Shown: piece after piece, positions 1 to 51,548 of the stretch
Numbering within the stretch: position 1 is the first letter of the stretch
How the letters are laid out: the number at the start of each line of letters is the position of its first letter
Sequence record: NC_079180.1
DNA length: 51,548 nucleotides
Reading direction: 5' to 3' (one strand)
DNA from: Escherichia phage SKA49
Notes under the pieces: generated by a model
Databases searched by the model: none
What the model was told of the DNA's origin: nothing
What the model saw: only the letters and a program-made list of their open reading frames with translations
Translations under genes and position numbers: made by a program

Positions 1-170
1 GCTCACTTCGCCCGCTTTATATTATAATTTTATTTTGGGCCAGCGGGGAGGGGAAGTTGTGACATTATTATTTTAAAATTTTTTATCTCCGAGGAGGGGA
101 AGCCCAACGTCCTATCGGACTTAAAATACGGTCCCTACCCCAACTTTTTCCTACAGCCTATCGGCTTTCA
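1..170. repeat. left-end non-coding repeat region
   Basis: G-rich motif GGGGAGGGGAAG at about 45-56 and GAGGAGGGGAAG at 91-102; 12-bp palindromes GTCCTATCGGAC (109-120) and AGCCTATCGGCT (155-166); AT-rich runs; no ORF. Confidence 0.35.
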
Positions 171-250
171 AACAACACCAAGTTAGGCGCTTCGCTTATA
201 AGTCAAGGTCAAAGGCAATCAGAGTACGCTGTTGTAATGTGCTAGTCTCA

Positions 251-270
251 CCATTAGTTGGTTGTGATTA
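251..270 (+). promoter_or_regulatory. variant of the phage promoter-like motif (CCATTAGTTGGTTGTGATT) upstream of the RNAP gene
   Basis: Matches the core CATTAGTTGG-TGTGA shared by seven other intergenic copies; lies 60 nt upstream of the RNAP start. Confidence 0.4.
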
Positions 271-330
271 TGAATAGGCTACGCAAGTCTAATCCGTTTC
301 AGTTAAATCATAATCAATTGGAGACTTATC

Positions 331-2445
331 ATGACTAACGAAGAATACCGTGCACTGGCTGCTGATGGCGCTCGCTTGAAAGAAGAAGGCCAAGGTTGGA
401 AAGACGTGCTCGATACGATGGACCGTTGCAACCAGATGGTAGATGAAATCACCTCCGTTACACAAACCGAAACTAAAACCGAAACTAAATTGGAGACTCG
501 CAAAATGACAACTATCTCAACTCAAACTATCAAATCCGTTGTCCCTGCTATCACTGCTCTGGTATATCGTGCCAAAGAGAAACAGAACTACATGCAGCCT
601 CAGACCTGTGCTATTGCTGCTCTTGCAATCTTTAAGATGATGACCTCATTCACTCGTGATGACGTTGTTCCTGCCATTGCGATGGTTGAGCTGGCTTCTG
701 CTTCTATTGCTGATGCCAACCGCTACAACAACGACTTGAAAGCAATGCACTATGTTGACCCAGCTATCAACCTCATTGGTCTGGCTAAGCACTTCGGCTT
801 CATTACCATGAACGAAGACAAGTCATTCCAACAGACTGACACATGGGTTGAACTGGTTACAACCAAAGACACAGCAGTGCCATTCACTGAGCGTGTTACA
901 TCTGAATCTCGTCGCAAGCCTTTCGTTAAAGGTGGCAAAGTTAAGCCATCCAAAACTTTGAAAGCTGCAATCGAATTCCTGCAAGATACTGAGTACCATG
1001 TGGAGACTGAGATGGTTCGCATCATCCAGTCCATGATTGAACAGCGTACTTATGGTGGCTTGCAGATGCCAGAAGCAATCCAGACTGAACTCCATGTTTG
1101 GAACAATGCTGTAGCAATGATGAATCAGGACACACTGTATTCTGACTACTTTGCTGACAACCGTGGTCGCCTGTATCATGTAGCATGTGCTGGTCCTAAC
1201 CCACAATCCTCTGACTTTGCTCGTTGCTTGTATTCTCACAATGTTGAGAACATCGTTAAGAAGTTTAACGAAGATGGTTCTACTACCATTGCATACAACA
1301 TGTTCATGGCAGAGCTGGAAGATATTTCCGGTGGTGAATGGTGCAGTGCTAAACGTCTGACCTATGTTGCTCAGAATCCAGCTGGTTCACTTGCTCGCAT
1401 GATGAACATGCCTAAAGCTGAACGTCCTTCTAAGCCATTCACTTATGTTCGTCTGGCTCTGGATTGGTTCAAGTTTGAGACTACAGGTGAATGCGATTCT
1501 CGTGTAGGCTTTGGCTTAGATGCTAAATGTTCTGGTACTCAATATCTGGCATTCATTGCTGGTAACATGGAAATGGCTCGTGCAACAGGTCTGGTTGATT
1601 CTGAGACTAAAGCATCTGACCCATACCAGTTGAGTCTTCGTGAACTGTTGAAGCTGCTGGACAAGTCTTCAATGAAACCTTCTGTTGAAATCATGGATGA
1701 ATTCTTGAACCCTAAAGCTGGTCGTAAGTTTATCAAAACTCCGTACATGGCTATTCAATATGGTGGTGGTAAAGCTGCATTAACTGGTTCATCTGACTTC
1801 ATTAGCTACATGACAGAAGCGCTCCAGATTCCTATGGAGAAAGCTGAGGCATTTGCTGAACTGTGTGTAGAAGCAATCCATAACGCATTGGGTGCTAAGA
1901 TTAACATGTTCATCGAGAAAGCTGCTGATGCTGCATACAACCGTTGTGTTGAACTCAACAAAGAGTACATCACATATCGTCACACTGATGGTCAGGTTGT
2001 AATGAAGCCTTGCTTCCCATCTCGTGAAATCTGTGAGGCATTCAGCATTCGTGTTGACTCACAAACTCGTGTTATCTTTGGCCAGATTCAGGAGAATAAG
2101 CCTTGGACCATTCGTGAATCCAATCCAACTAAAGAAGAATTCAAGCGTACTTTCGTTGTTAACTACATTCAAGGTATTGACGCATTGGTTGCTCGTACTG
2201 TTGCAGTTAAGGCTAAAGAAGCTGGTCTTCGTGGCTTCACTTCAATCCATGATTGTTTCCGTTGCTGTCTGGCAGATGCTCCACGTATGATGGAAGTTAT
2301 TCGTGCAGCATATGTTGAAATCTTTGTAACCAACAATCAATTCGAGAATCTGTCTAAGCAACTCGGTGGCATTCAGATGTATCATGAGAACATCGTAACC
2401 GAAGAGCTTCTGATGAGCGAACACGCTTACTACTTCTGTCAATAA
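331..2445 (+). CDS. T7-type single-subunit DNA-dependent RNA polymerase (compact, 704 aa)
   Basis: Motif A-like FGLDAKCSGTQYLA, motif B-like GRKFIKTPYMAIQYGGG, motif C TSIHDCF with catalytic Asp; GGAG RBS before ATG. Confidence 0.85.
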   Translation: MTNEEYRALAADGARLKEEGQGWKDVLDTMDRCNQMVDEITSVTQTETKTETKLETRKMTTISTQTIKSVVPAITALVYRAKEKQNYMQPQTCAIAALAIFKMMTSFTRDDVVPAIAMVELASASIADANRYNNDLKAMHYVDPAINLIGLAKHFGFITMNEDKSFQQTDTWVELVTTKDTAVPFTERVTSESRRKPFVKGGKVKPSKTLKAAIEFLQDTEYHVETEMVRIIQSMIEQRTYGGLQMPEAIQTELHVWNNAVAMMNQDTLYSDYFADNRGRLYHVACAGPNPQSSDFARCLYSHNVENIVKKFNEDGSTTIAYNMFMAELEDISGGEWCSAKRLTYVAQNPAGSLARMMNMPKAERPSKPFTYVRLALDWFKFETTGECDSRVGFGLDAKCSGTQYLAFIAGNMEMARATGLVDSETKASDPYQLSLRELLKLLDKSSMKPSVEIMDEFLNPKAGRKFIKTPYMAIQYGGGKAALTGSSDFISYMTEALQIPMEKAEAFAELCVEAIHNALGAKINMFIEKAADAAYNRCVELNKEYITYRHTDGQVVMKPCFPSREICEAFSIRVDSQTRVIFGQIQENKPWTIRESNPTKEEFKRTFVVNYIQGIDALVARTVAVKAKEAGLRGFTSIHDCFRCCLADAPRMMEVIRAAYVEIFVTNNQFENLSKQLGGIQMYHENIVTEELLMSEHAYYFCQ

Positions 2446-2453
2446 GAGAAACA

Positions 2454-2497
2454 GGGCTGTCATCGAAAGGTGATGGCCCTTTCTTTATTCTTTATTA
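2454..2497 (+). terminator. intrinsic terminator after RNAP gene
   Basis: Hairpin GGGCTGTCAT-CGAAAG-GTGATGGCCC (with G-T pairs) followed by TTTCTTTATTCTTTATT. Confidence 0.55.
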
Positions 2498-2525
2498 ATT
2501 AAATCCTTTAATTCCCAATATTCAA

Positions 2526-3300
2526 GCAATATTGCTGCATGTAATATTGTTTCAATATTCGACATTAGTTGGATGTGAAGTAACAGAATACGGAGAAGTA
2601 TTCCGCATGTCATGTTGAATCATTCTAGAAACATTCAGCATGTCAGCTTTGAGTTACAGCGTTGTAATGATGTGGCAATCATTGAACTCCCTGGGAAGGC
2701 CACCTACAGTTCCAGCAACCATGACTTAGAGTAGGAATATCTATCCGAAACTTGGACTTCATTGTAGTTTGGTGTGCTTCATCGTGAGAAAGGTAGCGAC
2801 AACTTTCATAAGCAAATAGCATGACTCATTCCAGACAAACTTGGAACAGCTCATGTAGTACCAGCATGTTCAATTGCGACAATATTGCTCCATCTCCTAT
2901 TATAAAGGCCCACCCACAAGCCGGGAGATAACTTTGGTAATATTGGAACTTTTGGACATGCTTCTTTCTTTCAATCAGAATTCGAAAGAAGAGAAGAGTC
3001 GGAGCAAAGCCTCTCGTTTACACGCAGAAGCCGCCCCGATTTTGAGCAACAAATATTGTGACAATATTGTCGCAGTATGGCATGTAAATATTGCTACAAA
3101 TTGGCATGTTAGAATGTGGCAGAATTGTTAGAGGACTAATCACCTCGAAGATACAATCGTCTGCCAATCTGGCATGTTAATTTTGTAACAGTATTTGTGC
3201 CAATTTCGCATGTAGTATTTAACCCAATATTCTTGCAACCCGCATGAATACTGGCTTTCAGCCAAGCGAAGGCTTTATCATCGCATGTAATATTGTGACA
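2526..3300. repeat. cluster of AT-rich palindromic motifs (CAATATTG, GACAATATTGTC) and GCATGTAATATTG-like repeats
   Basis: CAATATTG or near copies at about 2527, 2545, 2877, 3049, 3058, 3087, 3294, 3302; (G/C)GCATGT(A/T)A-TATT at about 2536, 3080, 3102, 3169, 3205, 3282. Confidence 0.5.
2562..2580 (+). promoter_or_regulatory. phage promoter-like motif ACATTAGTTGGATGTGAAG
   Basis: Conserved about 19-bp motif in an intergenic position, one of eight copies. Confidence 0.55.
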
Positions 3301-3508
3301 ATATTGGGATAAAACCCTTTATTTAAATCATTTAGTTTATTAATTAAATGGTCGGTTTTCTGTACATAGGTATTCAGCTGTTTGTGCCAAATACAAACAA
3401 GTTGGCTGCTTCTACAGAACTCCAGTGCTACAAATGTTCGTGCCAATCTGCTGCAATTTATCTCATTTGGCGGGGTAATATTGTATTAGGTTGGTACGTC
3501 ATTATTTC

Positions 3509-3529
3509 GATTAGTTGCATGTGAATAAG
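3509..3529 (+). promoter_or_regulatory. degenerate promoter-like motif GATTAGTTGCATGTGAATAAG
   Basis: Partial match to the ACATTAGTTGGATGTGAAG consensus, upstream of the early gene cluster. Confidence 0.3.
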
Positions 3530-3717
3530 ACCAAATCTCTGTAAATTCTGTGACAGATTTTAGAGAGATTATGTCTCCAAGCTAATCATTGTAGTTTTTA
3601 GACACTTTGTGTGTCACATATATAGCCTGTGAAAAACGTGTGGTATATTGCTGGATTGCGACGCGCCCACCAGACTAGGAAGTCACTGACGGCGGCACAC
3701 ACAGGAATACTATATAA

Positions 3718-3780
3718 CTCCCTACAACTTTAAGGTGGATTGAGGTAAGACAAGACCTCCACAATCGTTCTGTAGGGAGT
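3718..3780 (+). promoter_or_regulatory. 9-bp inverted repeat (CTCCCTACA ... TGTAGGGAG) with nested GTGGA/TCCAC stem, upstream of first early gene
   Basis: Perfect reverse-complement arms 3718-3726 and 3772-3780 separated by 45 nt; candidate RNA structure or processing site. Confidence 0.35.
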
Positions 3781-3804
3781 TTTCCTTTAACTTTGGAGAA
3801 TAAA

Positions 3805-4053
3805 ATGGATACTGTGATTAAAGCTGCTTGTTTCAAAGACCTGCAAGATGGTCAAATCTTCACTGTTCGTTCTGTGAAGTGGATTAAAGTAAATGAGTCA
3901 GATAAGTACAATGCTGTAAAGTTCTTTGATTCAAGCAAAGCATGTACTTTTAGCGACAATATTGTTGTCAATATTGAAGTCGAATTAATTCCTGATGACG
4001 GAGATGTTGAAGCAACTCTTCGTAACACTGCTGGATATAACGAGGGATTCTAA
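3805..4053 (+). CDS. hypothetical early protein (82 aa)
   Basis: ATG with GGAG RBS 6 nt upstream; track ORF begins at TTG 3793. Confidence 0.6.
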   Translation: MDTVIKAACFKDLQDGQIFTVRSVKWIKVNESDKYNAVKFFDSSKACTFSDNIVVNIEVELIPDDGDVEATLRNTAGYNEGF

Positions 4054-4296
4054 ATGAATTATGCTTTATATCAATACATCAATCGCGATGGTGTTGTTTC
4101 TCATGCTTTGGTTAATACTGAAACCAGAGCAATAATGTTGGCAGACTTAATATCTTATACATCACTTTACGAAAACAAGCTGGTGTGGAATAATGCCGCA
4201 TATCCTGAATATGTTTGGCAAGCAATCCAGAATGACAAACATCACAAAGTTGTGGCAACTGCCACACATCCAGATTTCTTGAAAGTAAGAGGTTAA
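4054..4296 (+). CDS. hypothetical early protein (80 aa)
   Basis: ATG abuts upstream stop (TAAATG); track ORF. Confidence 0.55.
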   Translation: MNYALYQYINRDGVVSHALVNTETRAIMLADLISYTSLYENKLVWNNAAYPEYVWQAIQNDKHHKVVATATHPDFLKVRG

Positions 4297-4298
4297 CA

Positions 4299-4487
4299 AT
4301 GGACTTCATCGTCTACTTTAAGTTAAATGGTGTGGAGCAAAGATTGTACTTCAATTCTTTACTTCGTTTGCAACAGTGGGCGGAGAAGTTTATTGGTTAC
4401 GACTTTGAATACATCAACGCATGTACACCTGACGAACATGAGGAAATCGTGTTCAGTTCATTAAACCAGATTCTGGAGGCCAAATGA
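4299..4487 (+). CDS. hypothetical early protein (62 aa)
   Basis: AAGAGG RBS before ATG; track ORF. Confidence 0.55.
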   Translation: MDFIVYFKLNGVEQRLYFNSLLRLQQWAEKFIGYDFEYINACTPDEHEEIVFSSLNQILEAK

Positions 4488-4648
4488 AGTTGTCCCACTT
4501 CAAATCTTTTAAATCCTGTGTTTACGCTGCTGCCTATGGCAGTTCAAACAAACGTTTGAAGAAAATGGCTAAAGAAGCAAATCCACGTATGCCTGCTCGT
4601 GAAGTGGCAAGACGTGTTAAATCAATTTACGAATATCTGGAGTATTAA
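4484..4648 (+). CDS. hypothetical small basic protein (54 aa)
   Basis: ATG overlaps upstream stop (ATGA); GGAGG RBS; below the 60-aa track cutoff, found by reading. Confidence 0.4.
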   Translation: MKLSHFKSFKSCVYAAAYGSSNKRLKKMAKEANPRMPAREVARRVKSIYEYLEY

Positions 4649-4831
4649 GTGAGCTATGAGAATCTGCTACTAAGAACTGGTGGTGGGATGCTCATACTGA
4701 CCACACCTGAGTTCCATTTCACGAAGGTTTACTCCGAAGAATTTAAATCCTGGTTCCCAGCAAGTCTAAAAACACGATGGCTTAAAGATTGTGTACTTGT
4801 TGGGAAGAATGTGAAGTTAAGGAACAAATAA
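4649..4831 (+). CDS. hypothetical protein (60 aa, GTG start)
   Basis: GGAG 7 nt before GTG; track ORF. Confidence 0.35.
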   Translation: MSYENLLLRTGGGMLILTTPEFHFTKVYSEEFKSWFPASLKTRWLKDCVLVGKNVKLRNK

Positions 4832-5004
4832 TGAACGACCAGCAATTCAACACATTCATGCAGCAGATTAATCATCAAGAATTGATGGACACTCTCAAAG
4901 GCAAGAAGCCAGTCGAACGTAAATATAGTAAAATTGATAATTATATGCCAACAATCATTGCATGTGTTGGTGTTGCTATTGTTCTCTACTTCCTGGTGAA
5001 ATAA
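4831..5004 (+). CDS. small protein with hydrophobic C-terminal segment (57 aa)
   Basis: AAGGA RBS before ATG 4831; C-terminus TIIACVGVAIVLYFLV looks transmembrane. Confidence 0.45.
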   Translation: MNDQQFNTFMQQINHQELMDTLKGKKPVERKYSKIDNYMPTIIACVGVAIVLYFLVK

Positions 5005-5087
5005 TGGACATTGTTAAGAAATTAGTATTCTGCATTCTAATGTTCCCTCTGGTGCTGCTCGTTGTGGGCAGCTTCTTAATCTTCTAA
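5004..5087 (+). CDS. possible 27-aa hydrophobic peptide MDIVKKLVFCILMFPLVLLVVGSFLIF
   Basis: ATG overlaps upstream stop (TAATG); entirely hydrophobic; below track cutoff. Confidence 0.25.
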   Translation: MDIVKKLVFCILMFPLVLLVVGSFLIF

Positions 5088-5099
5088 TAAGGCAATTCC

Positions 5100-5396
5100 A
5101 TGTCAATTCAGAAATTCCTTGATGTATCAAACGTTGCTAAGAATTCGATTCCAAGCAATCCTGACATTCTGACCTCAATGCGTGTTGATGTTGCACTTCT
5201 GGCTTTGGCTGGTGAGCACATCAATGTACTTGAAAGGCAAGTATATGACTTACAAACTGAATCAGACCGTCGAGCAGAGGTGTTGATTGAGTTCCAGAAA
5301 TCTTACGATGCTCTGCAAGAAGACCGAAACAATTTGCAACAACGGCTTGCAGATGCACTTGAAGAAATCGAAAGGTTAACACCTCCAACCGAATAA
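5100..5396 (+). CDS. hypothetical protein, coiled-coil-like (98 aa)
   Basis: Track ORF; heptad-like C-terminus. Confidence 0.55.
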   Translation: MSIQKFLDVSNVAKNSIPSNPDILTSMRVDVALLALAGEHINVLERQVYDLQTESDRRAEVLIEFQKSYDALQEDRNNLQQRLADALEEIERLTPPTE

Positions 5397-5411
5397 CTAT
5401 TGGGAGTTATT

Positions 5412-5675
5412 ATGGCTACTAAAACCGGAATGATGATTGTCCCAAGCCGTAATAACTCTTTAAGCGGCTTCACTCCGTATAAAATCTATGAAGTAATTTC
5501 TGGCACTGGTGAAGCAAACCTGTCAGAAGTTGCTTTGAAGTTGGGCCGTATGGTCCACTCCGAAATCTCCTGTAACGTAGTTGATGATGAAGGTAAAATC
5601 CGTTTTGTAACAATGGATTTCTTTCGTGAATTTAACCTCAAATCTGAGATAGGTGTTTTATATCATGAAATTTAA
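5412..5675 (+). CDS. hypothetical protein (87 aa)
   Basis: ATG with GGGAG RBS; in frame with track ORF 5400..5675. Confidence 0.55.
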   Translation: MATKTGMMIVPSRNNSLSGFTPYKIYEVISGTGEANLSEVALKLGRMVHSEISCNVVDDEGKIRFVTMDFFREFNLKSEIGVLYHEI

Positions 5676-5892
5676 ATGTGTTGCTTCAACCAAAGATTAT
5701 GTTCCAGTTGGCTTCATCGTTGAAGGTGAAGCTATCTCGCCTTTGGAATTTAAAGTGGCCAAATCGGCTGAGAATGTTTCTCCAGCATTTCGTAAAGGTG
5801 CTGTAGTGCCTATGAATGGTGCATTCTGGACATGGCAGCGTGACCATGAAGCAGAATTTGCAGACATTTGTGAACAAGGCAGTCTTCAATAA
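5665..5892 (+). CDS. hypothetical protein (75 aa)
   Basis: ATG 5665 with AGGTG RBS; in frame with track ORF 5653..5892. Confidence 0.5.
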   Translation: MKFKCVASTKDYVPVGFIVEGEAISPLEFKVAKSAENVSPAFRKGAVVPMNGAFWTWQRDHEAEFADICEQGSLQ

Positions 5893-5898
5893 TTTCCT

Positions 5899-5925
5899 CA
5901 ACCACTTTTGTAATGAGAGTGGTTG
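5899..5925 (+). terminator. hairpin CAACCACT-(11 nt)-AGTGGTTG after gene 5665..5892
   Basis: Perfect 8-bp stem immediately after stop codon; no strong T-run. Confidence 0.3.
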
Positions 5926-5955
5926 CTGAATATTATTAATCAACTTGGAGCATTT

Positions 5956-6246
5956 ATGAAACAGCGCACCCGTTTACAACGCGACCCAGCCACAGGTCGC
6001 TTGTTGCCAGCATATTTGAAAGTTGGTGACTTAGTTTACACTCGTGACTTTGCTTTTGACATTTGCCCAAGCAAAGCATATGAAGTTCTTGCCACCAGCT
6101 TGTCTGGTCCTAAAGTAATATTTGGTGCACTTGAGCCAATCCAGTTAACCGGAACTCAGTTTGTCATTAAAGATGAATCTGGTTGCAATCGTATCTTCAA
6201 TCTTGAAGGTGGTTTATCCAAATGGGAGAAGGTGAAGCGTGGGTAA
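5956..6246 (+). CDS. hypothetical protein (96 aa)
   Basis: ATG with GGAG RBS; in frame with track ORF 5923..6246. Confidence 0.5.
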   Translation: MKQRTRLQRDPATGRLLPAYLKVGDLVYTRDFAFDICPSKAYEVLATSLSGPKVIFGALEPIQLTGTQFVIKDESGCNRIFNLEGGLSKWEKVKRG

Positions 6247-6472
6247 GAATTATATCGAAATGTTTAAGAGAATCTCTTTCAATGGGCGAGAGTTCTTGCT
6301 AAACGATGCAAGGCAAGATGTAGAGCTGTCTGATAAGTACAGCTCCTTATATCAGAGAACCCTTGTAAAATGGACGTTCTCTTATATATCTTACAATCTT
6401 CCAGAAGAGACGCTTGTAATTAGCGGTTCTGGAAATTCAGTTTTGGCAGCTTTGGAGAAACTAAAGCAATGA
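6239..6472 (+). CDS. hypothetical protein (77 aa, GTG start)
   Basis: AGGTGA 5 nt before GTG; track ORF. Confidence 0.45.
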   Translation: MGKNYIEMFKRISFNGREFLLNDARQDVELSDKYSSLYQRTLVKWTFSYISYNLPEETLVISGSGNSVLAALEKLKQ

Positions 6473-6756
6473 ACAAGAATTCAGTCTTACGTTATGTGGG
6501 TAAAACAAACTACAACTTTACCAACGGTAAGAAATACAAAATCGTCGCAGGTCGTGGTGACGGAGTTCCTCGCAACAACGGTACACTCGGTGCGTATATT
6601 CAATCTCCTTTGGGTTTTGTCGTTAATGACGATAACCGCAATTTATGTTATCGTACATTCTCCGATAATTGGGAACTTGTGAAAGATTCTGGTGAAGTTA
6701 GTTGGTATAAACCTGAATCAAACATGGACCCGATTCCAATTTCAAAGGTGATGTAA
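6469..6756 (+). CDS. hypothetical protein (95 aa)
   Basis: ATG overlaps upstream stop; track ORF. Confidence 0.5.
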   Translation: MNKNSVLRYVGKTNYNFTNGKKYKIVAGRGDGVPRNNGTLGAYIQSPLGFVVNDDNRNLCYRTFSDNWELVKDSGEVSWYKPESNMDPIPISKVM

Positions 6757-6954
6757 ATGCGTGTAAATACCCATTTGTACAGCCACAAAAGTCACAGTCC
6801 TATGAACATCTCTGCTGGATGGACTCTGTGGTTTGTTGGTGAAGAATGCAGTCCTTGGCATAACGTCAAATGCAAATTCTTTCCTGTGAAGCCGACCAAA
6901 AAGCAAGTGCGCAAATTACGTAGGAAGTTCATAAACGATTGTAAATCCTGTTAA
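6757..6954 (+). CDS. hypothetical Cys-containing small protein (65 aa)
   Basis: AAGGTGA RBS; track ORF. Confidence 0.45.
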   Translation: MRVNTHLYSHKSHSPMNISAGWTLWFVGEECSPWHNVKCKFFPVKPTKKQVRKLRRKFINDCKSC

Positions 6955-6994
6955 ATTAACAAGGAGCATTCATTGAGTGTTCCTGATTAATCTA

Positions 6995-7013
6995 ACATTA
7001 GTTGGATATGAGG
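6995..7013 (+). promoter_or_regulatory. phage promoter-like motif ACATTAGTTGGATATGAGG
   Basis: Conserved motif about 70 nt upstream of gene 7084. Confidence 0.55.
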
Positions 7014-7083
7014 GACAAAGCTATTCCGTGGTTAGCAATGTCACTGAAACTTAAACTGTAATTAACTTAAGAGAATCTTAATC

Positions 7084-7464
7084 ATGGCACAATATTCAGA
7101 TGTAAACACTGGCATTATCGGTCCTAACGGCTTCAAGAAAGACCCAAAACATCCTGACATTCGTGGACGTATTAACGTTGACGGAATCTGGTATTGGGTA
7201 TCCGGTTGGAACAAGCAAGCAAATGGTAATGAGTTTACCTCACTTGCATTAACCATCATGACCCAAGAACAGGTCGATGAAATGATGCGTAAGCGTGAAG
7301 AGAAAGCTAAAGCCAAAGCTCAACCTCAAGCTGCCGCTCAACAGCAACAGCCTCGACAGCAACCTTCCGCACAACAGCAAGCTCCTGCTCAGCAACAAGC
7401 TCCGCAGTCGTCTGCATACAACCCAAATGAACCACAGGACTTTGACAGCGACATTCCGTTCTAG
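7084..7464 (+). CDS. small protein with bacterial-SSB-type C-terminal tail (ends NEPQDFDSDIPF); candidate mini-SSB or SSB-tail mimic
   Basis: Trp/Gly-rich N-terminal domain, Q/A/P-rich linker, C-terminal acidic tip ending DIPF as in bacterial SSB. Confidence 0.5.
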   Translation: MAQYSDVNTGIIGPNGFKKDPKHPDIRGRINVDGIWYWVSGWNKQANGNEFTSLALTIMTQEQVDEMMRKREEKAKAKAQPQAAAQQQQPRQQPSAQQQAPAQQQAPQSSAYNPNEPQDFDSDIPF

Positions 7465-7585
7465 TGGAGATGCCCTATGAAAATTCTATGTTTTATAGGG
7501 CTACATAATTGGGAAATTTCACACGAAAACGATTATGTAACCATTTGGGTGTGCAGTCACTGTTCAACAATGCGTGAGGAATATC

Positions 7586-8062
7586 ATGGCAAATAAATTT
7601 GTCGAAATACCTGCCAACTTGGTTAAAGCTGGCGACGTATTAGTATACAGCAACAGGGAATATTTAATCGTAAAAGTTCTGCGATTTAGTTCTGTGGTTC
7701 AACTCCAATATTCCGGAGGATACTACAATTTTGAGTTTGGGCGCATAGTAAAAGTGTTGGACAGGCCACCAGCTTCGGGAACTCCAACAATCGAGTTCCC
7801 TAACCAAATAAATCCAGTATTCATTCCTGTGGAGAACAACATGGAAACTTTAAATATCCAAAATGCAATCGAAGCACAACGTATTCTTCTGCAAAAGCTG
7901 GAGCAAATGCTTGATTTAACACAGCTTCCTCCAACAGAAGATGGCAAGATGGCAATTGGCAATGCATCAATTCGCGTGGACAAGGCAACAGTTGTTAAAG
8001 CCGCACGCGATGAAATGAAAGCTGCCGCAAGCAAATCCGCAGAGCTTATCAAGAAATTATGA
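7586..8062 (+). CDS. hypothetical protein (158 aa)
   Basis: ATG with GAGGA RBS; in frame with track ORF 7574..8062. Confidence 0.55.
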   Translation: MANKFVEIPANLVKAGDVLVYSNREYLIVKVLRFSSVVQLQYSGGYYNFEFGRIVKVLDRPPASGTPTIEFPNQINPVFIPVENNMETLNIQNAIEAQRILLQKLEQMLDLTQLPPTEDGKMAIGNASIRVDKATVVKAARDEMKAAASKSAELIKKL

Positions 8063-8221
8063 GAATCTTCTGCAAACTGTTTGGGCATAGTTGGGAGTTG
8101 GTCACAAAGTGGAGAGGTGTGAAAACCTACATGTGTACCTGCTGCCTGAAAATCAAAGAAGAGTAATTAACAGAGGTCATTCCACTTCGAGTGGCCTCGA
8201 TTAATTGTCACTGGAGCATTC

Positions 8222-8572
8222 ATGAAAACTTTATACATTGCACTCACAATTTTGTTCGGGGTATTCGCATTCAAATCAGAAGCATCTGTTCGCAGCTTCC
8301 AGTGTGGCGGGTACAAAATGTCCGTTGAAACAATTACAATGAGCCAGCCACTCATTGCAACAATTTCTTTGCACGAAGGTACTTGGATTGAGATTCCAGA
8401 TAACGGAAATCCAAACCCAATGTCCACAGTGTTCTACAACACACAGAGCAGTAAACTGGCTTTAGTTGGTGTTGACGCTGAGGAACGTTTAGTGCTACAG
8501 ATTTATCGTGACATTGACTTCTTTCATGCCAAATTTCCACTTTTATCAACATATTGTAAGGAAGTTAAATGA
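8222..8572 (+). CDS. predicted secreted protein with N-terminal signal peptide (116 aa)
   Basis: N-terminus MKTLYIALTILFGVFAFKSEA is signal-peptide-like; GGAG RBS. Confidence 0.55.
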   Translation: MKTLYIALTILFGVFAFKSEASVRSFQCGGYKMSVETITMSQPLIATISLHEGTWIEIPDNGNPNPMSTVFYNTQSSKLALVGVDAEERLVLQIYRDIDFFHAKFPLLSTYCKEVK

Positions 8573-8802
8573 CGTCATCCGAATTTACCATTGATGGAGT
8601 ACCATACTTACTTGAATCCAGTTGCGAATATCGTCACTGGTCAGTAATTCGTGACCGAGTAGTTAAATTCTTGGAGCGAGTAGGGAAAGATGCGGCTATT
8701 CTGACTACAGCCACAGTAGAAGGAACAACCGAAATCAATCGGGAGCTTGTATCTTTTAAATTAACCATCAACCCAACAGGAAATCCATTCCGTGAAAGTT
8801 GA
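8569..8802 (+). CDS. hypothetical protein (77 aa)
   Basis: AAGGAAG RBS; ATG overlaps upstream stop. Confidence 0.5.
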   Translation: MTSSEFTIDGVPYLLESSCEYRHWSVIRDRVVKFLERVGKDAAILTTATVEGTTEINRELVSFKLTINPTGNPFRES

Positions 8803-9058
8803 AGAATTAGCTGACCGACTAACGGCAGCAAAGAAAGAGCTTGCAACGCACACCATTCGTGTTAATTCTCTTAAGGCACTCCCTTCTGGTGAGGAAATCT
8901 CACTATTCACAGACAATATTTGGTTTACCATGAATCGTGCGCAGTTTGTTGAGATTCAGGACCAACGTTTGGCTGAACTGGAGCAGAGAGTCAGAAATTA
9001 CGAAGGTTTGTTGCAAACTTTACAAGCAACTCTGGACCAGGAGTTGGGAAATGTCTAA
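8792..9058 (+). CDS. hypothetical coiled-coil protein (88 aa, GTG start)
   Basis: Track ORF; weak RBS. Confidence 0.4.
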   Translation: MKVEELADRLTAAKKELATHTIRVNSLKALPSGEEISLFTDNIWFTMNRAQFVEIQDQRLAELEQRVRNYEGLLQTLQATLDQELGNV

Positions 9059-9467
9059 TGTTAAGTTGGGCCAACGCTCACTTGACCGACTCAAAGGTGT
9101 AAATCCCTCATTAGTGGCAGTTTTCAAGCGTGCATGTGAAACAATGCCGTTTGATGTAACTGTTCTTGAAGGATTGCGCACTTATGAGCGGCAACAAGAG
9201 CTTTTAAAGCAGGGTGCAACCAAAGTTTCAGTTAGCCGACACATGTCAGGCAATGCTTTAGATATTGCACCGTATCCAATTGACTGGAATGACCTCGAAC
9301 GATTCAAAGTTTTAGCTCATCATATGTTCAAAGCTGCAAAAGAGCTTGGAATTACCATTCGTTGGGGTGGGAACTGGGGCCGTATTGATGAAAATCAACC
9401 GTATCCACCACTCGCACCAGGTAAGAAGAAGCTGATTGATATGCCGCACTTCGAACTTCCAGCATAA
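9051..9467 (+). CDS. peptidase M15-family peptidoglycan hydrolase (L-alanyl-D-glutamate peptidase-like)
   Basis: LEGLRTYERQQELLKQGATKVSVSRHMSGNALDIAPYPIDWNDLERF resembles the His/Asp zinc-site block of T5-type endolysins; GGAG RBS; in frame with track ORF 8937..9467. Confidence 0.65.
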   Translation: MSNVKLGQRSLDRLKGVNPSLVAVFKRACETMPFDVTVLEGLRTYERQQELLKQGATKVSVSRHMSGNALDIAPYPIDWNDLERFKVLAHHMFKAAKELGITIRWGGNWGRIDENQPYPPLAPGKKKLIDMPHFELPA

Positions 9468-9487
9468 CTTCATCAATGGAGCATCCG

Positions 9488-10033
9488 ATGGAAAACCAAA
9501 TTAATCAAGCAGTAGAACAGCTTAAGTCCTGGCGTAGAGATGAAACTTTATTGGTTCGTTTCTACACAGGCGAAACTAATTCTGAATTTGTAGATGCGTG
9601 GATTGATGGACTAGCATGGCGCCTTTATGATTTCAGTATGTCCGAATATTTGCATGAAGAATATGGCATTGAGTACCCTGCAACAGGAACTTATGACATA
9701 ATTGAATCAAGAGATGAAGATGTTACAGAGGTTTGCTTTGTTGATGGCCTGTTCAGCCTACGCAAGTATGACAAATTCAATGAGCTTTTAAATGACACTG
9801 ATTTGTTTGTAGTTCTTGCTGCATTCCGTAGTGGTGAAATTGACATTTTCACTGTGAGCAGTTTGAACGACATGTTCATTACTCGTTGTGATTCAATTGC
9901 AGACTACTTCAAAAATTACGATGGGATAGAAGTTCCAGACCATCTTCGTCCATATATTGATTGGGATGCAATCACCAAAGATTACGGCAGTGACTATATC
10001 TTCTCTGAAGGAGTATTGTTCTTAAATGCGTGA
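9488..10033 (+). CDS. hypothetical protein (181 aa; alternative start 9476)
   Basis: Track ORF 9476..10033; GGAG precedes second in-frame ATG at 9488. Confidence 0.5.
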   Translation: MENQINQAVEQLKSWRRDETLLVRFYTGETNSEFVDAWIDGLAWRLYDFSMSEYLHEEYGIEYPATGTYDIIESRDEDVTEVCFVDGLFSLRKYDKFNELLNDTDLFVVLAAFRSGEIDIFTVSSLNDMFITRCDSIADYFKNYDGIEVPDHLRPYIDWDAITKDYGSDYIFSEGVLFLNA

Positions 10034-10265
10034 TTTAAATATTGCTGAACTTGAGGCTGGATTGATTGTTCACCACCAGCCTCGAAACACTTTCTATCGT
10101 ATTCTTGGGCCTACAAAGATTAAAACTCACTGCGGAAGTTGGGTGGATGGGTTTGCTTACCAAGAAGTTAAGAAGTACGGGGACCATACTTTCTTAAGTA
10201 TTGATTCTTCTACTATCTACACACGACCGAAAGAGCTATTCGACTCAGATTGGAAAACGCTATAG
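10026..10265 (+). CDS. hypothetical protein (79 aa)
   Basis: Track ORF overlapping upstream stop. Confidence 0.5.
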   Translation: MRDLNIAELEAGLIVHHQPRNTFYRILGPTKIKTHCGSWVDGFAYQEVKKYGDHTFLSIDSSTIYTRPKELFDSDWKTL

Positions 10266-10334
10266 TTCCAGGCGGGTTTCTTCGAAGTGCCAAGCGGGTT
10301 TTGTGCTCGCATTGGCCTTCGGCTTTAGTCTGAA

Positions 10335-10353
10335 ACATTAGTGGGATTTGATT
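10335..10353 (+). promoter_or_regulatory. phage promoter-like motif ACATTAGTGGGATTTGATT
   Basis: Preceded by CTGAA as in other copies; intergenic. Confidence 0.45.
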
Positions 10354-10476
10354 CTGACCACTTAGGGGAAGAAAGGCATTATACACTTATCGCCAAATGG
10401 GTGTCAAGCACTTTCTTCATTTATTTAATTTTATTCTTATTATTCTTTTTGTTTGGAATATTGGAATAATTCTGAA

Positions 10477-10495
10477 ACATTAATTGGAATTGAAG
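10477..10495 (+). promoter_or_regulatory. phage promoter-like motif ACATTAATTGGAATTGAAG
   Basis: Preceded by TCTGAA; intergenic, second copy in the same spacer. Confidence 0.45.
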
Positions 10496-11134
10496 AGACA
10501 ACATCAGATAAGAGCTTTGTAACTAGGTAGTCCGTCTGGTACCAAGACGTGTGAGAACGTTCGATTCGTTCTACAAAGCTCTTTTCGATGGAATGTTTCC
10601 ATCATATACATTTATCTTTTTAACATAGGCCAAAGGGCCGGAATACTTATTCGCAGAAAAGCTATTCACTTGTTATAGGCGATGTATTGGGATGAATTGG
10701 AACTAAATAAGCAAGCTGCTAGGGCTGAATAATTAGAGGGGTAATGCCTCATGCTTATGTTAGTCATTCGAAAATAGGTTTGTGCCACAAGCTGCTGGTG
10801 CTCTGAGGAAGTCGGACAAACAGGGCTTAGAGTGGCATAATCCGCACAAAATCGCGCCACCAGCTATGCCAAAGCAGGTGGATTGGGTGAATGTATTGGG
10901 AAGGGTTGCAAAGCCTCTGCGACACGCCTGAGCCGCAAGGCGACGACACTCATGTGATTAGCGTATCGCACCCTAACGGGAGTAACCCTTCGCCAATGCA
11001 GTTATCCAGAATTGACACAAACGGTAGGCAGTGGTCCGATTTTCGGCCTTCCTGTGCTACTCTGTGGCCTGTTTCATGGGCCAAAAGATGAGAAGAGAAG
11101 TCACAAACACTGAATCGAAAATTGGAGAGTTCCT

Positions 11135-11452
11135 ATGATTCGTAAGCATTCTGCCAAAGTTTTAACATTGAGAAATGTTGAAAGAGCTTTTAGTGATAGT
11201 GTTGAAGAAACACTACACTTCGTACTTATTGGTGGGTCATGGTATTACAATGGTACGTCTAACTTAAACCATTTGAGTAAGTCTCACAAAGATGGTTTTT
11301 GGGAATATGATATTAAATATATTCTCGAAGATAGTCCAAAGTTCAGCCTCGGTGAAATAAAAAGAAGTTTCTACCACGGCCCAAACAAGTCCATGCAAAT
11401 TGCAACACGTGAGTGGACATCAAATCAACGAGCTTATGGAGAGCAATATTAA
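11135..11452 (+). CDS. hypothetical protein (105 aa)
   Basis: GGAGAG RBS; track ORF. Confidence 0.55.
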   Translation: MIRKHSAKVLTLRNVERAFSDSVEETLHFVLIGGSWYYNGTSNLNHLSKSHKDGFWEYDIKYILEDSPKFSLGEIKRSFYHGPNKSMQIATREWTSNQRAYGEQY

Positions 11453-11760
11453 TGGCTCGCAAAACATTGAAGCAAAAACTTCGAAAACAGATTCGTGAAA
11501 TCAAATCTGCTGCCGACCAGGAACATGAATTGGCTGGCATCACAATTAACTTTGAACTCCAGGCAATGCAAGCTGTTGCTTTAGGTCATGGCCTTATGAC
11601 CACACTCATTCATGCCAAGAATGTGCTGGGAGTAAACAACGAAGATTACCAAACCATTGAGAAAGTGGCGCAAGAGCGTATTTCGCAGTGCTTGGTGAAA
11701 TTAGTTGATATGGGAATTCCTGCTGAAGAAGCAAATCACCGAATCTTACAAGGCCACTAA
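11452..11760 (+). CDS. hypothetical basic helical protein (102 aa)
   Basis: ATG overlaps upstream stop (TAATG); in frame with track ORF 11413..11760. Confidence 0.5.
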   Translation: MARKTLKQKLRKQIREIKSAADQEHELAGITINFELQAMQAVALGHGLMTTLIHAKNVLGVNNEDYQTIEKVAQERISQCLVKLVDMGIPAEEANHRILQGH

Positions 11761-11761
11761 A

Positions 11762-12436
11762 ATGTCTTATCATGATGATGACAAAGAGATTGCACTATCA
11801 ACGTGTAAGCAATGGCTCAATGATAATGATGCCGTCTATCTTGCCAAGGAAGATGTTATCATTATGTGGGTCCATTTTAATCCAGAATCAAAGCGCGGTG
11901 AGTGGCAACGCTACAAGATGAAAGAGGCTTGTCGCATAATTAAAGCCACACGCGCTGGCTTCTCTGCTATGAAATACATCAAGCCAGAGATGCTGATGCT
12001 TGCTGCACAGGAAGAAGAACGTGCATACAAGCAAGCTGTTAAATCTCGTTCAACTGTTCCTCCAGAGTTCTTTAATTTGGAGCGCGCTGGACACTTCAAC
12101 AATTTAGAAATGTTGACACTGTGCCTGTTGCAAGAATTAGTTGGAAGAGGACAAAACATTGAAGCTGTTTGTCTTGGAGAACTCATGAAAGAGTTGTTCT
12201 CGGCAAAGGGCTTTGCTGTGCCAAATCGAACTTTACGCTGGAAATTGTTGCGAGCAGTCGCGCAAGAAGCTGGTGTAGTTGTTCGTGACAGAACAAACCG
12301 ACTTACTGTAACTGGAGTTGGGCGTTTTGTAGCAATCCAGATTGAGGGTTATGACGAATCAATCATCACTGAACTCACTGTCGCTGAGACAAAGGATTTA
12401 GTAAATAAAACACTAGAACGATTCAATAGATATTGA
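11762..12436 (+). CDS. hypothetical protein (224 aa)
   Basis: ATG directly after upstream stop; in frame with track ORF 11705..12436. Confidence 0.5.
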   Translation: MSYHDDDKEIALSTCKQWLNDNDAVYLAKEDVIIMWVHFNPESKRGEWQRYKMKEACRIIKATRAGFSAMKYIKPEMLMLAAQEEERAYKQAVKSRSTVPPEFFNLERAGHFNNLEMLTLCLLQELVGRGQNIEAVCLGELMKELFSAKGFAVPNRTLRWKLLRAVAQEAGVVVRDRTNRLTVTGVGRFVAIQIEGYDESIITELTVAETKDLVNKTLERFNRY

Positions 12437-12465
12437 GTCGTTTGACGAATCAGAGCAGTTCTGAA

Positions 12466-12484
12466 ACATTAGTTGGATGTGGAA
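12466..12484 (+). promoter_or_regulatory. phage promoter-like motif ACATTAGTTGGATGTGGAA
   Basis: Best consensus copy; about 75 nt upstream of the codon-optimised gene 12560. Confidence 0.6.
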
Positions 12485-12559
12485 AGAGAAAGGCTCTTTA
12501 ATTTTATCTAAGTCACGTCACCGTGGCGTGCAAAACTATTCAATATAAGGTATATACAA

Positions 12560-12898
12560 ATGGCTAAGATTGTAACCGTAACTCAGTACGAAGCTAACGA
12601 TGGTTCCCTGTTCCTGACCGAAGCAGAGTGTAATGCACATGACTTCAAACTGGAAAACGGTGCTAAAATTGAGAAAGCTGCCGAAGCGTACCTGAACACC
12701 GTTGGCGCTATCGACCGTTCTCGCTCCATGCAGAAGAACACCATCGAGCAGTTCCTGGCATTCTACCTGCCGTGGGTTGAATCTGGTGAGCCGGAAGTTG
12801 AGCGTACTAAGTTCGATACTCCGAAAGAAGCTAAAGTTGCTGACGCAAGTGTTGCAGAAGCTGCCGAAGCTGCTGTTGAAGAAGCTCCGGTATTCTAA
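12560..12898 (+). CDS. small acidic protein with host-optimal codon usage (112 aa)
   Basis: AAGG RBS; codons dominated by CTG/CCG/CGT/GGT; strongly acidic, C-terminus AEAAEAAVEEAPVF. Confidence 0.7.
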   Translation: MAKIVTVTQYEANDGSLFLTEAECNAHDFKLENGAKIEKAAEAYLNTVGAIDRSRSMQKNTIEQFLAFYLPWVESGEPEVERTKFDTPKEAKVADASVAEAAEAAVEEAPVF

Positions 12899-13795
12899 GT
12901 TGCCGATGGCAAACTTGAGAGACTAAGCTAAATCGATCTGGCATGCACTGGAAGTTTCCGGTGCTGCCTTGAACCCATTCCAGAGTGAGTGGGCTTCAAT
13001 TTGTACATAATTCAAACACCAGTGCATGAGCCTTCGACGGAAGGCAATGTTGGGAAATTTGTTGTGTACAAATTGAAGTAGTTTTCTGAGTCTTACGACG
13101 GGCCTAAACTGCCTGGAGTTATTGCGACTGTTTTATTCATTTAAAATAAATGCAAATGATTCTGAAATGCGAGTTGCGGCTTAATTAAATTTAAGTCCTC
13201 TCCGTGGTCTTCCAATCCCACGTAACCAAATTTGGCGCATTGTGGCTTCGAGATGTGATTAATAAATCGGAGCAATAATTAATTTGTATTCTGCGATGCA
13301 AAGCAGGCTTAAGTCCTCCAGTGCGCGTGGGGATGTGACAGAGTACAAACTTAATTATGCAGTTGGATATTTCTAGAGGACGGACGAGCACACTGGAATG
13401 TCTTCAATTGGTTTAGTGTGAGAAGCTATGCCAATTTGAAACGTAACTCCTTGGGGAAGTGCTCCTCTGGATTTCCCTCCACGCAGGAATCTCAAGCCTG
13501 TGGCAGTGACTTCGAAGCTGCACTGCGTAACCTAATTCACCCTAAAGTGAATTGCCCTGAGCATGGAAATAAACTGCTCAAACCGATGGTATCTACAAAG
13601 GTAGATTAAATCAGGTTGCCTGTTGGTACTTGGGTTCAACACCTGCTTGCACTCGCAAAGTAGTGCCTCGTACCTGAGATGAAGTGAGTCGGGACCATCA
13701 ATCCCACGTTATGTCAAAACACAGTAGGCGACTCACGGATTCTACAAGCCTCGCAGTTCGGGAAAACCTGCGTTATCAAAACCCCCCACCTATTT

Positions 13796-13887
13796 GGACG
13801 AGTAGCTCAGAAGGTTTGCATTGTGCTCAGTCAGGTAGAGCAATCTGTTCGACAGATGTGTCGTTGGTTCGAATCCAACCTCGTCCA
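13796..13887 (+). tRNA. tRNA-like element (possible tRNA gene or pseudogene; isotype undetermined)
   Basis: Perfect 7-bp acceptor stem GGACGAG/CTCGTCC, canonical T-arm GTTGG-TTCGAAT-CCAAC, discriminator A; core about 19 nt longer than standard, with duplicated GCTCAG flanking a 20-nt insert. Confidence 0.4.
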
Positions 13888-13917
13888 CCCATTTTCAACA
13901 ATAAACATGGAGTCCTC

Positions 13918-14058
13918 ATGGACATTGATGCACTAGACAATTTGGACTTCGGTGCTGCCGAAGAAGCAATTGAAGAACTCAAGAAAAAGCAGGACGAAGA
14001 AGCAATCGTTCCTGGTGCTGGCGATAATGACTGCTCAAGCGGTGCGTGTGCCATCTAA
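13918..14058 (+). CDS. possible small acidic protein (46 aa)
   Basis: ATG with GGAG RBS 7 nt upstream; C-terminal part of track ORF 13684..14058, whose 5' part overlaps the tRNA-like element. Confidence 0.3.
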   Translation: MDIDALDNLDFGAAEEAIEELKKKQDEEAIVPGAGDNDCSSGACAI

Positions 14059-14066
14059 GGTGATTT

Positions 14067-14303
14067 ATGCAACAGCTTAAATCAGTAATTCTTGGCGTCC
14101 TGACTGCATTTGGTATTATCATTGCAGTGTTCCTCAAAGGCAAAAGCTCAGGCAAAGCCGAGGAGCGTCAGGAAGCCAAAGAGAAGCAATTCGATTCCAT
14201 TAAAGAATCTATCGAGATTAAAACGCATGTTCAGAAAGAAGTGTCTAGCAGTTCTGATAGCAATGTCGATAGTGAGTTGCTCTCAAAGTGGGTTCGTAAG
14301 TGA
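14067..14303 (+). CDS. small membrane protein (N-terminal TM helix, charged C-terminus; 78 aa)
   Basis: AAGGTGA RBS; TM segment SVILGVLTAFGIIIAVFL. Confidence 0.45.
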   Translation: MQQLKSVILGVLTAFGIIIAVFLKGKSSGKAEERQEAKEKQFDSIKESIEIKTHVQKEVSSSSDSNVDSELLSKWVRK

Positions 14304-14436
14304 TTATTGCTTAATTGCACAACCAATCTATTTGGATGTTGCAGAAGTGAAAATCTTATCACGCGAAACCAAAACACAGATTCTAGTCCACAATGAAACG
14401 TGGGCACAAAAGTGTTCTCAACTTACCCGACAGTGA
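14227..14436 (+). CDS. possible lipoprotein (69 aa) overlapping the 3' end of 14067..14303 in another frame
   Basis: Signal-like MFRKKCLAVLIAMSIVSC with lipobox-like IVSC; weak RBS. Confidence 0.25.
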   Translation: MFRKKCLAVLIAMSIVSCSQSGFVSDYCLIAQPIYLDVAEVKILSRETKTQILVHNETWAQKCSQLTRQ

Positions 14437-15499
14437 GTGAACAAGATGAGCCTGTTGCATCTATAAATAAGTACAGTGAAACAAATGCTCGCCATCGCAT
14501 TTCATTTGGCAGTCCGGTACGGGACTTTAAACACACGTATATCATAGTCGAGGGAGTGCGCGACTTTAAATAACGAGACTCTAGCTACTTGTAGCATAGT
14601 AGGTGTAATTCCTGGTGCTCTGGGCATAACACATGATAAATTGCTGCCTCCTAGGATTGGAACGTCCCGCTACACATCGTTAGTGTGAGAAGGTTAGTCC
14701 ACCGAGACAAAGGCTTGCGGCTTGACTCCGGCCAAAGAAGAAAACGGCGTGCTTGAGAACGAAGCTCCGATGACTCCGTAAAGTCAACGTAATGAACGCG
14801 AAAAGTTCAGGTGGTCACTTCCTAAAACAGTGTCCGAGAGCATCCTCGCCAAAGTGCTTGAGAACGTTAGCTCTGTCTTGCCAGCATTAATGGCACGTTG
14901 GCCGCGTAAAGGCCACAGCGTCTGACCAACGTATCGGTCACCAAATTCAATGGATTCGTAGAGTTAATTAAACCTGCACGATGGGATAGGGATATAGCAT
15001 CCGAGGCCGACTGTGTAATTGCTGGCTTACTATAAACCAGCCGAATCCGCCAAATCAATGGGCTAGTGCAAATGTCAGTCACTAGAAGATGTGTTGCAAA
15101 ACGTCTTCCATGATGTGCAAAGTGTCAGTCACGTGCCCGCCAATTTCCTCCAACAGTTATGCCTCTGTTCAAAAGGCTCAAGAGAGCGTCTGGCATACCG
15201 TAGCGATACGGCTTAGTTGCGCTGATTGTGTTGTGCAGAAAGAAAGTTCAGGCTTTCGTTTGGGTTACTCCTCATCCCGAAGTTAGCTGGATTCAAAATC
15301 CAGACTATGTTCCTATACACATGAAATATGCAAGTCGAGGGTTCTTAATGTTCAAACATGATGCGAGCATTAAGCGGGTTTATACTTTTCCCCGATGGTC
15401 CCCATAAACAAGGCTGATTCACTTGGGCGGTTCGAATCAAATTTAATAAGTGTTTTGTAATACTCAGGGCACTTACTTAAATTTTAACTGGAGAGAAAC

Positions 15500-15730
15500 A
15501 TGAAAACTGCTGAAATTGCCGAAGAGATTTATAAGGCCGTAATAGCCAACCAAATCACAAGTGAAGTCCTGCACATGGATATTGAAGAAGTTCGCAATGC
15601 CTTTGGTGGTTTTGCAATCTTGTCAATAGAAGCTGCGGAAGCACTGACAAACACGTACAATCAACGCGAATATGAAAAGCGTTCTGTACTAAATGCGTCG
15701 ATGAAAGAAATTCAGGCGTCATTAAAATAA
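15500..15730 (+). CDS. hypothetical protein (76 aa)
   Basis: GGAGAG RBS; track ORF. Confidence 0.55.
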   Translation: MKTAEIAEEIYKAVIANQITSEVLHMDIEEVRNAFGGFAILSIEAAEALTNTYNQREYEKRSVLNASMKEIQASLK

Positions 15731-15786
15731 TACCATTATCATGGTGCGGAGCTAATTAATCTCCCACCATATGAACCGGAGAGCAA

Positions 15787-16437
15787 ATGATTACTGCAAC
15801 ACTCGTTGACCACATGGGCAGCGACCTCACCACTGTTAATGCTGCACGAGTTTCTTATGGTGCAGAGTCGCATGAAATATCTTTACGTGACGAGAAGCTG
15901 ATTGAGTTTCTTGCAAAGCATAAGCACATTACGCCGTTTCGCCACGCACAGGTAACATTGCGTTGCAAAGCTCCAATCTTCATTGCACGTCAGCTTGGCA
16001 AACATCAAACTGGCTTTAGTTGGAATGAGGTTAGCCGTCGTTACAAAGATGGCGAAGCAATCTCTATTGAATGCTTTGTACCAGGTGTTGTATTTGGTCG
16101 TCCTGAAAAGTTGATGACTCAGACTGCACAACCGTTGCCACAAGATTTTGCTGACGATATTCATTATCGCATGGAAAGCCATAACAAGGCTTGCATCGCA
16201 GAGTATGAAACGTTAATTGGTTTGGGGATTGCCCCAGAGCAAGCTCGCATGGTTCTCCCACAATCCATGATGACTGAATGGATTTGGACTGGCTCACTTT
16301 ATGGCTGGGCATCTATGTATAATCAACGTTCCTCCGAACATGCGCAATATGAAGTTCGCTTGTTTGCGGAAGAAGTGAATAAAATCATGTCAGAACTGTT
16401 CCCAATTTGTTGGAAGGCTCTGACCAACCAGGAATAA
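15787..16437 (+). CDS. thyX: ThyX-like flavin-dependent thymidylate synthase (divergent)
   Basis: ARQLGKHQTGFSWNEVSRRY resembles the ThyX RHRx7S signature, with KHQ in place of RHR; N-terminal AARVSYG block. Confidence 0.55.
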   Translation: MITATLVDHMGSDLTTVNAARVSYGAESHEISLRDEKLIEFLAKHKHITPFRHAQVTLRCKAPIFIARQLGKHQTGFSWNEVSRRYKDGEAISIECFVPGVVFGRPEKLMTQTAQPLPQDFADDIHYRMESHNKACIAEYETLIGLGIAPEQARMVLPQSMMTEWIWTGSLYGWASMYNQRSSEHAQYEVRLFAEEVNKIMSELFPICWKALTNQE

Positions 16438-16441
16438 ATAA

Positions 16442-18205
16442 ATGAACGTCAAGCAATGTGTGGCTAAGATTAAGCACGATGTACCAGACTGTAAATCCAC
16501 ATCTGGCAAGTCTTTACAGGTTTGGTTGAATGTCGATGAAGCTGGTAATAAGAACTTCTCTGGTTACTGCTTTGCGTGTGGCGTTCTAGTACCAAATCCT
16601 TATGGCAATAATCCGGAGAACATTCCAGAGATTAAAGTCAAAACTCCAGAAGAAATTCAGGAAGAAGTTGATGAAATCACTGCTTGTCCTCCGTTTGATT
16701 TAACCCATCGCAGCATCGAGCCAGAATTCTGGAAAGCTGCTGGTGTCCGACTTCTGTATTCAGAGTATGATGGAAAGACTCCAAATGCTCTGGCACATGG
16801 CTACACCAAAAATGGTAAACTTGTTCGTTGGAAGATTAAACTTCTGAACAAGAAAGTTATGTGGTCAGTTGGCGACACTCAGGGTAACGACCCTTACAAC
16901 TGGATGGCTGCAAAAGCAATTGGCGGTAAGACACTGTTCATCACAGAAGGTGAAGAAGACTGCATCGCATTGCGTCAAATCCTCAAAACTATGAACCGTG
17001 GTGGTGCATATGAAGATTTGGATTTTGCTGTAATTAGTTTGAGTGACGGAAGTGATTCCGTACACAAATGCTTGTCGCCAGTTGCAGAAGAAATTAAGCA
17101 ACGTTGGGAGCAGGTTGTTATCGTATTTGATGATGATGAACCTGGACGTAAAGCTGCAAAAGAAGCGTGTCGATTGTTGCCTGGTGCAATGATTGCAACA
17201 CTTCCAGCTAACGATGCCAACGATTGTTTGAAGCGTGGCTTGCTCAAAGCTACTCAATCTGCTGTTGTGTTCCGTGCTGCTCGTCCTCTGCCTACAGCAC
17301 TTGTCAACAAAGAACTTCTTATGGAAGAGCTTGATGACGAGGTTGAACAGGGTGTGGACTATCCTTGGCCCAAGCTAACTGACTTAATGTTTGGTCAACG
17401 TCGAGCCGAAGTTATTACAATCGGTGGTGCAGAAGGTGGTGGTAAAACTACCTTGTCCCGTCAGATTGTGCATCACAACATTACCAAGCACGATTGGGGA
17501 GTGTTTACTGCATACATGGAGGAAACTCCTACAGAAACATTGCGCCGAATGGCTGGCCTTAATGACAACTTGCCATATTGGGAACCTGCGTTTACTCGTG
17601 AAGACCCTCGATATGATGAAGCTAAGTTCCGTCAAACTGCTGCGAAGATGCTTCGTAACATGGAGATTTGGGACCGCAAGCAAGCTGGAGAAGACCCTTA
17701 TGAAACCTGGGATGGGTTAAAGACGATTCTTCGTCAGATTGGACCAGACATTGATATGTTTGTCCTTGATAACTTAACCTACTTATCGGAAGGGATTTCT
17801 GCGTCAGAGAAGAACGACTTTCTGGGCAAGCTGTATGCAGACATTACAAAGTTAGCAGACCAGTACCAGTTCCACGTGAATATTCTGTCGCACCTTAACC
17901 CTGTGGCAAAAGGTCAACGACCTCATGAGGATGGTGGACGTATTAAGAAGTCAGACTTTACTGGCTCACGTGCTGCTGCTAAATATTCTCATGGTATGTT
18001 CGGCTTTGAGCGTAATAGCCAGGCAGTTGACCCAAACTGTTCTATTATTCGTTCCATCAAAGCTCGTAAGAGTGGTAAAACAGAAGGCTTCAAGACGTAT
18101 TATGACACCGAATCTGGTCGAATTATTCAACGTTCTTGGGATGACTCTCTGTTCGAAACTAAAGAGATTGTTCAACTTACTAAGAAGAACGGTCCACACC
18201 AATAA
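16442..18205 (+). CDS. DNA primase/helicase (zinc-finger, TOPRIM and DnaB-like helicase domains)
   Basis: Zn-binding SGYCFACGV; TOPRIM LFITEGEEDCIAL and VFDDDEPGRKAA; Walker A GGAEGGGKTT; Walker B-like MFVLDNLT. Confidence 0.85.
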   Translation: MNVKQCVAKIKHDVPDCKSTSGKSLQVWLNVDEAGNKNFSGYCFACGVLVPNPYGNNPENIPEIKVKTPEEIQEEVDEITACPPFDLTHRSIEPEFWKAAGVRLLYSEYDGKTPNALAHGYTKNGKLVRWKIKLLNKKVMWSVGDTQGNDPYNWMAAKAIGGKTLFITEGEEDCIALRQILKTMNRGGAYEDLDFAVISLSDGSDSVHKCLSPVAEEIKQRWEQVVIVFDDDEPGRKAAKEACRLLPGAMIATLPANDANDCLKRGLLKATQSAVVFRAARPLPTALVNKELLMEELDDEVEQGVDYPWPKLTDLMFGQRRAEVITIGGAEGGGKTTLSRQIVHHNITKHDWGVFTAYMEETPTETLRRMAGLNDNLPYWEPAFTREDPRYDEAKFRQTAAKMLRNMEIWDRKQAGEDPYETWDGLKTILRQIGPDIDMFVLDNLTYLSEGISASEKNDFLGKLYADITKLADQYQFHVNILSHLNPVAKGQRPHEDGGRIKKSDFTGSRAAAKYSHGMFGFERNSQAVDPNCSIIRSIKARKSGKTEGFKTYYDTESGRIIQRSWDDSLFETKEIVQLTKKNGPHQ

Positions 18206-18212
18206 CAGAGCT

Positions 18213-18244
18213 GCTACGCTGCATGGTTCGCCCACCAGCGTAGC
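18213..18244 (+). promoter_or_regulatory. stable hairpin GCTACGCTG-(14 nt)-CAGCGTAGC between helicase and polymerase genes
   Basis: Perfect 9-bp inverted repeat; candidate RNA processing or attenuation site. Confidence 0.3.
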
Positions 18245-18270
18245 CCTCACCAATCCATTGGAGCCATACT

Positions 18271-20205
18271 GTGTTGTATCCTTGGGAAAATATGTATGCC
18301 AGTGACATTGAAACAACTGGCCTGTTGGAGCAAATGCGCAAGCAAGCTGCACCACGTCTTCACAACATCGGATATATTGATGTTCTGACTCGTGAAGAAA
18401 CTGTAATAGAATGGACCGACAGAAAATCTATCCAGGCATTTCTGGATACAGGCCCAACACTAATCATGCACAACGGCGCAACCTTTGACTTTGAAGCACT
18501 GAGGTTCCTTGGTTACGACGTTTCAAAATGTACACTAGTTGATACCTTGTTTATCAGTTGGTATCTGCAACCTCGTCGTGTTAAGCACGGTTTAGAAGGT
18601 TACGGCGAAGAGTTTGGTGTGCCAAAACCAGTCATTGAGGATTGGGAAAATCAAACTCAAGAAGAGTACAACCATCGTGTGATGGAAGACTGCAAGATTC
18701 AGTTGAAGCTGTGGGAACAGCAATACATTCAACTCTTGAAGATTTATAAATCTCCTAGCGAAGTTAAGCGCTTCGTTGAATATCTGATGACAAAAGCTCG
18801 TCAACAAGTTATTCAACAACGTACTCGCTGGAAGTTAAACATTGAGAAGGCATTGGCATTTAAGGCCAAGCTGGAACCAATGATTAAAGAGAAGACGGAC
18901 GCATTGGAAGCATCAATGCCACGTATTCCAGAATATGTTATCAAAACCCGTCCAGCTAAATGCCACAAGTTGAACGGACAACTGTCTGCCGCTGGTATTA
19001 AGTGGAAGGCTATATGTGATGCGAACGGTTTGGATTGGAAAGACCCAGAGATAGGTATCAGAATCTTAAAGGGCTATAAAGAACCGAACGCTGGTTCTCA
19101 CGTACAGATTAAGGATTGGTTGTTCAGCTTAGGTTGGGAACCAGAAACATTTAAGTTTGACCGCAATAAGGAAACAGGTGAAACCCGCCAGATTCCTCAA
19201 ATCACTGTGAAGGATGAAGATGGCAATCCTGAAATATGTCCAAGCCTGCATAAGTTGGCGGAAAGAAACCCCGAATCTGGTATTCAACATCTTATTGGGA
19301 TGGGCGTGTATAAACACCGTCTCTCTGTTGTTAATGGTTTCCTTCGCGACGTCGATGAAGACGGATACCTTACTGCACGATGTGGTGGCCTTACCAATAC
19401 TTTACGTCTTAAACACCGCGAACTTGTTAACCTCCCTTCTATTCGTGTATTTGGCGGTGAAGAACTGCGTTCAATGTTGGAAGCGTGGCGCGAAGACTAC
19501 GAACAGTTAGGCTCTGACTTGTGCTCACTGGAAGACCGTTGTAAACACCACTTCCAATGGATGTATGACCCTGAATACGTTAAGAAGCAGTTGGCACCAG
19601 ACTATGATGCTCACCTTGCAATTGGCGTAATTGGTGGATTTATTACAGAACAGGAATCTCAGGACCACAAGGACGGAATTAAGAAGTGTAAACAACGTCC
19701 AATGTTTAAGACCACAAACTATGCTTGTCAGTATGGTGCTGGTGTGCCAACTGTAGCTCGTTCTGCTGGCTGTGACCAGACTACTGCTGCACGACTGCAT
19801 AAAGCATATTGGGACTTGAACTGGTCTATTAAAGAGATTGCTGCAAACACCAAAGTTATCACAGTTGATGGTCAGATGTGGCAACAGAATCCAGTAAACA
19901 AATTCTGGTATTCATTGCGTACAGAGAAAGACCGCTTCTCCACATTGTGTCAGGGTACTGGTGCATATGTGTTTGATGTTTGGTGTAACAACATCATTGC
20001 AATTTGTAATGAACGTTGGGGATGTGACCCACTTCTGTCTGGACAATTCCACGATGAATTGATTCTCCAGGTTAAGAAAGGTTTCCGTGATTTGTGGACG
20101 GACTTGCTTAATGAAGCAATGGACCGAACCAACAAAGAACTTAAACTCAATCGTGATTGTGCATGTGATGTACAATTTGGCGACAACTACGCGGAGATTC
20201 ACTAA
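18271..20205 (+). CDS. family A DNA polymerase with 3'-5' exonuclease motifs
   Basis: Exo I DIETTGL, Exo II HNGATFDFEAL, motif B KQRPMFKTTNYACQYG, motif C FHDE; GTG start with GGAG RBS (alternative ATG 18292). Confidence 0.85.
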   Translation: MLYPWENMYASDIETTGLLEQMRKQAAPRLHNIGYIDVLTREETVIEWTDRKSIQAFLDTGPTLIMHNGATFDFEALRFLGYDVSKCTLVDTLFISWYLQPRRVKHGLEGYGEEFGVPKPVIEDWENQTQEEYNHRVMEDCKIQLKLWEQQYIQLLKIYKSPSEVKRFVEYLMTKARQQVIQQRTRWKLNIEKALAFKAKLEPMIKEKTDALEASMPRIPEYVIKTRPAKCHKLNGQLSAAGIKWKAICDANGLDWKDPEIGIRILKGYKEPNAGSHVQIKDWLFSLGWEPETFKFDRNKETGETRQIPQITVKDEDGNPEICPSLHKLAERNPESGIQHLIGMGVYKHRLSVVNGFLRDVDEDGYLTARCGGLTNTLRLKHRELVNLPSIRVFGGEELRSMLEAWREDYEQLGSDLCSLEDRCKHHFQWMYDPEYVKKQLAPDYDAHLAIGVIGGFITEQESQDHKDGIKKCKQRPMFKTTNYACQYGAGVPTVARSAGCDQTTAARLHKAYWDLNWSIKEIAANTKVITVDGQMWQQNPVNKFWYSLRTEKDRFSTLCQGTGAYVFDVWCNNIIAICNERWGCDPLLSGQFHDELILQVKKGFRDLWTDLLNEAMDRTNKELKLNRDCACDVQFGDNYAEIH

Positions 20206-20450
20206 TGGTTGTTGTATCTATATTCGACAAAGTGGACCATTTACACTTTGTCAATAAAGGCGAAGACGCACGGGAAGCTGTGCTGTCTGTAATTACCGAG
20301 AATGCTGAAACATTATTTGGAAGTGATTCTGCTACCAATTCAGTGTATCAGGCATTCATTAAAACTTTATCTGGTCCTGTCGTCAATGAGCAAGAGTTAA
20401 TCTCTTGTATGAACGACCTGGACTTCTCCCTAGTTATCACTCAACTGTAA
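20205..20450 (+). CDS. hypothetical protein (81 aa)
   Basis: ATG overlaps polymerase stop; track ORF. Confidence 0.5.
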   Translation: MVVVSIFDKVDHLHFVNKGEDAREAVLSVITENAETLFGSDSATNSVYQAFIKTLSGPVVNEQELISCMNDLDFSLVITQL

Positions 20451-20466
20451 TTTAAAGGTACTCAAA

Positions 20467-21333
20467 ATGGCATTTGCTGCTCCTACACTGGCCTCGAACA
20501 AGACTCCTTCTGCTGCACCATTACTGGAAGCGGGTGGTTATCCTGCTCGTGTTTGCCGTATTATCGACCTGGGCTTACAGCCTGGTTCTGCTAAATATCC
20601 TACCCCGTCTCTGAAACTTCTGGTGACTTTCGAACTGCTCGACGAGTACATGAAAGAAGTTGACAGTGAAGGTAAAATGGTCATGGTTCAAGACCCAGAC
20701 GAAGATGACGGCATCATGATGGCGAAGAATCTTGAAGACAAGCCGCGTTGGTTTGACTTTGAGTTTACCTATAATGCTGACGGCTTCATGGGAGAGAACT
20801 CCCACATCTACAAATTCGCTAAGGCGATTGATGCACTGGAAGTTAAACCTAATCTGGAACAAGGCATTCAGGGCCATCCTGCCAAGAACCTGCCGGATTG
20901 GTTGGGCGAACCTCTGATTGTTGGCATTGTTCAGTATACCAAGCAGTCAGGTAAGAATGCGGGTCAGGTTGCGAACAAAGTTGCTACCTTCTCTCCGATG
21001 AAATCCAAAGAGAAGAAAGAAGCCAAAGCTCTGGTTAACCCGACTGTCTTCTTCGACATGTCCGAGCCGGACCTGGAAGTATTCAACAAACTGCCAGGTG
21101 GCGAATCTCCGTATGCAATCAAGAACCGTATCACTTCCGGTGTTGATTTCTACAAGACTAAGCTGTCTGCACTGTTAGGTGGCAAACCTGCTGATGATGG
21201 TGCTGTACCGAATCAGGCTTCTGATGAAGAAGTTGATGCAGCTATGAAAGCTGAACTAGAAGCACAAGCTGCTGCGAAAGCACAGCGTGAAGCTGAAGGT
21301 GGTGCTGCTGGCGGCACAGGTATGCCCTTCTGA
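20467..21333 (+). CDS. abundant replication-module protein of unknown function (288 aa); candidate ssDNA-binding or annealing protein
   Basis: Host-optimal codons; C-terminus ends Gly/Ala-rich then MPF; followed by strong terminator. Confidence 0.55.
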   Translation: MAFAAPTLASNKTPSAAPLLEAGGYPARVCRIIDLGLQPGSAKYPTPSLKLLVTFELLDEYMKEVDSEGKMVMVQDPDEDDGIMMAKNLEDKPRWFDFEFTYNADGFMGENSHIYKFAKAIDALEVKPNLEQGIQGHPAKNLPDWLGEPLIVGIVQYTKQSGKNAGQVANKVATFSPMKSKEKKEAKALVNPTVFFDMSEPDLEVFNKLPGGESPYAIKNRITSGVDFYKTKLSALLGGKPADDGAVPNQASDEEVDAAMKAELEAQAAAKAQREAEGGAAGGTGMPF

Positions 21334-21347
21334 TTGTTGAACAATAT

Positions 21348-21372
21348 GGCTCCTTCGGGAGCCTTTAATTTT
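21348..21372 (+). terminator. rho-independent terminator
   Basis: GGCTCC-TTCG-GGAGCC hairpin followed by TTTAATTTT. Confidence 0.7.
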
Positions 21373-21381
21373 GGAGTTTAA

Positions 21382-21810
21382 ATGAAGTGTTGTCGCATTT
21401 GTGGTGAATCCAAACCTCTTACTGACTTTGGTTGCACCAAGAAGAGTAAGGATGGTCGTGATACTATGTGCAAATCTTGCAAGAATGTGAGAAGCAGACA
21501 GCATTACAATCTAAACTCTAGTAGGATAAAAGAGCATCAACGAACTTACCTGGCAAGCAATAAAGAAACCAAGTATGCGTCGTCTGCTGCATATCGTAAT
21601 GGCTTCCCAAACAAAATTCGTGCACACCGTATGGTGAATGATGCGCTGCGAAGAGGGAAGATTTCAAAACAACCTTGTGAGTGCTGCGGAAACTTATCAG
21701 CGATTGCTCACCACGATGATTACCTCAAGCCAATGGTTGTACGTTGGCTGTGCAGAAAGCACCACGCTGAATGGCACAGAGATAATGGAGAAGCACTAAA
21801 TGGCAAGTAA
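21382..21810 (+). CDS. HNH endonuclease
   Basis: N-terminal CxxC...CxxC and CECCGNLSAIAHHDDYLKPMVVRWLCRKHHAEWH. Confidence 0.65.
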   Translation: MKCCRICGESKPLTDFGCTKKSKDGRDTMCKSCKNVRSRQHYNLNSSRIKEHQRTYLASNKETKYASSAAYRNGFPNKIRAHRMVNDALRRGKISKQPCECCGNLSAIAHHDDYLKPMVVRWLCRKHHAEWHRDNGEALNGK

Positions 21811-22825
21811 GAAGAAAATCCTTTTGCTGGTCGATTTTGATATGGTGGCATTTAGTCATTGTGCGGCAGAAGAATTTGGGAAAGAGCCAGAAGATATAAA
21901 TTTCTCAAAGATTCAAATGTCAATGGACTCTAAGATGGAGTTCTTGTCGAAGCGTTCTGGCGCAACTCATGTTATGGGTTTCGTATCTCCTTCTAAGACA
22001 ATGCGAAACGTGTTTGCCGAAAATTATAAAGGCAATCGAGATAACGTGTGGCGTCCAGAAAACTTAAAGAATGCCAAGGCCCACTTGCTTGTTGCATGGA
22101 ATGGGTATTGGATGAAAGGTCTGGAAGCAGATGACCTTCTCGCTGTATTCGCACGTCATGAATACGAAATGACAATGGGTAAACGTAATGAGATTAAGAG
22201 CCTCACTCGTATTGGTCCGTGCACATATGACGAAGTCTGGATTGCATCGTTGGACAAAGACTTGCGCCAAATCGGGCAGAATGGTGGTGTTGGTCCAGTA
22301 ATCAAACATTACCAATGGGAACGAGAAACCCAGGGTATTGGTGAGAAGGTTGTAACTCCTCAGGATTACGGCGAACTCAAACTAATCATCAAGGACAATG
22401 GCAAGTCGAAGAAGAAAGAAGTCAAAGGCAATGGCCCTAAATTCTTCTTGCATCAATTGCTTATTGGCGACTCAACGGATAACGTTATGGGTTGCGGAGT
22501 TCTTGAAGAAAGAATTTACAAAACTGGTGCCAAAGCCGGAGAAACTTATTTCCGTCGTGATGGCATTGGTGCAGTTGCTTCATTCGAAATGCTGGATGGT
22601 ACAACATCCTATGCAGAAGGTTTGAAGAAAGTTATTGGTGCATACATTATGCGCTTCGGAGATGGTTGGGAACAAGAGCTGCTCAAAGTGGGCCGTCTTG
22701 TTTACATGCACCATCAAATTGAAAAGGGTAATTGTGTTCGCTTGTGGCATTACAAGAACATTAACGAATACTTTGACCTTAAAGAGAATCGTATCCTCAC
22801 TCAAGAAGAGTATCTCCAGAAATAA
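21800..22825 (+). CDS. 5'-3' exonuclease / flap endonuclease
   Basis: ILLLVDFDMVAFS, GLEADDLLAVFA and LIGDSTDNVMGCG resemble Pol I 5'-exonuclease motifs. Confidence 0.8.
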   Translation: MASKKKILLLVDFDMVAFSHCAAEEFGKEPEDINFSKIQMSMDSKMEFLSKRSGATHVMGFVSPSKTMRNVFAENYKGNRDNVWRPENLKNAKAHLLVAWNGYWMKGLEADDLLAVFARHEYEMTMGKRNEIKSLTRIGPCTYDEVWIASLDKDLRQIGQNGGVGPVIKHYQWERETQGIGEKVVTPQDYGELKLIIKDNGKSKKKEVKGNGPKFFLHQLLIGDSTDNVMGCGVLEERIYKTGAKAGETYFRRDGIGAVASFEMLDGTTSYAEGLKKVIGAYIMRFGDGWEQELLKVGRLVYMHHQIEKGNCVRLWHYKNINEYFDLKENRILTQEEYLQK

Positions 22826-22836
22826 TTGGAGTTGGA

Positions 22837-23361
22837 ATGGCTTACGGTTATTGTGGAACGGAAGCCAAGTTTGTATCTTGGCTCCAATCTGCTATTCGAA
22901 GTGTTTGGTCTAAACACCCAAGCAAACTCGCGCTGATACAATCTCGACGCATTGCATTGAAGGTCGGCGATTCAAAGAAACCAATCTTCCACATTCAATG
23001 CTACCATTGCAAGAAGTTGTATAAGCTCAAAGAGATTGAAGTAAACCACAAAGTTCAGGTTGGTGGGCTCCTTAAGTTGGAAGACCTACACCGCTTTGTG
23101 GACAACCTTCTACTGGTTCAGCCAGAAGATTTGGAATTGCTGTGTAAAGATTGTCACGGCATTATTACATACATGGAACGATATGGTGTATCCCGACGTG
23201 ATGCAGTCATTGAGAAGAAGTGTATTGCATTTGCCAAATTAACTGACGAAGAGCAAATTGCCAAGTGCAATCTTGCTAAAATAGAGCCAGTTCCTAAAAC
23301 CAAAATCGGACGCAAGAATGCTGTTCGAGAATACCTGAGAAAGAATCTTAATGTCTATTAA
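22837..23361 (+). CDS. HNH-like endonuclease domain protein
   Basis: CYHCKK...EVNHKVQVGG...LCKDCHG arrangement. Confidence 0.55.
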   Translation: MAYGYCGTEAKFVSWLQSAIRSVWSKHPSKLALIQSRRIALKVGDSKKPIFHIQCYHCKKLYKLKEIEVNHKVQVGGLLKLEDLHRFVDNLLLVQPEDLELLCKDCHGIITYMERYGVSRRDAVIEKKCIAFAKLTDEEQIAKCNLAKIEPVPKTKIGRKNAVREYLRKNLNVY

Positions 23362-24106
23362 GCTCCTCGATGACGGTACAAGATACACAAAGGCTCACGC
23401 ACATGATTGGGAAGACCCAGACTGCCGTATCAAAGGGCGCTGTGAACTCTTCATCAAGATTGACGGAATTCGAGCTATCCGTAATAAATCAGGTAGTGTC
23501 TGGAGTCGTAATTCCAAACCCCTACCTCATTTGGACCACTTACAGTTCAGAGATGCTGAGATATTCCGTAATAGTTGGAATGAGACTTCTAGCATCCTCG
23601 GACGTATTGACCCGCCAAGCATCCCACTAACCCAGGACAATGTGTATGAGTTGAGTGATGGTGCTGTTGACCCACGCCTGTACATCGGCTGGTGCAAAGA
23701 CCCAAGCAATGAAAACCTTAAGGCATTGATGGATAAATATCTGGCGCTTGGTCATGAAGGTATCATTGTCCGTGATGCAAGAGGTAAATGGTGGAAGATT
23801 GTACCATATAAATACGCCGATGTGAAGATTACTGGTATGAAAGAAGGTACTGGTGCTCTTAAAGGTATGTGTGGTTCTATCTCCTCGAACTACGGCAGTG
23901 CTGGTTCAATGGTGAAAGATTGTCTGGCAGACCACGGCATTCCAGAATCTAACACATTGATTCGTAAGTGGTTGTGGGAACATCGCCACGAACTAATTGG
24001 TTCGATTATGCAAGTTCGATATCGTGAGAAGACAGAAGCTGGTAAGTTCCGGTTCCCGTCACTCGTCCGTTTACGTGCAGACAAAAGTGAGGAAAGTTTT
24101 GATTAA
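23351..24106 (+). CDS. ATP-dependent DNA ligase (compact)
   Basis: Motif I FIKIDGIRA (KxDG); LGHEGIIVRDARGKWWKIVPYKYADVKI resembles motifs IV-V. Confidence 0.75.
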   Translation: MSIKLLDDGTRYTKAHAHDWEDPDCRIKGRCELFIKIDGIRAIRNKSGSVWSRNSKPLPHLDHLQFRDAEIFRNSWNETSSILGRIDPPSIPLTQDNVYELSDGAVDPRLYIGWCKDPSNENLKALMDKYLALGHEGIIVRDARGKWWKIVPYKYADVKITGMKEGTGALKGMCGSISSNYGSAGSMVKDCLADHGIPESNTLIRKWLWEHRHELIGSIMQVRYREKTEAGKFRFPSLVRLRADKSEESFD

Positions 24107-24725
24107 ACGATTAGCTGTTATTCTCAATGGACCTCCTGGCTGCGGCAAAGACACCATTGCAAATAAGATTGTTGCTGCTGAGGAACCTTACTTCCTCGGC
24201 AAACGCAAATTCATTAAACACCAGTTTAAGGATGCACTGTATGAGCATACTGCCAAACACTTTCAAGTTGATGTGGACAAGTTTATCCACTACGCTTCGG
24301 ACCGTGACCTCAAAGACTCTATCTCCCTTGCAGGTCTTGGTGGCAGAACACCTCGTCAGGCTCTTATTCACGTTAGCGAAGACGTGTATAAACCTCGCCA
24401 CGGACAAGACTACTTCGGTAAGGTTGAGGCTGCTCGTGTTGAAGAACTCGCGGGGCGTATGGGTGGCATTATTAATGTCATTTATCCCGATGGCGGTTTT
24501 GGTGATGAAGTCGTTGCCATTGAGTCTGCTTATGATTTTGTCCTCATTGTGCGTTTGCATCGTGATGGTTTTGATTTCACGGGCGATTCTCGCAGATACA
24601 TCAACCTCCCAGACACACCTACCCGCGTAACAGTGGATGAACATCTAGTTGATGGTAAAGTGGGTGATTCTGTATTCAAAGTGTTCAACTGGATTGAACG
24701 CGTAACTTATCAAGTAGAGAAATAA
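24099..24725 (+). CDS. deoxynucleoside monophosphate kinase-like P-loop protein (start uncertain: TTG 24099 or GTG 24087)
   Basis: P-loop LNGPPGCGKDT resembling T4 gp1 GxxRSGKDT; GAGGA before TTG; in frame with track ORF 23997..24725. Confidence 0.55.
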   Translation: MIKRLAVILNGPPGCGKDTIANKIVAAEEPYFLGKRKFIKHQFKDALYEHTAKHFQVDVDKFIHYASDRDLKDSISLAGLGGRTPRQALIHVSEDVYKPRHGQDYFGKVEAARVEELAGRMGGIINVIYPDGGFGDEVVAIESAYDFVLIVRLHRDGFDFTGDSRRYINLPDTPTRVTVDEHLVDGKVGDSVFKVFNWIERVTYQVEK

Positions 24726-24727
24726 TC

Positions 24728-25327
24728 ATGTCTTGTATGACCCAAGTTGTTGCAGTTAAACGAGTGCATCCTAATGCGAAATTACCTGTGTACGCTACTG
24801 CTGGCGCTGCTGCTGCTGACGTTTGCACTATCTCCGATAGCACTGTTGTTATCAATCCCGGCTGCTCTGCTGTTTTCGATACAGGCCTCCAATTCGAGAT
24901 TCCAGTTGGATACGAACTCAAAGTACATAGCCGTTCTGGTCATGGCTTTAAGTCTGGTATTCGCTTGGCAAACTGCACAGGAATTCTGGACTCCGATTAT
25001 CGTGGTAATCTTATGGTTAAGCTGCACAATGACTCGGACACAGCCTTTGTGGTTCAACCAGGTGAACGTATTTGTCAGGTGCAAGTTAGTAAAGCTACTC
25101 AACACCATTTCGTTGAAGTTGACAGCTTGAATGAAACTGCTCGTGGTGTAGGTGGCTTTGGTTCTACTGGACGTGTAGAAGTTGGTCAGTACGACCCAAG
25201 TCTTATCGTTCCATCAAACGGCTCACACTCGCACAGCATGTCTGTTGTTGGCGAAGGCACAACGGCCTTTGTTTCAGGAACAACTTCAATTGGTACCCAC
25301 ACTCGCGGGGCCGAACGTTACAAATAA
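24728..25327 (+). CDS. dut: dUTP pyrophosphatase
   Basis: dUTPase motifs RSGHG, GILDSDYRG, GERICQ, RGVGGFGSTG. Confidence 0.9.
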   Translation: MSCMTQVVAVKRVHPNAKLPVYATAGAAAADVCTISDSTVVINPGCSAVFDTGLQFEIPVGYELKVHSRSGHGFKSGIRLANCTGILDSDYRGNLMVKLHNDSDTAFVVQPGERICQVQVSKATQHHFVEVDSLNETARGVGGFGSTGRVEVGQYDPSLIVPSNGSHSHSMSVVGEGTTAFVSGTTSIGTHTRGAERYK

Positions 25328-25345
25328 ATCTGGAACCTATCTGAA

Positions 25346-25675
25346 ATGAAACTGTCCTCACCTGTTGTAGTAAATAGCCGCAAAGTTAGATTTGCATATC
25401 TCAAGTCCAATGTCACCTCCACTGGTGGCGGGACTTATCTCACCCGTGCACTTGCAGTTCGCAACGAAACAGGTGCGGATGTTATCGTTTTCATGCTCCC
25501 TCATGGTGAAAACACAATCAAGAACGTCGAACGTATCAAGCGTGGGCGCGAAGATTTAATGTCGGCTGTTAAGCCGCTGATACTGCCATTTAAGATTGTG
25601 GTGGTTGTTGGTTCTACCCAAACATATCTGGAAGATTTCTATAAAGATATGGCCTGGAGCGATATTAAATATTAA
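25346..25675 (+). CDS. hypothetical protein (109 aa)
   Basis: Track ORF upstream of packaging module. Confidence 0.5.
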   Translation: MKLSSPVVVNSRKVRFAYLKSNVTSTGGGTYLTRALAVRNETGADVIVFMLPHGENTIKNVERIKRGREDLMSAVKPLILPFKIVVVVGSTQTYLEDFYKDMAWSDIKY

Positions 25676-25692
25676 GCGACACGCGTAATTAT

Positions 25693-25710
25693 GGAGGCTA
25701 TCTGGCCTCC
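25693..25710 (+). promoter_or_regulatory. hairpin GGAGGC-TATCTG-GCCTCC nested in GCGAC...GTCGC inverted repeat
   Basis: Perfect 6-bp stem in the 55-nt spacer before gene 25731. Confidence 0.3.
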
Positions 25711-25730
25711 TATCTTATTCGGAGTCGCTT

Positions 25731-25916
25731 ATGCGCACAATACAATGTCCTAACTGCCATTATGAAATTGCAGAAGATGATTTCATAACGCAGCAATGTC
25801 CTATCTGTGATTCATACATGCCACTAAACCGCCTGTATTTAAAGGCCGATTCTGGTTTAGGCAGCATCATTCGCATCAATCCCGTGCAAACTCAGCCATT
25901 AGTGGATTGTGATTAA
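25731..25916 (+). CDS. small zinc-ribbon protein (CPNCH...CPICD)
   Basis: Two CxxC pairs; GGAG RBS. Confidence 0.5.
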   Translation: MRTIQCPNCHYEIAEDDFITQQCPICDSYMPLNRLYLKADSGLGSIIRINPVQTQPLVDCD

Positions 25917-25936
25917 AAAACAAAGAGAACGAATCA

Positions 25937-27955
25937 ATGTCAAAGACTGATGACCTCGGACCGGAGTTTAATGATACAGTAGCCTCGTATCTTGCCAAGC
26001 ACTACGGTGACGTATTAAAAGTCTCAAGAGAAAGATTCTGTATTCTATCTTTGCCATTGCTCCGTCGATATATTTCAGAAAATACTGCAATAGTTGACAG
26101 CTATGAAGAACAAATTCAAGCAGAGTTAGAAGGCCAGGGTCTTGAAAACGATGCTGTATTGCGTTCCGTTTTCAGAGCACAACTTGAGCGTCTTCGCTCT
26201 GGCGACAAGAAAGACTCGACTGCCTATGCAGATGAGTTGAAGAAAGGTATTCAAGCAGGTGTTACTGACCGTGTTGCAGGTTCCACATTAGAGGAGCCAA
26301 ACTCGGAGCATGATAACACCGATGAACTTGTAGACAAGATTCTGCATGACCCACACAATGTGGACCCAACTGTAATCCCTGCCAAGGTTGCAGAACGTGT
26401 TCGCAAAATCTTGATGAAAAGTTTCGAAGCCTTTGGTAAATGGCAGTTCCATATTCAGATGGGATTTCCATTTCAAGCACAAGACTTTCACGATGTAATA
26501 TTCAGTGTTGGTCAGAAGGTTGTTGATGGTGAAATTGACCGCTTAATAGTGACAATTCCTCCACGACACTCTAAGACTCAGCTTATGAGTATTGCATTGC
26601 CCTTGTATTCATTTTGCCACAATGAATCAAGCCATAACATTATCACCTCGTATGCAGAAGACGTTGTTCTTGAATCGAGTGGTTACATTCGTGCTGTAAT
26701 GATGGACCCACTGTTCCAACGCATATTCCCGAAGGTGAGAATCGACCCTAACAAACGTTCTCTTGAACGCTGGGGTACAACCAAAGCTGGAGTTATGCAC
26801 GCAGTACCTACTGGTGGTAAGCTAACTGGTAAAGGTGCTGGACTTCTTGTTGCAAAATACTCCGGTTGTTTCGTGGTGGATGACGTTATCAAGCCGAAAG
26901 ATGCCTACTCTGACACAGTTCGAGCAGAAATCAACGACCGATTTGATAACACCTTTATGTCACGTCTTGCCAACGATGGTTGCATAACTGATTCGTACGG
27001 AAACCAAATTAAGTGTGCCCGTACACCAATGGTTATCATCATGCAGCGAGTCCATGACCAGGATTTAGTTGGTTATATACTCCGTGGTGGCTCTTCTGAT
27101 AAATATCATTACCTCAATATCCCAGCGATTATTGAGAAAGGTGTCGGAAGTGCTGAATGGTATGATAAGTTAATCAAGAAGCAGAACTACACTCATGCTA
27201 TACCCATTCTGTATAATTTGAACAGGAAGGAAGAGAAGTCTGCATTATGGCCTTCACGTAAGAGTTTAGAATCTCTGGAGGCAATGAAAGAGTCTAACCC
27301 ATACACATACAATTCACAGTATGCTGGCGACCCATCTGCACAAGGCCATGGCCTTATCAAAGAAGATTGGTGGCAAGAGTATGAGCCAGACGTTTTCGAC
27401 AGAAGTCGCATAGTCAGAAGTTTTATTACAGCGGATACGGCATCAACTGCCAAATCCTATTCTGATTATTCGGTCCTTAAGCATTGGGGCGTGACTAAAG
27501 AGCGTGACGTTTATTGTTTAGATATTATGCTCGGTAAGTTTGAAACTCCAGAACTCAAGACTGCTATCATCGACTTCTGGAACAAATGCAACAAGTTGGA
27601 CTTGAAATGCGTAGGTTGTATTCCTCGTGCATTGTACATGGAAGACAAGTCTGCCGGACAATTCTTGAACCAACAATTTATCAGAGATGGGAGTGTCCGA
27701 GTTTTACCATTGCCTCGTGATGGCATTAATGGTAATGACAAGGTAACTCGATTCCTTAACGCAATCCCATATTTCTCGCAAAAGAGAATATTCTTCCCTG
27801 CTGGTCATGAACACATCGACCACGTTAGACGTGAAATACTTGGATTCACTTCTTTGGGTAGTGGTACTGGACACGACGATTGTGTCGATAACGTTTCAGA
27901 TATGGTTGCAATCGAATTCTCAGGCCCAAGTGCCAACTACTCCGCATGGATGTAA
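25937..27955 (+). CDS. terminase large subunit
   Basis: Walker A-like PRHSKT, Walker B VVDD, nuclease Asp blocks ITADTAS and GHDDCVDN. Confidence 0.85.
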   Translation: MSKTDDLGPEFNDTVASYLAKHYGDVLKVSRERFCILSLPLLRRYISENTAIVDSYEEQIQAELEGQGLENDAVLRSVFRAQLERLRSGDKKDSTAYADELKKGIQAGVTDRVAGSTLEEPNSEHDNTDELVDKILHDPHNVDPTVIPAKVAERVRKILMKSFEAFGKWQFHIQMGFPFQAQDFHDVIFSVGQKVVDGEIDRLIVTIPPRHSKTQLMSIALPLYSFCHNESSHNIITSYAEDVVLESSGYIRAVMMDPLFQRIFPKVRIDPNKRSLERWGTTKAGVMHAVPTGGKLTGKGAGLLVAKYSGCFVVDDVIKPKDAYSDTVRAEINDRFDNTFMSRLANDGCITDSYGNQIKCARTPMVIIMQRVHDQDLVGYILRGGSSDKYHYLNIPAIIEKGVGSAEWYDKLIKKQNYTHAIPILYNLNRKEEKSALWPSRKSLESLEAMKESNPYTYNSQYAGDPSAQGHGLIKEDWWQEYEPDVFDRSRIVRSFITADTASTAKSYSDYSVLKHWGVTKERDVYCLDIMLGKFETPELKTAIIDFWNKCNKLDLKCVGCIPRALYMEDKSAGQFLNQQFIRDGSVRVLPLPRDGINGNDKVTRFLNAIPYFSQKRIFFPAGHEHIDHVRREILGFTSLGSGTGHDDCVDNVSDMVAIEFSGPSANYSAWM

Positions 27956-27957
27956 AT

Positions 27958-28170
27958 ATGGCGGTTATCACTCGTTTAGATGCCCGCTCACGCAAGAACA
28001 ACTCCTTCCAGATTCAGGATTTGGAAGGAAACATTTTATGTGTGATTGAGGCAGTTTCTACCACAGAGAGCGACTGTGTTAAGTTAAAGCACGAGTCAAA
28101 TCTGCGACTCCACACCTCCGACAACATCCAAATTGTTAAGGGTAATGGAACTATTCTGAGGAAGAAATAA
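27958..28170 (+). CDS. hypothetical protein (70 aa)
   Basis: ATG directly after terminase stop; in frame with track ORF 27946..28170. Confidence 0.45.
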   Translation: MAVITRLDARSRKNNSFQIQDLEGNILCVIEAVSTTESDCVKLKHESNLRLHTSDNIQIVKGNGTILRKK

Positions 28171-29486
28171 TGACTTCCAAGAAGAAAAACAATCTTTCTG
28201 TTAAAGTTGCAGATGGGTTAGAAAACCTTGTAACGGGGTTGGGCGGTCAAGCAGATAAGTCTACTTTCAACCAGTGGACTTTCTCAAACAAGAACGCGAA
28301 CTATCGCGAACTTATGAACCGCTTCCGTGAGGACTGGGTTGCACAGAAAGTGTGTACCGTCATTCCTCAAGATATGACGCGTAAGTGGCGGCATATTGAT
28401 AGTGAAGAAGGACGCAAAGCGGATAAGAAACTTCGTATTCGTAAGCTGTTCCGTGAAGCATATCAATGGGCCAGATTGTATGGTACTTCATTTGTTCTGC
28501 TCGACCTGAAAGGTACGGGCAAACTTGATACACCATTGCGACTGGATAACTTGAAGACTGGATGTATTAAATCCATGAGAGTTATTGACCGCTCACGCTT
28601 ATTTGCCGCAGGGACTATGGTTCTGGACCCTTTGAGTCCTCACTATGGTTTGCCAGAGTATTACACTTTGGCCGGATATCCCGGCTATATCCACTACACT
28701 CGTTTTCTTCGGTTCGAGGGTACTGAACTGCCGCTGTTCGAATTCCAACGTAACATGTGGTATTCCGATTCGGTACTTATTCCACTGCTGAAAACGATTG
28801 ACCAATTCTACACAACTGCCGCTGCTGCTGCCAGCCTTGCCCAAGAAGCCACCATTGATGTGGTAACTGTTGAAGGCTTACAATCTCTGCTTACATCGCC
28901 GGAAGGTGAAGCTGCTGTGATGAAGCGCTTCAAACTTATGAAGCTGGCAAAGAGTATTTATAACGTCCTAATTCTCGACAATACTGAGAAGTATGACACC
29001 AAGTCAATTGCACTATCTGGTGTGAAAGATTTGATTTGGGAATACTTGAAGATAGTTGCTGCCGCAGTTGGTATTCCGGCTACACGTTTCCTTTCTGCAT
29101 CTCCAGACGGTATGAATGCTACGGGCGAATCTGACCTCGTAAACTATATCGACTTGTTGACAGGCTTGCAGACTTCTGTGTTCGACCCTCGTTTAGATGT
29201 GGTAGACAAGATTGTCCAGGCGCACTTTGGCATTGAAGAATATAACTACGAATGGTTAGACATCTTCCCTGAATCCAATGTTGAGAAAGCGAAGCGAGCT
29301 AAAGATTTGGCATTCGCTGTTGACCTGTTGGTTAACAATGGCACCATAACTACCGAAGTTGCAAACGAAGTCATGTTCCATTCGGGCGTGTTCGGCACTT
29401 GTGACCTTGGCAAGCCAAATCCTAATCCTCCTAACATCCAAAAGGGTAACGCAAGTGAAGCAAAACCAAAACCTGGTTCAGCTTAA
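28170..29486 (+). CDS. portal protein
   Basis: 438 aa, immediately after terminase and before scaffold/capsid genes. Confidence 0.7.
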   Translation: MTSKKKNNLSVKVADGLENLVTGLGGQADKSTFNQWTFSNKNANYRELMNRFREDWVAQKVCTVIPQDMTRKWRHIDSEEGRKADKKLRIRKLFREAYQWARLYGTSFVLLDLKGTGKLDTPLRLDNLKTGCIKSMRVIDRSRLFAAGTMVLDPLSPHYGLPEYYTLAGYPGYIHYTRFLRFEGTELPLFEFQRNMWYSDSVLIPLLKTIDQFYTTAAAAASLAQEATIDVVTVEGLQSLLTSPEGEAAVMKRFKLMKLAKSIYNVLILDNTEKYDTKSIALSGVKDLIWEYLKIVAAAVGIPATRFLSASPDGMNATGESDLVNYIDLLTGLQTSVFDPRLDVVDKIVQAHFGIEEYNYEWLDIFPESNVEKAKRAKDLAFAVDLLVNNGTITTEVANEVMFHSGVFGTCDLGKPNPNPPNIQKGNASEAKPKPGSA

Positions 29487-30519
29487 CGACGAAGATACCG
29501 TGAATGAAGTAGTTTTGTTGAACGACAAGGCTACTTTAACGACCCGTCGTTTACGTGACTCTGGCGAAATGATTGCAGAATGCACCATCGCTCGTACTGG
29601 CATCATGCTGTACAAAGCGAAAGAACTTGGTGAAATTGCAAAACATCTGGACCCAGAATCTATTTGCCGTGTTCGTACCAAGCCGGAAGTATTATTTGAC
29701 GAAGCAACCATCGAAGGCTGTCGTTCAATTCCGGTTACTATCGGCCATCCGAAAGATGATGTTAACATCAAGAACAACAAAGAACTCCAGAAAGGGTTCA
29801 TCGAAGGGCGTCCAGTTGCAGACGGCTCTTTCTTGGCTGCATCAATCGTTTTGAATGACGAGCAAGCTGTTCGATTAGTTGATTCTGGTGTTGACCAAAT
29901 CTCCTTGGGCCATAATGCTAAACTGGCTGTATCAGAAGATGGTGAAGCCGACTTCGATAAAGTTCGCATTATCCCTAACCATGTTGCAATTGTTGTTCGT
30001 GGTCGTGCTCAGACTACTCGCATTGGTGACTCTGGTGAAGAGATTGCCATTGTTGATAAGGCAACCTTTGATGTTGTTGAAGCAGAGCGTGATGCAGCGC
30101 TTGACAAGATTAGTGTCCTTGAACAGAAACTTGCTGATGCAGAAACTGCACGACTATCCGATGAAGCTATTCAGGCTGAGGTAGACAAACGTGTAGTTGC
30201 TCGTACAGCATTGCTTGTTGATGTGGCCCGTCTTGGCGACGAGTTCTCCAACCTCGATTTCTCCGGCAAGACCGATGCAGAAATTAAGTTGGCTGTAGTT
30301 AATAAATTGCATGACAAGGATTTCAGCGATAAGAGCGAAGACTATATCTCCGCCCGTTTCGATGCAGCTCTTGAAGATTGCGATTCCATTACTTTGGGAG
30401 ATGCCCTGAATCAGTCTATGCAATTCGCTGCTAAGAAAGATTCAGAAGCTCGTAAACCTAAAGTTTCTATTTCCGAAGAAGCTAACAAACGTCGTTTAGA
30501 ACGCTTCAACTCTTTATAA
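29455..30519 (+). CDS. prohead protease/scaffolding protein (putative; GTG start uncertain)
   Basis: Between portal and capsid genes; C-terminal coiled-coil ISVLEQKLADAETARLSDEAIQAEVDKR. Confidence 0.5.
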   Translation: MKQNQNLVQLNDEDTVNEVVLLNDKATLTTRRLRDSGEMIAECTIARTGIMLYKAKELGEIAKHLDPESICRVRTKPEVLFDEATIEGCRSIPVTIGHPKDDVNIKNNKELQKGFIEGRPVADGSFLAASIVLNDEQAVRLVDSGVDQISLGHNAKLAVSEDGEADFDKVRIIPNHVAIVVRGRAQTTRIGDSGEEIAIVDKATFDVVEAERDAALDKISVLEQKLADAETARLSDEAIQAEVDKRVVARTALLVDVARLGDEFSNLDFSGKTDAEIKLAVVNKLHDKDFSDKSEDYISARFDAALEDCDSITLGDALNQSMQFAAKKDSEARKPKVSISEEANKRRLERFNSL

Positions 30520-30528
30520 GGTAAGACA

Positions 30529-31002
30529 ATGCCAAAGCAAGATTGGTCTATTAATACTGGTGAAGCATATGCAGGTGAACAATACGGCCTGGCTACCACC
30601 AACTCCCAGCGCCTGACTTACGTTGCCGAAGAAGAAATGGCAAACTTTGGTCTGGCTGTTGTTCAAGGCACGGCATCTAATCAGGTTAAACCTGGTATTG
30701 GAGCAGACGGTACTGTTCTGGGCGTTACTATGCGCCAGCTTAACATCGAATCTGCCACCCGTCCTGGTGACGGTACTGTTGCAATCAAAGTTGGTTGGCC
30801 TCTGGGTGTTATGCTGTCTGGCCCAATCATGGTCAAACTGAAAGCCGCAATCACCGACAAGAACATTGGTGTATCCACTAAAGGTGAATTTGGTGGCGTT
30901 GGTGCTGGCTATACTAAAGCAACCAACCTGACTGCACTGCGTTATCCGGCTTCCGCTGGCGATGTTGTTCCGGTCATGATTAACGTAGTCCCAAAGCCGT
31001 AA
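30529..31002 (+). CDS. head decoration protein-like structural protein (157 aa; zero-frame product)
   Basis: Host-optimal codons; position between scaffold and major capsid genes as for lambda D. Confidence 0.6.
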   Translation: MPKQDWSINTGEAYAGEQYGLATTNSQRLTYVAEEEMANFGLAVVQGTASNQVKPGIGADGTVLGVTMRQLNIESATRPGDGTVAIKVGWPLGVMLSGPIMVKLKAAITDKNIGVSTKGEFGGVGAGYTKATNLTALRYPASAGDVVPVMINVVPKP

Positions 31003-31295
31003 CGCCACCTCCATCTCCTACAGTATCTGCTGTAGCAGGAGTTGTAACTGCTGACGCATCTGTATCTGATGCTACTGTAACTGTGGACAAGCTGTTTAAG
31101 TTTGAGAACTCCACAGCAACAGACTATAACTTCACTGTTACGCCTCCCGTGACTGGTGTTTCTGTGGCGGCAAACGGCACTGTGACTGTTCTGAATGAAA
31201 CGACTACTGATACCTCTGCCACGATTAAGGCAACAAACAAAACAACCTCCAGCGTGACTGCAACTAAAGAAATTGCTATTACGCCGAAGTCTTAA
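30529..31295 (+). CDS. predicted -1 frameshift product: decoration protein fused to C-terminal Ig-like domain (about 254 aa)
   Basis: Slippery heptamer C_CCA_AAG at 30990-30996; -1 frame stop TAA 30981-30983 immediately upstream; -1 frame open to 31295 with no start codon or RBS before GTG 31083; Pro-rich linker TPPPSPT then beta-rich T/S/V domain; frame confirmed against minus-strand track ORFs. Confidence 0.55.
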
Positions 31296-31303
31296 GTTGT
31301 GAT

Positions 31304-31324
31304 GGCGCAATTAATAGTTGCGCC
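31304..31324 (+). promoter_or_regulatory. hairpin GGCGCAA-TTAATAG-TTGCGCC upstream of major capsid gene
   Basis: Perfect 7-bp stem. Confidence 0.3.
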
Positions 31325-31350
31325 TCACCAAACAAAACGGATTAATTTAC

Positions 31351-32358
31351 ATGCCTAAGATGATTAAACTGGCGGACGGTTCTGAATTCGAACTGAACGA
31401 CGCCATCGCTCGTATTCAGGATTCTGGTACTGTTCCTCTGAATGATGACGACGCAGTATTCTTTCAACGCCAGCTTGAGTTCATTGAAGCTCAAACTTAC
31501 GACACTCTGTATCCAGAACTGGAGGCTCGTGCTGCTTTCGGTGTGGACACTACTGGTGGTGCTGGCGTAAACACTCTGACCTACCGTTCTTACAACCATG
31601 TTGGTAAAGCACAGGTAATTAACGCTCGTGCAACCGACCTGCCGAAGTCCAGCATTTCTGGTAAAGAATACAGCATCCCTGTTAAGTCTGTTGGTACTGC
31701 ATTCGACTACGATATTGACGAAGTGGCTTCTGCTGCTGTTACTGGCCTCCCGCTGGAAACCCGTAAAGCAAATGCTGCCATCCGTGGTTACGAGCAGTAT
31801 GTTAACTCCGCTGCATGGTACGGCGATAAAGCTAACGGCTTTGTTGGCTTCTTCGAAAACCCAGACATCACCAAAGCAACTGTTGCTCAGGGTGCTGGCA
31901 AGTCTACCAAGTGGGCCGAGAAGACTCCGACCGAAGTTATTGCCGACCTGACTGCTGCTGTGTCTGCAATGTATGCTTCTACTCTGAAAATCATGCGCCC
32001 GGACGAAATCTGGATGCCTGTTGAGCATGAGCAGTACATCTTCAACACTGCACGTTCTGAACAGTCTGACAAGACGATTGGTCAGTTCTTCATTGACAAC
32101 AACCAGTTCATCAACTCCCGCGATAAAATCAAGGGTCTGAACGCAATCAAAGGTCACGGCGATGCTGGCTCTGATTGCTTCGTTGTTGTTTGCCGCAATG
32201 CAATGGGCAACCGTACCTTCCGTCTGCGTGAACCTCTGCCGCTGACCTGGCAACCGGTACAGCTTCATGGCCTGGTTTATGAAGTTCCTGGTCGTGGTCG
32301 TTTCGCTGGCTTCCAAGCGATGTATCCGGCAGCAATCTCCATCAACTCCGGCATCTGA
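31351..32358 (+). CDS. major capsid protein (start uncertain; track ORF begins TTG 31318)
   Basis: Strongly host-optimal codons; follows portal-scaffold-decoration genes; followed by stable hairpin. Confidence 0.7.
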   Translation: MPKMIKLADGSEFELNDAIARIQDSGTVPLNDDDAVFFQRQLEFIEAQTYDTLYPELEARAAFGVDTTGGAGVNTLTYRSYNHVGKAQVINARATDLPKSSISGKEYSIPVKSVGTAFDYDIDEVASAAVTGLPLETRKANAAIRGYEQYVNSAAWYGDKANGFVGFFENPDITKATVAQGAGKSTKWAEKTPTEVIADLTAAVSAMYASTLKIMRPDEIWMPVEHEQYIFNTARSEQSDKTIGQFFIDNNQFINSRDKIKGLNAIKGHGDAGSDCFVVVCRNAMGNRTFRLREPLPLTWQPVQLHGLVYEVPGRGRFAGFQAMYPAAISINSGI

Positions 32359-32364
32359 TAAATA

Positions 32365-32384
32365 GGGCGGGACTGTTCTCGCCC
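32365..32384 (+). terminator. stable hairpin GGGCGGGA-CTGT-TCTCGCCC after capsid gene
   Basis: 8-bp stem including one G-T pair; no T-run. Confidence 0.4.
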
Positions 32385-32404
32385 ATAACTTAAGAGAAAT
32401 AGTA

Positions 32405-32845
32405 ATGCAGATTAAGAACAACGAATCACGCAATCTTCAATTCTTCTTCTATAAGAAGGGAAAGTCTGGCAAATCTGAGTTAGACTTTATTCACATTCCT
32501 GGTGGCGCAACTGTAGAAATCGACGATGAAATCTACAAATCTCTTACGGAATCTTTGACGGAAGTTGAAGAACTGCGCGAAGAAGTGGTTCCGCTTGATG
32601 ACGAGAATATCGGTGCTTCTGTTAAGACCGGTAAAGAAGCTCTTGTCATTAAAGAGTATTACAGCACTGGCAAAACTCGCAAAGTCAACTTGGTTAAAGA
32701 AGCAATCAAAGCTGGCTCTCTTACCATTGTTGAACGTGTGAAAGTTGGTATGCCTGACATTGATGCTATTCTGACTAAGAATGGTATTGATATTAAGGGT
32801 ATGCCGGAAGACGTTAAACTGGCACTCTACGATAAGTTGGCGTAA
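32405..32845 (+). CDS. structural (head/neck) protein, hypothetical
   Basis: Track ORF in morphogenesis module. Confidence 0.5.
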   Translation: MQIKNNESRNLQFFFYKKGKSGKSELDFIHIPGGATVEIDDEIYKSLTESLTEVEELREEVVPLDDENIGASVKTGKEALVIKEYYSTGKTRKVNLVKEAIKAGSLTIVERVKVGMPDIDAILTKNGIDIKGMPEDVKLALYDKLA

Positions 32846-33235
32846 ATGATAACACTAACCGATTTGGTTAAACGTTATCCGGCAATGGCTGACATGACCC
32901 CAGAGCGTTTTGATATCTTAGTTGAAGATGCGAAACTTATCATGGGGACAATCGAATCGCGTTGGTGTGGGTTTTATGACCCAGCTATGGCATCACTTGT
33001 GGCGCATTGGTCTGCAACAATTGACGACCTAATGCCTGGTGATGCCGCAATGCCAGCTATGCCTGTTAGTCGTACCGATGTGGACGATGTTCAGGTAGAG
33101 TTTAGCGACCGAATCATTTCAACAATTCCTTATGTTGAAGCTGATTTCATGTCTACTGTGTACGGTCAACGTTACTTGCAATGGCGGCGAATGGCATTTG
33201 CTGGGCCGAGGGTTAGCCCTGGGTCACAGTTTTGA
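32846..33235 (+). CDS. head-tail connector/adaptor protein (putative)
   Basis: Track ORF, position only. Confidence 0.45.
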   Translation: MITLTDLVKRYPAMADMTPERFDILVEDAKLIMGTIESRWCGFYDPAMASLVAHWSATIDDLMPGDAAMPAMPVSRTDVDDVQVEFSDRIISTIPYVEADFMSTVYGQRYLQWRRMAFAGPRVSPGSQF

Positions 33236-33594
33236 TTAACCAGCGTCGAGCATTCAACCGCTACACAACCACTCGTATGTATCTTGAGGTATATCAAGAG
33301 GGTTACTACGATGACAAAAATAATTGGGTTGGTGATTCATATGCTCCAAAGAAACCCATCCGATGTACTCCCATACCTTATGGTGACAGGGATTCTGGCG
33401 TAAGCGGCCAATCGCTTAAAGCTACAGAAGTCGGAGAGCGCCAACCTGCATTCATGCAAGTACATTCCCGAACTGAAATGCCGATGAAGTCTATCCTTAC
33501 TATCTACGGCCTTCGTTATAAAGTTATTTCTGTTTCTGACTACAAGGCGGCTGGGTTCTTTGAAGTTATTGCTGCCAAGGAGTTAGAGAAATGA
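33232..33594 (+). CDS. head-tail joining protein (putative)
   Basis: Track ORF, position only. Confidence 0.45.
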   Translation: MINQRRAFNRYTTTRMYLEVYQEGYYDDKNNWVGDSYAPKKPIRCTPIPYGDRDSGVSGQSLKATEVGERQPAFMQVHSRTEMPMKSILTIYGLRYKVISVSDYKAAGFFEVIAAKELEK

Positions 33595-34103
33595 TTTACG
33601 ATGAAGATATTCAGGCGATTAAGGATATTGTGGACGTCTGTGTGGGCGTCCCACGCTTCTCCTATGAGATGCAGGTAAACGCACCTCGACCATCTGATAA
33701 CTATGCCGCAATAAAGTGTGTGTCGTCAGTTAATCCAGGCTTTGATGAAACTCGAATCGAAGTCCGTAATGGCGAGGAGGTATTTGTTACGAGAGGGATT
33801 CGAATTCTAACTTTCTATATTCTCTTCTCACGTCGTGGGAGTGAATATGTTAAGTTCGACAATTCCTTCTTCCGTCCAGATGTTCAGGCCATGCTTAAAA
33901 GTAAAGGCTTTGCAACACTCGACAAAAATCCACTGAATCTTGCCTCGTTAACTCTTGAGACGAATTGGGAATTCCGAGAAGGAATCCAAATCAAATTCAA
34001 TGTTCTGCGTGAAGACGTAATGAATATTGGAACAATGTCTGACGCCAGTGTTGGCGGCAAATTCTATGATGGTGGTGAACCCATCCTAATTAAGGGAATC
34101 TAA
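33591..34103 (+). CDS. tail completion/neck protein (putative)
   Basis: Track ORF, position only. Confidence 0.45.
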   Translation: MIYDEDIQAIKDIVDVCVGVPRFSYEMQVNAPRPSDNYAAIKCVSSVNPGFDETRIEVRNGEEVFVTRGIRILTFYILFSRRGSEYVKFDNSFFRPDVQAMLKSKGFATLDKNPLNLASLTLETNWEFREGIQIKFNVLREDVMNIGTMSDASVGGKFYDGGEPILIKGI

Positions 34104-35552
34104 ATGGCAATTCCAATTTCCGATATCATCCAGGTCAACATTGCGGTATCTCCGAATGCTGTTGCCGTGGAAGGTTTTGGTCCTCTGCTCTTTCTTTCGA
34201 AGGAGTTTAAACCGACTGCTGCCGAAGTAGTTCCTGTTCGTCAATATACGAGCATGGCTGCGGTGTCTGCGGATTTCCCATCCGGTGAAATCTATAATGC
34301 AGCTTTGGCGTGGTATTCTCAGAAACCTACTCCGAAATATTTCCTGGTTGGTGCAATCACTCATGAAGACGTGGTTCCTGCAACTGCTGGCACTATCACT
34401 GCTTCTACTGCTGCAAACCTGGACGACATTAAGGCTGTAACCTCTGGTGTAATTTCCATCAACATCAACGGCGTTGATATGCACACTGGTGCTATCAACT
34501 TCTCTACCGTAACAGACTTTGCTGGTGCTGCTTCTGCAATGACTGCTGCATTCGTGACTGCTGGCATTCCTGCAACCGTCTCCCAGACTACTGGTGTGTT
34601 CAAAATCACTACCAACCTGACTGGCGACACTGCTGTTATCGGTGATGTATACGGCACTGCTGCAAGTGCTTTCAAGCTGGATGCAAACTCAAGTCCAGTA
34701 TTTGCCCAGGGTAAAGACGAACAGTCTATTGGTTCTGACCTGTCTGCAATTCTGAACTCCACTTACAACTTCTTCTTCGTTGCTATTGACCGTAAGTACC
34801 GCGGCGGCGCCTCTGGTGATAACCAGATGACTGTTGCTAAGTGGGCAGAAGCGAACGAGAAAGTGTTCGGCTGGGCTGACAGTGACCCGCAGATTCTGGT
34901 TGTTGGTGCAGAGTCTAGCTTTAAGCGCGCCAAAGAACAGAACCTCCAGCGTACCTTGCTGGTTTATGATGCGTCTGATAATGGCGACGAATATCCAGAA
35001 ATCTCCATCCTTGGTCGTGCATCAACTGTCAACTTCAACGTTGCAAACTCTTCGCTTGTCCTGGCGTTCAAACAGGGTCCGGCTATCAAGACTGCTGACC
35101 TGTCTCCGAACCAGCTTGCTGCCCTCGAACGTGTAAATGGTAACGCATTCATCAACGTTGGTGGGAACACTATGTTCTACAACGGCAAGATGGCTGACGG
35201 CACTTGGTTCGATACCGTTCAGGGTGTGTCTTGGCTGACCTCCAAGATTCGTGCGAACGTGTTCAACCTGTTCTATACCTCCACTACCAAGATTCCTTGG
35301 ACGGATACCGGCGTTGCCCTGGTCAACCAGCAAGTAACTCTGGCACTGGAACTGGCTGTAACCAATGGTCTGATTGCCCCAGGTTACGACAATGAAGGCA
35401 ACTTCTACCCAGATGGCTACAAAGTCTTGTCTACCGACTTGGCTCTGATGCAATCTCAGAAAGGTGCTCGAATCTGGGAAGGTACTTCCTTCATTGCAAT
35501 TGGCTCTGGCGCATTGCAGGGTGCAGTTATCTCCGGCAACTTCGTTCAGTAA
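34104..35552 (+). CDS. tail sheath protein
   Basis: 482 aa, host-optimal codons, directly before tube, chaperone and tape-measure genes. Confidence 0.6.
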   Translation: MAIPISDIIQVNIAVSPNAVAVEGFGPLLFLSKEFKPTAAEVVPVRQYTSMAAVSADFPSGEIYNAALAWYSQKPTPKYFLVGAITHEDVVPATAGTITASTAANLDDIKAVTSGVISININGVDMHTGAINFSTVTDFAGAASAMTAAFVTAGIPATVSQTTGVFKITTNLTGDTAVIGDVYGTAASAFKLDANSSPVFAQGKDEQSIGSDLSAILNSTYNFFFVAIDRKYRGGASGDNQMTVAKWAEANEKVFGWADSDPQILVVGAESSFKRAKEQNLQRTLLVYDASDNGDEYPEISILGRASTVNFNVANSSLVLAFKQGPAIKTADLSPNQLAALERVNGNAFINVGGNTMFYNGKMADGTWFDTVQGVSWLTSKIRANVFNLFYTSTTKIPWTDTGVALVNQQVTLALELAVTNGLIAPGYDNEGNFYPDGYKVLSTDLALMQSQKGARIWEGTSFIAIGSGALQGAVISGNFVQ

Positions 35553-35563
35553 GGGTGCGATAA

Positions 35564-36019
35564 GTGAAACAATATTCTTTCTATAATACCGACCTCATTA
35601 TCGACGGTGCTCGCGTAGATGGTTTTACCTCTGGTAACGCCATCATCACTGCTCGTCGTAATGCACCTCAGCACCTGCCAGTGATTGACGCGTATGGTAA
35701 GTTGGCTGTGGCTACCACGGCTGACTTGTCTGGTACTATTACGTTCCCGCTTCTGCAAACCGCAGACTGGAACGAAATCCTATACAACCGTGCTCAGCTC
35801 ACTCAGGCAACTGGCTTGTCTGGCAATAAATCTTTGTGGACTCCACTACAGATTCAAATTGTTGACAAGATGGGTGATGTGCTGGTCAATGGTGTAAACG
35901 GCGCTATCTTGCAGCAACCTGCAATTCAGCGTGGTGTGTCCTTCACGTCTAACGTGTGGTCTATCTTTGTAGAGCGCCTCCAGATTAAGACTGGTTCTTA
36001 TCCGGAAATTGGCGTTTAA
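35564..36019 (+). CDS. tail tube protein (GTG start)
   Basis: 151 aa between sheath and chaperone genes. Confidence 0.55.
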   Translation: MKQYSFYNTDLIIDGARVDGFTSGNAIITARRNAPQHLPVIDAYGKLAVATTADLSGTITFPLLQTADWNEILYNRAQLTQATGLSGNKSLWTPLQIQIVDKMGDVLVNGVNGAILQQPAIQRGVSFTSNVWSIFVERLQIKTGSYPEIGV

Positions 36020-36030
36020 TTGGAGTAAGT

Positions 36031-36489
36031 ATGGCTTGTGAATTGCTTCAACGTGAATTCACAAACTCCAAAGGCGAAACAGTGTTAGTCGTTGTTCGAC
36101 AATTGTCGGCTTCGGCTGCACTGTCTCTTCACGCGGAGTTGGTAAGCAAGTTAGGCTCACGAGTATTTCCATTCATCGAAGGTAAATATAACTTCGCTGA
36201 TATTATATACTTGATGCAGCAAGTAGAGCATACCGTATTCACAGAATTGTTTAAGCGTGTTATCAGCATGCACTCGTCCATAGACGGACAAGAAATCAAA
36301 CCTGCATTATATGATATGCAGTTCAATGGCGAATTGATGTTGTCTTGCCATGTCTTTGCTTTCGTGCTCGAAGCAAACTTCCTTGATTTTTTCAAGCAAG
36401 GGCTCGAAATCCACGAACAGAGACGATTGGAGGCGGAGGAAGCATCCAAGCTGGCAGAGCAGAAGAATTCGAGTCCGGAGACAGTTTAG
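36031..36489 (+). CDS. tail assembly chaperone (zero-frame product)
   Basis: Position between tube and tape-measure genes; contains slippery site near 3' end. Confidence 0.55.
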   Translation: MACELLQREFTNSKGETVLVVVRQLSASAALSLHAELVSKLGSRVFPFIEGKYNFADIIYLMQQVEHTVFTELFKRVISMHSSIDGQEIKPALYDMQFNGELMLSCHVFAFVLEANFLDFFKQGLEIHEQRRLEAEEASKLAEQKNSSPETV

Positions 36490-36665
36490 TATCCCTGTTC
36501 CCCGACATAAAATATTTTCTGCATCGTCCTATAATCGAAGACAGTTCTCTCTGCAAGTTACGTGAATTGCAAGATGGAACCTATTCGATTATGGACTTAT
36601 TGCTATTCCACGACATTCTCGATTTGCGTAAGAAACTCGAACCAGTAGATGAAGACAATGGCTAA
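36031..36665 (+). CDS. predicted -1 frameshift product of tail assembly chaperone (G-T / E-E'-like)
   Basis: Slippery heptamer T_TTT_TTC at 36387-36393; -1 frame stop TGA 36384-36386 immediately upstream; -1 frame open for 93 codons to TAA 36663-36665, overlapping the tape-measure start. Confidence 0.5.
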
Positions 36666-39600
36666 TCAAAAAGATTTAATGAAGTTGAGCGTTAATGAGT
36701 TAATTGCATTAGGCTCTCAAAGCGGTCTGACTTTCCATGCTGGTATGAAGAAGTCGCACATGGTTCAACAACTTAGTGCGAGCGCTGCTTCGGGATGGCT
36801 GGATACAAATGCAGAATTAATGGGTGGGTCGTTTGAAGATGACAGTTTAATTACTGAATCTTTGGGCGACTCTTCCATGATTTCAGACGCTGCCCACATT
36901 GCACAAGTGCTTTCAAGTGCTGGCTACACAGAAGCATTTCATGCAGCAATGAATGGCCCAACACACCATGTAGAAGCTGTTCACGCATACATGGAAAGGC
37001 TTGGTGTCAACACAGATGATGTGTGGATGCACATGCCAAAGCCAAATCCGAACTTACCGCAAGGTAGCTTCAACATGCTTAATGCCTATATGCGAGATAC
37101 TTTGCAAGGGCATCAAGATATTATGCCAGAAATCCCAGGCCACTATGCTGGGGATATTATGGCTGAATACTCCACCAACCGTGGAAACATTGCTGACTCA
37201 TATAACTACATGGCTCACATGTATGTTGACCGTGAGCAATACAGCAATCATGAACAATACGCAAGAGACATTAGTCGAGTTGCCAAACGTCTGGAACAAG
37301 AGTTACCCGCAGCCTTTAAGGAAGTTGGGTATACCTCGGCCTCTAATGTAGGAAATAAATCGGCCCCACATATTTCTTACATGGATGCACTTCCTCAGAT
37401 TGGTTCTCCTTCAATTGTTTCTGGCATTGCACATCCTCGTGCACCTCTTAACGCATCTGGACTTCCTCTTGGTTCTTATGGTTCTGGCATAAATCCAGAA
37501 TACTCCCTCACTGCATCATTAACTGGTGGCACTGGTTGGAGTGAACCAAGCAAGGCTTTATATTCCTCTATTAGTGAAGCTGTTAAATCTGCTGCCAAAG
37601 TTTATTCTGGTTCCAAAGGGATGATGAATACTCGTCACGAAGTATCTGACCGTGACATGATTATGGACAGCGCAACTCGCTATACAGATTTGGAAGAAGC
37701 CAGAAGCGGGTACGAAAACCTTCGTTCTGAACTTGCAGATGAACCGGCTTATTCTGCATCGAGTGTTCGAGCTATTCTCGAAAACACTTATGACAAAATG
37801 GATTCCGAACCTGTTCGCATTCCAAAGATGAAGGGAGCATCTCAGCGAGTCGAAAAAGATTCGCAATCAACATCTACAGAATTTACAGCACAACTTGGAG
37901 AGGCCACCAATTGGAACTCTGCAAGAATGCGTCGTGAGGAAATTGCGATTGCAAATATGGATAGTGCTGGATTCCGTGATGTATCAGACTATGGTACAGG
38001 ACGTTCCGAGTCTCCCGTCAGATTCCATGACTTAGAACAGGGCAGCCAAGAGTGGCTAGACTTCCGTAAAAACTATGACATAACTGGTTCAACTGTTGGA
38101 ACTTTCTTAGGAAACAACCCATACACCCGACCTTGGGCGGGAATGATTGACAAGATTGGTCTATCTCGTAGTAAAGAGCACAGCGATTTCACTAAGAAGA
38201 TGTTCGCTGATGGTCACAGGACGGAAGAAGAAGCACGCGCTCGTGTTGGTAAGGAATTTGGATTCGATATCAAACAAACTGGCGCTATAACAAATGACAA
38301 CTATCCCGCCTTCATGTATTCTCCTGATGGTCTTATTGGCGATGATGCCATTTGGGAGCACAAGAATCCGCAAAGGGCTGGTAAGTTTGCTGACCTTCTT
38401 AAAGGCGACCATCCAGATTACATGGACCAAATTCAATTTGGTATGCACGTTTCTGGCCGTTCTCGTGCTTTGTTCTCACAAACCATCAACGACGAAACAC
38501 GTTCACAGTGGATTGAGAAGGACGAAGGATGGTACGAGAGAAACAGAAATCGCCTTGATTCTGTTCTTGGCCGTCTTGATGCTGGGCGAGAGTTTGTTAG
38601 AAACAATGCTGGACTAGACCGAGAAGAACTGATTGCTGGTGCAAGAAGTGCAATGACTGGTGATGGTATCTGGAAGGATATTCGTCAAAGGTCAACTCGT
38701 GGCTACTCTGCCATTGCTGGAACTCCAGAAGACCCATTTATTGGTTCACGTTCTTCGTACAATCCAAAGGCATCATATTCTGACTACCAGCCAAACTTTG
38801 TAATGCACGAGCAAAACTTTCCAGCAACCACAGGAAACGGTGATACTGGAAACGACTCGATGGCATTGTCTGTTAAGAAAGGTATCCTTGCTGCTCAGGA
38901 AGAAAACAGGCAGAAGGGTATTGGTGCAGATGCAGACTTTAATGGCAAAGCCGATTCAATGGGTTGGGACCGCGAAAGATTTGATGCTGCCAATGGCGGT
39001 GGATATTCTGGCGGTGGTGGTGGTCGTGGCGGCAACTTCACAAGCGGTGGCAACTACTATGATGACTACGGTCGCATGGGTGGTTCACTAGCTGCTGGCA
39101 TTGCTGGAGGTAGTATTGGTTCAGCAACCAACGGAGTTATGCAAGCATTAATGGCAACTCCTGCGGGACGTATGGCTGCTGTAGGCATTGGTGCTATTCA
39201 GATTGGCAATGAAGCTGCTGAATACATGAATGACTTTATCGGCAACTCGCTTGATGCTGGCGTGATAAATCCTAATGAATACTCTTCTATGTCGCAAGGC
39301 TTGGAGATGTTAGGACTCAACTCACAACAAGCGGCACGTCTGAATCAAACCACACATAGTGCCTACAACACCATGCTTAACGGCGACCCCAGCGCCGCTG
39401 TGAACATCGTTCGCGGCAGTAGGGGATTGCTCACCATAGGTGATATTCGTGCGACAGGCGGCGACCCTGTGGCCCTAGCTCGCATCATGCAGGAAAGGGG
39501 CAAGGAGCGTGGCTGGAGTCAGGCCCGTATCGCAGGTGCTGCCGAAATGGCTGGCCTGAATGGGATGGCGCGAGCCTACGACCGCACGGAATACAGCCAT

Positions 39601-40374
39601 GAGCAAGCTGGTTCGGTGGTAGAAGCGGGTAGAAACTCTGACTTTGCCGAAGGTATGGCCCAGTCGGAAATGTTGCAGGGAAGCCGCGCACGGATGCTGC
39701 CGAGCTACAACGTGCCACAAAGTGTCTTATCTAACGGTGCTTCCGTATTCGAGGCTGGCAGTGATTCACTTGATAGTGTACGCACTGGATTCAATAATAC
39801 GCGAGAATTTGCTGGAAGTGTTTACGACTTTATCGCCCAGGAAGAATCTGGCGGTCGTGAATATAACAAAGATGGTTCTCGTGTAACAAGTCGTACTGGT
39901 GCTCGTGGGATAATGCAGATTCTTCCTTCAACAGCTCGTGACCCAGGATTTGGAATCAGGCCGTCTGATGGAACTCCGGAAGATGATGCACGAGTTGGTC
40001 GTGAATATTATGACGCAATGTACAAGCGTTATGGCGACCACGAAAAGGCAATGGCTGCTTACACCGATGGTCCTGGAACTGTTGACAAAGCTGTTGATAA
40101 GAATGGGCTGGATTGGCTAACTGCTGTTCCTGTACAAGCACAGAATCGCGTCAAAGCATTCCGTGAATGGGCCAAGTCTTCTCAGACTTTGGAAGAAGGT
40201 GCTACAGGGTTTACTCGCAATGGAATGTCGTACGGTCAAACCCAAACTGTTGTTAATGTTAAGATTGATGCTAAGGTCAACAACCAGACTGCTTCTGCTA
40301 CAGTGGCAATTCCTGGTGGTCAGACTGTGACTCAACAAATGAACATGCACAATGGTGCGCAACAAAGAAGATAA
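36649..40374 (+). CDS. tape-measure-like large virion protein with C-terminal lytic transglycosylase domain
   Basis: Transglycosylase motifs QEESGG, GARGIMQILPSTA, AYTDGPGTV; Gly-rich segment; N-terminal Rho_N-like LSVNELIALGSQSGL; mid-region YqaJ-like motifs ITGSTVG...NPY, EHKNP, DQIQFGMHVSG. Confidence 0.6.
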   Translation: MKTMANQKDLMKLSVNELIALGSQSGLTFHAGMKKSHMVQQLSASAASGWLDTNAELMGGSFEDDSLITESLGDSSMISDAAHIAQVLSSAGYTEAFHAAMNGPTHHVEAVHAYMERLGVNTDDVWMHMPKPNPNLPQGSFNMLNAYMRDTLQGHQDIMPEIPGHYAGDIMAEYSTNRGNIADSYNYMAHMYVDREQYSNHEQYARDISRVAKRLEQELPAAFKEVGYTSASNVGNKSAPHISYMDALPQIGSPSIVSGIAHPRAPLNASGLPLGSYGSGINPEYSLTASLTGGTGWSEPSKALYSSISEAVKSAAKVYSGSKGMMNTRHEVSDRDMIMDSATRYTDLEEARSGYENLRSELADEPAYSASSVRAILENTYDKMDSEPVRIPKMKGASQRVEKDSQSTSTEFTAQLGEATNWNSARMRREEIAIANMDSAGFRDVSDYGTGRSESPVRFHDLEQGSQEWLDFRKNYDITGSTVGTFLGNNPYTRPWAGMIDKIGLSRSKEHSDFTKKMFADGHRTEEEARARVGKEFGFDIKQTGAITNDNYPAFMYSPDGLIGDDAIWEHKNPQRAGKFADLLKGDHPDYMDQIQFGMHVSGRSRALFSQTINDETRSQWIEKDEGWYERNRNRLDSVLGRLDAGREFVRNNAGLDREELIAGARSAMTGDGIWKDIRQRSTRGYSAIAGTPEDPFIGSRSSYNPKASYSDYQPNFVMHEQNFPATTGNGDTGNDSMALSVKKGILAAQEENRQKGIGADADFNGKADSMGWDRERFDAANGGGYSGGGGGRGGNFTSGGNYYDDYGRMGGSLAAGIAGGSIGSATNGVMQALMATPAGRMAAVGIGAIQIGNEAAEYMNDFIGNSLDAGVINPNEYSSMSQGLEMLGLNSQQAARLNQTTHSAYNTMLNGDPSAAVNIVRGSRGLLTIGDIRATGGDPVALARIMQERGKERGWSQARIAGAAEMAGLNGMARAYDRTEYSHEQAGSVVEAGRNSDFAEGMAQSEMLQGSRARMLPSYNVPQSVLSNGASVFEAGSDSLDSVRTGFNNTREFAGSVYDFIAQEESGGREYNKDGSRVTSRTGARGIMQILPSTARDPGFGIRPSDGTPEDDARVGREYYDAMYKRYGDHEKAMAAYTDGPGTVDKAVDKNGLDWLTAVPVQAQNRVKAFREWAKSSQTLEEGATGFTRNGMSYGQTQTVVNVKIDAKVNNQTASATVAIPGGQTVTQQMNMHNGAQQRR

Positions 40375-40380
40375 GGAGTT

Positions 40381-40406
40381 GGGGAGAAATCCCCAGCTTT
40401 CCTTTT
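40381..40406 (+). terminator. intrinsic terminator (GGGGA-GAAA-TCCCC then AGCTTTCCTTTT)
   Basis: GNRA tetraloop hairpin with T-rich tail directly after tape-measure stop. Confidence 0.55.
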
Positions 40407-40425
40407 ACATTAGTTGAACATGTAT
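40407..40425 (+). promoter_or_regulatory. phage promoter-like motif ACATTAGTTGAACATGTAT
   Basis: Immediately after terminator, 23 nt before baseplate gene 40448. Confidence 0.45.
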
Positions 40426-40447
40426 TAATTTCAATAGGTATATCGCA

Positions 40448-41542
40448 ATGCCGTGGATGCGCAGAGTTGAGATAATTGTTTCTCGTAAAGATGACCCAAG
40501 TGTGCAGACGATATTCAAATCACATCGAATTGATTTCGAAGTTCGTTCTACTGTTGGGTGGCCCGCCGATACGGCAAACGTAACTCTGTTCAACTTGTCT
40601 TTGGAAGAAGTTAAGTTCTTGCAGGATAAGTCCTATGGAGATATGTATATCGAAATTCGTGCAGGGTATGCAGAAGATGAACGTGGTGCTTCTTCTGGTG
40701 GCGTTAAAAACTACCGAAGGTCTGAATCTTCTAGCAATGTTATCGAAGTAAATACTTCACTGCCTACGCTATTCTCTGGGATAATTACAAACGCAGTTGG
40801 CTACAGAAAGCCCCCTGAACATATCACACAATTATTCTGCATTTCGAAAGCGTATGGTGCATCAACCGACTTCTCCCAAATGAGGGCAATCCCTACTGGC
40901 TCAACCTTGAAGGATGCTATTCGCTCTATGTGTTTGGACTATGGCTTCAATACCATATCCACATTTGGCGTAGAAGATGAGGTAATGAATCAAGTTATGC
41001 CTCGTGGTCGTGTGTTCCATGATACATTCCTAATTGAGTTTCGTGCGATGTTGGGAGAATACAATCTCCTGTTTTCTGTAACTACTGGTGAGGTACAGAT
41101 ATTCCCAGATACCTTTGGGGATAAAGATGCAGTAAACAGAATGTCCAAAGACCGTGAACCAATCAAGTTGGATGCCAACTCAGTTATTGGAAACCCTGTT
41201 GCTGGAATTTGTACCTACACACTTAGCACCTTCCTGAACCCAGCATACCAGCCAGGGATGATTCTTGATGTTTCACCGCTACTGGGAACTCAGCTCCTTG
41301 CAAATGGTGTGACGGCAATACAGGGCGATGGCGTTGTTCTTAACACCGACCAATCTGTATTCCGATGGGCTGTTGAAGATAAATACTTCATCATGGAAGT
41401 TGTTCATAAAGGTTCTACACACGCCATTGATTATAAGACTTCCATCACTGCAATACTTGGTGGCAATACTATGATGGGTGGTAAAGAGGCTGCGTGGCAA
41501 GAAATGTATGCCAATAGTGGCATGGCTATGGAGTCATTCTAA
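40448..41542 (+). CDS. tail/baseplate protein (Mu gpN / P2 gpD-like position)
   Basis: 364-aa ORF directly after tape measure. Confidence 0.45.
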   Translation: MPWMRRVEIIVSRKDDPSVQTIFKSHRIDFEVRSTVGWPADTANVTLFNLSLEEVKFLQDKSYGDMYIEIRAGYAEDERGASSGGVKNYRRSESSSNVIEVNTSLPTLFSGIITNAVGYRKPPEHITQLFCISKAYGASTDFSQMRAIPTGSTLKDAIRSMCLDYGFNTISTFGVEDEVMNQVMPRGRVFHDTFLIEFRAMLGEYNLLFSVTTGEVQIFPDTFGDKDAVNRMSKDREPIKLDANSVIGNPVAGICTYTLSTFLNPAYQPGMILDVSPLLGTQLLANGVTAIQGDGVVLNTDQSVFRWAVEDKYFIMEVVHKGSTHAIDYKTSITAILGGNTMMGGKEAAWQEMYANSGMAMESF

Positions 41543-42444
41543 TGTCTATTTTCGATACAAACTTAGTTGATAGTGCTGCTGGTGTACTAAAGAACTTTAG
41601 CTACGGGCATCACCCTTCAATTGTTATGTGGTCCAACGGAGTAGTTGACCAAAAGGAAGATGATGAGTCTTTCCTTGGAAGCATAACTGGTGGCGTGTCC
41701 CGTGCACTGGAAAGTATCCCGCTTGTTGGTGATTCTCTTCCAGAAAGTTTTAGCTCTTTTAAGTTTGATGCAATGGTTAGTGAGGAACACGAAGCCGCAT
41801 CAACTGTAACCAAGTTTCCTGTAAGTTCTGGCTTTCTTGTCAGTGACCATGTTATCAACCAGAACCGGGTCTTGAAGTTAACTGCTGTTGCTGTCAACAT
41901 GCAAAACTCTTCAATGTGGTCTGCCTCACTACAGGGCTTGTCTGTAGCAACTGGTGCAATCTTCAACTCCCCAGCTTTGTCTGTTATGGGGAGTGCAATT
42001 GGCGCTGTTGCTTCAACATTTGAAACAAGCAACCGAATTCAATCAACCTATGATTTGTTTAACAATTTCCGAACGACAGGAAAGAAGCTCTACATATCCA
42101 CAATACTCGGCCCGTATCTGAATTGTGTAGTGACGTCAATCAAGGCGAAGCACGACAAGAACACTTCGGCAATGCTGGCAGTAGAGATTTTGTTGGAAGA
42201 GCTTCAAACAATAGGCACGGATGCCTTGGCGGTGGAAGCAAGAAAGGCAATGGAATCAATGTATGACTATTCCGACTTTGCCAAGACTGCAACAAACTTA
42301 GGCATGGGTGCGCTTGGTGGCGTTCCTCTCCCAGGATTGGGTGATGTATTTGGTGTATCTTCTGTGACACAACTTGCCAACCTTAAAGGCAAACTTGAGT
42401 TACTTAATTCTCCAGTATCTTCTGTTAAGGGTGTTCTCCTGTGA
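41542..42444 (+). CDS. baseplate hub protein (putative)
   Basis: Position between tape measure and spike genes. Confidence 0.4.
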   Translation: MSIFDTNLVDSAAGVLKNFSYGHHPSIVMWSNGVVDQKEDDESFLGSITGGVSRALESIPLVGDSLPESFSSFKFDAMVSEEHEAASTVTKFPVSSGFLVSDHVINQNRVLKLTAVAVNMQNSSMWSASLQGLSVATGAIFNSPALSVMGSAIGAVASTFETSNRIQSTYDLFNNFRTTGKKLYISTILGPYLNCVVTSIKAKHDKNTSAMLAVEILLEELQTIGTDALAVEARKAMESMYDYSDFAKTATNLGMGALGGVPLPGLGDVFGVSSVTQLANLKGKLELLNSPVSSVKGVLL

Positions 42445-42809
42445 CAAACGCTGAAACACAAGCACAGGCATTTAATGAAATCATTAGCCTTCTTCCTACA
42501 GGCTACGTGAAGACTGTCCCGTTTGATGTTTCCAAGGATGTATCCTTTGAGTTCTCTGGCGTCACAGTTAAAATGTCTGCCCTTTATTTAAACACGTATT
42601 TGAACTGCTACATGTTTGACCTGGCCTGGGGAGCGACGAATAAAATATTCGGAATCCCCATCCGTTGTGGTATTGACATTCTTGAACAATACTCGACGCC
42701 ACTTCCAAACATGTATGCAACAAATACGATATTCCCTGGACAAGAGGTTGTGAGCTACAAGCAACTTTCTCTGTTCATTATTGATGCGAGTGTTCTTGAA
42801 CGTGGCTAG
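42441..42809 (+). CDS. baseplate-associated small protein (GTG start)
   Basis: Track ORF. Confidence 0.4.
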   Translation: MTNAETQAQAFNEIISLLPTGYVKTVPFDVSKDVSFEFSGVTVKMSALYLNTYLNCYMFDLAWGATNKIFGIPIRCGIDILEQYSTPLPNMYATNTIFPGQEVVSYKQLSLFIIDASVLERG

Positions 42810-43596
42810 TCATAACAACAATCAAAATGCTCCAGATATTAATACCAGTTATCCAGGGCATATCTACAACTTTGATGCTGTAACGCAAACGTGTGAAGTA
42901 CAACTTGCAATAGAAAACTTGTTTGTTGGATATGCAGAAGCGTATTCATTACAACCTAAACAAAGATTGCAAGGAGTTCCGGTTCAATTCATTCAGGGTG
43001 GTGGGTGGAGTTTGACTCACCCTGTTCCTGACGGTACTCCATGCTATGTACACTTCTCACAGCGTGGTATCGACCACTGGTTATCAGAGAACAAGGATGC
43101 TGCTGGAATGATTGGTTCAAGACCTTCACCAGCATTCAGTCAACTGTTCTCGCACAATGCTGCCGTATGTACGATTGGTACTCAGCCGATTCCAAAAGTT
43201 ATTGCCGGATTTGCTGGTGATGTTACAGAACTTCGTAATGCAGACAGAAGCCAGCGACTGACAATGCACGCAAGTGGTTTAATTGAAATCATTACGGGTG
43301 CTGCCAAAATTCAAATCACGAAAGATTCGGAGATTTTAATTGAAGTTACGTCGCAAGCAACAGTTAAAGCGCCGCAGATTACTCTGGACGGCGACACAAC
43401 AGTCACCAAATCATTAACTGTTTTAGGTGGCATGGCTGTATCTGGAACCAAGAATGGTTCTACTGCAACGTTCACTGGCAACTTCAAGATGGACGGCAAC
43501 ATGACTCAAACTGGCTCCCTCACCCTTAATGGTATTAAGGTTGATGGTCACACCCACACTAACCCAGAAGGCGGCGATGTTGGGCCGATGAAATAA
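42784..43596 (+). CDS. baseplate central spike protein (gpV-like)
   Basis: C-terminal IKVDGHTHTNPEGG His-x-His tip; in frame with track ORF 42781..43596. Confidence 0.55.
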   Translation: MRVFLNVASHNNNQNAPDINTSYPGHIYNFDAVTQTCEVQLAIENLFVGYAEAYSLQPKQRLQGVPVQFIQGGGWSLTHPVPDGTPCYVHFSQRGIDHWLSENKDAAGMIGSRPSPAFSQLFSHNAAVCTIGTQPIPKVIAGFAGDVTELRNADRSQRLTMHASGLIEIITGAAKIQITKDSEILIEVTSQATVKAPQITLDGDTTVTKSLTVLGGMAVSGTKNGSTATFTGNFKMDGNMTQTGSLTLNGIKVDGHTHTNPEGGDVGPMK

Positions 43597-43967
43597 TGGC
43601 TGGTAATTTAGCTTTAGATTCAAACCACGACATTATTATTGGGCGTGGTGCAACACGTATATCGGGGGCCGCTCAGGTGGCCCAACTGGTTAAGTGCAGA
43701 CTGTTAACATTATTTGGCGAGTGGGCTTTGGATGACACTATCGGTCTTCCTTGGTATGAGTCCATATTCACCAAACAGGTTCGTGTATCCGATATAGAAT
43801 CCGCTGTTGCAAACATTATTCGTGGCACTGCGGGAGTTCAGCAACTCTTGTCTATTGACATTGATGCTGACTTCCGAACTCGCCAACTTAATATTTCATT
43901 CGTAGCCATCTCTGACTATGGCGATATTTCGGAAACTGTAACATGGCTACAATACAGTATGGCGTAA
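43596..43967 (+). CDS. baseplate wedge protein (gpW/gp25-like)
   Basis: 123 aa, directly before J-like gene; LTLFGEW...D..GLPW pattern. Confidence 0.5.
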   Translation: MAGNLALDSNHDIIIGRGATRISGAAQVAQLVKCRLLTLFGEWALDDTIGLPWYESIFTKQVRVSDIESAVANIIRGTAGVQQLLSIDIDADFRTRQLNISFVAISDYGDISETVTWLQYSMA

Positions 43968-45100
43968 CAGAAGACGGGTTTGTAAGAAAGCCCGTTACAG
44001 AAGTTGTTAAAAGTCTTAATAACAAATTCATTGCAGCGTTTGGTGCTAACTTCGATGTAAGTCCTGAATCCCCAGATGGGCAGGTTATCGGAATAGTTGC
44101 TGACGAAATCGCAACATGCTGGGAGCAAGCTCAGCAAGTATTTAACGCATATCGACCTGGCGCTGTTGAAGGAGTCGGACTTGATAACGTTTGCGAACTT
44201 ACCAATACTAAGCGATATGTTAATAAACCATCCCAAGCAACTGTGTATTGCGACGGTACTGTTGGCACTTTGGTTCCTGCTGGCTCGCTTGTTAGTGATG
44301 GTAGTCGTCAGTTTAGGCTAGATACTGATGTAACCTTACCTGGTGATGTTACCGTTATCGCAACAGAGCCTGGAGAGTATTACATTGCTGCTAATACAAT
44401 CATTAACATAGTGACACCTATTGCTGGCTGGACTTCTGTAACCAACCCAACAATTGGTACAACTGGTATTGACTATGAATCAGACCCAGAACTCCGAGCA
44501 CGCCGTGACAAAACAACGGCAGTCAATTCAGCCACGACAGCAGAAGCCATCTATGCTTCACTCGCTGACCTTGATATTGATTACATTCGTGTTCGTGATA
44601 ATGATACCGATGCTGCTATTGGCAGTCAGCCTCCAGGCACTGTCTTTGTTGTAGTTGATGGCGGCACAAGTAACGATATTGCTCGACGCATTTATAATGC
44701 CAAAACTGGTGGTGTTCCTACTCATGGTGACATTGAAATCACAATCAATGACTCTCGTGGCTACCCGCACCCAATCAAGTTCAGTCGGCCAGTTCGTACC
44801 CCAATCTTTGTCAAAGGTACTTTCCGTCGTCGTTCTTCTGCAAACATTAGTTCCAATGATGCTGCTGAAAGATTGCGAGAAGCTGCCATTGCATATTTAA
44901 ACAGCTTACAGCCTGGTGATGATGTAGTTTGGTCAAACATGTTTGGGCCGATTATGTCTGCCGTGCAATATATTGAAGTTGATTCGTTGTTCATTGGCCT
45001 GTCTGCAAATCCGACAAGCACTGCAACAATTGAACTCGACATTGATAAGCGCGCCCAAGGTCTGGAAGCTAATATCAAATTCACTGACGTAACGGTGTAA
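43943..45100 (+). CDS. baseplate J-like protein
   Basis: 385 aa, position in baseplate module. Confidence 0.6.
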   Translation: MATIQYGVTEDGFVRKPVTEVVKSLNNKFIAAFGANFDVSPESPDGQVIGIVADEIATCWEQAQQVFNAYRPGAVEGVGLDNVCELTNTKRYVNKPSQATVYCDGTVGTLVPAGSLVSDGSRQFRLDTDVTLPGDVTVIATEPGEYYIAANTIINIVTPIAGWTSVTNPTIGTTGIDYESDPELRARRDKTTAVNSATTAEAIYASLADLDIDYIRVRDNDTDAAIGSQPPGTVFVVVDGGTSNDIARRIYNAKTGGVPTHGDIEITINDSRGYPHPIKFSRPVRTPIFVKGTFRRRSSANISSNDAAERLREAAIAYLNSLQPGDDVVWSNMFGPIMSAVQYIEVDSLFIGLSANPTSTATIELDIDKRAQGLEANIKFTDVTV

Positions 45101-45101
45101 C

Positions 45102-45743
45102 ATGGCTACTAAACATGGCTTGGAGATGTTGTTATCTCAGTATTACAACTCGCCAAACTTAAAGAAGTATATTTCAATCTTTGTTGAAGAGTTTGCGGAA
45201 GTTAAACAAGCCATGTCCGATTCTGTAAAGTATCGCTACCTTGCAGATTCCTTTGGCGTCATGGTTGACGACATTGCCTATATTGTTGGCACTGAACGTG
45301 TAATCTACGGCGCCGAAGCTCTCGGATACTTTGGCTTCTATCGTGACCCGTCTGCATTCCCAGCTGGGGATGACAACGACCCAGATATTGGCGGCATACT
45401 TAAGTCCGATTATGATAAAGATTCTGGCGACTTTATTCGTACAGACTTGCAACTTAAGAATGCTATCAAGGCCAGGATTACCAAAATCACTGGCAACTGT
45501 AATATCGAGCAAATCATTACATACCTTGAGCTTCTAATTGGGCGTGACTTAGACCTTGAAATCAAAGAAGGGTTTAAGCGTATGGACTACATTGTCCACG
45601 AAAGTTTGTCTGTTGCTGATAAGGTTATGCTGGCCCACACGATTCCACAATTTAAACCTGTGGGAATCACTGTAACACTTCGAGATAATAATGGCGTTAT
45701 CGACCTGGTGTTCAGTTCTAAAGACTACCCGCCGGAGACATGA
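45102..45743 (+). CDS. baseplate protein (gpI / Mu gp48-like)
   Basis: 213 aa following J-like gene. Confidence 0.45.
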   Translation: MATKHGLEMLLSQYYNSPNLKKYISIFVEEFAEVKQAMSDSVKYRYLADSFGVMVDDIAYIVGTERVIYGAEALGYFGFYRDPSAFPAGDDNDPDIGGILKSDYDKDSGDFIRTDLQLKNAIKARITKITGNCNIEQIITYLELLIGRDLDLEIKEGFKRMDYIVHESLSVADKVMLAHTIPQFKPVGITVTLRDNNGVIDLVFSSKDYPPET

Positions 45744-46888
45744 TGACTAAACGCTTAACATTTAAATTCCCTTGGGCGCAAGATGGTGAAATTGCTGACC
45801 CAGACTTAGACACAACCAACCCAAGTTATGTTGCAAACCGATATGCAAGCATGGGCTGGGAAGCTGAGAAGCCACCAAACGAATGGCAGAACTTCTTAAC
45901 ACAGATTAGTGATTTAAAGATTATGTCTTTACTCTTCTCTGGTGTGGCAGAGTTTGATAGTAGTGTTACATATCAAACTGGTGCAGTGTCTGTTCTCAAT
46001 GGTGTTGTGCAAATTAAGGTTGCCTCTGGCTGGGAACAAATCCTAGACATGAAGACTGTAGATTATCTAAATGATGTTGCAGCATTGAAACTCATTTATG
46101 ACAATCACATGGCTACCGAGAATCCGCACAACGACACAGTTGATACGCTGGTGGATAAAGGAAGAACAAAGGCAAATATTGATATTGCCTTTGGGAGTGC
46201 TACCGACCCTCAAACAATTGTTTATCACAAATTGCAACAAGGTCGTGTTCACCAGGAAACTCCAGAGCAGGTTGGCACTCTTCCAACATCTGGTGGTACA
46301 TTCACTGGTCCTGTGTCGTTCCTTGCTGGGATGAAATTTGCGACAGACAACACTGTTAGTATGAACGGTGCAACAGGTCGTTTGGAACTTCGTAGTGGTA
46401 GTCGTATTCTGTCTATTGATGCTCTAGGAAATGTTGTCTGGAGCATAGTTGGTGGTGAAGAATATCCCGTGATGACGGAGCTGAATTACTCAGAGTTTCA
46501 GATTCGTTGGGGAAACAGATTTGCCCTACCGACACCATACTTGAGTATGAACCTATCAGCCAGTATTAACGATGCTTGCTCTGTTCGTGGTTGGAAGATT
46601 TCAACAACGGGAACACCAGTATTTCACCCTATGGGTGGGTTGAAGATGGATGACAATACTGTAACCTTCTCCGGATTTGATGTTTCTTGTCCAACCACAA
46701 TAGTGGCCTTTACAAGAAATGCTTCCGGCACTCTTGGGAGAGGTAACTCTGATGCTCCGTCTGGTGGTTATACAAGCCTTAACACACTCCTTACGAATCT
46801 TGGAATAGTTGATGCTGCTTACGTCGTGAGTATCACTTGCTATCCAACATTAACCGCTTATCAGAAATCAATGTTAGTGAGGCCATAA
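45740..46888 (+). CDS. tail fibre protein
   Basis: 382 aa after baseplate genes. Confidence 0.5.
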   Translation: MMTKRLTFKFPWAQDGEIADPDLDTTNPSYVANRYASMGWEAEKPPNEWQNFLTQISDLKIMSLLFSGVAEFDSSVTYQTGAVSVLNGVVQIKVASGWEQILDMKTVDYLNDVAALKLIYDNHMATENPHNDTVDTLVDKGRTKANIDIAFGSATDPQTIVYHKLQQGRVHQETPEQVGTLPTSGGTFTGPVSFLAGMKFATDNTVSMNGATGRLELRSGSRILSIDALGNVVWSIVGGEEYPVMTELNYSEFQIRWGNRFALPTPYLSMNLSASINDACSVRGWKISTTGTPVFHPMGGLKMDDNTVTFSGFDVSCPTTIVAFTRNASGTLGRGNSDAPSGGYTSLNTLLTNLGIVDAAYVVSITCYPTLTAYQKSMLVRP

Positions 46889-48279
46889 TGGCGCTTCGTC
46901 CTAAATTAAATCGCGTATGGACTTCAAATAACACTGTTGCCAGACGTGACCCAGGGGATGCAAAGTATCTCCAAGGTTGGGTTGCTGAGATACCAACCTA
47001 TCAAGTTTTAAACTATTTGCAGTATAAAGTTGATACCACAATGCTTGCTCAGGCGGAACGTGGAATCTTCGAGTGGGGTGGTGATGTTTCTTATGGTGTT
47101 GGCAGTTTGGCTTGGGACGAAACAAACAAAACTATTTATGTTTGTACTGTAACAAACCCAAGCAAGACTTTGGCCCCAAGTGCCAACCCAGCACAATGGA
47201 GTCCGAGCGCCATTCAGGTATCTCGTGCCAACTATGACTCTGTTGTATCTGCAATCAATACCCATATTGCAAACCGAGCAAACCCTCACCAAGTAACTGC
47301 TGCACAGGTTGGTACATACAACCGTGCTGAAATGGATGCACTTGTATCCAACTATCGAGCAATGGTGTTGGCGCATGCCTCTGACTACAACAACCCACAT
47401 AAGCTAACTGCTGTTCAAGTTGGTGCTGTTCCTGTAACTGGTGGTGAGTATACTGGTCAGGTAACTATGCCGACCGCCTACTTCAATGCCTCCAAGACTG
47501 CACAACTGTTGCAAGACAATGGACTATGGTTGAAGAATGGCAACTACTTACTAGGTATTAACGGTACGACAGGGAATCCCGAAGCAGGAACTGCTGCAAG
47601 CAAGTCCAGGATAGTCACAGAATCTAACTTCCCAGACTTGAAAGCTGCACAAGAGCCTAAATATGCAGTAGAAGCGCCATACTATGAAATGGCACTAATA
47701 GGTTCTGTAAACATACTTCGTGGCGCAGGAACATTCAGTACCGGAGACTCCGAGCCTATGTACTTGGCATCATCTGGGAATGCTCTAACATTCGACAGCA
47801 CACCAACCAGCCCAGCACAGAGATTCGAAGCCTCTTCACAACTTCCTGCTAGCTCAAGTATTACAGTCTGTGCCGATGTTATGAGGGTGTCACAGTCTGA
47901 TACGAGTGATGGCAACTGGCAGCTGAGTTTCGGCACCGCAGATTTCAATATCACTATTGGGTACAATGGGTATACGACCATCAGGTTCAGAGGCCCAACA
48001 GGAGGTATTGTTGCAATGCAGGGGGTAATCTCCCAAGATTTGAAAACTGTTGGTGTGTGGAACAGGTTGTCGGCAACACTTTCTGGAAGCACTATTAAGG
48101 TGTTTGTAAACGGTGTACTGCTATTCTCCAGAGAGCAAGAAGTGGGTGTTGCAGTTGGGAGAGCGCCATTTATAACTAAATGGAGTATGGTTGGGGCTAC
48201 CACAAACTCTAGAATATCTATTAGGTCTTTTAGGTTGTGGAACTCGGCACTAACAGACAAACAAATTTCAACTTTATAG
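46888..48279 (+). CDS. tail fibre protein
   Basis: ATG with GAGG RBS; in frame with track ORF 46837..48279. Confidence 0.5.
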   Translation: MALRPKLNRVWTSNNTVARRDPGDAKYLQGWVAEIPTYQVLNYLQYKVDTTMLAQAERGIFEWGGDVSYGVGSLAWDETNKTIYVCTVTNPSKTLAPSANPAQWSPSAIQVSRANYDSVVSAINTHIANRANPHQVTAAQVGTYNRAEMDALVSNYRAMVLAHASDYNNPHKLTAVQVGAVPVTGGEYTGQVTMPTAYFNASKTAQLLQDNGLWLKNGNYLLGINGTTGNPEAGTAASKSRIVTESNFPDLKAAQEPKYAVEAPYYEMALIGSVNILRGAGTFSTGDSEPMYLASSGNALTFDSTPTSPAQRFEASSQLPASSSITVCADVMRVSQSDTSDGNWQLSFGTADFNITIGYNGYTTIRFRGPTGGIVAMQGVISQDLKTVGVWNRLSATLSGSTIKVFVNGVLLFSREQEVGVAVGRAPFITKWSMVGATTNSRISIRSFRLWNSALTDKQISTL

Positions 48280-48287
48280 GATTCAAA

Positions 48288-49361
48288 ATGGCTAAAGGTT
48301 ATTCTTTAGATGCGCTAGTTCAAGAGCACTACATTAAAGATGCAGTTGGTTTAGATGTCAGCAATATAAATGATAAGTGGGGCGCGGATAATGTAGGGAC
48401 ATTCTTCCAAAACCTGCATGTAAATGCAACAGTTGAGAACGGGTATCCTTACGGAGCCTCGGCAGGCAACTTGGAAGTGCTACTTACTAATGCCGGTACT
48501 CTTGATAACTGCGTACAGAGATACACAAACTTTAATGATTTAAGAATGTGGATTCGCTCTCAAGACCGTGGAGCTGGAAACAGGACTTGGACACCTTGGA
48601 TGGAGCTTATAAATGCGAACAACATTTATAAAGCAATCTACCCAATTGGAATTGTTCTCCAGTTTGACAATGCCACCAACCCAAATAACTCCTTCACAGG
48701 AACATCTTGGGTACAAATCGTAGATGGTCGCTCTGTTCGTGCAGCGTCTTCTGCGGAAGTTGGCACTGAACTTGGTCAGATTGGTGCGATTGTTGGTGAA
48801 GATGAAGTTACCATTGCTGTGGCTAACCTCCCATCCCACACTCACAACATGCGTAACCATACACACTCCATCGCGTCCCACACACACACTATGGCCCACA
48901 CGCACTCAATCAACCACGACCACGGTGCAGTGACCTCAAGTTCAGGTGGTGCTCACACGCACAGCTTAAGCGGCACTGCTGCTTCTGCTGGTGCACACCA
49001 ACACACAGAAGGTTCGCCGTTTACTGGTGATGTCAATTTTGGTGCTACCTCAAGCACCAGTAAGAATAATATCAAAGACTGGTTGTACAGCCCATCTACA
49101 AGATACCCGCTAACCTCATCTTCCGGTGCCCATACACACAGTGTTAGTGGAACTGCCAACTCTGCTGGCGCTCACACGCACTCTGTAGACCTGCCTAACT
49201 TCACTGGCACTAGCGGAGGCTCTAGCGCAGGAAGCACTGGTGGAACAGCTTTGACAACTGGTGCTCCTAGCTCTAACGAATCGGATGCGACTGGTGGTGG
49301 CTCTAAGCTGACCGTCCGTAACGCCTCACACTATTATGCCCTCTGGAAACGAGTGGCTTAA
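48288..49361 (+). CDS. tail fibre protein with collar-like domain and HxH repeat tract
   Basis: HTHNMRNHTHSIASHTHTMAHTHSINHDH followed by GGAHTHS and GAHTHS repeats; ATG with AGGA RBS; in frame with track ORF 48237..49361. Confidence 0.55.
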   Translation: MAKGYSLDALVQEHYIKDAVGLDVSNINDKWGADNVGTFFQNLHVNATVENGYPYGASAGNLEVLLTNAGTLDNCVQRYTNFNDLRMWIRSQDRGAGNRTWTPWMELINANNIYKAIYPIGIVLQFDNATNPNNSFTGTSWVQIVDGRSVRAASSAEVGTELGQIGAIVGEDEVTIAVANLPSHTHNMRNHTHSIASHTHTMAHTHSINHDHGAVTSSSGGAHTHSLSGTAASAGAHQHTEGSPFTGDVNFGATSSTSKNNIKDWLYSPSTRYPLTSSSGAHTHSVSGTANSAGAHTHSVDLPNFTGTSGGSSAGSTGGTALTTGAPSSNESDATGGGSKLTVRNASHYYALWKRVA

Positions 49362-49369
49362 GGAAAATA

Positions 49370-49711
49370 ATGGAACGATTATCCATTCAGATGTTTATCG
49401 ACCTCATGCACCAATATGGTGTTTGGCATGGATTGCTGGCTGGTCTGACGGCTTTAATCCGTGGGGCATATGAAAGTGAGGGATTAAGCAAAGCGTTGCT
49501 GGATGCAGCGCTATGCAGCTTGATTGGCCTGTTTGCCTTTCATGTTGCTGGCACATTTGAAACTTTTACGACTAACGTCACAATGCAGTTAGTTCTGGCT
49601 ATCGTGATTGGTGTCATTGGTGCTAACCTCATTATCACAACTGTCAGGGAAAGTTTCTCTGGCGCAATCAAACAACTTAACCCTTTAACGTGGTTCAAGA
49701 AGGCACGATGA
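49370..49711 (+). CDS. holin (lambda S-like)
   Basis: AAGGA RBS; 113 aa with hydrophobic segments GLLAGLTALI, LCSLIGLFAFHVAG, LVLAIVIGVIGANLIITTV. Confidence 0.65.
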   Translation: MERLSIQMFIDLMHQYGVWHGLLAGLTALIRGAYESEGLSKALLDAALCSLIGLFAFHVAGTFETFTTNVTMQLVLAIVIGVIGANLIITTVRESFSGAIKQLNPLTWFKKAR

Positions 49712-49728
49712 AATGATAAGGAACTCGA

Positions 49729-50283
49729 ATGCTATCATTCAAAGTCCTTGCACTTCTGGCAGCTTTAGTTCACATCAACGCCCCAGCTTCGGTTGGGGCA
49801 GTGAATTCTGCTATTACAGATTTTGCAAGTCATTCTTATTTAAATGGAAGTCTGAAACTATCTTCTTCACAACGCAAAGAGCTAGAATGCTACACTAAAG
49901 TTATCTGGTATGAAGCTCGCGGAGAAGACAAACATGGAAAGATTCTGGTAGCTAATGTCGTCCGTAATAGAACTGAGTTCGGGAAGCCATTCGCTAACAC
50001 CGTTTGTGATGTTGTCTATCAACGCAATCAATTTGCATGGACACGAGAAGCAAAGAAGAAGAATGCTCAATGGAAGCATGTAGCAAAGATTAATTATGCC
50101 ACAGAACAACAACAAGTTCTGGACACCATTAGTGTTGCAATCTCTTTTGTACTATTTAATCAACCCTCTGTCACCAAAGCAACCCACTTTTGTACAGCAT
50201 CTGAGAAGTGCAACTTCAAGAATGTTAAAGGTCTGGGACGTTATGGTGGCCATAAATTCTATGAGTATCTAGGAAATCTGTAA
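49729..50283 (+). CDS. SleB/CwlJ-like cell wall hydrolase with N-terminal signal sequence (endolysin candidate)
   Basis: [25 protein letters not shown]...[15 protein letters not shown]; N-terminus [24 protein letters not shown]; AAGGA RBS. Confidence 0.7.
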
Positions 50284-51383
50284 TGGCTTACACTACCTTT
50301 TCACAAACCAAGAATAACCAACTACTAGAGCCAATGTTCTTTGGTCAGAACGTTAACGTTGCTCGATATGACCAACAGAAGTACAGCATCTTCGAGAAGT
50401 TAATCGAGAAGCAGTTGTCTTTCTTTTGGCGACCTGAGGAGGTTGATGTTAGCCAGGACCGAATTGACTATGCTGGTCTTCCTGAGTGTGAGAAACACAT
50501 TTTCACCAGCAATTTACGATACCAAATCTTGCTTGATTCCATTCAGGGACGTGGGCCAACTACAGTTTTGCTACCAATTGTGAGCATTCCTGAGCTTGAA
50601 ACTTGGATTGAAACTTGGTCATTCTCAGAGACAATTCACTCTCGTTCTTACACGCATATTATTCGCAATATTGTCACCGACCCAAGCGTCATCTTTGATG
50701 AAATTGTGGAGAATGAGCATATTAAAATGCGTGCAATTGGCATCTCCCAATATTATGACGAGCTTCAACACCTGACTTCCATGTGGCATCTGCATGAAGA
50801 TAAAGTTTCTCTTCGTGAGCTTAAGAAGAAGCTGTATTTATGCCTAATGTCCATCAATGCACTGGAAGCAATTCGCTTTTATGTCAGTTTTGCTTGCTCA
50901 TTTGCCTTCGCTGAACGCAAGTTAATGGAAGGAAATGCCAAGATTATTCGCTTAATTGCTCGTGATGAAGCGCTCCATTTGACCGGAACTCAACACATGC
51001 TGAACCTTCTTGCAAGCGGTGCTGATGACCCAGAAATGGCCGAAATTGCTAAAGAATGCCGCCAAGAATGCCAAGAAATGTTCGAAAATGTGGCCCAACA
51101 AGAGAAAGATTGGGCTGATTATTTGTTCAAAGATGGCTCAATGATTGGCTTAAACAGGCAAATTCTGTGCGGATATGTGGAATATATTACAAATATTCGT
51201 ATGCAAGCAGTTGGATTGGATGCTCCATTCAAAGGTGCTACTAACCCGATTCCTTGGATTAACGCATGGTTGAATTCGGATGCTGTACAAGTTGCTCCAC
51301 AAGAAACGGAGATTAGTTCGTACCTTGTTGGGCAGATTGACTCCGAAGTTGACACCAATGCTCTAGGCGGATTTGAACTATGA
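50283..51383 (+). CDS. nrdB: class Ia ribonucleotide reductase beta subunit
   Basis: Near-colinear with enterobacterial NrdB as I recall it: [54 protein letters not shown]-terminal [13 protein letters not shown]; one short internal deletion. Confidence 0.85.
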
Positions 51384-51470
51384 TTGGGTACGGTGAAGGC
51401 TGACGTTTGTCAGTTAATATGTGAGAAGAGATTCGATGCGTTAGCGTCGTTTCTCTTTGAACTAGAATAA

Positions 51471-51548
51471 AATAAGTAAGTTAAATATTACTTATTCCCA
51501 ATATTGCTACAATATTAAGAGTAATATTAGGAATGCGTAAAGTTCAAA
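51471..51548. repeat. right-end non-coding region with 9-bp AT-rich hairpin and three AATATT(G/A) motifs
   Basis: AATAAGTAA-GTTAAATA-TTACTTATT hairpin; CCAATATTGCTACAATATTAAGAGTAATATTAGG echoes the 2.5-3.3 kb cluster. Confidence 0.35.

What the first reader, a model, noticed from the sequence alone, without database searches (positions are those of the whole stretch)
331..2445. Compact 704-aa single-subunit RNAP with an N-terminal TETK tandem repeat
The catalytic motifs are present but the protein is about 180 residues shorter than T7 RNAP, implying a reduced N-terminal promoter-binding domain. Near the N-terminus a short peptide repeat (TQTETKTETKLETRK) is encoded by tandem ACCGAAACTAAA units at about 467-490, which could be a slippage-prone or linker region.
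Basis: seen in the sequence. Interest (0 to 1): 0.4.

Follow-up and report, generated by a model that had tools for sequence, protein, structure and literature searches.

The report
Phage RNA polymerase with fused leader peptide
This is the already annotated T7-like RNA polymerase gene of coliphage SKA49: a stripped-down 646-residue enzyme typical of its phage family, carrying an extra 58-residue N-terminal tail that appears to be a small upstream gene fused in frame, with the "TETK" repeat forming the fusion joint.

Summary
The ORF 331-2445 encodes 704 aa with all single-subunit RNAP catalytic motifs. ACCGAAACTAAA occurs twice in tandem, at 466-489.

The window is Escherichia phage SKA49 (Chaseviridae, Carltongylesvirus), and the protein is identical to its annotated "RNA polymerase".

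- The family norm is 626-650 aa. The conserved enzyme here is residues 59-704.
- About 152 residues stand in for T7 RNAP residues 1-316. No Pfam RPOL_N domain is detected.
- A shortened intercalating hairpin and a specificity-loop-sized hairpin region are retained.

Residues 1-58 are not part of an RNAP N-terminal domain.
- They occur in only about 9-10 phages.
- They are under coding selection.
- Residues 1-45 are homologous to a stand-alone 62-aa ORF that lies directly upstream of the RNAP gene on a metagenomic contig.

The TETK repeat sits exactly where that homology ends, so it is the fusion joint or linker. It has two copies in every carrier examined, so there is no sign of slippage.

The ancestral Shine-Dalgarno sequence and ATG (505) survive in frame, so a second 646-aa isoform is possible but untested. 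The function of the tail is unknown; an RNAP accessory role is only inferred.

The parts
251..267 (+). Promoter-like motif CCATTAGTTGGTTGTGA, 64 nt upstream of the ATG. It belongs to the family CATTAGTTGGATGTGA.
   Evidence: There are 8 copies, all on the + strand. At <=2 mismatches the count is 7 (+) against 0 (-). At <=3 mismatches 9 are observed against 0.28 in shuffles. The motif is conserved at this position in other genera. The same motif at the 2562 site is annotated in OL960574.1 as 'promoter similar to promoter of phiEcoM-GJ1'.
317..326 (+). First copy of ATTGGAGACT, the Shine-Dalgarno GGAG lying 7 nt before ATG 331.
   Evidence: Read from the sequence. It is homologous to the SD/leader that directly precedes the RNAP ATG in ST32, GJ1 and other short-form phages.
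331..2445 (+). RNA polymerase ORF, 704 aa, identical to Escherichia phage SKA49 YP_010844746.1.
331..504 (+). 58-codon N-terminal extension, found only in a subset of Carltongylesvirus phages.
   Evidence: Relatives such as ST32 and PYps16N match only from window 490 onward, and the short-form RNAPs that are annotated (ST32, MLP1) are 646 aa. tblastn finds the extension only at RNAP N-termini in 11 phage records. Variable sites among 8 carriers fall on codon positions 4/1/15, binomial p 1.7e-4.
331..465 (+). Codons 1-45, homologous to the stand-alone 62-aa ORF P0115. Two helices are predicted at low confidence.
   Evidence: phmmer against 1.84 billion proteins gives one hit, E 4.1e-5. BLASTP shows 63% identity over 35 aa. 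tblastn of P0115 against phages hits only these N-termini, E 1e-7. P0115 lies at 461-649, directly upstream of a 641-aa RNAP gene at 722-2647 on L027. The DNA alignment runs through motif, leader, SD, ATG and codons 1-45. Helices 3-16 and 24-44 have pLDDT below 50.
466..489 (+). Tandem repeat 2 x ACCGAAACTAAA (TETKTETK). It is the fusion joint and part of the T/E/K-rich linker.
   Evidence: It begins where homology to L027 ends. Copy number is 2 in all 8 carriers aligned.
489..507 (+). Second copy of ATTGGAGACT plus the in-frame ATG 505 (M59). This is the retained ancestral ribosome-binding site and start of the 646-aa form.
   Evidence: The string TTGGAGACTCGCAAAATG is invariant in all 8 long forms. 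It aligns with TTGGAGACTTAC-AAATG, which is the annotated start in ST32. Use as an internal start is inferred, not shown.
505..960 (+). Reduced N-terminal domain of the conserved enzyme (residues 59-210), standing in for T7 RNAP 1-316.
802..834 (+). Short beta-hairpin (residues 158-168) aligned with the T7 intercalating hairpin region. It is about 9 residues shorter.
   Evidence: DSSP strands 158-160 and 165-168. hhalign places window 'GFITMNE---DKSFQQTD' on T7 'GMVSLHRQNAGVVGQDSETIEL'.
1519..1521 (+). Motif A catalytic Asp, D397 (equivalent to T7 D537).
1723..1767 (+). Motif B, RKFIKTPYMAIQYGG. R465, K469 and Y477 correspond to T7 R627, K631 and Y639.
2008..2121 (+). Region collinear with the T7 specificity loop (T7 about 739-770). 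It is of similar length and is predicted as beta-hairpins.
2248..2253 (+). Motif C, H640-D641 (equivalent to T7 H811-D812).
2453..2490 (+). Intrinsic terminator after the RNAP gene: 12-bp stem, 4-nt loop, then a T-run.
   Evidence: The same element is annotated as a rho-independent terminator in SA91KD.

Best explanation
The ORF is gene 1 of a GJ1-like myovirus (Escherichia phage SKA49, Chaseviridae). It encodes a T7-type single-subunit DNA-dependent RNA polymerase that presumably transcribes phage genes from short strand-specific promoters; the candidate is CATTAGTTGGATGTGA.

The protein has two parts.

(1) Residues 59-704 are the conserved enzyme.
- It is a minimal version of the T7 fold with all catalytic motifs, a specificity-loop-sized hairpin region and a shortened intercalating hairpin.
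- Only about half of the T7 N-terminal domain remains.
- The thumb region is shortened, and a T7 fingers insertion is absent.

(2) Residues 1-58 are a later add-on.
- A small gene once lay, as it still does on contig L027, between the leader and the RNAP gene.
- That gene lost its last ~12 codons, its stop codon, the intergenic hairpin and the second promoter-like motif.
- It became joined in frame to the polymerase through a new 24-nt T/E/K-coding tandem duplication next to the RNAP's own ribosome-binding site.

Ribosomes that start at ATG 331 must therefore make a 704-aa fusion: a two-helix module, a flexible TETK linker, then the polymerase. Because the old SD and ATG (505) are intact and in frame, the plain 646-aa enzyme may also be made.

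Shown: homology, synteny, coding selection, fixed copy number and domain reduction.
Inferred: the direction (fusion rather than fission), internal initiation, and that the fused module acts with the polymerase.
For: Identity: 94-97% nt identity to Carltongylesvirus RNAP genes. The protein equals SKA49 YP_010844746.1 on a 51,548-nt contig.

Enzyme:
- PF00940 and PHROG 414 match.
- The AF2 model has pLDDT 88.
- The catalytic residues are invariant.

Family norm is 626-650 aa: about 100 of the 114 homologues are 604-667 aa, and the close ones start 5-9 residues before the first conserved helix.

Domain budget against T7: N-terminal -164, thumb region -39, rest -34, total -237.

The extension is restricted to 11 phage records. 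It is coding, with variable sites on codon positions 4/1/15 (p 1.7e-4).

Stand-alone homologue P0115 lies directly upstream of a 641-aa RNAP gene. The DNA alignment shows the shared motif, leader, SD and codons 1-45, then a break exactly at the repeat.

The SD is duplicated (317-326 and 489-498), and ATG 505 corresponds to the annotated start in ST32.

In the AF2 model residues 45-61 have no predicted secondary structure and low confidence.
Against: - Only one stand-alone homologue is known, on a single 3.3-kb Logan contig. The JGI metagenome and IMG/VR scans added none. Polarity therefore rests on parsimony: other genera have the leader directly before the RNAP, and fusions need fewer steps than fissions.
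- Long and short forms are intermixed on the core-gene tree. TH23 (long) groups with GJ1/PYps (short), and the ST32 group (short) nests among long forms. Recombination or repeated loss must be invoked.
- No expression data exist for either start.
- The low pLDDT of residues 1-61 may simply reflect the shallow alignment there.
- The tail is absent from most relatives, so it is dispensable. Its function could be unrelated to transcription.
- No Pfam or PHROG family matches it convincingly. The best is phrog_14095, E 0.016, function unknown.
Confidence: 0.75

Rival explanations
1. Mis-called start. The true RNAP begins at ATG 505 (646 aa, as in ST32 and GJ1), and 331-504 is only an untranslated leader or an irrelevant upstream reading frame.
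For: The annotated short-form relatives (ST32, MLP1) start at the M59 equivalent, and GJ1 gp01 is listed as 648 aa. A good SD (GGAG, 9-nt spacer) precedes ATG 505. The family norm is about 640 aa.
Against: ATG 331 has an equally good SD (GGAG, 7-nt spacer). That SD is the one homologous to the functional SD of the short forms and of the L027 small ORF. There is no stop codon between 331 and 505. Variable sites among 8 phages are 15/20 at third codon positions. The peptide is homologous to a real stand-alone ORF. The other two frames of 331-504 contain stops.
Confidence: 0.1
2. The TETK-coding repeat is a slippage-prone (contingency) tract whose copy number varies and tunes or switches the polymerase.
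For: It is a perfect 12-nt tandem duplication in an A-rich context. The unit length is a multiple of 3, so changes would stay in frame.
Against: There are only two copies. All 8 carriers aligned have the same 174-nt extension. The cluster members read are 646, 648 or 704 aa, with none at +/-4 aa. The other carriers examined have an imperfect first unit (TCC), which makes slippage less likely. 14 other comparable mini-repeats exist in the window.
Confidence: 0.04
3. Fission rather than fusion. The 704-aa form is ancestral in this lineage. The short forms arose by deletion between the two ATTGGAGACT copies, and the L027 arrangement arose by splitting.
For: A direct repeat of 10 nt flanks the extra segment, which is the classic substrate for deletion. 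Long forms are paraphyletic on the core tree, with Mangalitsa and TH26 basal to a short-form subclade.
Against: Every other genus sampled has the leader directly in front of a ~630-650-aa RNAP with no trace of the module. All short forms share one junction haplotype with linked SNPs (ACTACTATCAC...), which suggests one allele spread by recombination rather than many independent deletions. Splitting would require gaining a stop, a hairpin, a promoter-like motif and an SD. Loss in some Carltongylesvirus lineages by repeat-mediated deletion remains quite possible and is compatible with the main explanation.
Confidence: 0.15

Closest known systems
Chaseviridae (GJ1-like) RNA polymerase, e.g. phiEcoM-GJ1 gp01 (648 aa) and ST32 gp1 (646 aa)
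   Same: Residues 59-704 are the same protein: 89-97% nt identity, the same position as first gene next to the left end or inside the direct terminal repeat, and the same leader, SD and terminator.
   Different: This allele, shared with Bp10, Mangalitsa, JL1, 2KOFFS, TH23/26/28/33/37 and two metagenomic 704-aa proteins (P0001, P0146), carries 58 extra N-terminal residues. None of the papers I could search or read mentions this. The 2008 GJ1 paper was not available.
Bacteriophage T7 RNA polymerase (883 aa; PDB 1CEZ, 1QLN, 3E2E)
   Different: The core is 237 residues shorter. There is no detectable RPOL_N domain. No counterpart of T7 1-72 is found. The AT-rich-loop region is apparently about 12 residues shorter, though that alignment is only P 0.04. 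T7 residues ~150-213 are compressed to a few residues. The thumb region is about 39 residues shorter and a T7 fingers insertion (about 585-618) is absent. Sequence identity is about 17-19%.
Bacteriophage N4 RNAPII (heterodimer RNAP1 + RNAP2, PDB 6DT7), the described 'minimal' T7-like RNAP
   Different: The protein here is a single polypeptide. T7 is the better sequence match (E 1.9e-18 against 6.7e-7). A specificity-loop-sized region is kept, so autonomous promoter recognition is plausible.
In-frame internal initiation giving two isoforms (e.g. T7 gene 4A/4B; from my own knowledge)
   Same: An intact SD plus ATG lies inside the ORF, in frame. [quoted passage not shown]
   Different: Purely inferred here; no expression data.

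Membership tests
[quoted passage not shown] | Match to PF00940 above the gathering score | tested here: met
   71.2 bits against a cut-off of 22, residues 381-679. All 114 homologues but two carry PF00940.
[quoted passage not shown] | Catalytic motifs: motif A Asp, motif B R/K/Y, motif C His-Asp | tested here: met
   D397, R465/K469/Y477 and H640-D641 align with T7 D537, R627/K631/Y639 and H811-D812. They are invariant in 68 sequences.
[quoted passage not shown] | Right-hand pol I-type fold shared with T7 and mitochondrial RNAPs | tested here: met
   [not shown]
[quoted passage not shown] | T7-type N-terminal domain (Pfam RPOL_N PF14700) | tested here: not met
   No PF14700 hit for the full protein at E<=1 or for residues 59-240 at E<=10. 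None of the 114 homologues has it precomputed, whereas most T7 relatives retrieved do. Only the C-terminal third of the domain aligns with confidence (window 146-240 on T7 214-340).
[quoted passage not shown] | Promoter-recognition elements: specificity loop, intercalating hairpin, AT-rich recognition loop | tested here: inconclusive
   The specificity-loop region is collinear, of similar length and predicted as beta-hairpins. The intercalating hairpin aligns but is about 9 residues shorter. The AT-rich loop region aligns only at P 0.04, with a ~12-residue gap.
[quoted passage not shown] | Promoter-specific, factor-independent transcription | not testable with these tools
   Only a candidate promoter motif is available. 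ICTV states that Chaseviridae promoters are not yet identified.
Chaseviridae / Carltongylesvirus gene-1 RNA polymerase | High identity and synteny with GJ1/ST32/Mangalitsa gene 1 | tested here: met
   50 phage records cover >=80% of the gene at up to 96.8% identity. The protein is identical to SKA49 YP_010844746.1. The upstream leader and downstream terminator and motif are the same.
Gene fusion of neighbouring genes ('Rosetta stone' pair) | The two parts exist as separate, adjacent genes in another genome, with significant homology to each part | tested here: met
   P0115 (62 aa) and a 641-aa RNAP are adjacent on L027. Homology is E 4.1e-5 library-wide and E 1e-7 against phages. The RNAP is 73% identical (P0031). 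Only one such genome was found.
Slippage-prone simple-sequence contingency locus | Repeat copy number differs among closely related isolates | tested here: not met
   Two units in all 8 carriers aligned. No length variants appear among the cluster members read.
N4 RNAPII-type minimal heterodimeric RNAP | Enzyme split into two polypeptides | tested here: not met
   A single uninterrupted ORF. The structural similarity is real but lower than to T7 and mtRNAP.

The most novel reading that the evidence does not exclude
The 58-residue tail is a captured RNAP cofactor. The stand-alone 62-aa protein of L027-type phages would bind or regulate the minimal polymerase, for example compensating for its halved promoter-binding domain, or coupling it to a host or phage partner. 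In SKA49-type phages it is tethered by the TETK linker, while internal initiation at M59 supplies untethered enzyme, so the phage makes two functionally different polymerase isoforms from one gene.
Probability: 0.2. Interest if true: 0.55.

Novelty: new variant of a known kind. Interest (0 to 1): 0.3.

Why it matters
The gene itself is ordinary and already annotated. Two things have some value.

First, Chaseviridae polymerases are, at about 640 residues, among the most compact single-chain T7-type RNAPs. They keep the catalytic core and probable specificity elements on half an N-terminal domain. That is of interest for the minimal requirements of promoter-specific initiation and for compact orthogonal expression or in vitro transcription enzymes. 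Their promoters are still officially unidentified (ICTV profile), and the conserved strand-specific motif gives a direct test.

Second, the long/short polymorphism is a natural experiment. The same enzyme exists with and without a fused upstream peptide, in phages that are otherwise about 96% identical in this gene. That pattern points to a candidate RNAP-associated small protein that would not be found by annotation.

Tried and rejected
Searches that gave nothing:
- The word-indexed protein search with the 58-aa tail returned nothing at all. It did not even return the known 704-aa relatives, so it is uninformative.
- Scans of JGI metagenome contigs and IMG/VR with the tail/P0115 alignment found no further stand-alone or fused copies beyond Mangalitsa.
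- Pfam and PHROGs give no credible family for the tail or for P0115. The best is phrog_14095, E 0.016, function unknown.
- tblastn finds no paralogue of the tail elsewhere in the window, and none upstream of the RNAP in the short-form or other-genus loci.
- Rfam shows nothing meaningful in 1-4000.
- RNAalifold on the conserved block upstream of the gene gives weak structure and little covariation.

Alignments that fell short:
- hhalign of the extreme N-terminal region (window 59-160) against T7 1-235 gives only P 0.04. The fates of T7 residues 1-72 and of the AT-rich loop are therefore suggested, not shown.

Ideas considered and not adopted:
- I considered that the repeat units derive from duplication of the SD-proximal leader (GGAGACT..AAA against CGAAACTAAA). 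The similarity is too short to test.

Paper not available: the GJ1 genome paper (PMC2223254) is not held. Its promoter prediction is known to me only through the annotation note in OL960574.1.
Full report
**What is there.**
The ORF at 331-2445 (+) is real and encodes 704 aa.
- It matches Pfam RNA_pol (PF00940) at 71.2 bits against a cut-off of 22, and PHROG 414 'RNA polymerase' at E 1e-97.
- The nucleotide sequence is 94-97% identical to the RNA polymerase genes of Carltongylesvirus phages of the family Chaseviridae, such as Bp10, 2KOFFS, JL1 and Mangalitsa.
- The protein is identical to 'RNA polymerase [Escherichia phage SKA49]' (YP_010844746.1), encoded on a 51,548-nt contig. The window is therefore the published SKA49 genome.
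- The SKA49 paper does not mention the polymerase in its main text (PMC10282059).
- That GJ1-like myoviruses carry a T7-like single-subunit RNAP has been known since 2008. It is a family hallmark (ICTV profile PMC12842549; PMC8762354; PMC6266442).

**The repeat.**
- Two perfect ACCGAAACTAAA units lie at 466-477 and 478-489 (codons 46-53, TETKTETK).
- A degenerate third unit follows, TTGGAGACTCGCAAA (LETRK), which contains a Shine-Dalgarno sequence.
- TRF reports period 12, 2.2 copies, score 52. It is among the top three of 15 mini-repeats in the window.
- In all seven other carriers the first unit starts TCC (Ser), and the last codon is AAA or AAC. The perfect repeat here depends on one substitution.
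- Copy number is two everywhere. Members read from the 90% cluster are 646, 648 or 704 aa only.
- There is no evidence of slippage.

A search of 5.8 billion proteins returned 114 homologues. Nearly all are 604-667 aa, and the close ones begin 5-9 residues before the first conserved helix. The conserved enzyme here is residues 59-704 (646 aa).

All catalytic residues align with T7 and are invariant in the family: D397, R465/K469/Y477 and H640-D641.

I verified a T7 RNAP sequence recalled from memory against PDB 1CEZ (1-883 on 1-883, 2043 bits) and used it for profile alignments.
- Window 211-665 aligns with T7 317-836 (E 3.5e-14).
- With a small T7-family profile the alignment extends to window 146-240 on T7 214-340 (E 2.2e-18).

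The size budget follows:

| Region | T7 residues | Window residues | Difference |
|---|---|---|---|
| N-terminal domain | 1-316 | 59-210 | -164 |
| Thumb region | 317-419 | 211-274 | -39 |
| Remainder | 420-883 | 275-704 | -34 |
| Total | | | -237 |

Other points from these alignments:
- The remainder's loss is mainly a T7 fingers insertion around 585-618.
- The hairpin at 158-168 aligns with the T7 intercalating hairpin but is about 9 residues shorter.
- The specificity-loop region is collinear and of similar length.
- No Pfam RPOL_N domain is detectable.
- The extreme N-terminus aligns with T7 73-175 only marginally (P 0.04). That alignment has a gap where the T7 AT-rich recognition loop lies.
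- T7 domain boundaries are from my own knowledge of the T7 RNAP structures.

So 'reduced promoter-binding domain' is right, and the reduction is larger than 180 residues.

**Residues 1-58 are something else.**
About 30 relatives (ST32, PYps16N, flopper and others) match only from window 490 onward, and those that are annotated there (ST32, MLP1) give a 646-aa RNAP starting at the M59 equivalent; GJ1 gp01 is listed as 648 aa.

The leader and SD that directly precede their ATG are homologous to window 281-330, which is the sequence upstream of ATG 331. They are not homologous to the sequence just before ATG 505. The window thus has about 172-174 extra nucleotides bounded by two copies of ATTGGAGACT (317-326 and 489-498).

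The extra segment occurs only at RNAP N-termini. It is found in 11 phage records (9 distinct phages), plus SKA49 itself and two further 704-aa proteins from metagenomes.

It is translated sequence under purifying selection. Of the 20 variable sites among eight carriers, 15 are third codon positions (p 1.7e-4), and 12 of 14 within codons 1-40. The other two frames have stops.

In the model it forms two low-confidence helices (3-16, 24-44) and a segment without predicted secondary structure (45-61).

**Origin of the tail.**
An exhaustive phmmer search of 1.84 billion representative proteins with the 58 residues gave one hit: P0115, 62 aa, E 4.1e-5.
- BLASTP shows 63% identity over 35 residues.
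- The reciprocal tblastn of P0115 against 50,697 phage records hits only the fused RNAP N-termini, at E 1e-7.
- P0115 is encoded at 461-649 of a 3.3-kb contig (L027, Logan SRR25779722), immediately upstream of a 641-aa RNAP gene at 722-2647 that is 73% identical to the window's.

At the DNA level the window and L027 are collinear through the promoter-like motif, the GGCTACGC...CCGTTTCAG leader, the SD, the ATG and codons 1-45 (...TTACACAA). Homology then stops.
- L027 continues with 12 more codons, a stop, a GC hairpin, a second copy of the motif and a second SD.
- The window has the 24-nt repeat and then the RNAP's SD and ATG.

The TETK repeat is therefore the joint of an in-frame fusion between a small upstream gene and the polymerase.

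Other genera have the leader directly in front of a short RNAP, with no trace of the module. This favours insertion followed by fusion over fission.

On a tree of the 1.9-kb core, long and short forms are intermixed. The two forms also differ by linked substitutions just inside the core. The 5' module therefore behaves as an allele exchanged by recombination, possibly also lost by deletion between the direct repeats.

**How it probably works.**
- Ribosomes initiating at ATG 331 (GGAG, 7-nt spacer) must produce the 704-aa fusion.
- The intact SD (GGAG, 9-nt spacer) and ATG 505 are invariant in all long forms and identical in role to the start used in ST32. They could give the plain 646-aa enzyme as well. 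This is inference only.
- The function of the tail is unknown. Its adjacency to the RNAP gene in one genome and fusion to it in others suggests it acts with the polymerase. However, it is dispensable in most relatives.

**Candidate promoter (side observation).**
The motif CATTAGTTGGATGTGA occurs 7 times on the + strand and never on the - strand at <=2 mismatches. At <=3 mismatches there are 9 sites against 0.28 in shuffles. The best copies are intergenic.

It is conserved upstream and downstream of the RNAP gene in phages of other genera. In SA91KD it is annotated as 'promoter similar to promoter of phiEcoM-GJ1'.

ICTV still lists Chaseviridae promoters as unidentified. A 2020 paper proposed eight consensus promoters for PP101 by PHIRE (PMC6989608).

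**Verdict.**
- The finding is a correctly observed but already annotated gene of a known kind.
- The slippage idea is not supported.
- The reduced N-terminal domain is confirmed and quantified.
- The new element is that the N-terminal 58 residues, including the repeat, are a lineage-specific fusion of an upstream small ORF.

Noticed in passing
window 251-267, 2562-2578, 3508-3524, 6995-7011, 10335-10351, 10477-10493, 12466-12482, 20310-20326 (weaker: 12136, 25898): A strand-specific repeated motif, (CTGAA)ACATTAGTTGGATGTGA, lies mostly in intergenic gaps of the early and middle region, and none is clear in the late region. It is conserved around the RNAP gene in other Chaseviridae genera, and SA91KD annotates it as a GJ1-type promoter. 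It is a likely phage RNAP promoter, still experimentally unverified according to ICTV.
   Followed up: partly
window 2537-2559, 3046-3068, 3283-3305: Three copies of GCATGTAATATTGTGACAATATT, containing the palindrome AATATTG..CAATATT, lie in the ORF-poor stretch 2.45-3.8 kb downstream of the RNAP terminator. They may be an operator or another regulatory site.
   Followed up: no
window ~92-236; also L027 246-385, L002 436-580, L015, L016: A ~140-nt non-coding block upstream of the RNAP promoter-like motif is highly conserved across genera whose RNAPs are only 72-76% identical. It reads GGAGGGGAAGCCCAACGTCCTATCGGACTTAAAATACGGTCCCT...CCTATCGGCTT..AACACCAAGTTAGGCGCT. RNAalifold gives only weak structure and little covariation, and there is no Rfam match. 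It could hold host-RNAP early promoters or a genome-end function.
   Followed up: partly
window 1-3234 equivalent (by comparison with Mangalitsa MN045229.1): In Mangalitsa the whole RNAP gene lies inside a 3,234-bp direct terminal repeat predicted by PhageTerm. PYps23T has an experimentally shown 2.3-kb repeat. The packaged genome would then carry two copies of the polymerase gene, while the window holds only one copy.
   Followed up: no
homologues P0076-P0113 (alignment A2): More distant members of this compact RNAP family carry unrelated 30-65-residue low-complexity N/T/V-rich N-terminal tails (e.g. MNAITNVTANNTTPNTIATH...). A few have 140-220-residue extensions. Variable appendages in front of the first conserved helix therefore recur in the family.
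   Followed up: no
L023 (SA91KD, OL960574.1) ~locus 360-390: SA91KD has 6 extra nucleotides at the RNAP start (ACAAATTGACTAGACTACT against ACAAATGACTACT), which destroys the ATG. Its CDS is annotated from a downstream start as 'similar to C-terminus of GJ1 RNAP'. This is either a sequencing error or a start-site variant.
   Followed up: no
[not shown]
   Followed up: partly

What the first reader, a model, noticed from the sequence alone, without database searches (positions are those of the whole stretch)
2498..3530. Dense array of CAATATTG palindromes and GCATGTAATATTG-like repeats after the RNAP gene, echoed at the right end
At least eight copies of the self-complementary CAATATTG (including the perfect 12-bp palindrome GACAATATTGTC near 3058) and six copies of (G/C)GCATGT(A/T)A-TATT cluster in a 1.3-kb region with no credible gene. 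Three more AATATT motifs occur in the last 60 nt of the window. Palindromes of this kind are typical binding sites for a dimeric regulator, or could belong to the host-promoter early control region or a terminal/packaging element.
Basis: seen in the sequence. Interest (0 to 1): 0.6.

Follow-up and report, generated by a model that had tools for sequence, protein, structure and literature searches.

The report
Protein-binding repeat array at phage terminal-repeat border
The repeats are real and conserved across a whole phage family; they sit where the roughly 2.9-kb terminal repeat of the genome ends, and most likely form a docking platform for proteins that mark that border during genome processing and packaging, though no binding protein is known.

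Summary
The window is a phiEcoM-GJ1-like phage (Chaseviridae, Carltongylesvirus). The motif enrichment is real. In 2498-3530 there are 13 AATATT against 0.9 expected and 10 GCATGT against 0.6, 0/1000 local shuffles for each.

- The CAATATTG "palindromes" are halves of a 17-bp inverted repeat, AATATTGT-N-ACAATATT, perfect at 3052 and 3289.
- GCATGT is a separate box found almost only on the + strand. In about half of the copies it lies immediately 5' of such a palindrome.
- Each copy is conserved in position in phages of seven host genera.
- Distant Chaseviridae carry different oriented boxes (GTATGA, GTGTGA) in the same non-coding region.

By homology to six relatives with mapped or duplicated ends, the direct terminal repeat (DTR) ends at about 2996-3005, in the middle of the array.
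- TCGGAC-like hexamers mark both DTR borders (TCGGAC left, TCGGAGC right).
- The nearest outer palindrome lies 59/60 bp from the left and right border.
- The cluster at the end of the window belongs to the left outer flank.

The closest analogue is T7's oriented CCTAAAG arrays around its terminal repeat.

Best reading (about 0.4): a nucleoprotein platform that marks the concatemer junction. Rivals are an operator array, a replication origin and a structured leader RNA. No binding protein was identified.

The parts
53..69 (.). Palindrome-like site GAAGTTGTGACATTATT in the outer flank of the left DTR border. Its centre is 59 bp from the end of TCGGAC.
115..120 (+). TCGGAC hexamer at the inferred left DTR border (left end at about 116-121).
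   Evidence: Homology to the ends of 4HA13, Mangalitsa, Y2, PM1 and JL1
249..269 (+). Copy of the phiEcoM-GJ1-type promoter motif (ATTAGTTGGTTGTGA) upstream of the RNAP gene.
   Evidence: ATTAGTTG occurs 9 times on + and 0 on -
331..2445 (+). Single-subunit RNA polymerase gene, the only conserved gene inside the DTR.
   Evidence: Pfam RNA_pol, E = 1e-19; annotations of relatives
2453..2490 (+). Intrinsic-terminator-like hairpin plus T-run after the RNAP gene.
   Evidence: annotated as a terminator in SA91KD
2517..2559 (+). Two palindrome-like sites (AATATTCAAGCAATATT, 3 mismatches; AATATTGTTTCAATATT, 1 mismatch) with a GCATGT box at 2537 between them. They abut P1.
2560..2580 (+). P1, a putative phage-RNAP promoter of the Jamalludeen type (CGACATTAGTTGGATGTGAAG).
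   Evidence: Annotation in EF460875 and OL960574
2586..2643 (+). 5' hairpin GAATACGGAGAAGTATTC (z = -3.7) followed by two GCATGTCA boxes at 2605 and 2638.
2684..2712 (+). Conserved hairpin GAACT-ccc-TGGG...CCTA-c-AGTTC with compensatory changes across genera. The G.U pair in this phage fits RNA of the + strand.
2864..2926 (+). GCATGT box plus half-palindrome (TCAATTGCGACAATATT), overlapping a weak sigma-70-like site (TTGCGA-18-TATTAT). Then the near-invariant block CCTATTATAAAGGCCCACCCACAAGCCGGGA.
2961..2996 (+). Hairpin CTTCTTTCTTTC...GAAAGAAGAGAAG just inside the DTR right end.
   Evidence: z only -1.1; present in the E. coli/Yersinia phages and Y2
2999..3005 (+). TCGGAGC, counterpart of TCGGAC, at the inferred right DTR border (right end at about 2996-3005).
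3030..3050 (+). GCCGCCCCGATTTTGAGCAAC box, an inverted counterpart of the G-rich box in the left outer flank (37-56 and 87-105).
3052..3127 (+). Phased sub-array. It starts with the perfect palindrome AATATTGTGACAATATT (3052-3068, centre 60 bp from the border). Weaker sites follow every 11-13 bp, interleaved with GGCATGT boxes at 3080 and 3104.
3172..3247 (+). GGCATGT plus AATTTTGTAACAGTATT (2 mismatches), then boxes at 3208 and 3242 (GCATGA).
3259..3305 (+). Small hairpin whose stem differs but still pairs in other genera. Then the best composite site, GCATGT|AATATTGTGACAATATT.
3309..3394 (+). AT-rich tract (3309-3349), then the conserved blocks GGTCGGTTTTCTGTAC and TGTGCCAAATAC.
3508..3529 (+). 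P2, the second putative phage promoter (ATTAGTTGCATGTGAA). It contains a GCATGT box at 3517.
51484..51528 (.). Right-end echo after the nrdB terminator: four AATATT, including AATATTGCTACAATATT (1 mismatch). It lies in the outer flank, about 0.4 kb upstream of the left DTR border on the circular map.

Best explanation
The region is the conserved non-coding junction region of a phiEcoM-GJ1-like phage (Chaseviridae). It lies at the right border of a direct terminal repeat (DTR) of about 2.9 kb that carries only the phage RNA polymerase gene.

It holds two kinds of DNA element.
1. 17-bp inverted repeats, AATATTGT-N-ACAATATT. These are the sort of site a sequence-specific protein dimer binds.
2. 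GCATGT boxes found almost only on the + strand. About half of them sit immediately 5' of such a palindrome.

Proposed mechanism (inferred, not shown): a phage-encoded dimeric protein, not yet identified, coats the palindromes on the outer flanks of both DTR borders. The small terminase subunit is one possibility. This marks the concatemer junction, so the packaging nuclease cuts at the TCGGAC-like hexamers about 60 bp away and the repeat is duplicated onto both genome ends. Rightward transcription from phage promoter P1 runs through the oriented boxes and may be coupled to this step, as pausing of T7 RNA polymerase at the T7 concatemer junction is reported to be (recalled, not checked here).

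Shown here: the motifs, their composite geometry, their conservation and their position relative to the homology-inferred DTR ends. Inferred: protein binding and the role in end formation.
For: - **The motifs are real.** Enrichment exceeds every local shuffle. All copies of the 17-bp palindrome with 2 or fewer mismatches lie in the region or in the right-end cluster.
- **The composite is real.** 6 of 13 GCATG[TA] boxes have a palindrome-like site (5 or fewer mismatches) starting 6-7 nt after the box start, against 0.35% of random genome positions.
- **The motifs are conserved.** Across six genus representatives the boxes show 85% identity and the palindrome cores 78%, against 60% for the rest of the region. 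Each copy is conserved in position in 13 phages.
- **The DTR right end falls inside the array.** This holds at the same homologous spot in Y2, PM1, 4HA13, Mangalitsa, Myduc and JL1.
- **TCGGAC lies at both borders** in JL1 and in several relatives. The window has TCGGAC on the left and TCGGAGC on the right.
- **The geometry is mirrored.** Distance from the nearest outer palindrome centre to the border, left/right: window 59/60, JL1 58/59, Mangalitsa 60/60, 4HA13 61/58 bp.
- **The outer flanks are imperfect inverted repeats of each other.** PM1 scores 58 against 21.5 +/- 2.8 and Mangalitsa 39 against 22.8 +/- 3.1 for 330-nt flanks. For 90-95-nt flanks Mangalitsa and 4HA13 exceed all 300 shuffles.
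- **A distant genus has the same layout with another motif.** In Shantouvirus ZPAH14 all 5 genomic copies of GTATGAGAC straddle the end of its 3373-bp repeat.
- **T7 shows the same architecture.** CCTAAAG occurs 11 times, on the + strand only. Three copies are inside the 160-bp repeat and eight just outside, with two more before the right repeat. ATCTGTT, the class II signal, lies at 161-167.
Against: - No binding protein was identified. Pfam or PHROGs searches of 29 small early or terminase-adjacent ORFs found no helix-turn-helix or small-terminase match.
- The DTR ends of this particular phage were not measured. They are inferred by homology, and several of the reference ends are PhageTerm predictions or duplications in deposited records.
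- One experimental report places the ends elsewhere. For PYps23T (2339-bp repeat) both ends fall inside the ATTAGTTGGA promoter motif.
- Many sites lie far from the borders: 2517-2559 and 51484-51528 are about 0.45 kb away, and the array runs to 3305.
- GCATGT boxes occur only downstream of the RNAP gene, so they are not explained by a symmetric border function.
- The palindrome-to-border spacing on the right differs in PM1 (70 bp) and Y2 (46 bp).
- Flank symmetry is not significant in Y2 or ZPAH14, and is weak in the window itself (18/300 shuffles).
- As far as I recall, the function of the T7 arrays themselves has never been established.
Confidence: 0.4

Rival explanations
1. Operator array for a transcriptional switch. 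A phage-encoded dimeric repressor or activator binds the 17-bp palindromes. It controls the phage promoters P1 and P2 and nearby host-type promoters, for example by shutting off early transcription. In this reading GCATGT is an initiation-region element placed directly upstream of each operator.
For: - The sites are 17-bp inverted repeats of classical operator size.
- Site 2543-2559 abuts P1.
- A half-site lies in the spacer of the sigma-70-like element at 2874-2903.
- The sigma-70 promoter predicted in phiEcoM-GJ1 upstream of the DTR has AGAATTGTGGCGATATT in its spacer.
- The box-then-palindrome order resembles a promoter followed by an operator.
- GCATGT equals the 3' part of P2.
Against: - No repressor-like gene was found.
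- The densest sites (3052-3305) overlap no recognisable promoter.
- Sigma-70-like sites are not enriched.
- GCATGT is not part of the genome-wide ATTAGTTG promoter consensus, and outside this region it occurs only at chance level.
- This reading does not explain the mirrored 59/60-bp geometry at the DTR borders.
Confidence: 0.25
2. Origin of DNA replication. The layout would combine features of the T7 primary origin and of lambda ori: phage promoters and an iteron-like array of palindromes, followed by an AT-rich unwinding tract, placed directly after the RNA polymerase gene. A second origin-like module would lie near the other side of the DTR.
For: - The synteny matches T7, whose primary origin follows gene 1 and consists of two phage promoters and an AT-rich stretch (my knowledge of T7, not tested here).
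- P1 and P2 frame the region.
- There are 4-8 palindromic sites in 3052-3305, followed by an AT-rich tract at 3309-3349. The tract is conserved in character across genera.
- The replication genes are T7-like: helicase/primase and DNA polymerase.
- The left outer flank of relatives also has long AT tracts next to tandem palindrome units.
Against: - No initiator protein was identified.
- T7-type origins need no iterons.
- The cumulative GC skew shows no informative turning point here.
- This reading does not explain why the DTR border and the TCGGAC hexamers sit in a mirrored arrangement with the palindromes.
Confidence: 0.2
3. Structured non-coding leader RNA. Transcripts from P1 fold into conserved hairpins, and the repeated GCAUGU acts at RNA level. 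In RNA the hexamer is self-complementary, with G.U pairs at its ends. It could serve as a protein-binding or RNA-pairing motif.
For: - Hairpin 2684-2712 has 3 of 4 inner pairs with compensatory changes, and 98.8% of cells are paired. No shuffle reached that percentage or the covariation score. The count of pairs changed on both sides was reached by 23 of 500 shuffles.
- A G.U pair in this phage fits the + strand RNA.
- Further small hairpins keep pairing with different sequences in other genera.
- The strand bias of GCATGT (10 against 1) fits a transcribed-strand signal.
Against: - No Rfam family matches, even at permissive E-values.
- The palindromes are conserved as sequence rather than by covariation, and their weaker copies lose self-complementarity.
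- They would form only weak all-A-U stems.
- The covarying hairpins cover a small part of the 1.3 kb.
- The palindromes also occur upstream of the DTR without GCATGT.
Confidence: 0.1
4. Cluster of host sigma-70 early promoters. The AATATT/TAATAT hexamers would be -10 elements, with TGT giving extended -10 sites and TTGTGACA acting as a -35-like element.
For: TGTAATATT and TGTTAGAAT resemble extended -10 elements (read from the sequence). One promoter-like site is found at 2874-2903.
Against: - There is no excess of promoter-like sites (15 against 12.7 +/- 3.6).
- -35/-10 spacings do not fit around the boxes.
- The -10-like readings are not conserved in relatives: TGGAAT or AAGAAT stand at the same column.
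- The reading leaves the conserved GCA of GCATGT unexplained.
Confidence: 0.04

Closest known systems
Phage T7 short-repeat arrays (CCTAAAG) flanking the 160-bp terminal repeat, with the class II pause signal ATCTGTT at the concatemer junction
   Same: - An oriented short motif on one strand only.
- Copies both inside and just outside the right end of the terminal repeat, with further copies just before the left border on the concatemer map.
- A phage-RNAP promoter follows the array (phiOL in T7, P2 here).
- The phage encodes a single-subunit RNAP.
   Different: - There is no sequence similarity (CCTAAAG against GCATGT).
- T7 has no 17-bp palindromes.
- The T7 repeat is 160 bp and carries no gene. 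Here it is about 2.9 kb and carries the RNAP gene.
- As far as I know, the function of the T7 arrays is itself unproven.
Terminase small-subunit binding arrays next to the cut site (lambda cosB R sites; SPP1 pacL/pacR)
   Same: Several short protein-binding sites lie tens of bp from the cut. Sites are present on both sides of the processed segment. AT-rich, possibly bent DNA lies between the sites and the cut (the comparison with lambda and SPP1 is from my own knowledge).
   Different: - No small terminase gene is recognisable here.
- There are two cut sites 2.9 kb apart instead of one.
- Binding has not been tested.
Lambda-type origin (four palindromic O-protein iterons plus an AT-rich region) and the T7 primary origin after gene 1
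   Same: An array of palindromic sites is followed by an AT-rich tract. The position is directly after the RNAP gene, and phage promoters flank the region.
   Different: - No initiator gene was found.
- The array is not inside a gene.
- Oriented GCATGT boxes are an extra element.
- The region is tied to the DTR border.
Phage T5 non-coding repeat/palindrome region near the right end of its 10-kb terminal repeat (the 'injection stop' region)
   Same: A long non-coding stretch rich in direct and inverted repeats lies near the right end of a long terminal repeat that carries the first-expressed genes (from my own knowledge, not tested here).
   Different: The phage family and motifs are different. 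Two-step DNA entry is not known for Chaseviridae.

Membership tests
Terminal-repeat-flanking oriented repeat arrays (T7 type) | Short motif repeated many times on one strand only | tested here: met
   GCATGT occurs 10 times on + and once on - in the region. In T7, CCTAAAG occurs 11 times on + and never on -.
Terminal-repeat-flanking oriented repeat arrays (T7 type) | Array straddles the right end of the direct terminal repeat | tested here: met
   Four boxes lie before and seven after the inferred end at 2996-3005. The end is inferred by homology, not measured for this phage.
Terminal-repeat-flanking oriented repeat arrays (T7 type) | Sequence homology to the T7 repeats | tested here: not met
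   The motifs are different.
Terminase (TerS) recognition arrays (cosB / pacL-pacR type) | Repeated binding sites within about 50-200 bp of the cut site | tested here: met
   The nearest palindrome centre lies 58-61 bp from the TCGGAC border on both sides in four phages.
Terminase (TerS) recognition arrays (cosB / pacL-pacR type) | Identified small terminase that binds the sites | tested here: inconclusive
   The ORFs next to TerL (25346-25675, 25731-25916, 27946-28170) match only PHROGs families of unknown function. Binding cannot be tested with these tools.
Repressor-operator system | Inverted-repeat sites of 14-20 bp in several copies | tested here: met
   AATATTGTNACAATATT: two perfect copies, two with 1 mismatch and one with 2.
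Repressor-operator system | Operators overlap the promoters they control | tested here: inconclusive
   Site 2543-2559 abuts P1 and a half-site lies in the spacer of 2874-2903. The densest sites (3052-3305) overlap no recognisable promoter.
Repressor-operator system | Cognate DNA-binding regulator encoded nearby | tested here: not met
   No helix-turn-helix or other DNA-binding family was found in 20 early ORFs.
Iteron-type / T7-type replication origin | Array of at least 4 initiator sites next to an AT-rich tract | tested here: met
   Sites lie in 3052-3305 and the AT-rich tract at 3309-3349.
Iteron-type / T7-type replication origin | Initiator gene, or demonstrated initiation | not testable with these tools
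   No initiator was recognised. Mapping by marker frequency or 2D gels is needed.
Host sigma-70 promoter cluster | Excess of -35/-10 pairs with 16-18 bp spacing | tested here: not met
   15 found against 12.7 +/- 3.6 expected in 1-5000.
NrdR boxes | 16-bp palindrome acaCwAtATaTwGtgt in tandem pairs about 31-32 bp apart, upstream of nrd genes (consensus recalled from memory) | tested here: not met
   The core here (ACAATATTGT) is 2 bp shorter. Spacings are 11-24 bp. The sites lie downstream of nrdB and of the RNAP gene.
T7 RNAP class II pause/termination signals | Orientation-dependent 7-nt sequence ATCTGTT in the non-template strand near the concatemer junction | tested here: inconclusive
   Orientation and location are analogous but the sequence differs. 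Pausing by this RNAP cannot be tested with these tools.
Known RNA families (Rfam 15) | Match at or near a family's gathering score | tested here: not met
   Only three chance-level hits to eukaryotic families, far below gathering scores.

The most novel reading that the evidence does not exclude
The oriented boxes form a family-wide signal read by the phage's own single-subunit RNA polymerase. The boxes are GCATGT in Cleopatravirinae, GTATGA in pAh6-C, VPs20 and ZPAH14, and GTGTGA in Spp001.

In this reading they are sequence-specific pause or termination sites, or initiation-region mimics. A protein dimer bound to the adjacent palindrome, at a fixed offset of 14-15 bp from the box start, would act as a roadblock. 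Stalled polymerase would then recruit the packaging or replication machinery to the border of the terminal repeat.

This would generalise the poorly understood coupling between T7 RNAP pausing at the concatemer junction and DNA maturation. It would also give a sequence-defined, testable system.
Probability: 0.12. Interest if true: 0.8.

Novelty: new variant of a known kind. Interest (0 to 1): 0.55.

Why it matters
- How phages with long direct terminal repeats recognise and duplicate the repeat borders is largely unknown. Even the T7 repeat arrays next to its terminal repeat have, to my knowledge, no proven function.
- This region offers a compact set of defined elements: a border hexamer, a palindrome about 60 bp outside each border, and oriented boxes with a fixed offset. 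They are conserved across the subfamily Cleopatravirinae (13 phages, seven host genera). Distant genera have lineage-specific counterparts of the oriented boxes.
- That makes border recognition, and its possible link to transcription by the phage RNA polymerase, directly testable by mutagenesis and footprinting.
- There is a practical use. It locates the physical genome ends for records of this family that were deposited as circular or arbitrarily opened.
- It also flags that the 1.3-kb 'gene-free' stretch should not be filled with hypothetical ORFs.

Tried and rejected
- **Rfam.** A scan of 2300-3900 at permissive E-values gave only chance hits.
- **Sigma-70 promoter and terminator scan.** No promoter excess.
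- **Protein-coding potential.** ORFs in the region are short, are not shared, and are broken by indels in relatives.
- **Search for the binding protein.** Pfam on 20 early ORFs and PHROGs on 10 ORFs, including those next to the large terminase, gave nothing informative.
- **'AP2 domain' gene after the equivalent region of Vibrio phage VPs20.** It looks like an HNH endonuclease fragment and has no homologue in the window or the other loci searched.
- **GCATGT as the general phage promoter.** Rejected. The 10 copies outside the region are what chance predicts. The genome-wide oriented motif is ATTAGTTG (9 against 0; TTAGTTG 16 against 2).
- **NrdR boxes.** Rejected on half-site spacing, pair spacing and position.
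- **Tus/Ter-like sites.** The resemblance (ATGT...TGTAAC) needs a 4-5 nt insertion, so I rejected it. This rests on a consensus recalled from memory.
- **The palindromes as RNA hairpins.** Rejected. The sequence is conserved rather than covarying.
- **The composite site inside the first gene (3940-3976).** It is conserved only where the protein sequence is also conserved, so it is uninformative.
Rejected.
- **Literature.** Searches for the motifs and for Chaseviridae transcription or termini studies found no description of these elements. The original phiEcoM-GJ1 and Y2 papers are not in the library.
Full report
**Identity of the window.**
- The stretch 2400-3850 matches 77 phage records. All of those listed or examined belong to the phiEcoM-GJ1 group (Chaseviridae), at up to about 90-97% identity.
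- The ORF at 331-2445 is a single-subunit RNA polymerase (Pfam RNA_pol, E = 1e-19). A terminator-like hairpin follows it at 2453-2480, extending to 2490 with its T-run.
- The first conserved gene after that starts at 3805, so 2446-3804 is non-coding.
- The ORFs in that stretch are short, are not shared between relatives, and are broken by indels that are not multiples of three.
- An equivalent non-coding stretch of 1.0-1.3 kb follows the RNAP gene in every family member examined, including genera whose RNAP is only about 34% identical.

**Check of the observation.**
- Dinucleotide-preserving shuffles of 2498-3530 never reach the observed counts: AATATT 13 against 0.90, GCATGT 10 against 0.59, CAATATTG 4 against 0.06 (0/1000 each).
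- Compared with the rest of the window, the excess is 35- to 45-fold for GCATGT and AATATTG.
The composite pattern as written matches only twice.
- GACAATATTGTC is at 3060, as stated.
- Four AATATT lie in the last 70 nt.

**Anatomy.**
- The AATATT hexamers pair up at a spacing of 11 bp. The unit is a 17-bp inverted repeat, AATATTGT-N-ACAATATT.
- Copies by mismatch count:

| Start | Mismatches |
|---|---|
| 3052 | 0 |
| 3289 | 0 |
| 2543 | 1 |
| 51500 | 1 |
| 3179 | 2 |

- No copy with 2 or fewer mismatches lies anywhere else in 51.5 kb.
- GCATGT is a second, separate element. In 6 of 13 GCATG[TA] boxes a palindrome-like site begins 6-7 nt after the box start. This holds for 0.35% of random genome positions and 2.9% of other positions in the region. 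The remaining boxes are of the type GCATGTCA and stand alone.
- The region is framed by two copies of the motif annotated in phiEcoM-GJ1 and SA91KD as 'putative phage promoter' (ATTAGTTG[G/C]ATGTGAA): P1 at 2560-2580 and P2 at 3508-3529.
- That motif is genome-wide and oriented. ATTAGTTG occurs 9 times on + and 0 on -; TTAGTTG 16 against 2.
- GCATGT outside the region occurs only at the chance level (10 copies). The boxes are therefore not the general promoter.
- The ICTV profile states that the promoters of this family have not been identified experimentally (PMC12842549).

**Conservation.**
- I aligned 13 phages from Escherichia, Yersinia, Erwinia, Pantoea, Pectobacterium, Aeromonas and Proteus hosts. 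Each box and each palindrome has its own conserved position, so this is not a fluid repeat array.
- Conservation across six genus representatives:

| Element | Identity | Invariant columns |
|---|---|---|
| GCATGT boxes | 85% | 54% |
| Palindrome cores | 78% | 39% |
| Rest of the region | 60% | 19% |

- Only 1 of 2000 random hexamer sets reached the conservation of the boxes.
- Distant Chaseviridae have other oriented boxes in the same place. GTATGA occurs 7 times on + and 0 on - in VPs20, pAh6-C and ZPAH14. GTGTGA occurs 8 against 0 in Spp001.
- In ZPAH14 the 9-mer GTATGAGAC occurs five times in 54 kb, all within 3132-3444.

**Relation to the terminal repeat.**
- Chaseviridae genomes have long direct terminal repeats.
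- The borders can be read from records that carry both copies: Y2 2608 bp, PM1 2665 bp, JL1 2995 bp, ZPAH14 3373 bp.
- They can also be read from PhageTerm annotations: 4HA13 3120 bp, Mangalitsa 3234 bp, Myduc 3202 bp.
- All six Cleopatravirinae place the left end at the sequence homologous to window 116-121 (CCTATCGGAC|TTAAAATACGG). They place the right end at the sequence homologous to 2996-3005, just after the hairpin at 2961-2996.
- In JL1 the hexamer TCGGAC is present at both borders. The window has TCGGAC at 115-120 and TCGGAGC at 2999-3005.
- The inferred DTR is therefore about 2885 bp and contains only the RNAP gene.
- The array straddles its right end. Four boxes and three palindrome-like sites lie inside it, and the dense part (3052-3305) lies outside.
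- The window ends about 250 bp short of its own start on the circular map of relatives. The missing piece in Bp10 and Mangalitsa holds three to four tandem units of about 30 bp, each with a palindrome-like site.
It is not a second copy of the terminal repeat.
- One report disagrees. For PYps23T a 2339-bp repeat was derived by ligation-PCR (PMC8762354), and both of its ends fall inside ATTAGTTGGA. Because the junction lies in a sequence shared by the two sites, PCR template switching is a possible cause. That is my inference only.

**Mirror geometry.**
- The centre of the nearest outer palindrome core (TTGTGnCAA) lies at nearly equal distances from the left and right border hexamers:

| Phage | Left (bp) | Right (bp) |
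|---|---|---|
| Window | 59 | 60 |
| JL1 | 58 | 59 |
| Mangalitsa | 60 | 60 |
| 4HA13 | 61 | 58 |
| PM1 | 58 | 70 |
| Y2 | not found by the scan | 46 |

- The two outer flanks are imperfect inverted repeats of each other. The module reads palindrome, AT-rich stretch, G-rich box, then border.
- For 90-95-nt flanks, Mangalitsa scores 36 against 15.9 +/- 2.9 and 4HA13 scores 28, each exceeding all 300 shuffles. PM1 scores 24 (3/300).
- For 330-nt flanks, PM1 scores 58 against 21.5 +/- 2.8.
- The signal is weak in the window itself (18/300) and absent in Y2 and ZPAH14.
- TCGGAC alone is not specific: it occurs 8 times on the + strand. Only the combination with a palindrome about 60 bp away marks the two borders.

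**Transcribed structure.**
- The hairpin at 2684-2712 keeps pairing through TGTC/GACA, TGAG/CTCA, TCAG/CTGA and TGGG/CCTA. Three of four inner pairs show changes on both sides, and 98.8% of cells are paired. No shuffle reached that percentage or the covariation score. The count of pairs changed on both sides was reached by 23 of 500 shuffles.
- The G.U pair in this phage fits RNA of the + strand.
- A 5' hairpin follows P1 (z = -3.7).
- Small hairpins near 3259-3282 keep pairing with different sequences in other genera.
- At least part of the region is therefore read as RNA.
- The palindromes themselves are conserved as sequence, not by covariation.

**Comparison with known systems.**
- T7 was read with the same tools. 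Its 160-bp repeat is straddled by 11 CCTAAAG copies, all on the + strand: three inside and eight just outside. Two more lie just before the right repeat.
- The class II pause/termination signal ATCTGTT lies at 161-167 and is followed by promoter phiOL. The signal is described in 10.1101/2021.01.11.426313.
- That is the same architecture with unrelated sequences.
- Lambda cosB and SPP1 pacL/pacR (terminase-binding arrays beside the cut), lambda ori and the T7 primary origin (sites plus an AT-rich tract after gene 1), and the T5 repeat-rich region near the end of its long terminal repeat are further analogues. These comparisons rest on my own knowledge.
- No paper in the searchable library describes the Chaseviridae motifs.

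**Verdict.**
- The best-supported reading (about 0.4) is a nucleoprotein platform that marks the borders of the terminal repeat for concatemer processing. Dimer-binding palindromes bracket the repeat. Oriented boxes may tie the process to rightward transcription.
- An operator array (0.25), a replication origin (0.2) and a structured leader RNA (0.1) are not excluded, and these functions could overlap.
- The main gaps are three. The binding protein is unknown. The ends of this phage are inferred, not measured. The role of the GCATGT boxes is unexplained.

Noticed in passing
window 249-269, 2560-2580, 3508-3529, 6998, 12469 and others: The motif ATTAGTTG occurs 9 times on the + strand and never on the - strand (TTAGTTG 16 against 2). 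In SA91KD, copies of the corresponding promoter motif are annotated after predicted terminators. This supports the unverified phiEcoM-GJ1 'phage promoter', which the ICTV profile treats as still unidentified.
   Followed up: partly
L007/L008 (Yersinia phage PYps23T, MW147598): The published 2339-bp terminal repeat has both borders inside ATTAGTTGGA. It disagrees with six other family members. A template switch between the two shared motifs during ligation-PCR is a possible cause (my inference).
   Followed up: partly
window about 12900-15500: A stretch of about 2.5 kb has only implausible ORFs. It contains a tRNA-Leu(CAG) at 13795-13891. SA91KD likewise has almost no annotated genes in the matching part of its genome.
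   Followed up: no
window 3620-3717 and 3718-3779: An insertion of about 100 bp is shared with SA91KD and BSBP01, present in diverged form in PYps23T, and absent from GJ1, Bp10 and Mangalitsa. A long two-tier hairpin follows (-22.9 kcal/mol, z = -2.5) just upstream of the first early gene. It could be an RNA processing site or a stabilising structure.
   Followed up: partly
window 3940-3976 (inside gene 3805-4053): A further composite site, GCATGT...GACAATATTGTTGTCAATATTG, lies in coding sequence. It is conserved only in relatives with the same protein sequence, so it is uninformative.
   Followed up: yes
window 37-105: The left outer flank of this phage carries the G-rich box twice (37-56 and 87-105), with a palindrome-like site and an AT tract between the copies. 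Mangalitsa and JL1 have one copy.
   Followed up: no
window end 51548 / start 1: Compared with circular maps of Bp10 and Mangalitsa, about 250 bp are missing between the end and the start of the window. In the relatives that piece holds long AT tracts and three to four tandem 30-bp units (CAATATT...GAGACTC).
   Followed up: partly
L020-L025 (ZPAH14, VPs20, Spp001, pAh6-C): Distant Chaseviridae have their own oriented boxes in the post-RNAP non-coding region (GTATGA or GTGTGA, 7-8 on + and 0 on -). VPs20 ends the region with a run of ATAATTAT palindromes.
   Followed up: partly
search hit PP952070.1: A record named 'Staphylococcus phage Pel53' encodes an RNAP 92.8% identical to this E. coli phage group. 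The host label is probably wrong, or the record is contaminated.
   Followed up: no
L026 (T7 1-340): All 11 CCTAAAG copies at the left end of T7 are on one strand and straddle the end of the 160-bp repeat. ATCTGTT lies exactly at 161-167.
   Followed up: yes

Follow-up and report, generated by a model that had tools for sequence, protein, structure and literature searches.

An RNA hairpin with terminator-like features, conserved ahead of the first early gene in Chaseviridae phages

The early leader of the window

The window, i.e. the whole stretch of 51,548 nucleotides from Escherichia phage SKA49 (NC_079180.1) that was analysed, is by its sequence matches a phiEcoM-GJ1-like phage of the Chaseviridae (Cleopatravirinae, Carltongylesvirus). 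A canonical terminator, at 2453-2480, stands behind its T7-like RNA polymerase gene (331-2445); non-coding DNA then extends over about 1.35 kb, up to a series of small early genes that begins at 3805 and for which only unknown PHROGs are matched. The RNA polymerase of the family is present in 107 records. The polymerase reading frame has 704 aa here and in phages Bp10 and Mangalitsa, and starts about 60 codons further in in many records; the longer form is the one that agrees with the promoter-like motif at 252-267.

The non-coding kilobase at 2446-3508 contains GCATGTAATATTGTGACAATATT-type repeats (at 2537, 2864, 3046 and 3283) and near-palindromes AATATTGTGACAATATT. In the relatives a direct terminal repeat of about 3.1-3.2 kb ends inside the equivalent of this region, some 630 nt ahead of the hairpin described below as H3. 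The region might contain operators, an origin or packaging signals. At 2683-2712, about 110 nt past the first promoter-like motif, lies an element of the form GAACTCCCTG-(variable hairpin)-AGTTCCAG, kept in every genus examined (at 6153 in L144, 309 in L149, 420 in L146 and 342 in L145); this element and the left arm of H3 both carry ACTCCCT.

The motif CATTAGTTGSATGTGA is found nine times on the plus strand (252-267, 2563-2578, 3509-3524, 6996-7011, 10336-10351, 10478-10493, 12467-12482, 20311-20326 and 25897-25912) and ten times on both strands, against 1.35 copies expected over both strands. It is often preceded by CTGAAA, and the copy at 252-267 stands just upstream of the polymerase gene. 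That this motif is a promoter of the phage RNA polymerase seems plausible. The copy at 3509-3524 corresponds to "putative phage promoter 2" of phiEcoM-GJ1 (annotation EF460875), and the leader RNA containing H3 likely starts at this copy; we infer this start, since the ICTV profile of the family describes Chaseviridae promoters as not yet identified. From this motif to the first early gene the features are the following:

3509-3524, plus strand: putative promoter motif of the phage RNA polymerase, GATTAGTTGCATGTGA
3528-3576, plus strand: H1, a long hairpin at the 5' end of the leader (inverted repeat, leader folds)
3601-3615, plus strand: H2, a small hairpin GACAC-UUUGU-GUGUC (cross-genus alignment, leader folds)
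3621-3715, plus strand: lineage-specific insertion of about 97 nt, with ends ambiguous by 2-3 nt and its own closed stem
3716-3726, plus strand: left arm of the H3 lower stem, AACUCCCUACA (inverted repeat, fold, covariation)
3727-3734, plus strand: 5' side of an 8x8 internal loop, ACUUUAAG (fold; nearly invariant in alignments of close relatives)
3735-3762, plus strand: upper arm, made of GUGGA/UCCAC (5 bp), a 4-nt bulge, GGU/ACC (3 bp) and an 8-nt loop
3763-3770, plus strand: 3' side of the 8x8 internal loop, AAUCGUUC (fold, alignment)
3771-3781, plus strand: right arm of the H3 lower stem, UGUAGGGAGUU (inverted repeat, fold, covariation)
3782-3794, plus strand: U-rich linker between H3 and the Shine-Dalgarno sequence (SD), UUCCUUUAACUUU
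3795-3798, plus strand: SD of the first early gene, GGAG, invariant among the aligned close relatives
3805-4053, plus strand: first early gene, 82 aa, PHROG 23678, with its ATG at 3805-3807

The first-pass annotation had pointed to perfect 9-nt arms, CTCCCTACA (3718-3726) and TGTAGGGAG (3771-3779), and to an inner stem GTGGA (3735-3739)/TCCAC (3758-3762); both are present as described. The arms can nevertheless be extended to 11 perfect pairs, AACTCCCTACA (3716-3726) with TGTAGGGAGTT (3771-3781). The enclosed segment, which does have its own stem, measures 44 nt and not 45, and the 11-bp stem stops 13 nt before the GGAG in the ribosome-binding site (RBS) of gene 3805. The inner stem continues beyond the 4-nt bulge through the pairing of GGU (3744-3746) with ACC (3755-3757), and in the upper arm an SD-like AAGGUGG pairs with an anti-SD-like CCUCCAC. 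Together with A3726, the 5' strand of the internal loop forms AACTTTAAG, a 9-mer also present in the T7 gene 10 leader. On the other side of the hairpin, the linker and the last two U of the right arm give the run GGGAG-UUUUCCUUU, and positions 3786-3794 of the linker form TTTAACTTT, which is common to the "epsilon" leader of T7 gene 10.

The 78-nt H3 element folds at -25.4 kcal/mol (z = -3.5), and z is -2.2 when H3 is taken within a context of 111 nt. Three perfect 11-nt inverted repeats with a loop of at most 60 nt are observed in the window, for 0.85 expected in first-order Markov random sequence of the same size and composition; as about one such repeat arises by chance per window, the repeat by itself is not significant. 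A motif scan and a covariance model revealed no second copy of H3 in the genome. A search of Rfam with 3716-3781 gave no match, even at E values up to 10, and the whole window at the gathering threshold matched only a tRNA.

Taken from the promoter motif to the ATG, the leader RNA shows strong folding (z = -4.3, against -3.8 for GJ1), and its blocks are conserved across genera, together with a motif-to-H3 distance of about 106 nt. The arms of H1 are kept with an altered sequence in other genera, as judged by eye from the alignment, and H2 sits within the conserved block GRCACnnnnnTGTGTCACAT. The insertion, located between GTGTCACATA and CTCCC, is present in about half of the relatives and missing from GJ1, Mangalitsa, ST32 and 4HA13. 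Two other promoter candidates were considered in this interval and rejected: an extended -10-like TGGTATATT (3641-3649) of a sigma-70 promoter in the insertion is not conserved among the phages bearing the insertion; the block GGCAC...GTGTCACAT, examined by eye as a sigma-54 or T7-like promoter, is without the -12 GC and is separated from H3 by the ~97-nt insertion in half of the phages, and we treat it as the small RNA hairpin H2. A consensus scan from promoter motif 2 to H3 found no promoter-like site on the plus strand, the nearby site at 3588-3617 being on the minus strand.

Two other parts of the window contain hairpins. A second large non-coding region, 10265-11135, has two promoter-like motifs with a composite hairpin 16 nt after each: the hairpin 10368-10418 bears a long U-rich tail, and the hairpin 10510-10583 has 12-nt perfect arms (z = -4.3). 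This design matches that of the H3 leader and could correspond to small RNAs or to an origin region. About 900 nt without convincing ORFs are also found in 12900-13900. They include a very stable hairpin, 12993-13079, with z = -6.3 at -45 kcal/mol, and a call of tRNA-Leu(CAG), 97 nt long, at 13795-13891; no other Rfam match was obtained there.

Conservation of the hairpin within and beyond the genus

A query of 141 nt found the H3 element once per genome in 45 records, all of them Chaseviridae, with an identity of 91-100% except for the TH29/TH25 records (about 86%) and 4HA13 (77%). Many matches start exactly at the base of H3 (3717) and stop at the ATG (3807). Among close relatives the pairwise identity reaches 98.8% for H1, 96.5% for the RBS segment and 93.5% for the interior of H3, against 84.0% for the insertion and 84.1% for the third codon positions of the first gene; since the insertion varies at the rate of third codon positions and the others stand above it, H1, the interior of H3 and the RBS are under purifying selection and the insertion is not. 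Some relatives possess another first gene (MDT... versus MTRFKDLEDG...) and retain the H3-RBS module. In five of these records (L126, L127, L132, L133 and L039) the joint of the exchange is the start codon, the module covering 3717-3807, which indicates modular recombination at the H3-RBS cassette.

Two records obtained in these searches deserve a comment on their labels. PP952070, Staphylococcus phage Pel53, is attributed to Staphylococcus hyicus, yet it is 81% identical over a 1-kb query and 97% over the hairpin module, and its RNA polymerase shares 93% amino-acid identity with that of E. coli Chaseviridae; in view of this identity the host label looks doubtful. PP763568, Aeromonas phage phiA050, has the RNA polymerase and the leader of the family, yet it is unclassified below Caudoviricetes.

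Close relatives gave no covariation at the consensus pairs, because their sequences are too similar. The changes at paired positions are from A-U to G·U (GJ1, L066, PYps23T), the others being substitutions in loops or bulges and indels of 1-2 nt. The eight pairs of the upper arm are invariant save the apical U-A in 4HA13 and L142 of the Sabourvirus lineage, and are thus uninformative on covariation. The lower stem is more variable on its inner side: in the TH29/TH23/TH25/MLP1 sublineage, where about 7 bp pair well, a poorly paired sequence stands in place of its inner four pairs, and in Sabourvirus an offset 4-bp helix does. This varying inner stem is flanked by the unpaired CUUUAAG and CAAUCGUU, which hardly change across some 20 distinct sequences.

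In other genera the equivalent site was recognised from its neighbours, the block GRCACnnnnnTGTGTCACAT on its 5' side and, 12-15 nt beyond it, the GGAG of the first early gene. It carries the following hairpins (left arm, apex, right arm) and tails:

IMG/VR phage L144, whose RNA polymerase is 72% identical: ACTCCCTTCA-gaaa-TGGAGGGAGT, tail TTTTGCTTATTTT
Aeromonas phage phiA050: GCTCCCTTC-atct-GGAGGGAGT, tail TTTCTTTCTG
Metagenome contig L156: GCTCCCTCT-tgtt-GGAGGGAGT, tail TTTCTTACTG
Pectobacterium phage PM1: AGCTCCTGC-tttgtt-GTGGGAGCT, tail ATTCTTTAATTTT
Proteus phage Myduc: AACTTCCTAGC-12 nt-GTTAGGGAGTT, tail GATTTAG...

The L156 variant was the one useful result of a 16-nt metagenome scan that gave mostly noise; likewise, almost all matches of a 14-nt pattern scan of IMG/VR were due to chance, six loci being real. 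The site differs in Loessnervirus (SSEM1, Y2), with GGCAC-15 nt-GTGCC and then TTTCTTAATTT.

Compared with the window, A-U has become U·G in L144 and phiA050, a U·G of phiA050 is C-G in L156, and Myduc and PM1 show several double changes in the lower stem. In an alignment of nine lineages, whose apical parts were trimmed by hand and which was aligned by the same analyst, 94.6% of the cells of the 11-bp lower stem pair, and 6 of the 11 pairs undergo double changes, though PM1 accounts for several of these, perhaps by a register shift of one pair. None of 500 shuffles paired as well, and slid controls paired at 42-61%. As G·U pairs are found in both orientations, the selected structure is that of the plus-strand RNA, not of the DNA or of the minus strand. 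The reality of H3 therefore rests on the comparison, i.e. on its fixed site in about 45 genomes and on the covariation across genera, which show that H3 is a real, conserved, cis-acting hairpin of the plus-strand RNA, the last in the series of conserved hairpins of the untranslated leader. The initial proposal of an RNA stem just upstream of the first early gene is thus supported by the G·U pairs and double changes between genera, as well as by its joint inheritance with the RBS. What the genera have in common is a GC-based stem and a U-run; the 44-nt upper arm exists in Carltongylesvirus and Sabourvirus only, being absent from L144, phiA050, L156, PM1 and Myduc, and is probably a later addition specific to this lineage.

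Possible functions of H3

The conserved core of the element, ACUCCC/GGGAGU at the base of the lower stem, abuts the U-run 12-15 nt upstream of the SD, which is the anatomy of an intrinsic terminator. A terminator-type function, which had not been considered in the first-pass annotation, fits this core best, and as our preferred, though tentative, reading we propose that H3 may be a leaky terminator or attenuator also insulating the RBS. A U-rich tail follows the stem in all eight lineages read, the first 8 nt past the stem amounting to 73% U and 12% A by manual count in these lineages; in PM1 and Myduc the tail is interrupted (UAUUC... and UUGAUUU...). The hairpins of L144, phiA050 and L156 are compact, with a stem of 9-10 bp, a tetraloop and a U-run, and a consensus scan flagged those of L144 and phiA050 as terminator-like. 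The same scan of the window did not flag H3, because its "loop" is a 44-nt segment with an 8x8 internal loop, outside the usual geometry of terminators; taking as compact a loop of about 3-8 nt on a stem of 5-14 bp, H3 of the window falls outside this range and the three others within it. The annotators of SA91KD, using TransTermHP and WebGeSTer, listed no terminator at the equivalent site, and the T7 class II terminator motif ATCTGTT, searched by eye, is absent or not conserved. The literature search found no study of transcription, transcript ends or RNase III in Chaseviridae. Against a terminator, the site between the promoter and the genes that it serves is odd, and demands leakiness or regulation; the 44-nt insert and the weakened stem of the sublineage should lower termination, and the U-runs of PM1 and Myduc are poor; moreover, a role in translation or stability accounts equally well or better for a hairpin that is inherited together with the RBS and whose distance to the SD is tight and conserved.

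Such a role, close to the translational control raised in the first-pass annotation, is the main alternative, possible if somewhat less likely in our opinion: H3 would be a boundary without terminating activity, by which the SD and the 13 nt of U-rich, epsilon-like sequence ahead of it stay unpaired, as a standby platform for S1 or the 30S subunit. After a cleavage upstream it could also form a protective 5' stem-loop, and give a strong, context-independent expression to whichever gene comes first. This would account for a hairpin-SD spacing of 12-15 nt in six of the seven lineages read (the distance is 25 nt in Myduc), for the 96.5% conservation of the RBS segment, and for the joint inheritance of hairpin, U-rich linker, GGAG and ATG while the ~97-nt insertion and the downstream gene vary; the linker in addition contains the TTTAACTTT of the T7 gene 10 leader, and such a module tolerates the 44-nt insert and the weakened inner stem, which a terminator should not. 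By contrast, it leaves unexplained why the tail adjacent to the stem is U-rich rather than A/U-rich and why the simple forms are textbook terminators; besides, neither a promoter nor a mapped processing site puts H3 at a 5' end, the nearest motif ending at 3524, 191 nt upstream, although a processing site may lie directly upstream of H3. H3 could also be a site of the T7 type for the host RNase III, proposed at the outset, whose cut would detach the leader and create a defined 5' end 15-30 nt ahead of the start codon; we consider it unlikely. Certainly a 66-nt hairpin of two helices, directly upstream of the first early SD in a phage with a T7-like polymerase and an E. coli host, matches T7 R0.3 in size and position, and cleavage of R0.3 is said, from the work of Dunn and Studier, to stimulate the translation of gene 0.3. 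On the other hand H3 is present in one copy per genome, with no similar hairpins between the early genes, and its 8x8 internal loop breaks the coaxial double-stranded RNA into 11 bp and 8 interrupted bp; the inner part of the lower stem has decayed in the TH29-type sublineage, and nearly invariant single-stranded loops suggest a recognition specific of sequence, not of shape. The homologues of L144, phiA050, L156 and PM1 have 9-10 bp, i.e. at or below the minimal length of an RNase III substrate, so that the conserved function is unlikely to be a cleavage by this enzyme.

The upper arm might have a function of its own, as an RNA operator or decoy for a phage or host factor, or for the 30S subunit, controlling termination or translation of the early operon. 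We regard this as quite improbable. The invariant unpaired CUUUAAG and CAAUCGUU beside a varying inner stem point to it, as does the presence in the arm of AACUUUAAGGUGGA, near the epsilon and SD of T7 gene 10 AACUUUAAGAAGGAGA, paired to CCUCCAC; the sequences are, however, closely related, which makes their invariance weak evidence, and several genera lack the arm while retaining the other parts of the module. Autoregulation by the product of the first gene is excluded, because this gene is exchanged between relatives. The upper arm also enters a wider proposal, again unlikely, in which 3509 to about 3790 would form a phage small RNA gene overlapping the leader of the early operon, with H3 as its terminator and a switch in the upper arm setting the ratio of small RNA to read-through. 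H1 would be the 5' hairpin of this RNA, which would also include single-stranded blocks such as the invariant anti-SD-like CUCCAA, and in the 44-nt arm an anti-SD mimic would clamp a mimic of epsilon and SD, the arm acting as a ribosome- or factor-binding switch. Finally a chance repeat, a signal at the DNA level (cruciform or protein site) or a small coding ORF are very improbable and, on the sequence comparison, essentially excluded. The chance expectation given above (about 0.85 perfect 11-nt repeats per window) speaks for the first, and for the last the computed ORFs that overlap H3 (3675-3836 on the minus strand and 3629-3733 on the plus strand; some records annotate an ORF on the minus strand here); but the G·U pairs, found in both orientations, would turn into C·A mismatches on the other strand or into destabilising G·T ones in DNA, the ORFs depend on the insertion missing from half of the relatives, and the indels of 1 and 2 nt (Bp10, DE15, ST32) break any frame. 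A leader peptide or small ORF over H3 was likewise rejected: the frames running to the TAA of the internal loop are interrupted by stops and not conserved, and in GJ1, inspected by eye, the final stop-free stretch is preceded by no start codon.

Returning to the leaky terminator or attenuator, we can propose how it would operate. The upper arm would fold first during transcription; the lower stem would then close against the U-run and release a fraction of the polymerases—the host enzyme reading in from upstream and possibly the single-subunit phage enzyme, in a manner like T7 class I termination. The product would be a stable non-coding leader RNA with H1 at its 5' end and H3 at its 3' end, about 260 nt long here and about 180 nt in GJ1, and H3 would block read-through from the long upstream non-coding region. 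The polymerases that read through would make the early mRNA, with H3 13 nt before the SD, where it would free the U-rich ribosome-loading zone of upstream pairing and could protect the RNA end. The upper arm and its invariant loops probably add a second function, for example factor binding or processing.

H3 among phage leaders and its meaning for the Chaseviridae

Several known systems resemble H3 in part. Like intrinsic or class I terminators, it has a GC-rich stem base, GGGAG, abutting a U-run on the coding strand, and T-phi of T7 consists of a two-part hairpin followed by a U-run; unlike them, H3 encloses a bulged 44-nt arm with an 8x8 internal loop, its U-run has just 4 U before CC, and its place is after a putative promoter and ahead of the genes, not at the end of an operon. 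With T7 R0.3, a composite hairpin of 68 nt ending 2 nt before the SD, H3 shares a size of about 66-68 nt, an internal loop and a place upstream of the first early SD in a phage with a single-subunit polymerase; H3 is nevertheless built as 11 bp, 8x8 loop, 5 bp, bulge and 3 bp, with a larger internal loop, and there is no sequence similarity between the two. It differs from the T7 RNase III sites in general by being single-copy, not repeated between genes, and by its sister-genus homologues, which are too short, so that the length of double-stranded RNA is not preserved. H3 can thus not be counted among the demonstrated RNase III sites.

The leader of T7 gene 10 (phi10), made of a stem-loop, the epsilon string UUAACUUUA and the SD, offers another comparison, epsilon being a translational enhancer. 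The order of hairpin, U-rich TTTAACTTT, SD and ATG is the same, and the internal loop of H3 contains a second overlapping 9-mer of that leader, AACTTTAAG. The hairpin of T7 is, by contrast, the 5' end of the primary transcript, directly behind the promoter, and H3 is about 190 nt past the nearest motif; a 5'-terminal stem-loop of the phi10 or ompA type is not what we find, as no promoter motif adjoins H3. The epsilon-like string is in addition restricted to Carltongylesvirus. T4-type phages possess mobile regulatory cassettes, the PeSLs (promoter-early stem-loops). Like them H3 is a sharp-edged stem-loop module flanking exchangeable early genes; the order is different, hairpin then RBS instead of terminator then promoter, and H3 by itself cannot drive shuffling within the genome since there is one copy per genome. 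We found no paper on the element, which is in no Rfam family. In kind, H3 goes with the leader terminators or attenuators and with the hairpin-RBS leaders of T7-like phages.

These observations leave general principles unchanged: hairpins in leaders, attenuators and RNase III sites before the early genes of phages are well known. The Chaseviridae are, on the other hand, myoviruses with a T7-like RNA polymerase gene, whose transcription is essentially uncharted. A leader is now defined for them, with a promoter motif, H1, H2, the terminator-like H3 and a U-rich RBS, and it is common to at least six genus-level lineages. It includes a compact cassette of hairpin and RBS that is portable between genes, as natural recombination shows, and it provides concrete and cheap targets for end mapping and in vitro termination.

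Follow-up and report, generated by a model that had tools for sequence, protein, structure and literature searches.

[quoted passage not shown] There are a few non-OB exceptions, phi29 p5, the PC4-like protein of phage T5 and poxvirus I3, and each of them is informative on how ssDNA is handled. The PC4-like proteins bind ssDNA and have a beta4-alpha topology; the one of T5 is regarded as the replicative SSB of that phage. A further family that bears on the present case, DUF736, is a functionally uncharacterised backbone gene of conjugative elements of the ICEMlSym type. The protein discussed here, from Escherichia phage SKA49, ends like a bacterial SSB and has an N-terminal domain in which the searches described below found no OB fold.

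The window, which is the whole stretch of DNA that was analysed (51,548 nucleotides, NC_079180.1), comes from a Chaseviridae myophage of E. coli that resembles phiEcoM-GJ1 and ST32 (Carltongylesvirus relatives). The DNA of the region is about 90% identical to that of Escherichia phages ST32, SA91KD, phiEcoM-GJ1 and their relatives. Both the gene and its SSB label are already known. The GJ1 orthologue, ABR68727.1, has been labelled 'putative single-stranded DNA-binding protein' since its deposit in 2008, and in the ST32 paper the orthologue is listed under the replication genes purely by BLASTp. The gene is present in 111 isolate phage records by tblastn, nearly all of which carry the SSB label. 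In PHROG it matches phrog_7364 (E 4e-44) and phrog_18154 (E 4e-16), both of which are named SSB at the level of annotation, and 39 of 39 diverse relatives match both entries. GJ1 was annotated from similarity to other phage proteins and the phiVC8 copy was annotated from similarity to GJ1. The SSB annotation is circular, GJ1 and phiVC8 citing each other's lineage. From the sequence comparisons, the label of the whole family appears to derive from the linker and the tail and from no other part, the tail being the apparent basis of the existing annotation. No functional study of any family member was found in the open-access literature on DUF736, the Chaseviridae SSB, phiVC8 or phage SSB-Ct, and the family is missing from the 2016 global survey of viral replication proteins. 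What appears to be unreported is the non-OB character of the putative DNA-binding part, the existence of a huge DUF736-related phage family with host-matched SSB tails, the paired half-barrel unit that tandem members would indicate, and the absence, as far as could be found, of an experimental anchor for the SSB label of the family.

The gene and the parts of its protein

The coding sequence (7084-7464, plus strand) is complete and encodes 126 aa, with the ATG at 7084 and a TAG stop codon at 7462-7464. A weak Shine-Dalgarno-like AAGAGA (7069-7074, plus strand) lies 9 nt 5' of the start codon and is kept in GJ1 and SA91KD. The full sequence of the protein is MAQYSDVNTGIIGPNGFKKDPKHPDIRGRINVDGIWYWVSGWNKQANGNEFTSLALTIMTQEQVDEMMRKREEKAKAKAQPQAAAQQQQPRQQPSAQQQAPAQQQAPQSSAYNPNEPQDFDSDIPF, and its C-terminal end reads ...AYNPNEPQDFDSDIPF. 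The protein is laid out as a beta-rich domain (residues 1-60), a helix (61-79), a linker (80-114) and the tail NEPQDFDSDIPF. In the AlphaFold2 (AF2) model four strands are formed by residues 9-14, 26-32, 35-46 and 49-58 and are followed by the helix at 61-79, with pLDDT of about 90, and residues 86-114 are disordered.

The predicted four-stranded beta-meander core consists of residues 9-58 (7108-7257, plus strand; AF2 pLDDT about 90). It is basic and rich in aromatics, and it carries the family signature N-x-G-x-I/L..N..K....HPD.RG....G.WYW.SGW.K....F.SL. Residues 1-79 have a pI of 9.05 and 7 aromatics, and the domain contains invariant Trp and Tyr together with conserved Lys and Arg. The helix, TQEQVDEMMRKREEKAKAK, is amphipathic in the AF2 model and is encoded at 7264-7320 on the plus strand. 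The linker (7321-7425, plus strand; pLDDT below 50) is predicted to be intrinsically disordered and is the counterpart of the IDL of bacterial SSB. With 15 Q, 8 A, 6 P and no acidic residue, it is indeed the Q/A/P-rich linker before the tip that a sequence-only reading of this DNA had described. The acidic tip NEPQDFDSDIPF (residues 115-126; 7426-7461, plus strand) is an SSB-Ct-type docking motif at the extreme C-terminus. These last 12 residues have a pI of about 4, and they are followed at once by the stop codon, which leaves the ...D-I-P-F end of the tip at the free C-terminus behind a disordered linker.

The sequence-only reading had also placed a small protein with an SSB-type C-terminal tip at 7084-7464. 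The ORF is exact, the residues of the tip are invariant in homologues, and the matches found in the PDB are to the linker and tail of SSB. Among PDB chain sequences these matches are the SSBs of E. coli and Salmonella (1eqq, 7f2n), and they are confined to the linker and the tail. The alignment pairs PQDFDSDIPF with PMDFDDDIPF; its E value is 0.03-0.05 when the single sequence is the query and 8.8e-5 with the profile of the family. When E. coli SSB was compared with the whole window by tblastn, the sole match was at 7321-7461 (E 2e-5), where the linker aligns with the E. coli SSB IDL. The NCBIfam SSB models match at profile positions of about 84-177, which are again linker and tail, with 18-25 bits vs cut-offs of 54-260. 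The window tip NEPQDFDSDIPF differs from the E. coli tip by one deletion and a change of D to S.

The N-terminal domain gives a different picture. No match of this domain to PF00436 or TIGR00621 was found with the Pfam and NCBIfam models, and no solved structure similar to it was found. The earlier description of the domain as short for an OB fold is right in its first half, since the structured part of the AF2 model is short, but it would be wrong to see a truncated OB fold in it: the domain is a beta module of another kind, which appears remotely related to DUF736.

The family and its host-matched tails

The close homologues (n=46) are 115-141 aa in length. N8, G10, I11, N15, K18, H23-P24-D25, G28-R29, G34, W36, W38 and W42 are invariant among them, as are F51, S53-L54, T57, M59-T60-Q61 and D65. 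G10, P24, G28, G34 and W42 are invariant throughout the superfamily. In the tail, F120, D121, I124, P125 and F126 are invariant in 30 homologues, and the linker varies in both length and sequence. A tail that was not kept in homologues had been named beforehand as the result that would speak against the sequence-only reading; this check was made, and the homologues do keep the tail.

A profile of the N-terminal 76 residues only, with the tail left out, was compared with 1.84 billion cluster representatives and retrieved 2344 clusters (50% identity) at E <=1e-3, of which 154 were at <=1e-10. Most of the retrieved proteins are 80-190 aa long and share the core YDNTNxGxLxKNxxKxxDxHPDYxGxxNVxGxxYWxSGWxKxxxxGxxFxSL. 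Among the representatives listed, the best 149, the tip [DEN]x?[IVLM]P[FWY] is terminal in 83 (56%), with the exact DDDIPF in 32. About 16 more of these best 149 have a looser or internal tip, and many of the remainder look fragmentary. The tail was outside the query and yet the tip is frequent; the coupling of domain and tip is therefore a property of the family and not an accident of the SKA49 gene. One candidate from the representative search, P0049 (1158 aa, 21 repeats), was rejected as a spurious repetitive translation.

Variations in the architecture are observed within the family. The helix corresponding to residues 61-79 is present in a subset of the superfamily only and is missing from most of the distant members and from all tandem members. 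The tandem two-domain members, 32 of the 261 collected, lack the helix and retain the tip. Sub-threshold matches to PF05284 (DUF736) were obtained with 7 of 39 diverse members, the best at E 7e-5. The window protein itself has no match to PF05284 in Pfam, and the DUF736 gathering threshold was not reached. JGI or precomputed Pfam matches assign some family members to DUF736, and a Foldseek search of BFVD also reaches a DUF736 protein. These sequences suggest that the N-terminal domain is remotely related to DUF736, the relation running via intermediate sequences only.

The family is found in phages of many hosts. A tblastn search with one tip-bearing member matched 142 phage records, and with one tip-bearing member tblastn gave no match in the PLSDB plasmids. 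The hosts of the matched phages include Vibrio, Escherichia, Erwinia, Acinetobacter, Yersinia, Pectobacterium, Klebsiella, Burkholderia, Stenotrophomonas and others, and the family spans the Chaseviridae as well as the Z-genome phiVC8-like and Acinetobacter phages.

The tails of these proteins were compared with the C-termini encoded by the chromosomal ssb genes of 80 gammaproteobacterial species. In several lineages the tail is that of the host. The tail of Vibrio phage K225, PQYNEPPMDFDDDIPF, equals the end of Vibrio SSB, with 16 residues identical, and the tails of the Erwinia and Pantoea phages, NNEPPMDFDDDIPF, equal the SSB end of E. amylovora and Pantoea. Two metagenomic members have 19 residues, SAPPVYNEPPMDFDDDIPF, identical to the end of Aeromonas SSB, and one member is identical over 16 residues to the E. 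coli/Proteus SSB end APSNEPPMDFDDDIPF. These host-matched tails span 14-19 residues and reach past the nine-residue functional tip into the linker. Likewise, the tail-coding DNA of several phage genes has 91-98% identity over 39-56 nt with bacterial ssb 3' ends. This similarity makes an acquisition of the tail module through recombination likely, short of proof, as bacterial ssb genes are conserved at their 3' ends anyway and the matches were picked as the best among 80 loci. The host-matching of the tail is an argument for recognition of the tip by host SSB-interacting proteins and not by phage proteins alone.

For SKA49, the idea that its tail was taken recently from the ssb gene of E. coli was considered and rejected, as positions 7290-7470 have no nucleotide match in 5,426 E. 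coli genomes. The window tail NEPQDFDSDIPF is, judged by its residues, a diverged form of the E. coli tail.

Genomic context and the role of the protein

The phage-specific promoter motif AACATTAGTTGGATATGAG lies on the plus strand at 6994-7012, 72 nt 5' of the ATG, and equals 'putative phage promoter 3' of phiEcoM-GJ1. This 19-nt motif has four copies on the plus strand (2561, 6994, 10334 and 12465) vs 0.02 expected by chance. Promoters annotated in GJ1 and SA91KD align with it, and the intergenic region is 93% conserved. Since the motif coincides with annotated phage promoters, the SSB-like gene is read as the first gene in a transcription unit of the phage RNAP. A terminator-like hairpin at 8173-8198 (plus strand) was found by consensus scan only, and SA91KD has a terminator annotated at the equivalent place. 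The transcription unit probably consists of the promoter, the SSB-like gene, a 39-aa ORF (7477-7596) and a further ORF (7586-8062), and ends at this hairpin.

Downstream of the SSB-like gene are an endolysin (8937-9467), an ArdA-like anti-restriction gene (9476-10033), a primase-helicase (16442-18205) and PolA (18271-20205). Thymidylate synthase, 5'-3' exonuclease, endonuclease VII and ligase genes are also found downstream. In the Chaseviridae about 8 kb separate the SSB-like gene from the replication module downstream of it; its neighbours are small early genes, with an anti-restriction gene next to it, a location that would also fit a factor for host takeover. In unrelated phages the family is associated directly with replication genes. 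In Vibrio podophages of the phiVC8 type, PolA and Prim-Pol follow immediately after the tandem form, and in another phage lineage the family gene is directly downstream of PolA. In integrase-bearing temperate phages it is found among genes for a clamp-like protein, MazG and dNMP kinase.

No OB-type SSB was found in the window by tblastn with E. coli SSB, nor when the larger ORFs without an assignment, and part of the small ones, were compared with PHROG, Pfam and the PDB. In related loci tblastn found no OB-type SSB, and the annotation of phiVC8 contains no other SSB. The true SSB could be one of the ORFs of the window that have no assigned function, such as the one of 288 aa that lies between the PolA and exonuclease genes.

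The sequence-only reading had left the choice between a minimal phage SSB and a decoy. The minimal SSB is favoured, as a putative role, because the tail is conserved and in some lineages host-matched, PolA and primase are neighbours of the gene in unrelated phages, the gene is the first behind a promoter and no OB SSB was found elsewhere in the window. The explanation that we regard as fairly probable is that the protein is a non-OB replicative phage SSB that engages host SSB partners. Further points in its favour are the coupling of domain and tip across the family, the T7-like gene order, the tandem members, the basic and aromatic-rich domain and a weak profile similarity, above the controls, to the ssDNA-binding strands of PC4. 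Against it count the location of the gene away from the replication module, the unassigned ORFs and the departure of the window tip from that of E. coli. The basic, aromatic-rich four-stranded beta module would pair with a second copy to give an eight-stranded barrel-like unit, in which the helix at 61-79 would be an extra interface. The paired unit would coat ssDNA at a T7-like replisome made up of the primase-helicase and PolA. The flexible Q/P/A-rich linker would present the SSB-Ct-type acidic tip with its free terminal Phe. Host SSB-interacting proteins may take up this tip in their pockets, and so might the phage polymerase or helicase, in the manner of the tail of T7 gp2.5. In this way the phage protein would replace host SSB as the hub on phage ssDNA, necessarily competing with host SSB. 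The binding of ssDNA, the dimerisation and the identity of the partners of the tip are the parts of this scheme that we infer. The strong phage promoter together with the host-type tip suggests that the phage protein competes with host SSB for partners. As such competition is inherent in the scheme, 'SSB' and 'decoy' are not mutually exclusive.

A decoy in the strict sense would be a protein that hijacks the SSB hub by its tip and whose beta domain is a non-DNA-binding oligomerisation scaffold or a protein-binding module. The tail, expressed in abundance, would titrate ExoI, RecQ, RecJ, PriA, Ung, Pol III chi and others away from host SSB, and host replication, repair or DNA-based defence would be crippled. 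This is unlikely in our estimate. The location of the window gene in an early, host-takeover-like region near the ArdA-like gene and away from the replication module would suit a decoy, but the tight linkage to PolA and primase in three other phage lineages would not. The copying of the host SSB tail exceeds what a phage-internal interaction needs, and the predicted fold is without precedent among SSBs; however, a basic, aromatic-rich domain that is conserved across 2344 clusters goes beyond the needs of a scaffold. In addition, an SSB is normally required by a phage that brings its own replisome, and the searches of the window detected no other. The long IDL would be dispensable for a decoy but is required by a hub that is bound to DNA.

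Fold, ancestry and comparison with known systems

One tandem member was modelled, and the model is an eight-stranded meander barrel with pLDDT above 90. If the model is correct, it implies that the single-domain members act at least as dimers. From the models, the conserved unit is probably a half-barrel of four strands that functions pairwise, and the helix would add a further interface.

A variant of the favoured SSB reading, differing from it in fold and ancestry, is that the protein is a PC4-like ssDNA binder that forms a helix-swapped dimer, is a relative of the PC4-type SSB of T5 and has been fused to a bacterial SSB tail. We consider this quite unlikely. [quoted passage not shown] When the broad family profile was compared with the C-terminal domain (CTD) of human PC4 by hhalign, HPDxRGRINVDGxWYW aligned with VRDFKGKVLIDIREYW, an alignment that takes in the region of the DNA-contacting residues F77, K78, K80 and W89. 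The match is weak (score 24-25, P 1.2-1.6e-4, probability 51-55%). It stands above the controls: scores of 7-12 were obtained with CspA, streptavidin and the OB domain of E. coli SSB, and no more than 19 in 200 shuffles of PC4. However, the probability is only about 50%, HMMER with the family profile retrieves no PC4 in the PDB, and the narrow family profile vs PC4 is not significant. The model of the tandem member is a closed barrel, and PC4 and Whirly proteins are absent from its top 60 structural matches.

A strongly diverged OB-fold SSB, in which the fifth strand is unrecognised or comes from the partner subunit (as has been proposed for N4 SSB and DUF669), is very improbable: OB folds are notoriously difficult to spot by sequence, the acidic tail is a typical feature of OB SSBs and faint sequence matches (E 0.09-0.9) lead to a small OB fold, the Shiga-toxin B subunit, but the N-terminal domain matches neither PF00436 nor TIGR00621, hhalign against the OB domain of E. 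coli SSB is at background (score 10), and AF2 gives a plain four-strand meander without the beta3-alpha-beta4 connection of an OB fold.

The favoured reading, a non-OB phage SSB, can be extended to the whole family. In its widest form, which we put forward as possible though at somewhat less than an even chance, the family would be a widespread and structurally new class of phage SSB. Its half-barrel of ~55 residues, dimeric or tandem, would bind ssDNA, would repeatedly have captured the linker and tip of the local host, and would take over the host SSB interactome on phage DNA. The DUF736 proteins would be tail-less cousins that act on transferred ssDNA.

Should the family bind ssDNA, it would define a new scaffold for SSBs and offer a natural experiment on modularity, the same host tail being joined to a DNA-binding module that is foreign to it. 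The host-matched tail raises the question of which host SSB partners are still needed, or have to be neutralised, by a lytic phage that supplies its own replisome. If DNA binding is lacking, the protein would instead be a type of SSB-tip mimic that has gone unreported, and the 'SSB' annotation on such phage genomes would be wrong.

The comparison with the described systems brings out what is shared and what is distinct. For the PC4-like proteins, namely the T5 SSB (4bg7), bacterial YdbC and SP_0782, homology to the window protein is not established, and the sources consulted mention no SSB-Ct tip on them. The N4 SSB/DUF669 proteins are a precedent for phage SSBs that are recognised through an acidic tail, the context and the lack of another SSB. 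They belong to an unrelated sequence family and have been argued to be a diverged OB fold, whereas no such signal is seen in the window protein. The similarity to DUF736 is centred on a PDY-x-G ... G-W-x-K ... (Y/F)-L-S motif.

The gene order of SSB-like protein, endolysin, primase-helicase and PolA recalls that of T7 genes 2.5, 3.5, 4 and 5. T7 gp2.5 and the window protein likely share the same role, that of the SSB of a T7-like replisome in a phage with a T7-like RNAP, and both have an acidic C-terminal tail that ends in Phe. However, no relation in sequence or in predicted fold was found between them by PHROG, PDB and structure searches, and no OB fold of the gp2.5 type was found. The window tail copies the motif of host SSB and not the T7-specific tail.

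The bacterial homotetrameric SSB, as in E. coli and including its phage and plasmid copies, follows a tripartite logic that is common to both proteins, with a Q/P-rich disordered linker and a tip of the form ...DFD(D/S)DIPF. The difference lies in the first of the three parts. The putative DNA-binding module of the phage protein is non-OB, and its structured part has about 60-79 aa vs about 112 aa in the bacterial protein.

Genes and motifs around the SSB-like gene

The SSB-like gene shares the early/middle region of the window with genes for an L-Ala-D-Glu peptidase-type endolysin (8937-9467, + strand) and an ArdA-like anti-restriction protein (9476-10033, +; phrog_14321, E 3e-53). A promoter-like phage motif, AACATTAGTTGGAT..., occurs in four copies on the + strand (2561-2579, 6994-7012, 10334-10352 and 12465-12483), compared with 0.02 expected by chance, and presumably serves the phage's T7-like single-subunit RNA polymerase. 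A 39-aa ORF (MKILCFIGLHNWEISHENDYVTIWVCSHCSTMREEYHGK; 7477-7596, +) lies 13 nt 3' of the SSB-like gene, its 3' end overlapping the beginning of the ORF that follows (7586-8062), and it is kept in phages GJ1 (gp16) and SA91KD (gp20). Judging by the C/H...CxxC spacing, its product might be a miniature zinc-binding peptide.

Between PolA and the 5'-3' exonuclease is a conserved 288-aa ORF (20467-21333, +) that matches phrog_862, a family of unknown function, and has no match in Pfam or PDB. It could encode a replication or recombination protein that has gone unrecognised and is therefore a caveat on the absence of another SSB in the window.

Residues beyond the tip

The annotated 'SSB' CDS of the Vibrio phage phiVC8 (28677-29192, minus strand) continues past the tip as ...DFDDDIPF-MDTYHRQSKLGHCV*, so the C-terminal Phe would be buried. 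The extension runs into the beginning of an inserted HNH endonuclease gene, which separates the 'SSB' CDS from PolA. Residues after IPF are also found in several metagenomic members of the family (P0064, P0070, P0120, P0161, P0162 and P0023). The extra residues could be a sequencing or annotation error, or the tip could genuinely be inactivated or regulated in this way.

The SSB-like ORF at the Pseudomonas lundensis ssb locus likewise has residues after its tip (DFEDDIPF-LGYGYGVCRGALYGIS). Possible explanations are a paralogue, a frameshift and an error in the assembly.

Association with Z-genome modules

The SSB-like family is found together with 2-aminoadenine (Z-genome) modules in phiVC8 (22305-29192) and at three other loci of relatives, L003 (10001-16514), L006 (2355-7337) and L007 (8001-14538). 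A PurZ-like adenylosuccinate synthetase and a DatZ-like HD phosphohydrolase adjoin the SSB-like gene and PolA at these loci, and L006 also has a MazZ-like pyrophosphatase beside them. Further tblastn matches to the family are Acinetobacter phage SH-Ab 15497 and Salmonella phage PMBT28, both of which we take to be PurZ-carrying (Z-genome) phages.

What the first reader, a model, noticed from the sequence alone, without database searches (positions are those of the whole stretch)
9051..9467. M15-type peptidoglycan peptidase encoded in the early/middle region, far from the lysis cassette
A clear T5-endolysin-like L-alanyl-D-glutamate peptidase sits among early genes, while the holin is paired 40 kb away with a different, SleB-like hydrolase, and the tape-measure protein carries a third peptidoglycan-cleaving domain. 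The early peptidase may be a virion-associated or superinfection-related enzyme, or the true endolysin separated from its holin.
Basis: partly seen in the sequence, partly recalled or inferred. Interest (0 to 1): 0.45.

Follow-up and report, generated by a model that had tools for sequence, protein, structure and literature searches.

The report
Phage endolysin gene far from holin
The gene is a real, intact T5-type cell-wall peptidase of a phiEcoM-GJ1/ST32-like coliphage, already annotated as an endolysin in all its relatives; it is most likely one of two wall-degrading enzymes the phage uses to burst the cell, so the finding is largely ordinary.

Summary
Window 9051-9467 (+) encodes a 138-aa signal-less M15C (T5/RB49-type) L-Ala-D-Glu peptidase with every catalytic residue intact and a confident T5/RB49/ChiX-like model.

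The window is a near-complete Carltongylesvirus genome (Chaseviridae, ~91% nt identity to ST32/DE15/SA91KD). This gene is annotated "endolysin" in all relatives. The two-hydrolase layout has already been described in print for phage SKA49.

The lysis genes are dispersed:
- peptidase at 9 kb
- overlapped spanins at 14 kb
- a lambda-S-like holin plus an exported SleB-like Hydrolase_2 enzyme at 49 kb
- an SLT domain in the tape-measure protein

Comparison across the family adds one point. All six Chaseviridae genera examined in detail pair the exported SleB-like enzyme with a small cytoplasmic peptidase. That peptidase varies in type (M15C, M15A, CHAP, another M15) and in place. In Nefertitivirinae it sits directly upstream of the SleB-like gene in the late lysis cassette.

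It gives no support to a virion or superinfection role.

The gene is not "early". It lies in a putative phage-RNA-polymerase (middle) unit. Novelty is low. Which enzyme is essential remains untested.

The parts
9051..9467 (+). M15C (T5/RB49-type) L-alanyl-D-glutamate endopeptidase, 138 aa, no signal peptide. Zinc and catalytic residues H64, D71, D130, H133; conserved R43 and W109.
   Evidence: R43, H64, D71, D130 and H133 invariant across 26 homologues; W109 in at least 90%. AF2 model, pLDDT 93.8. TM 0.77-0.82 to ChiX and LysECD7; also matches EndoRB49 and EndoT5; no hydrophobic segment.
9039..9043 (+). Shine-Dalgarno AGGAG, 7 nt before the ATG. The start codon overlaps the stop of the upstream ORF 8792-9058, suggesting translational coupling.
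   Evidence: Sequence read directly; ORF table.
6993..7012 (+). Putative phage-RNA-polymerase promoter (TAACATTAGTTGGATATGAG), upstream of ssb. It heads the unit that contains the peptidase gene.
   Evidence: Matches the promoters annotated in SA91KD. The core CATTAGTTGGAT occurs 14 times at <=2 mismatches against 5.3 expected; the 0-1-mismatch + strand sites I checked against ORFs (252, 2563, 6996, 10336, 12467) are intergenic. ICTV regards the family's promoters as not yet established.
8173..8198 (+). Internal GC-rich hairpin, annotated as a rho-independent terminator in SA91KD. It lies between the promoter and the peptidase gene and may attenuate transcription.
10269..10332 (+). Strong stem-loop ending the unit. 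It is followed immediately by the next phage-type promoter (10333-10352).
   Evidence: -29.4 kcal/mol, z = -3.25; sequence; terminator and promoter at the homologous place in SA91KD.
14067..14303 (+). i-spanin (78 aa, N-terminal transmembrane segment).
   Evidence: PHROG Rz-like spanin 3e-19. Homologous to the phiEcoM-GJ1 spanin pair listed by Kongari et al. 2018. Hydropathy.
14227..14436 (+). o-spanin (69 aa, lipobox IVSC), overlapping the i-spanin gene in another frame.
   Evidence: Lipobox scan; PHROG Rz-like spanin 1e-17.
49370..49711 (+). Holin, lambda-S family, probably three transmembrane segments (class I). It is the only holin candidate in the window.
   Evidence: Pfam Phage_holin_3_1 7.5e-8 and PHROG holin 1e-17. 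The Myduc homologue (54% identity) is annotated 'Class I holin - three TMDs'. A transmembrane scan finds no membrane protein next to the peptidase gene.
49729..50283 (+). SleB-like Hydrolase_2 cell-wall hydrolase, 184 aa, with an N-terminal export signal ([24 protein letters not shown]|V) and an invariant Glu in the YEARGE motif.
   Evidence: Pfam 1.3e-15. Weak match to B. cereus SleB 4f55. Alignment invariants E62, R64, N80, R81, C54, C93. Short Sec-type N-termini in all homologues.
39829..40104 (+). SLT lytic-transglycosylase domain inside the tape-measure-position protein (36649-40374). Inferred to be the entry-associated wall-cleaving activity, not part of lysis.
   Evidence: Pfam SLT 6.7e-13. 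The orthologous 'tail tape measure protein' was detected in 4HA13 virions.

Best explanation
The gene encodes a soluble, cytoplasmic zinc L-alanyl-D-glutamate endopeptidase that acts as a holin-dependent endolysin.

Proposed sequence of events:
1. The gene is transcribed with ssb and an ArdA-like gene from a phage-polymerase (middle) unit. (The promoter motif, hairpins and gene order are shown; transcription from them is inferred.)
2. The protein accumulates harmlessly in the cytoplasm. (Inferred.)
3. The lambda-S-type holin, encoded 40 kb away at the right end of the linear genome, permeabilises the inner membrane. (Inferred.)
4. The peptidase then cuts the stem peptides of the sacculus. The separately exported SleB-like glycan-cleaving enzyme contributes to wall breakdown, and the spanins (14 kb) disrupt the outer membrane. 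(Inferred.)

The phage thus has a dispersed lysis system with two muralytic enzymes, not one cassette plus a stray enzyme.

Shown: gene identity, intact active site, absence of an export signal, gene layout, and family-wide pairing with the SleB-like enzyme.

Inferred: holin dependence, timing, bond specificity, and which enzyme is essential.
For: Identity and active site:
- Profile and sequence matches to biochemically characterised endolysins EndoT5, EndoRB49 and LysECD7.
- The GJ1 and ST32 orthologues are placed in the same orthologous group by Mikoulinskaia et al. 2023 (PMC10487532).
- R43, H64, D71, D130 and H133 are invariant and W109 is in at least 90% of 26 homologues down to 55% identity.
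- The AF2 model (pLDDT 93.8) superposes over its full length on ChiX, LysECD7, EndoRB49 and EndoT5.
- No signal or transmembrane segment. The only holin is lambda-S-like, which fits a soluble endolysin that must cross the inner membrane.

Comparative evidence:
- Among the Chaseviridae records found with the terminase (110 matching records), Carltongylesvirus, Faunusvirus, Loessnervirus and relatives carry the M15C peptidase and the SleB-like gene.
- Suwonvirus PP101 lacks M15C but has a signal-less CHAP hydrolase in the same slot, between ssb and the antirestriction gene.
- Myduc has a Peptidase_M15_3 enzyme (2e-30) near ssb.
- In Nefertitivirinae a peptidase sits immediately upstream of the SleB-like gene in the late cassette. 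This holds for BUCT696 and pAh6-C (M15_4-like; Pfam 8e-5 and 4e-5; PHROG endolysin 6e-10 for BUCT696) and for Spp001 (M15_3, 6e-10).
- Relatives of the Aeromonas-type peptidase are annotated as the endolysin, in some records beside a holin, in other phages.
- T5-like phages carry the same pair in mirror image: M15C beside the holin and an exported SleB-like gene elsewhere.
- The closest non-Chaseviridae homologue examined also lies among DNA-metabolism genes.
Against: - No experiment on this enzyme or any Chaseviridae orthologue was found.
- The gene beside the holin is the SleB-like one, which several authors regard as 'the' endolysin of the group (PP101 paper; annotations).
- If that enzyme is sufficient, the peptidase could be dispensable.
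- A putative terminator hairpin lies between the promoter and the gene.
- Promoter assignments are predictions only.
Confidence: 0.7

Rival explanations
1. The exported SleB-like enzyme next to the holin is the only functional endolysin. The M15 peptidase would then be a dispensable back-up, or would serve a non-lysis role during the middle period, such as wall remodelling or exclusion of superinfecting phage.
For: The holin and SleB-like genes are adjacent and conserved in every genus examined. Some other phage families annotate a Hydrolase_2 protein as their endolysin. The peptidase type is replaceable.
Against: - All SleB-like homologues carry short Sec-type signal peptides rather than SAR anchors. 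They would therefore reach the wall without the holin.
- The T5 homologue sits in the record's early (P-D/E promoter, tRNA) region, yet T5 does not lyse early; the lysis timing is from my own knowledge.
- A cytoplasmic peptidase is retained in all six genera examined despite repeated replacement. In Nefertitivirinae it sits inside the lysis cassette.
Confidence: 0.17
2. The peptidase is packaged in the virion and helps DNA entry.
For: None beyond the fact that some phages carry M15 or CHAP domains on tail proteins. The PP101 CHAP enzyme resembles the C-terminal domain of a 'baseplate hub/tail lysozyme' PHROG.
Against: - The gene lies in the DNA-metabolism region, not among structural genes.
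- The tape-measure protein already carries an SLT domain.
- The orthologue is absent from the 15 proteins listed for CsCl-purified 4HA13 virions. That list is restricted to >=50% coverage, so it is not exhaustive.
Confidence: 0.03
3. Like T7 lysozyme (gp3.5), the enzyme doubles as a regulator that binds the phage's T7-like RNA polymerase.
For: The phage has a single-subunit T7-like RNA polymerase (331-2445). As in T7, a wall hydrolase gene sits in the middle (class II-like) region, far from the holin at the right end. The T7 layout is from my own knowledge.
Against: The fold differs from T7 lysozyme's amidase_2 fold (from my own knowledge; the query's own fold is). The slot is filled by unrelated enzymes (CHAP, M15A) in sister genera that have the same polymerase. 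That is hard to reconcile with a specific protein-protein interaction.
Confidence: 0.03

Closest known systems
Bacteriophage T5 endolysin (EndoT5, L-alanoyl-D-glutamate peptidase; PDB 2MXZ/8P3A) and its orthologues EndoRB49 (23RI), EndoRB43 and LysECD7 (8Q2G)
   Same: Same M15C family. Same H-x6-D...D-x2-H zinc/catalytic set and conserved Trp. Single globular domain of ~130-138 aa with no signal peptide. Encoded in the early/DNA-metabolism part of a virulent phage genome. Sequence E-values 1e-23 to 7e-20; the model superposes on all of them, with TM 0.74-0.82 to LysECD7.
   Different: Only ~33-36% identity. The loop between W109 and D130, which binds the regulatory Ca2+ in T5, differs and carries a 6-aa insertion in this ST32-type allele. 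In T5 the gene is next to the holin; here it is 40 kb away.
Escherichia phage ST32 ORF24 / EcoM1 / phiEcoM-GJ1 gp21 'endolysin'
   Same: The same gene: 99.3% amino-acid identity to ST32 and EcoM1 and about 80% to GJ1, in the same genomic slot.
   Different: Nothing of substance. The window allele is the ST32-type mosaic: aa 1-84 identical to the Mangalitsa type, with a distinct C-terminal part.
Serratia marcescens ChiX (PDB 5OPZ)
   Same: Best structural match (TM 0.77/0.80). An L-Ala-D-Glu endopeptidase that works with a holin-like protein, ChiW (the ChiW pairing is from my own knowledge).
   Different: ChiX is a bacterial enzyme used for non-lytic chitinase secretion, not a phage lysis enzyme.
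Dispersed lysis genes of T7 (gp3.5 lysozyme in class II; holin 17.5 and spanins 18.5/18.7 at the right end) and T4 (e, t, pseT.3/pseT.2)
   Same: The endolysin is encoded far from the holin in a virulent phage. In T7 this comes with a phage RNA polymerase and a linear genome with terminal repeats (from my own knowledge; terminal repeats of Chaseviridae).
   Different: Different enzyme families. Here there is a second, exported hydrolase beside the holin, and the spanins lie in the middle region.
T5-like phages' second hydrolase (T5p081, 'cell wall hydrolase homolog', PF07486)
   Same: The same pairing of an M15C peptidase with an exported SleB-like enzyme in one genome.
   Different: Mirror-image layout. 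In T5 the peptidase is beside the holin and the SleB-like gene stands alone in the early region.

Membership tests
MEROPS M15C / Pfam Peptidase_M15_4, T5-type L-Ala-D-Glu endopeptidases | Profile match above the curated threshold | tested here: met
   PF13539 34.1 bits against a cutoff of 25; PHROG 465 2e-54.
MEROPS M15C / Pfam Peptidase_M15_4, T5-type L-Ala-D-Glu endopeptidases | Zinc ligands H-x6-D ... H, and a catalytic Asp three residues before the last His | tested here: met
   H64, D71, D130 and H133 are present and invariant in 26 homologues. Roles are as marked in PMC10487532.
MEROPS M15C / Pfam Peptidase_M15_4, T5-type L-Ala-D-Glu endopeptidases | Conserved Trp beside the active site (W114 in T5, W109 in RB49) | tested here: met
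   W109 lies in the WGGNW motif and is conserved in at least 90% of homologues (PMC10487532).
MEROPS M15C / Pfam Peptidase_M15_4, T5-type L-Ala-D-Glu endopeptidases | Hedgehog/DD-peptidase (LAS) fold over the whole chain | tested here: met
   AF2 pLDDT 93.8. Foldseek: ChiX 4e-11, EndoRB49 8e-11, LysECD7 1.5e-10, EndoT5 9e-9.
MEROPS M15C / Pfam Peptidase_M15_4, T5-type L-Ala-D-Glu endopeptidases | Cleavage of the L-Ala-D-Glu bond of peptidoglycan | not testable with these tools
   Needs muropeptide analysis of digested sacculi.
MEROPS M15C / Pfam Peptidase_M15_4, T5-type L-Ala-D-Glu endopeptidases | Ca2+ activation (T5 subtype only) | not tested
   The loop between W109 and D130 differs from T5 and varies among alleles. 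No prediction was attempted.
Canonical holin-dependent (cytoplasmic) endolysin | No signal peptide or SAR domain | tested here: met
   No 19-residue window reaches Kyte-Doolittle 1.5. This is a heuristic; SignalP was not available.
Canonical holin-dependent (cytoplasmic) endolysin | A holin able to release a folded protein is encoded by the same phage | tested here: met
   Lambda-S-family holin at 49370-49711. Its homologue is annotated class I with three TMDs. Hole size was not tested.
Canonical holin-dependent (cytoplasmic) endolysin | Required for host lysis | not testable with these tools
   No genetic data were found for any Chaseviridae member.
SAR endolysin (label often given to the neighbouring SleB-like enzyme 49729-50283) | N-terminal weakly hydrophobic membrane anchor long enough to span the membrane, and not cleaved | tested here: inconclusive
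   The window protein just reaches KD19 1.77. The PP101, Myduc, BUCT696 and T5 homologues do not reach 1.5, and all end in AxA-like sites (VGA, VHA, AEA, SQA). CPT annotates the Myduc protein 'not SAR'; others annotate 'SAR endolysin'. The evidence leans towards a cleavable signal peptide.
Virion-associated peptidoglycan hydrolase | Present in purified virions or encoded within or fused to a structural gene | tested here: not met
   The gene lies among DNA-metabolism genes. The orthologue is absent from the (non-exhaustive) 4HA13 virion protein list.
T7-lysozyme-type polymerase regulator | Amidase_2/PGRP fold with an RNAP-binding surface | tested here: not met
   The model has the hedgehog/DD-peptidase (LAS) fold and matches only M15-type peptidases in PDB. 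The slot is occupied by CHAP or M15A enzymes in sister genera.

The most novel reading that the evidence does not exclude
The exported SleB-like enzyme may be placed in the periplasm in advance but be non-lytic on its own. Lysis would be licensed only when the holin releases the cytoplasmic peptidase, whose trimming or uncrosslinking of stem peptides makes the glycan strands accessible.

Bacillus SleB is known to act on peptide-free muramic-delta-lactam (from my own knowledge). On this reading the interchangeable peptidase (M15C, M15A or CHAP) and the conserved Hydrolase_2 enzyme form an obligate two-step lysis pair, shared by Chaseviridae and T5-like phages.

Not excluded by my evidence:
- The pairing holds across the six Chaseviridae genera examined.
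- All SleB-like homologues carry Sec-type signals.
- The T5 homologue is an early gene.

Weakened by one observation: Phapecoctavirus-like phages pair a PF07486 protein with a GH19 glycosidase instead of a peptidase.
Probability: 0.12. Interest if true: 0.55.

Novelty: already known. Interest (0 to 1): 0.22.

Why it matters
For this gene, little. It is a 99%-identical copy of an annotated endolysin, and its separation from the holin is normal for virulent phages such as T4, T7 and T5.

There is a modest wider point. Chaseviridae, and in mirror image T5-like phages, always combine a replaceable cytoplasmic peptidase with a conserved exported SleB-like hydrolase. Nobody has tested which one is the essential endolysin, or why an exported hydrolase does not cause premature lysis. 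That question is directly testable with two knock-outs. It also bears on which enzyme to choose when mining these phages for enzybiotics.

Tried and rejected
- The phiEcoM-GJ1 genome paper (PMC2223254), which holds the virion proteome and promoter data, is not in the library.
- No transcriptomic study of any Chaseviridae member was found. The one candidate preprint concerns unrelated 186-kb phages.
- The search for homologues of the SleB-like protein in the large protein collection returned only close Chaseviridae relatives. It could not be used to survey partner enzymes in distant phages.
- The neighbourhoods of the SleB-like 'endolysin' in Salmonella phage 7-11 and Stenotrophomonas phage Yut3 were fetched. 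They were uninformative about a second hydrolase elsewhere in those genomes.
- A second holin or membrane protein next to the peptidase gene was looked for and not found.
- BLASTP between the window peptidase and the BUCT696 peptidase is not significant. Their relationship rests on shared motifs, a sub-threshold Pfam match and a shared PHROG.
- The T7-lysozyme-like regulator idea and the virion-enzyme idea were considered and rejected, for the reasons given under the rival explanations.
- A Pfam scan of nine further unannotated early and DNA-metabolism-region BUCT696 proteins found no additional wall hydrolase. That scan did not cover the whole proteome.

Full report
**What the window is.** A 3-kb stretch around the finding matches 44 phage records at 80-95% nucleotide identity. 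The best are Escherichia phages DE15, ST32 and SA91KD at ~91%. These are Carltongylesvirus (Chaseviridae, Cleopatravirinae): myoviruses with a T7-like single-subunit RNA polymerase. All credible genes are on the + strand. The window starts at the polymerase gene (331-2445) and ends after an RNR beta-subunit gene (50283-51383). Relatives have linear genomes with ~3-kb direct terminal repeats that include the polymerase gene (Myduc annotation; 4HA13; ICTV profile). The holin region is therefore at the right end of the map.

**Checking the observation.** The ORF from ATG 9051 to TAA 9467 has an AGGAG Shine-Dalgarno 7 nt upstream and overlaps the stop of the preceding ORF by 8 nt. Its 138-aa product matches:
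- Pfam Peptidase_M15_4 above threshold
- PHROG 465 'endolysin' at 2e-54
- the solved endolysins EndoRB49, LysECD7 and EndoT5, and Serratia ChiX, at 1e-23 to 3e-17

In an alignment of 26 homologues down to 55% identity, R43, H64, D71, D130 and H133 are invariant and W109 is present in at least 90%. These are the zinc ligands, the catalytic Asp and the conserved Trp described for this orthologous group, which explicitly includes the GJ1 and ST32 proteins (PMC10487532). An AlphaFold model built on that alignment has mean pLDDT 93.8. It superposes over its full length on ChiX (TM 0.77/0.80) and LysECD7 (0.74/0.82), and also matches EndoRB49 and EndoT5. There is no hydrophobic N-terminus.

- A lambda-S-family holin at 49370-49711.
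- A Hydrolase_2 (SleB-like) protein at 49729-50283.
- An SLT domain at residues 1061-1152 of the 1241-aa protein in the tape-measure position.

**What is already known.** The gene is annotated 'endolysin' or 'L-alanyl-D-glutamate peptidase' in every annotated relative. It is listed as ORF24 'endolysin' in the ST32 paper, alongside ORF77 holin and ORF78 'endolysin'. The window protein is 99.3% identical to the ST32 and EcoM1 proteins. [quoted passage not shown] It also reports a recombination breakpoint at residues 81/82 of the peptidase. I see the same mosaic: window residues 1-84 are identical to the Mangalitsa-type allele, while 85-138 follow a different lineage with a 6-residue insertion. 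No paper found reports an experiment on either enzyme.

**Anatomy of the lysis system.** The 'lysis cassette' at 49 kb is incomplete. Kongari et al. 2018 list an overlapped two-component spanin for phiEcoM-GJ1 at 14.7-15.1 kb. The window equivalents are 14067-14303 (i-spanin, N-terminal transmembrane segment) and 14227-14436 (o-spanin, lipobox IVSC). Both match Rz-like spanin PHROGs. The lysis genes are thus spread over three places. No membrane protein lies next to the peptidase gene, so the holin at 49 kb is the only holin candidate.

**Transcription context.** The motif annotated as the phage promoter in SA91KD has the core CATTAGTTGGAT. It occurs 14 times at <=2 mismatches against 5.3 expected. 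The 0-1-mismatch + strand copies I compared with the ORF table (252, 2563, 6996, 10336, 12467) lie between ORFs. The peptidase gene lies in the unit that starts at 6993-7012, upstream of ssb. That unit ends at a strong hairpin at 10269-10332 (-29.4 kcal/mol, z = -3.25), which is followed at once by the next promoter motif. A weaker hairpin at 8173-8198 lies in between. The gene is therefore 'middle', co-transcribed with ssb and an ArdA-like antirestriction gene, not host-polymerase 'early'. These promoters remain predictions; ICTV regards them as unidentified.

**Comparative evidence.** This is the most informative part. A terminase search finds 110 records, almost all of them ~50-57-kb Chaseviridae genomes.

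| Lineage | SleB-like gene | Cytoplasmic peptidase: type and place |
|---|---|---|
| Escherichia (36 records), Erwinia (22), Yersinia (8), Pantoea (2): Carltongylesvirus, Sabourvirus, Faunusvirus, Loessnervirus and relatives | present | M15C, left-hand middle-gene region |
| Suwonvirus PP101 | holin + SleB-like at the right end | no M15C by tblastn; a 158-aa signal-less CHAP-domain hydrolase in the same slot, between ssb and the antirestriction gene |
| Myducvirus Myduc | holin + SleB-like at the right end | Peptidase_M15_3 (2e-30), just upstream of ssb |
| Pahsextavirus BUCT696 and pAh6-C (Nefertitivirinae) | in the late cassette after the tail fibres | 115/116-aa M15_4-like protein (Pfam 8e-5 and 4e-5, just under threshold; H-x6-D and D-x2-H motifs read in BUCT696; PHROG 1768 endolysin 6e-10 for BUCT696), immediately upstream of the SleB-like gene |
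| Yushanvirus Spp001 (Nefertitivirinae) | in the late cassette | Peptidase_M15_3 (6e-10), immediately upstream of the SleB-like gene |

Relatives of the Aeromonas-type peptidase are annotated as the endolysin in many other phages, in some records beside a holin, for example ESSI2_ev040 and PaMx41.

The pair 'exported SleB-like enzyme plus small cytoplasmic peptidase' was found in all six genera examined in detail. The SleB-like member is inherited vertically. The peptidase member has been replaced by non-homologous or distantly related enzymes at least three times. In Cleopatravirinae it has been moved away from the cassette. Repeated replacement with retention is how endolysin genes typically behave. 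It argues for a selected muralytic role and against a role that depends on one particular protein surface.

**The SleB-like partner.** Across Chaseviridae and T5, the alignment keeps E62 (in the YEARGE motif aligned to SleB's YGESRGE), R64, N80, R81 and two cysteines, C54 and C93. An invariant Cys pair is compatible with a periplasmic disulfide; this is inference. Every homologue starts with a short hydrophobic stretch ending in an AxA-like site: VGA|V here, VHA|E in Myduc, AEA|S in BUCT696 and SQA|S in T5p081. Only the window protein barely reaches a transmembrane-like hydropathy. The Myduc annotators wrote 'No TMD - endolysin (not SAR)', whereas others label the protein a SAR endolysin. I lean towards a cleavable Sec signal, but could not run a dedicated predictor.

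T5-like phages carry the same two enzyme types in mirror image: M15C next to the holin, and the exported SleB-like T5p081 elsewhere, in the early region. Phapecoctavirus-like phages pair a PF07486 protein with a GH19-type endolysin. Together these suggest that the Hydrolase_2 protein is often a second, accessory hydrolase that accompanies a canonical soluble endolysin.

**Most likely mechanism.** The peptidase is made from the middle period onward and stays in the cytoplasm. After the class I holin triggers, it reaches the sacculus and cleaves stem peptides. The exported SleB-like enzyme cleaves glycan strands, and the spanins finish the envelope. What is shown is the enzyme's identity, its intact active site, the lack of an export signal, the genome layout and the family-wide pairing. 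Holin dependence, bond specificity, timing and essentiality are inferred. I put this at about 0.7.

**Rivals.**
- The SleB-like enzyme alone is the endolysin and the peptidase is dispensable or has another role (about 0.17).
- The peptidase is a virion enzyme (about 0.03). It lies outside the structural module, the tape-measure protein has its own SLT domain, and the orthologue is not among the 15 proteins listed from purified 4HA13 virions.
- The peptidase is a T7-lysozyme-like polymerase regulator (about 0.03). This is contradicted by the different fold and by replacement with CHAP or M15A enzymes in genera that have the same polymerase.

**Verdict.** The feature is real and correctly identified, but it is an already annotated and already discussed gene. 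An endolysin encoded far from its holin is normal for virulent phages; the T4 and T7 layouts are from my own knowledge, and T5-like and other contexts are. Interest is low. The residual value lies in the untested division of labour between the replaceable peptidase and the conserved exported SleB-like enzyme.

Noticed in passing
window 36649-40374 (YqaJ-like part at about 38050-38460): The tape-measure-position protein (1241 aa) carries a YqaJ-like viral recombinase/exonuclease domain as well as the SLT domain (Pfam PF09588 1.9e-13, aa 468-604; PHROG RecE-like exonuclease 8e-19). A nuclease-type domain inside a tape-measure protein is unusual.
   Followed up: no
window 8222-8572: A 116-aa protein with a Sec-type signal peptide (MKTLYIALTILFGVFAFKSEA|S) and two cysteines lies three genes upstream of the peptidase, in the same putative transcription unit. 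Its PHROG has no known function. It could be a periplasmic control or superinfection factor, but nothing was tested.
   Followed up: no
window 14067-14436: An overlapped i-spanin/o-spanin pair sits in the middle-gene region, 35 kb from the holin. It is unannotated in several relatives' records, for example SA91KD and ST32.
   Followed up: yes
L007 48019-48366 (Aeromonas phage BUCT696) and L017 2941-3291 (pAh6-C gp30): Both are annotated 'hypothetical protein' but are M15-type peptidases, lying directly upstream of the SleB-like hydrolase in the late lysis cassette.
   Followed up: yes
L003 9739-10215 (PP101) and L005 8689-9054 (Myduc): The slot held by the M15C peptidase in this window is occupied by a CHAP-domain hydrolase in Suwonvirus. 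Myducvirus has a Peptidase_M15_3 enzyme nearby. This is non-orthologous replacement of the cytoplasmic wall hydrolase.
   Followed up: yes
window 49729-50283; L008 1447-1896 (T5p081): SleB-like proteins of Chaseviridae and T5 share two invariant cysteines and Sec-type signal peptides. The T5 copy lies in the early region. How an exported hydrolase avoids premature lysis is unexplained.
   Followed up: partly
window 50283-51383: Only an RNR beta-subunit gene is present, at the right end after the lysis genes. Nefertitivirinae carry alpha and beta subunits next to the terminase gene.
   Followed up: no
window 9051-9467 compared with relatives: The peptidase and SleB-like alleles assort independently among Carltongylesvirus genomes. 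For example, TH25 has the ST32-type peptidase (98.5%) but a 74%-identity SleB-like allele. The peptidase gene itself is mosaic around residue 84/85.
   Followed up: partly
record PP952070.1 (hits H9, H157, H231): A record named 'Staphylococcus phage Pel53' (host Staphylococcus hyicus) is a Carltongylesvirus-like genome, ~89% identical to this coliphage window. The host label is probably wrong.
   Followed up: no
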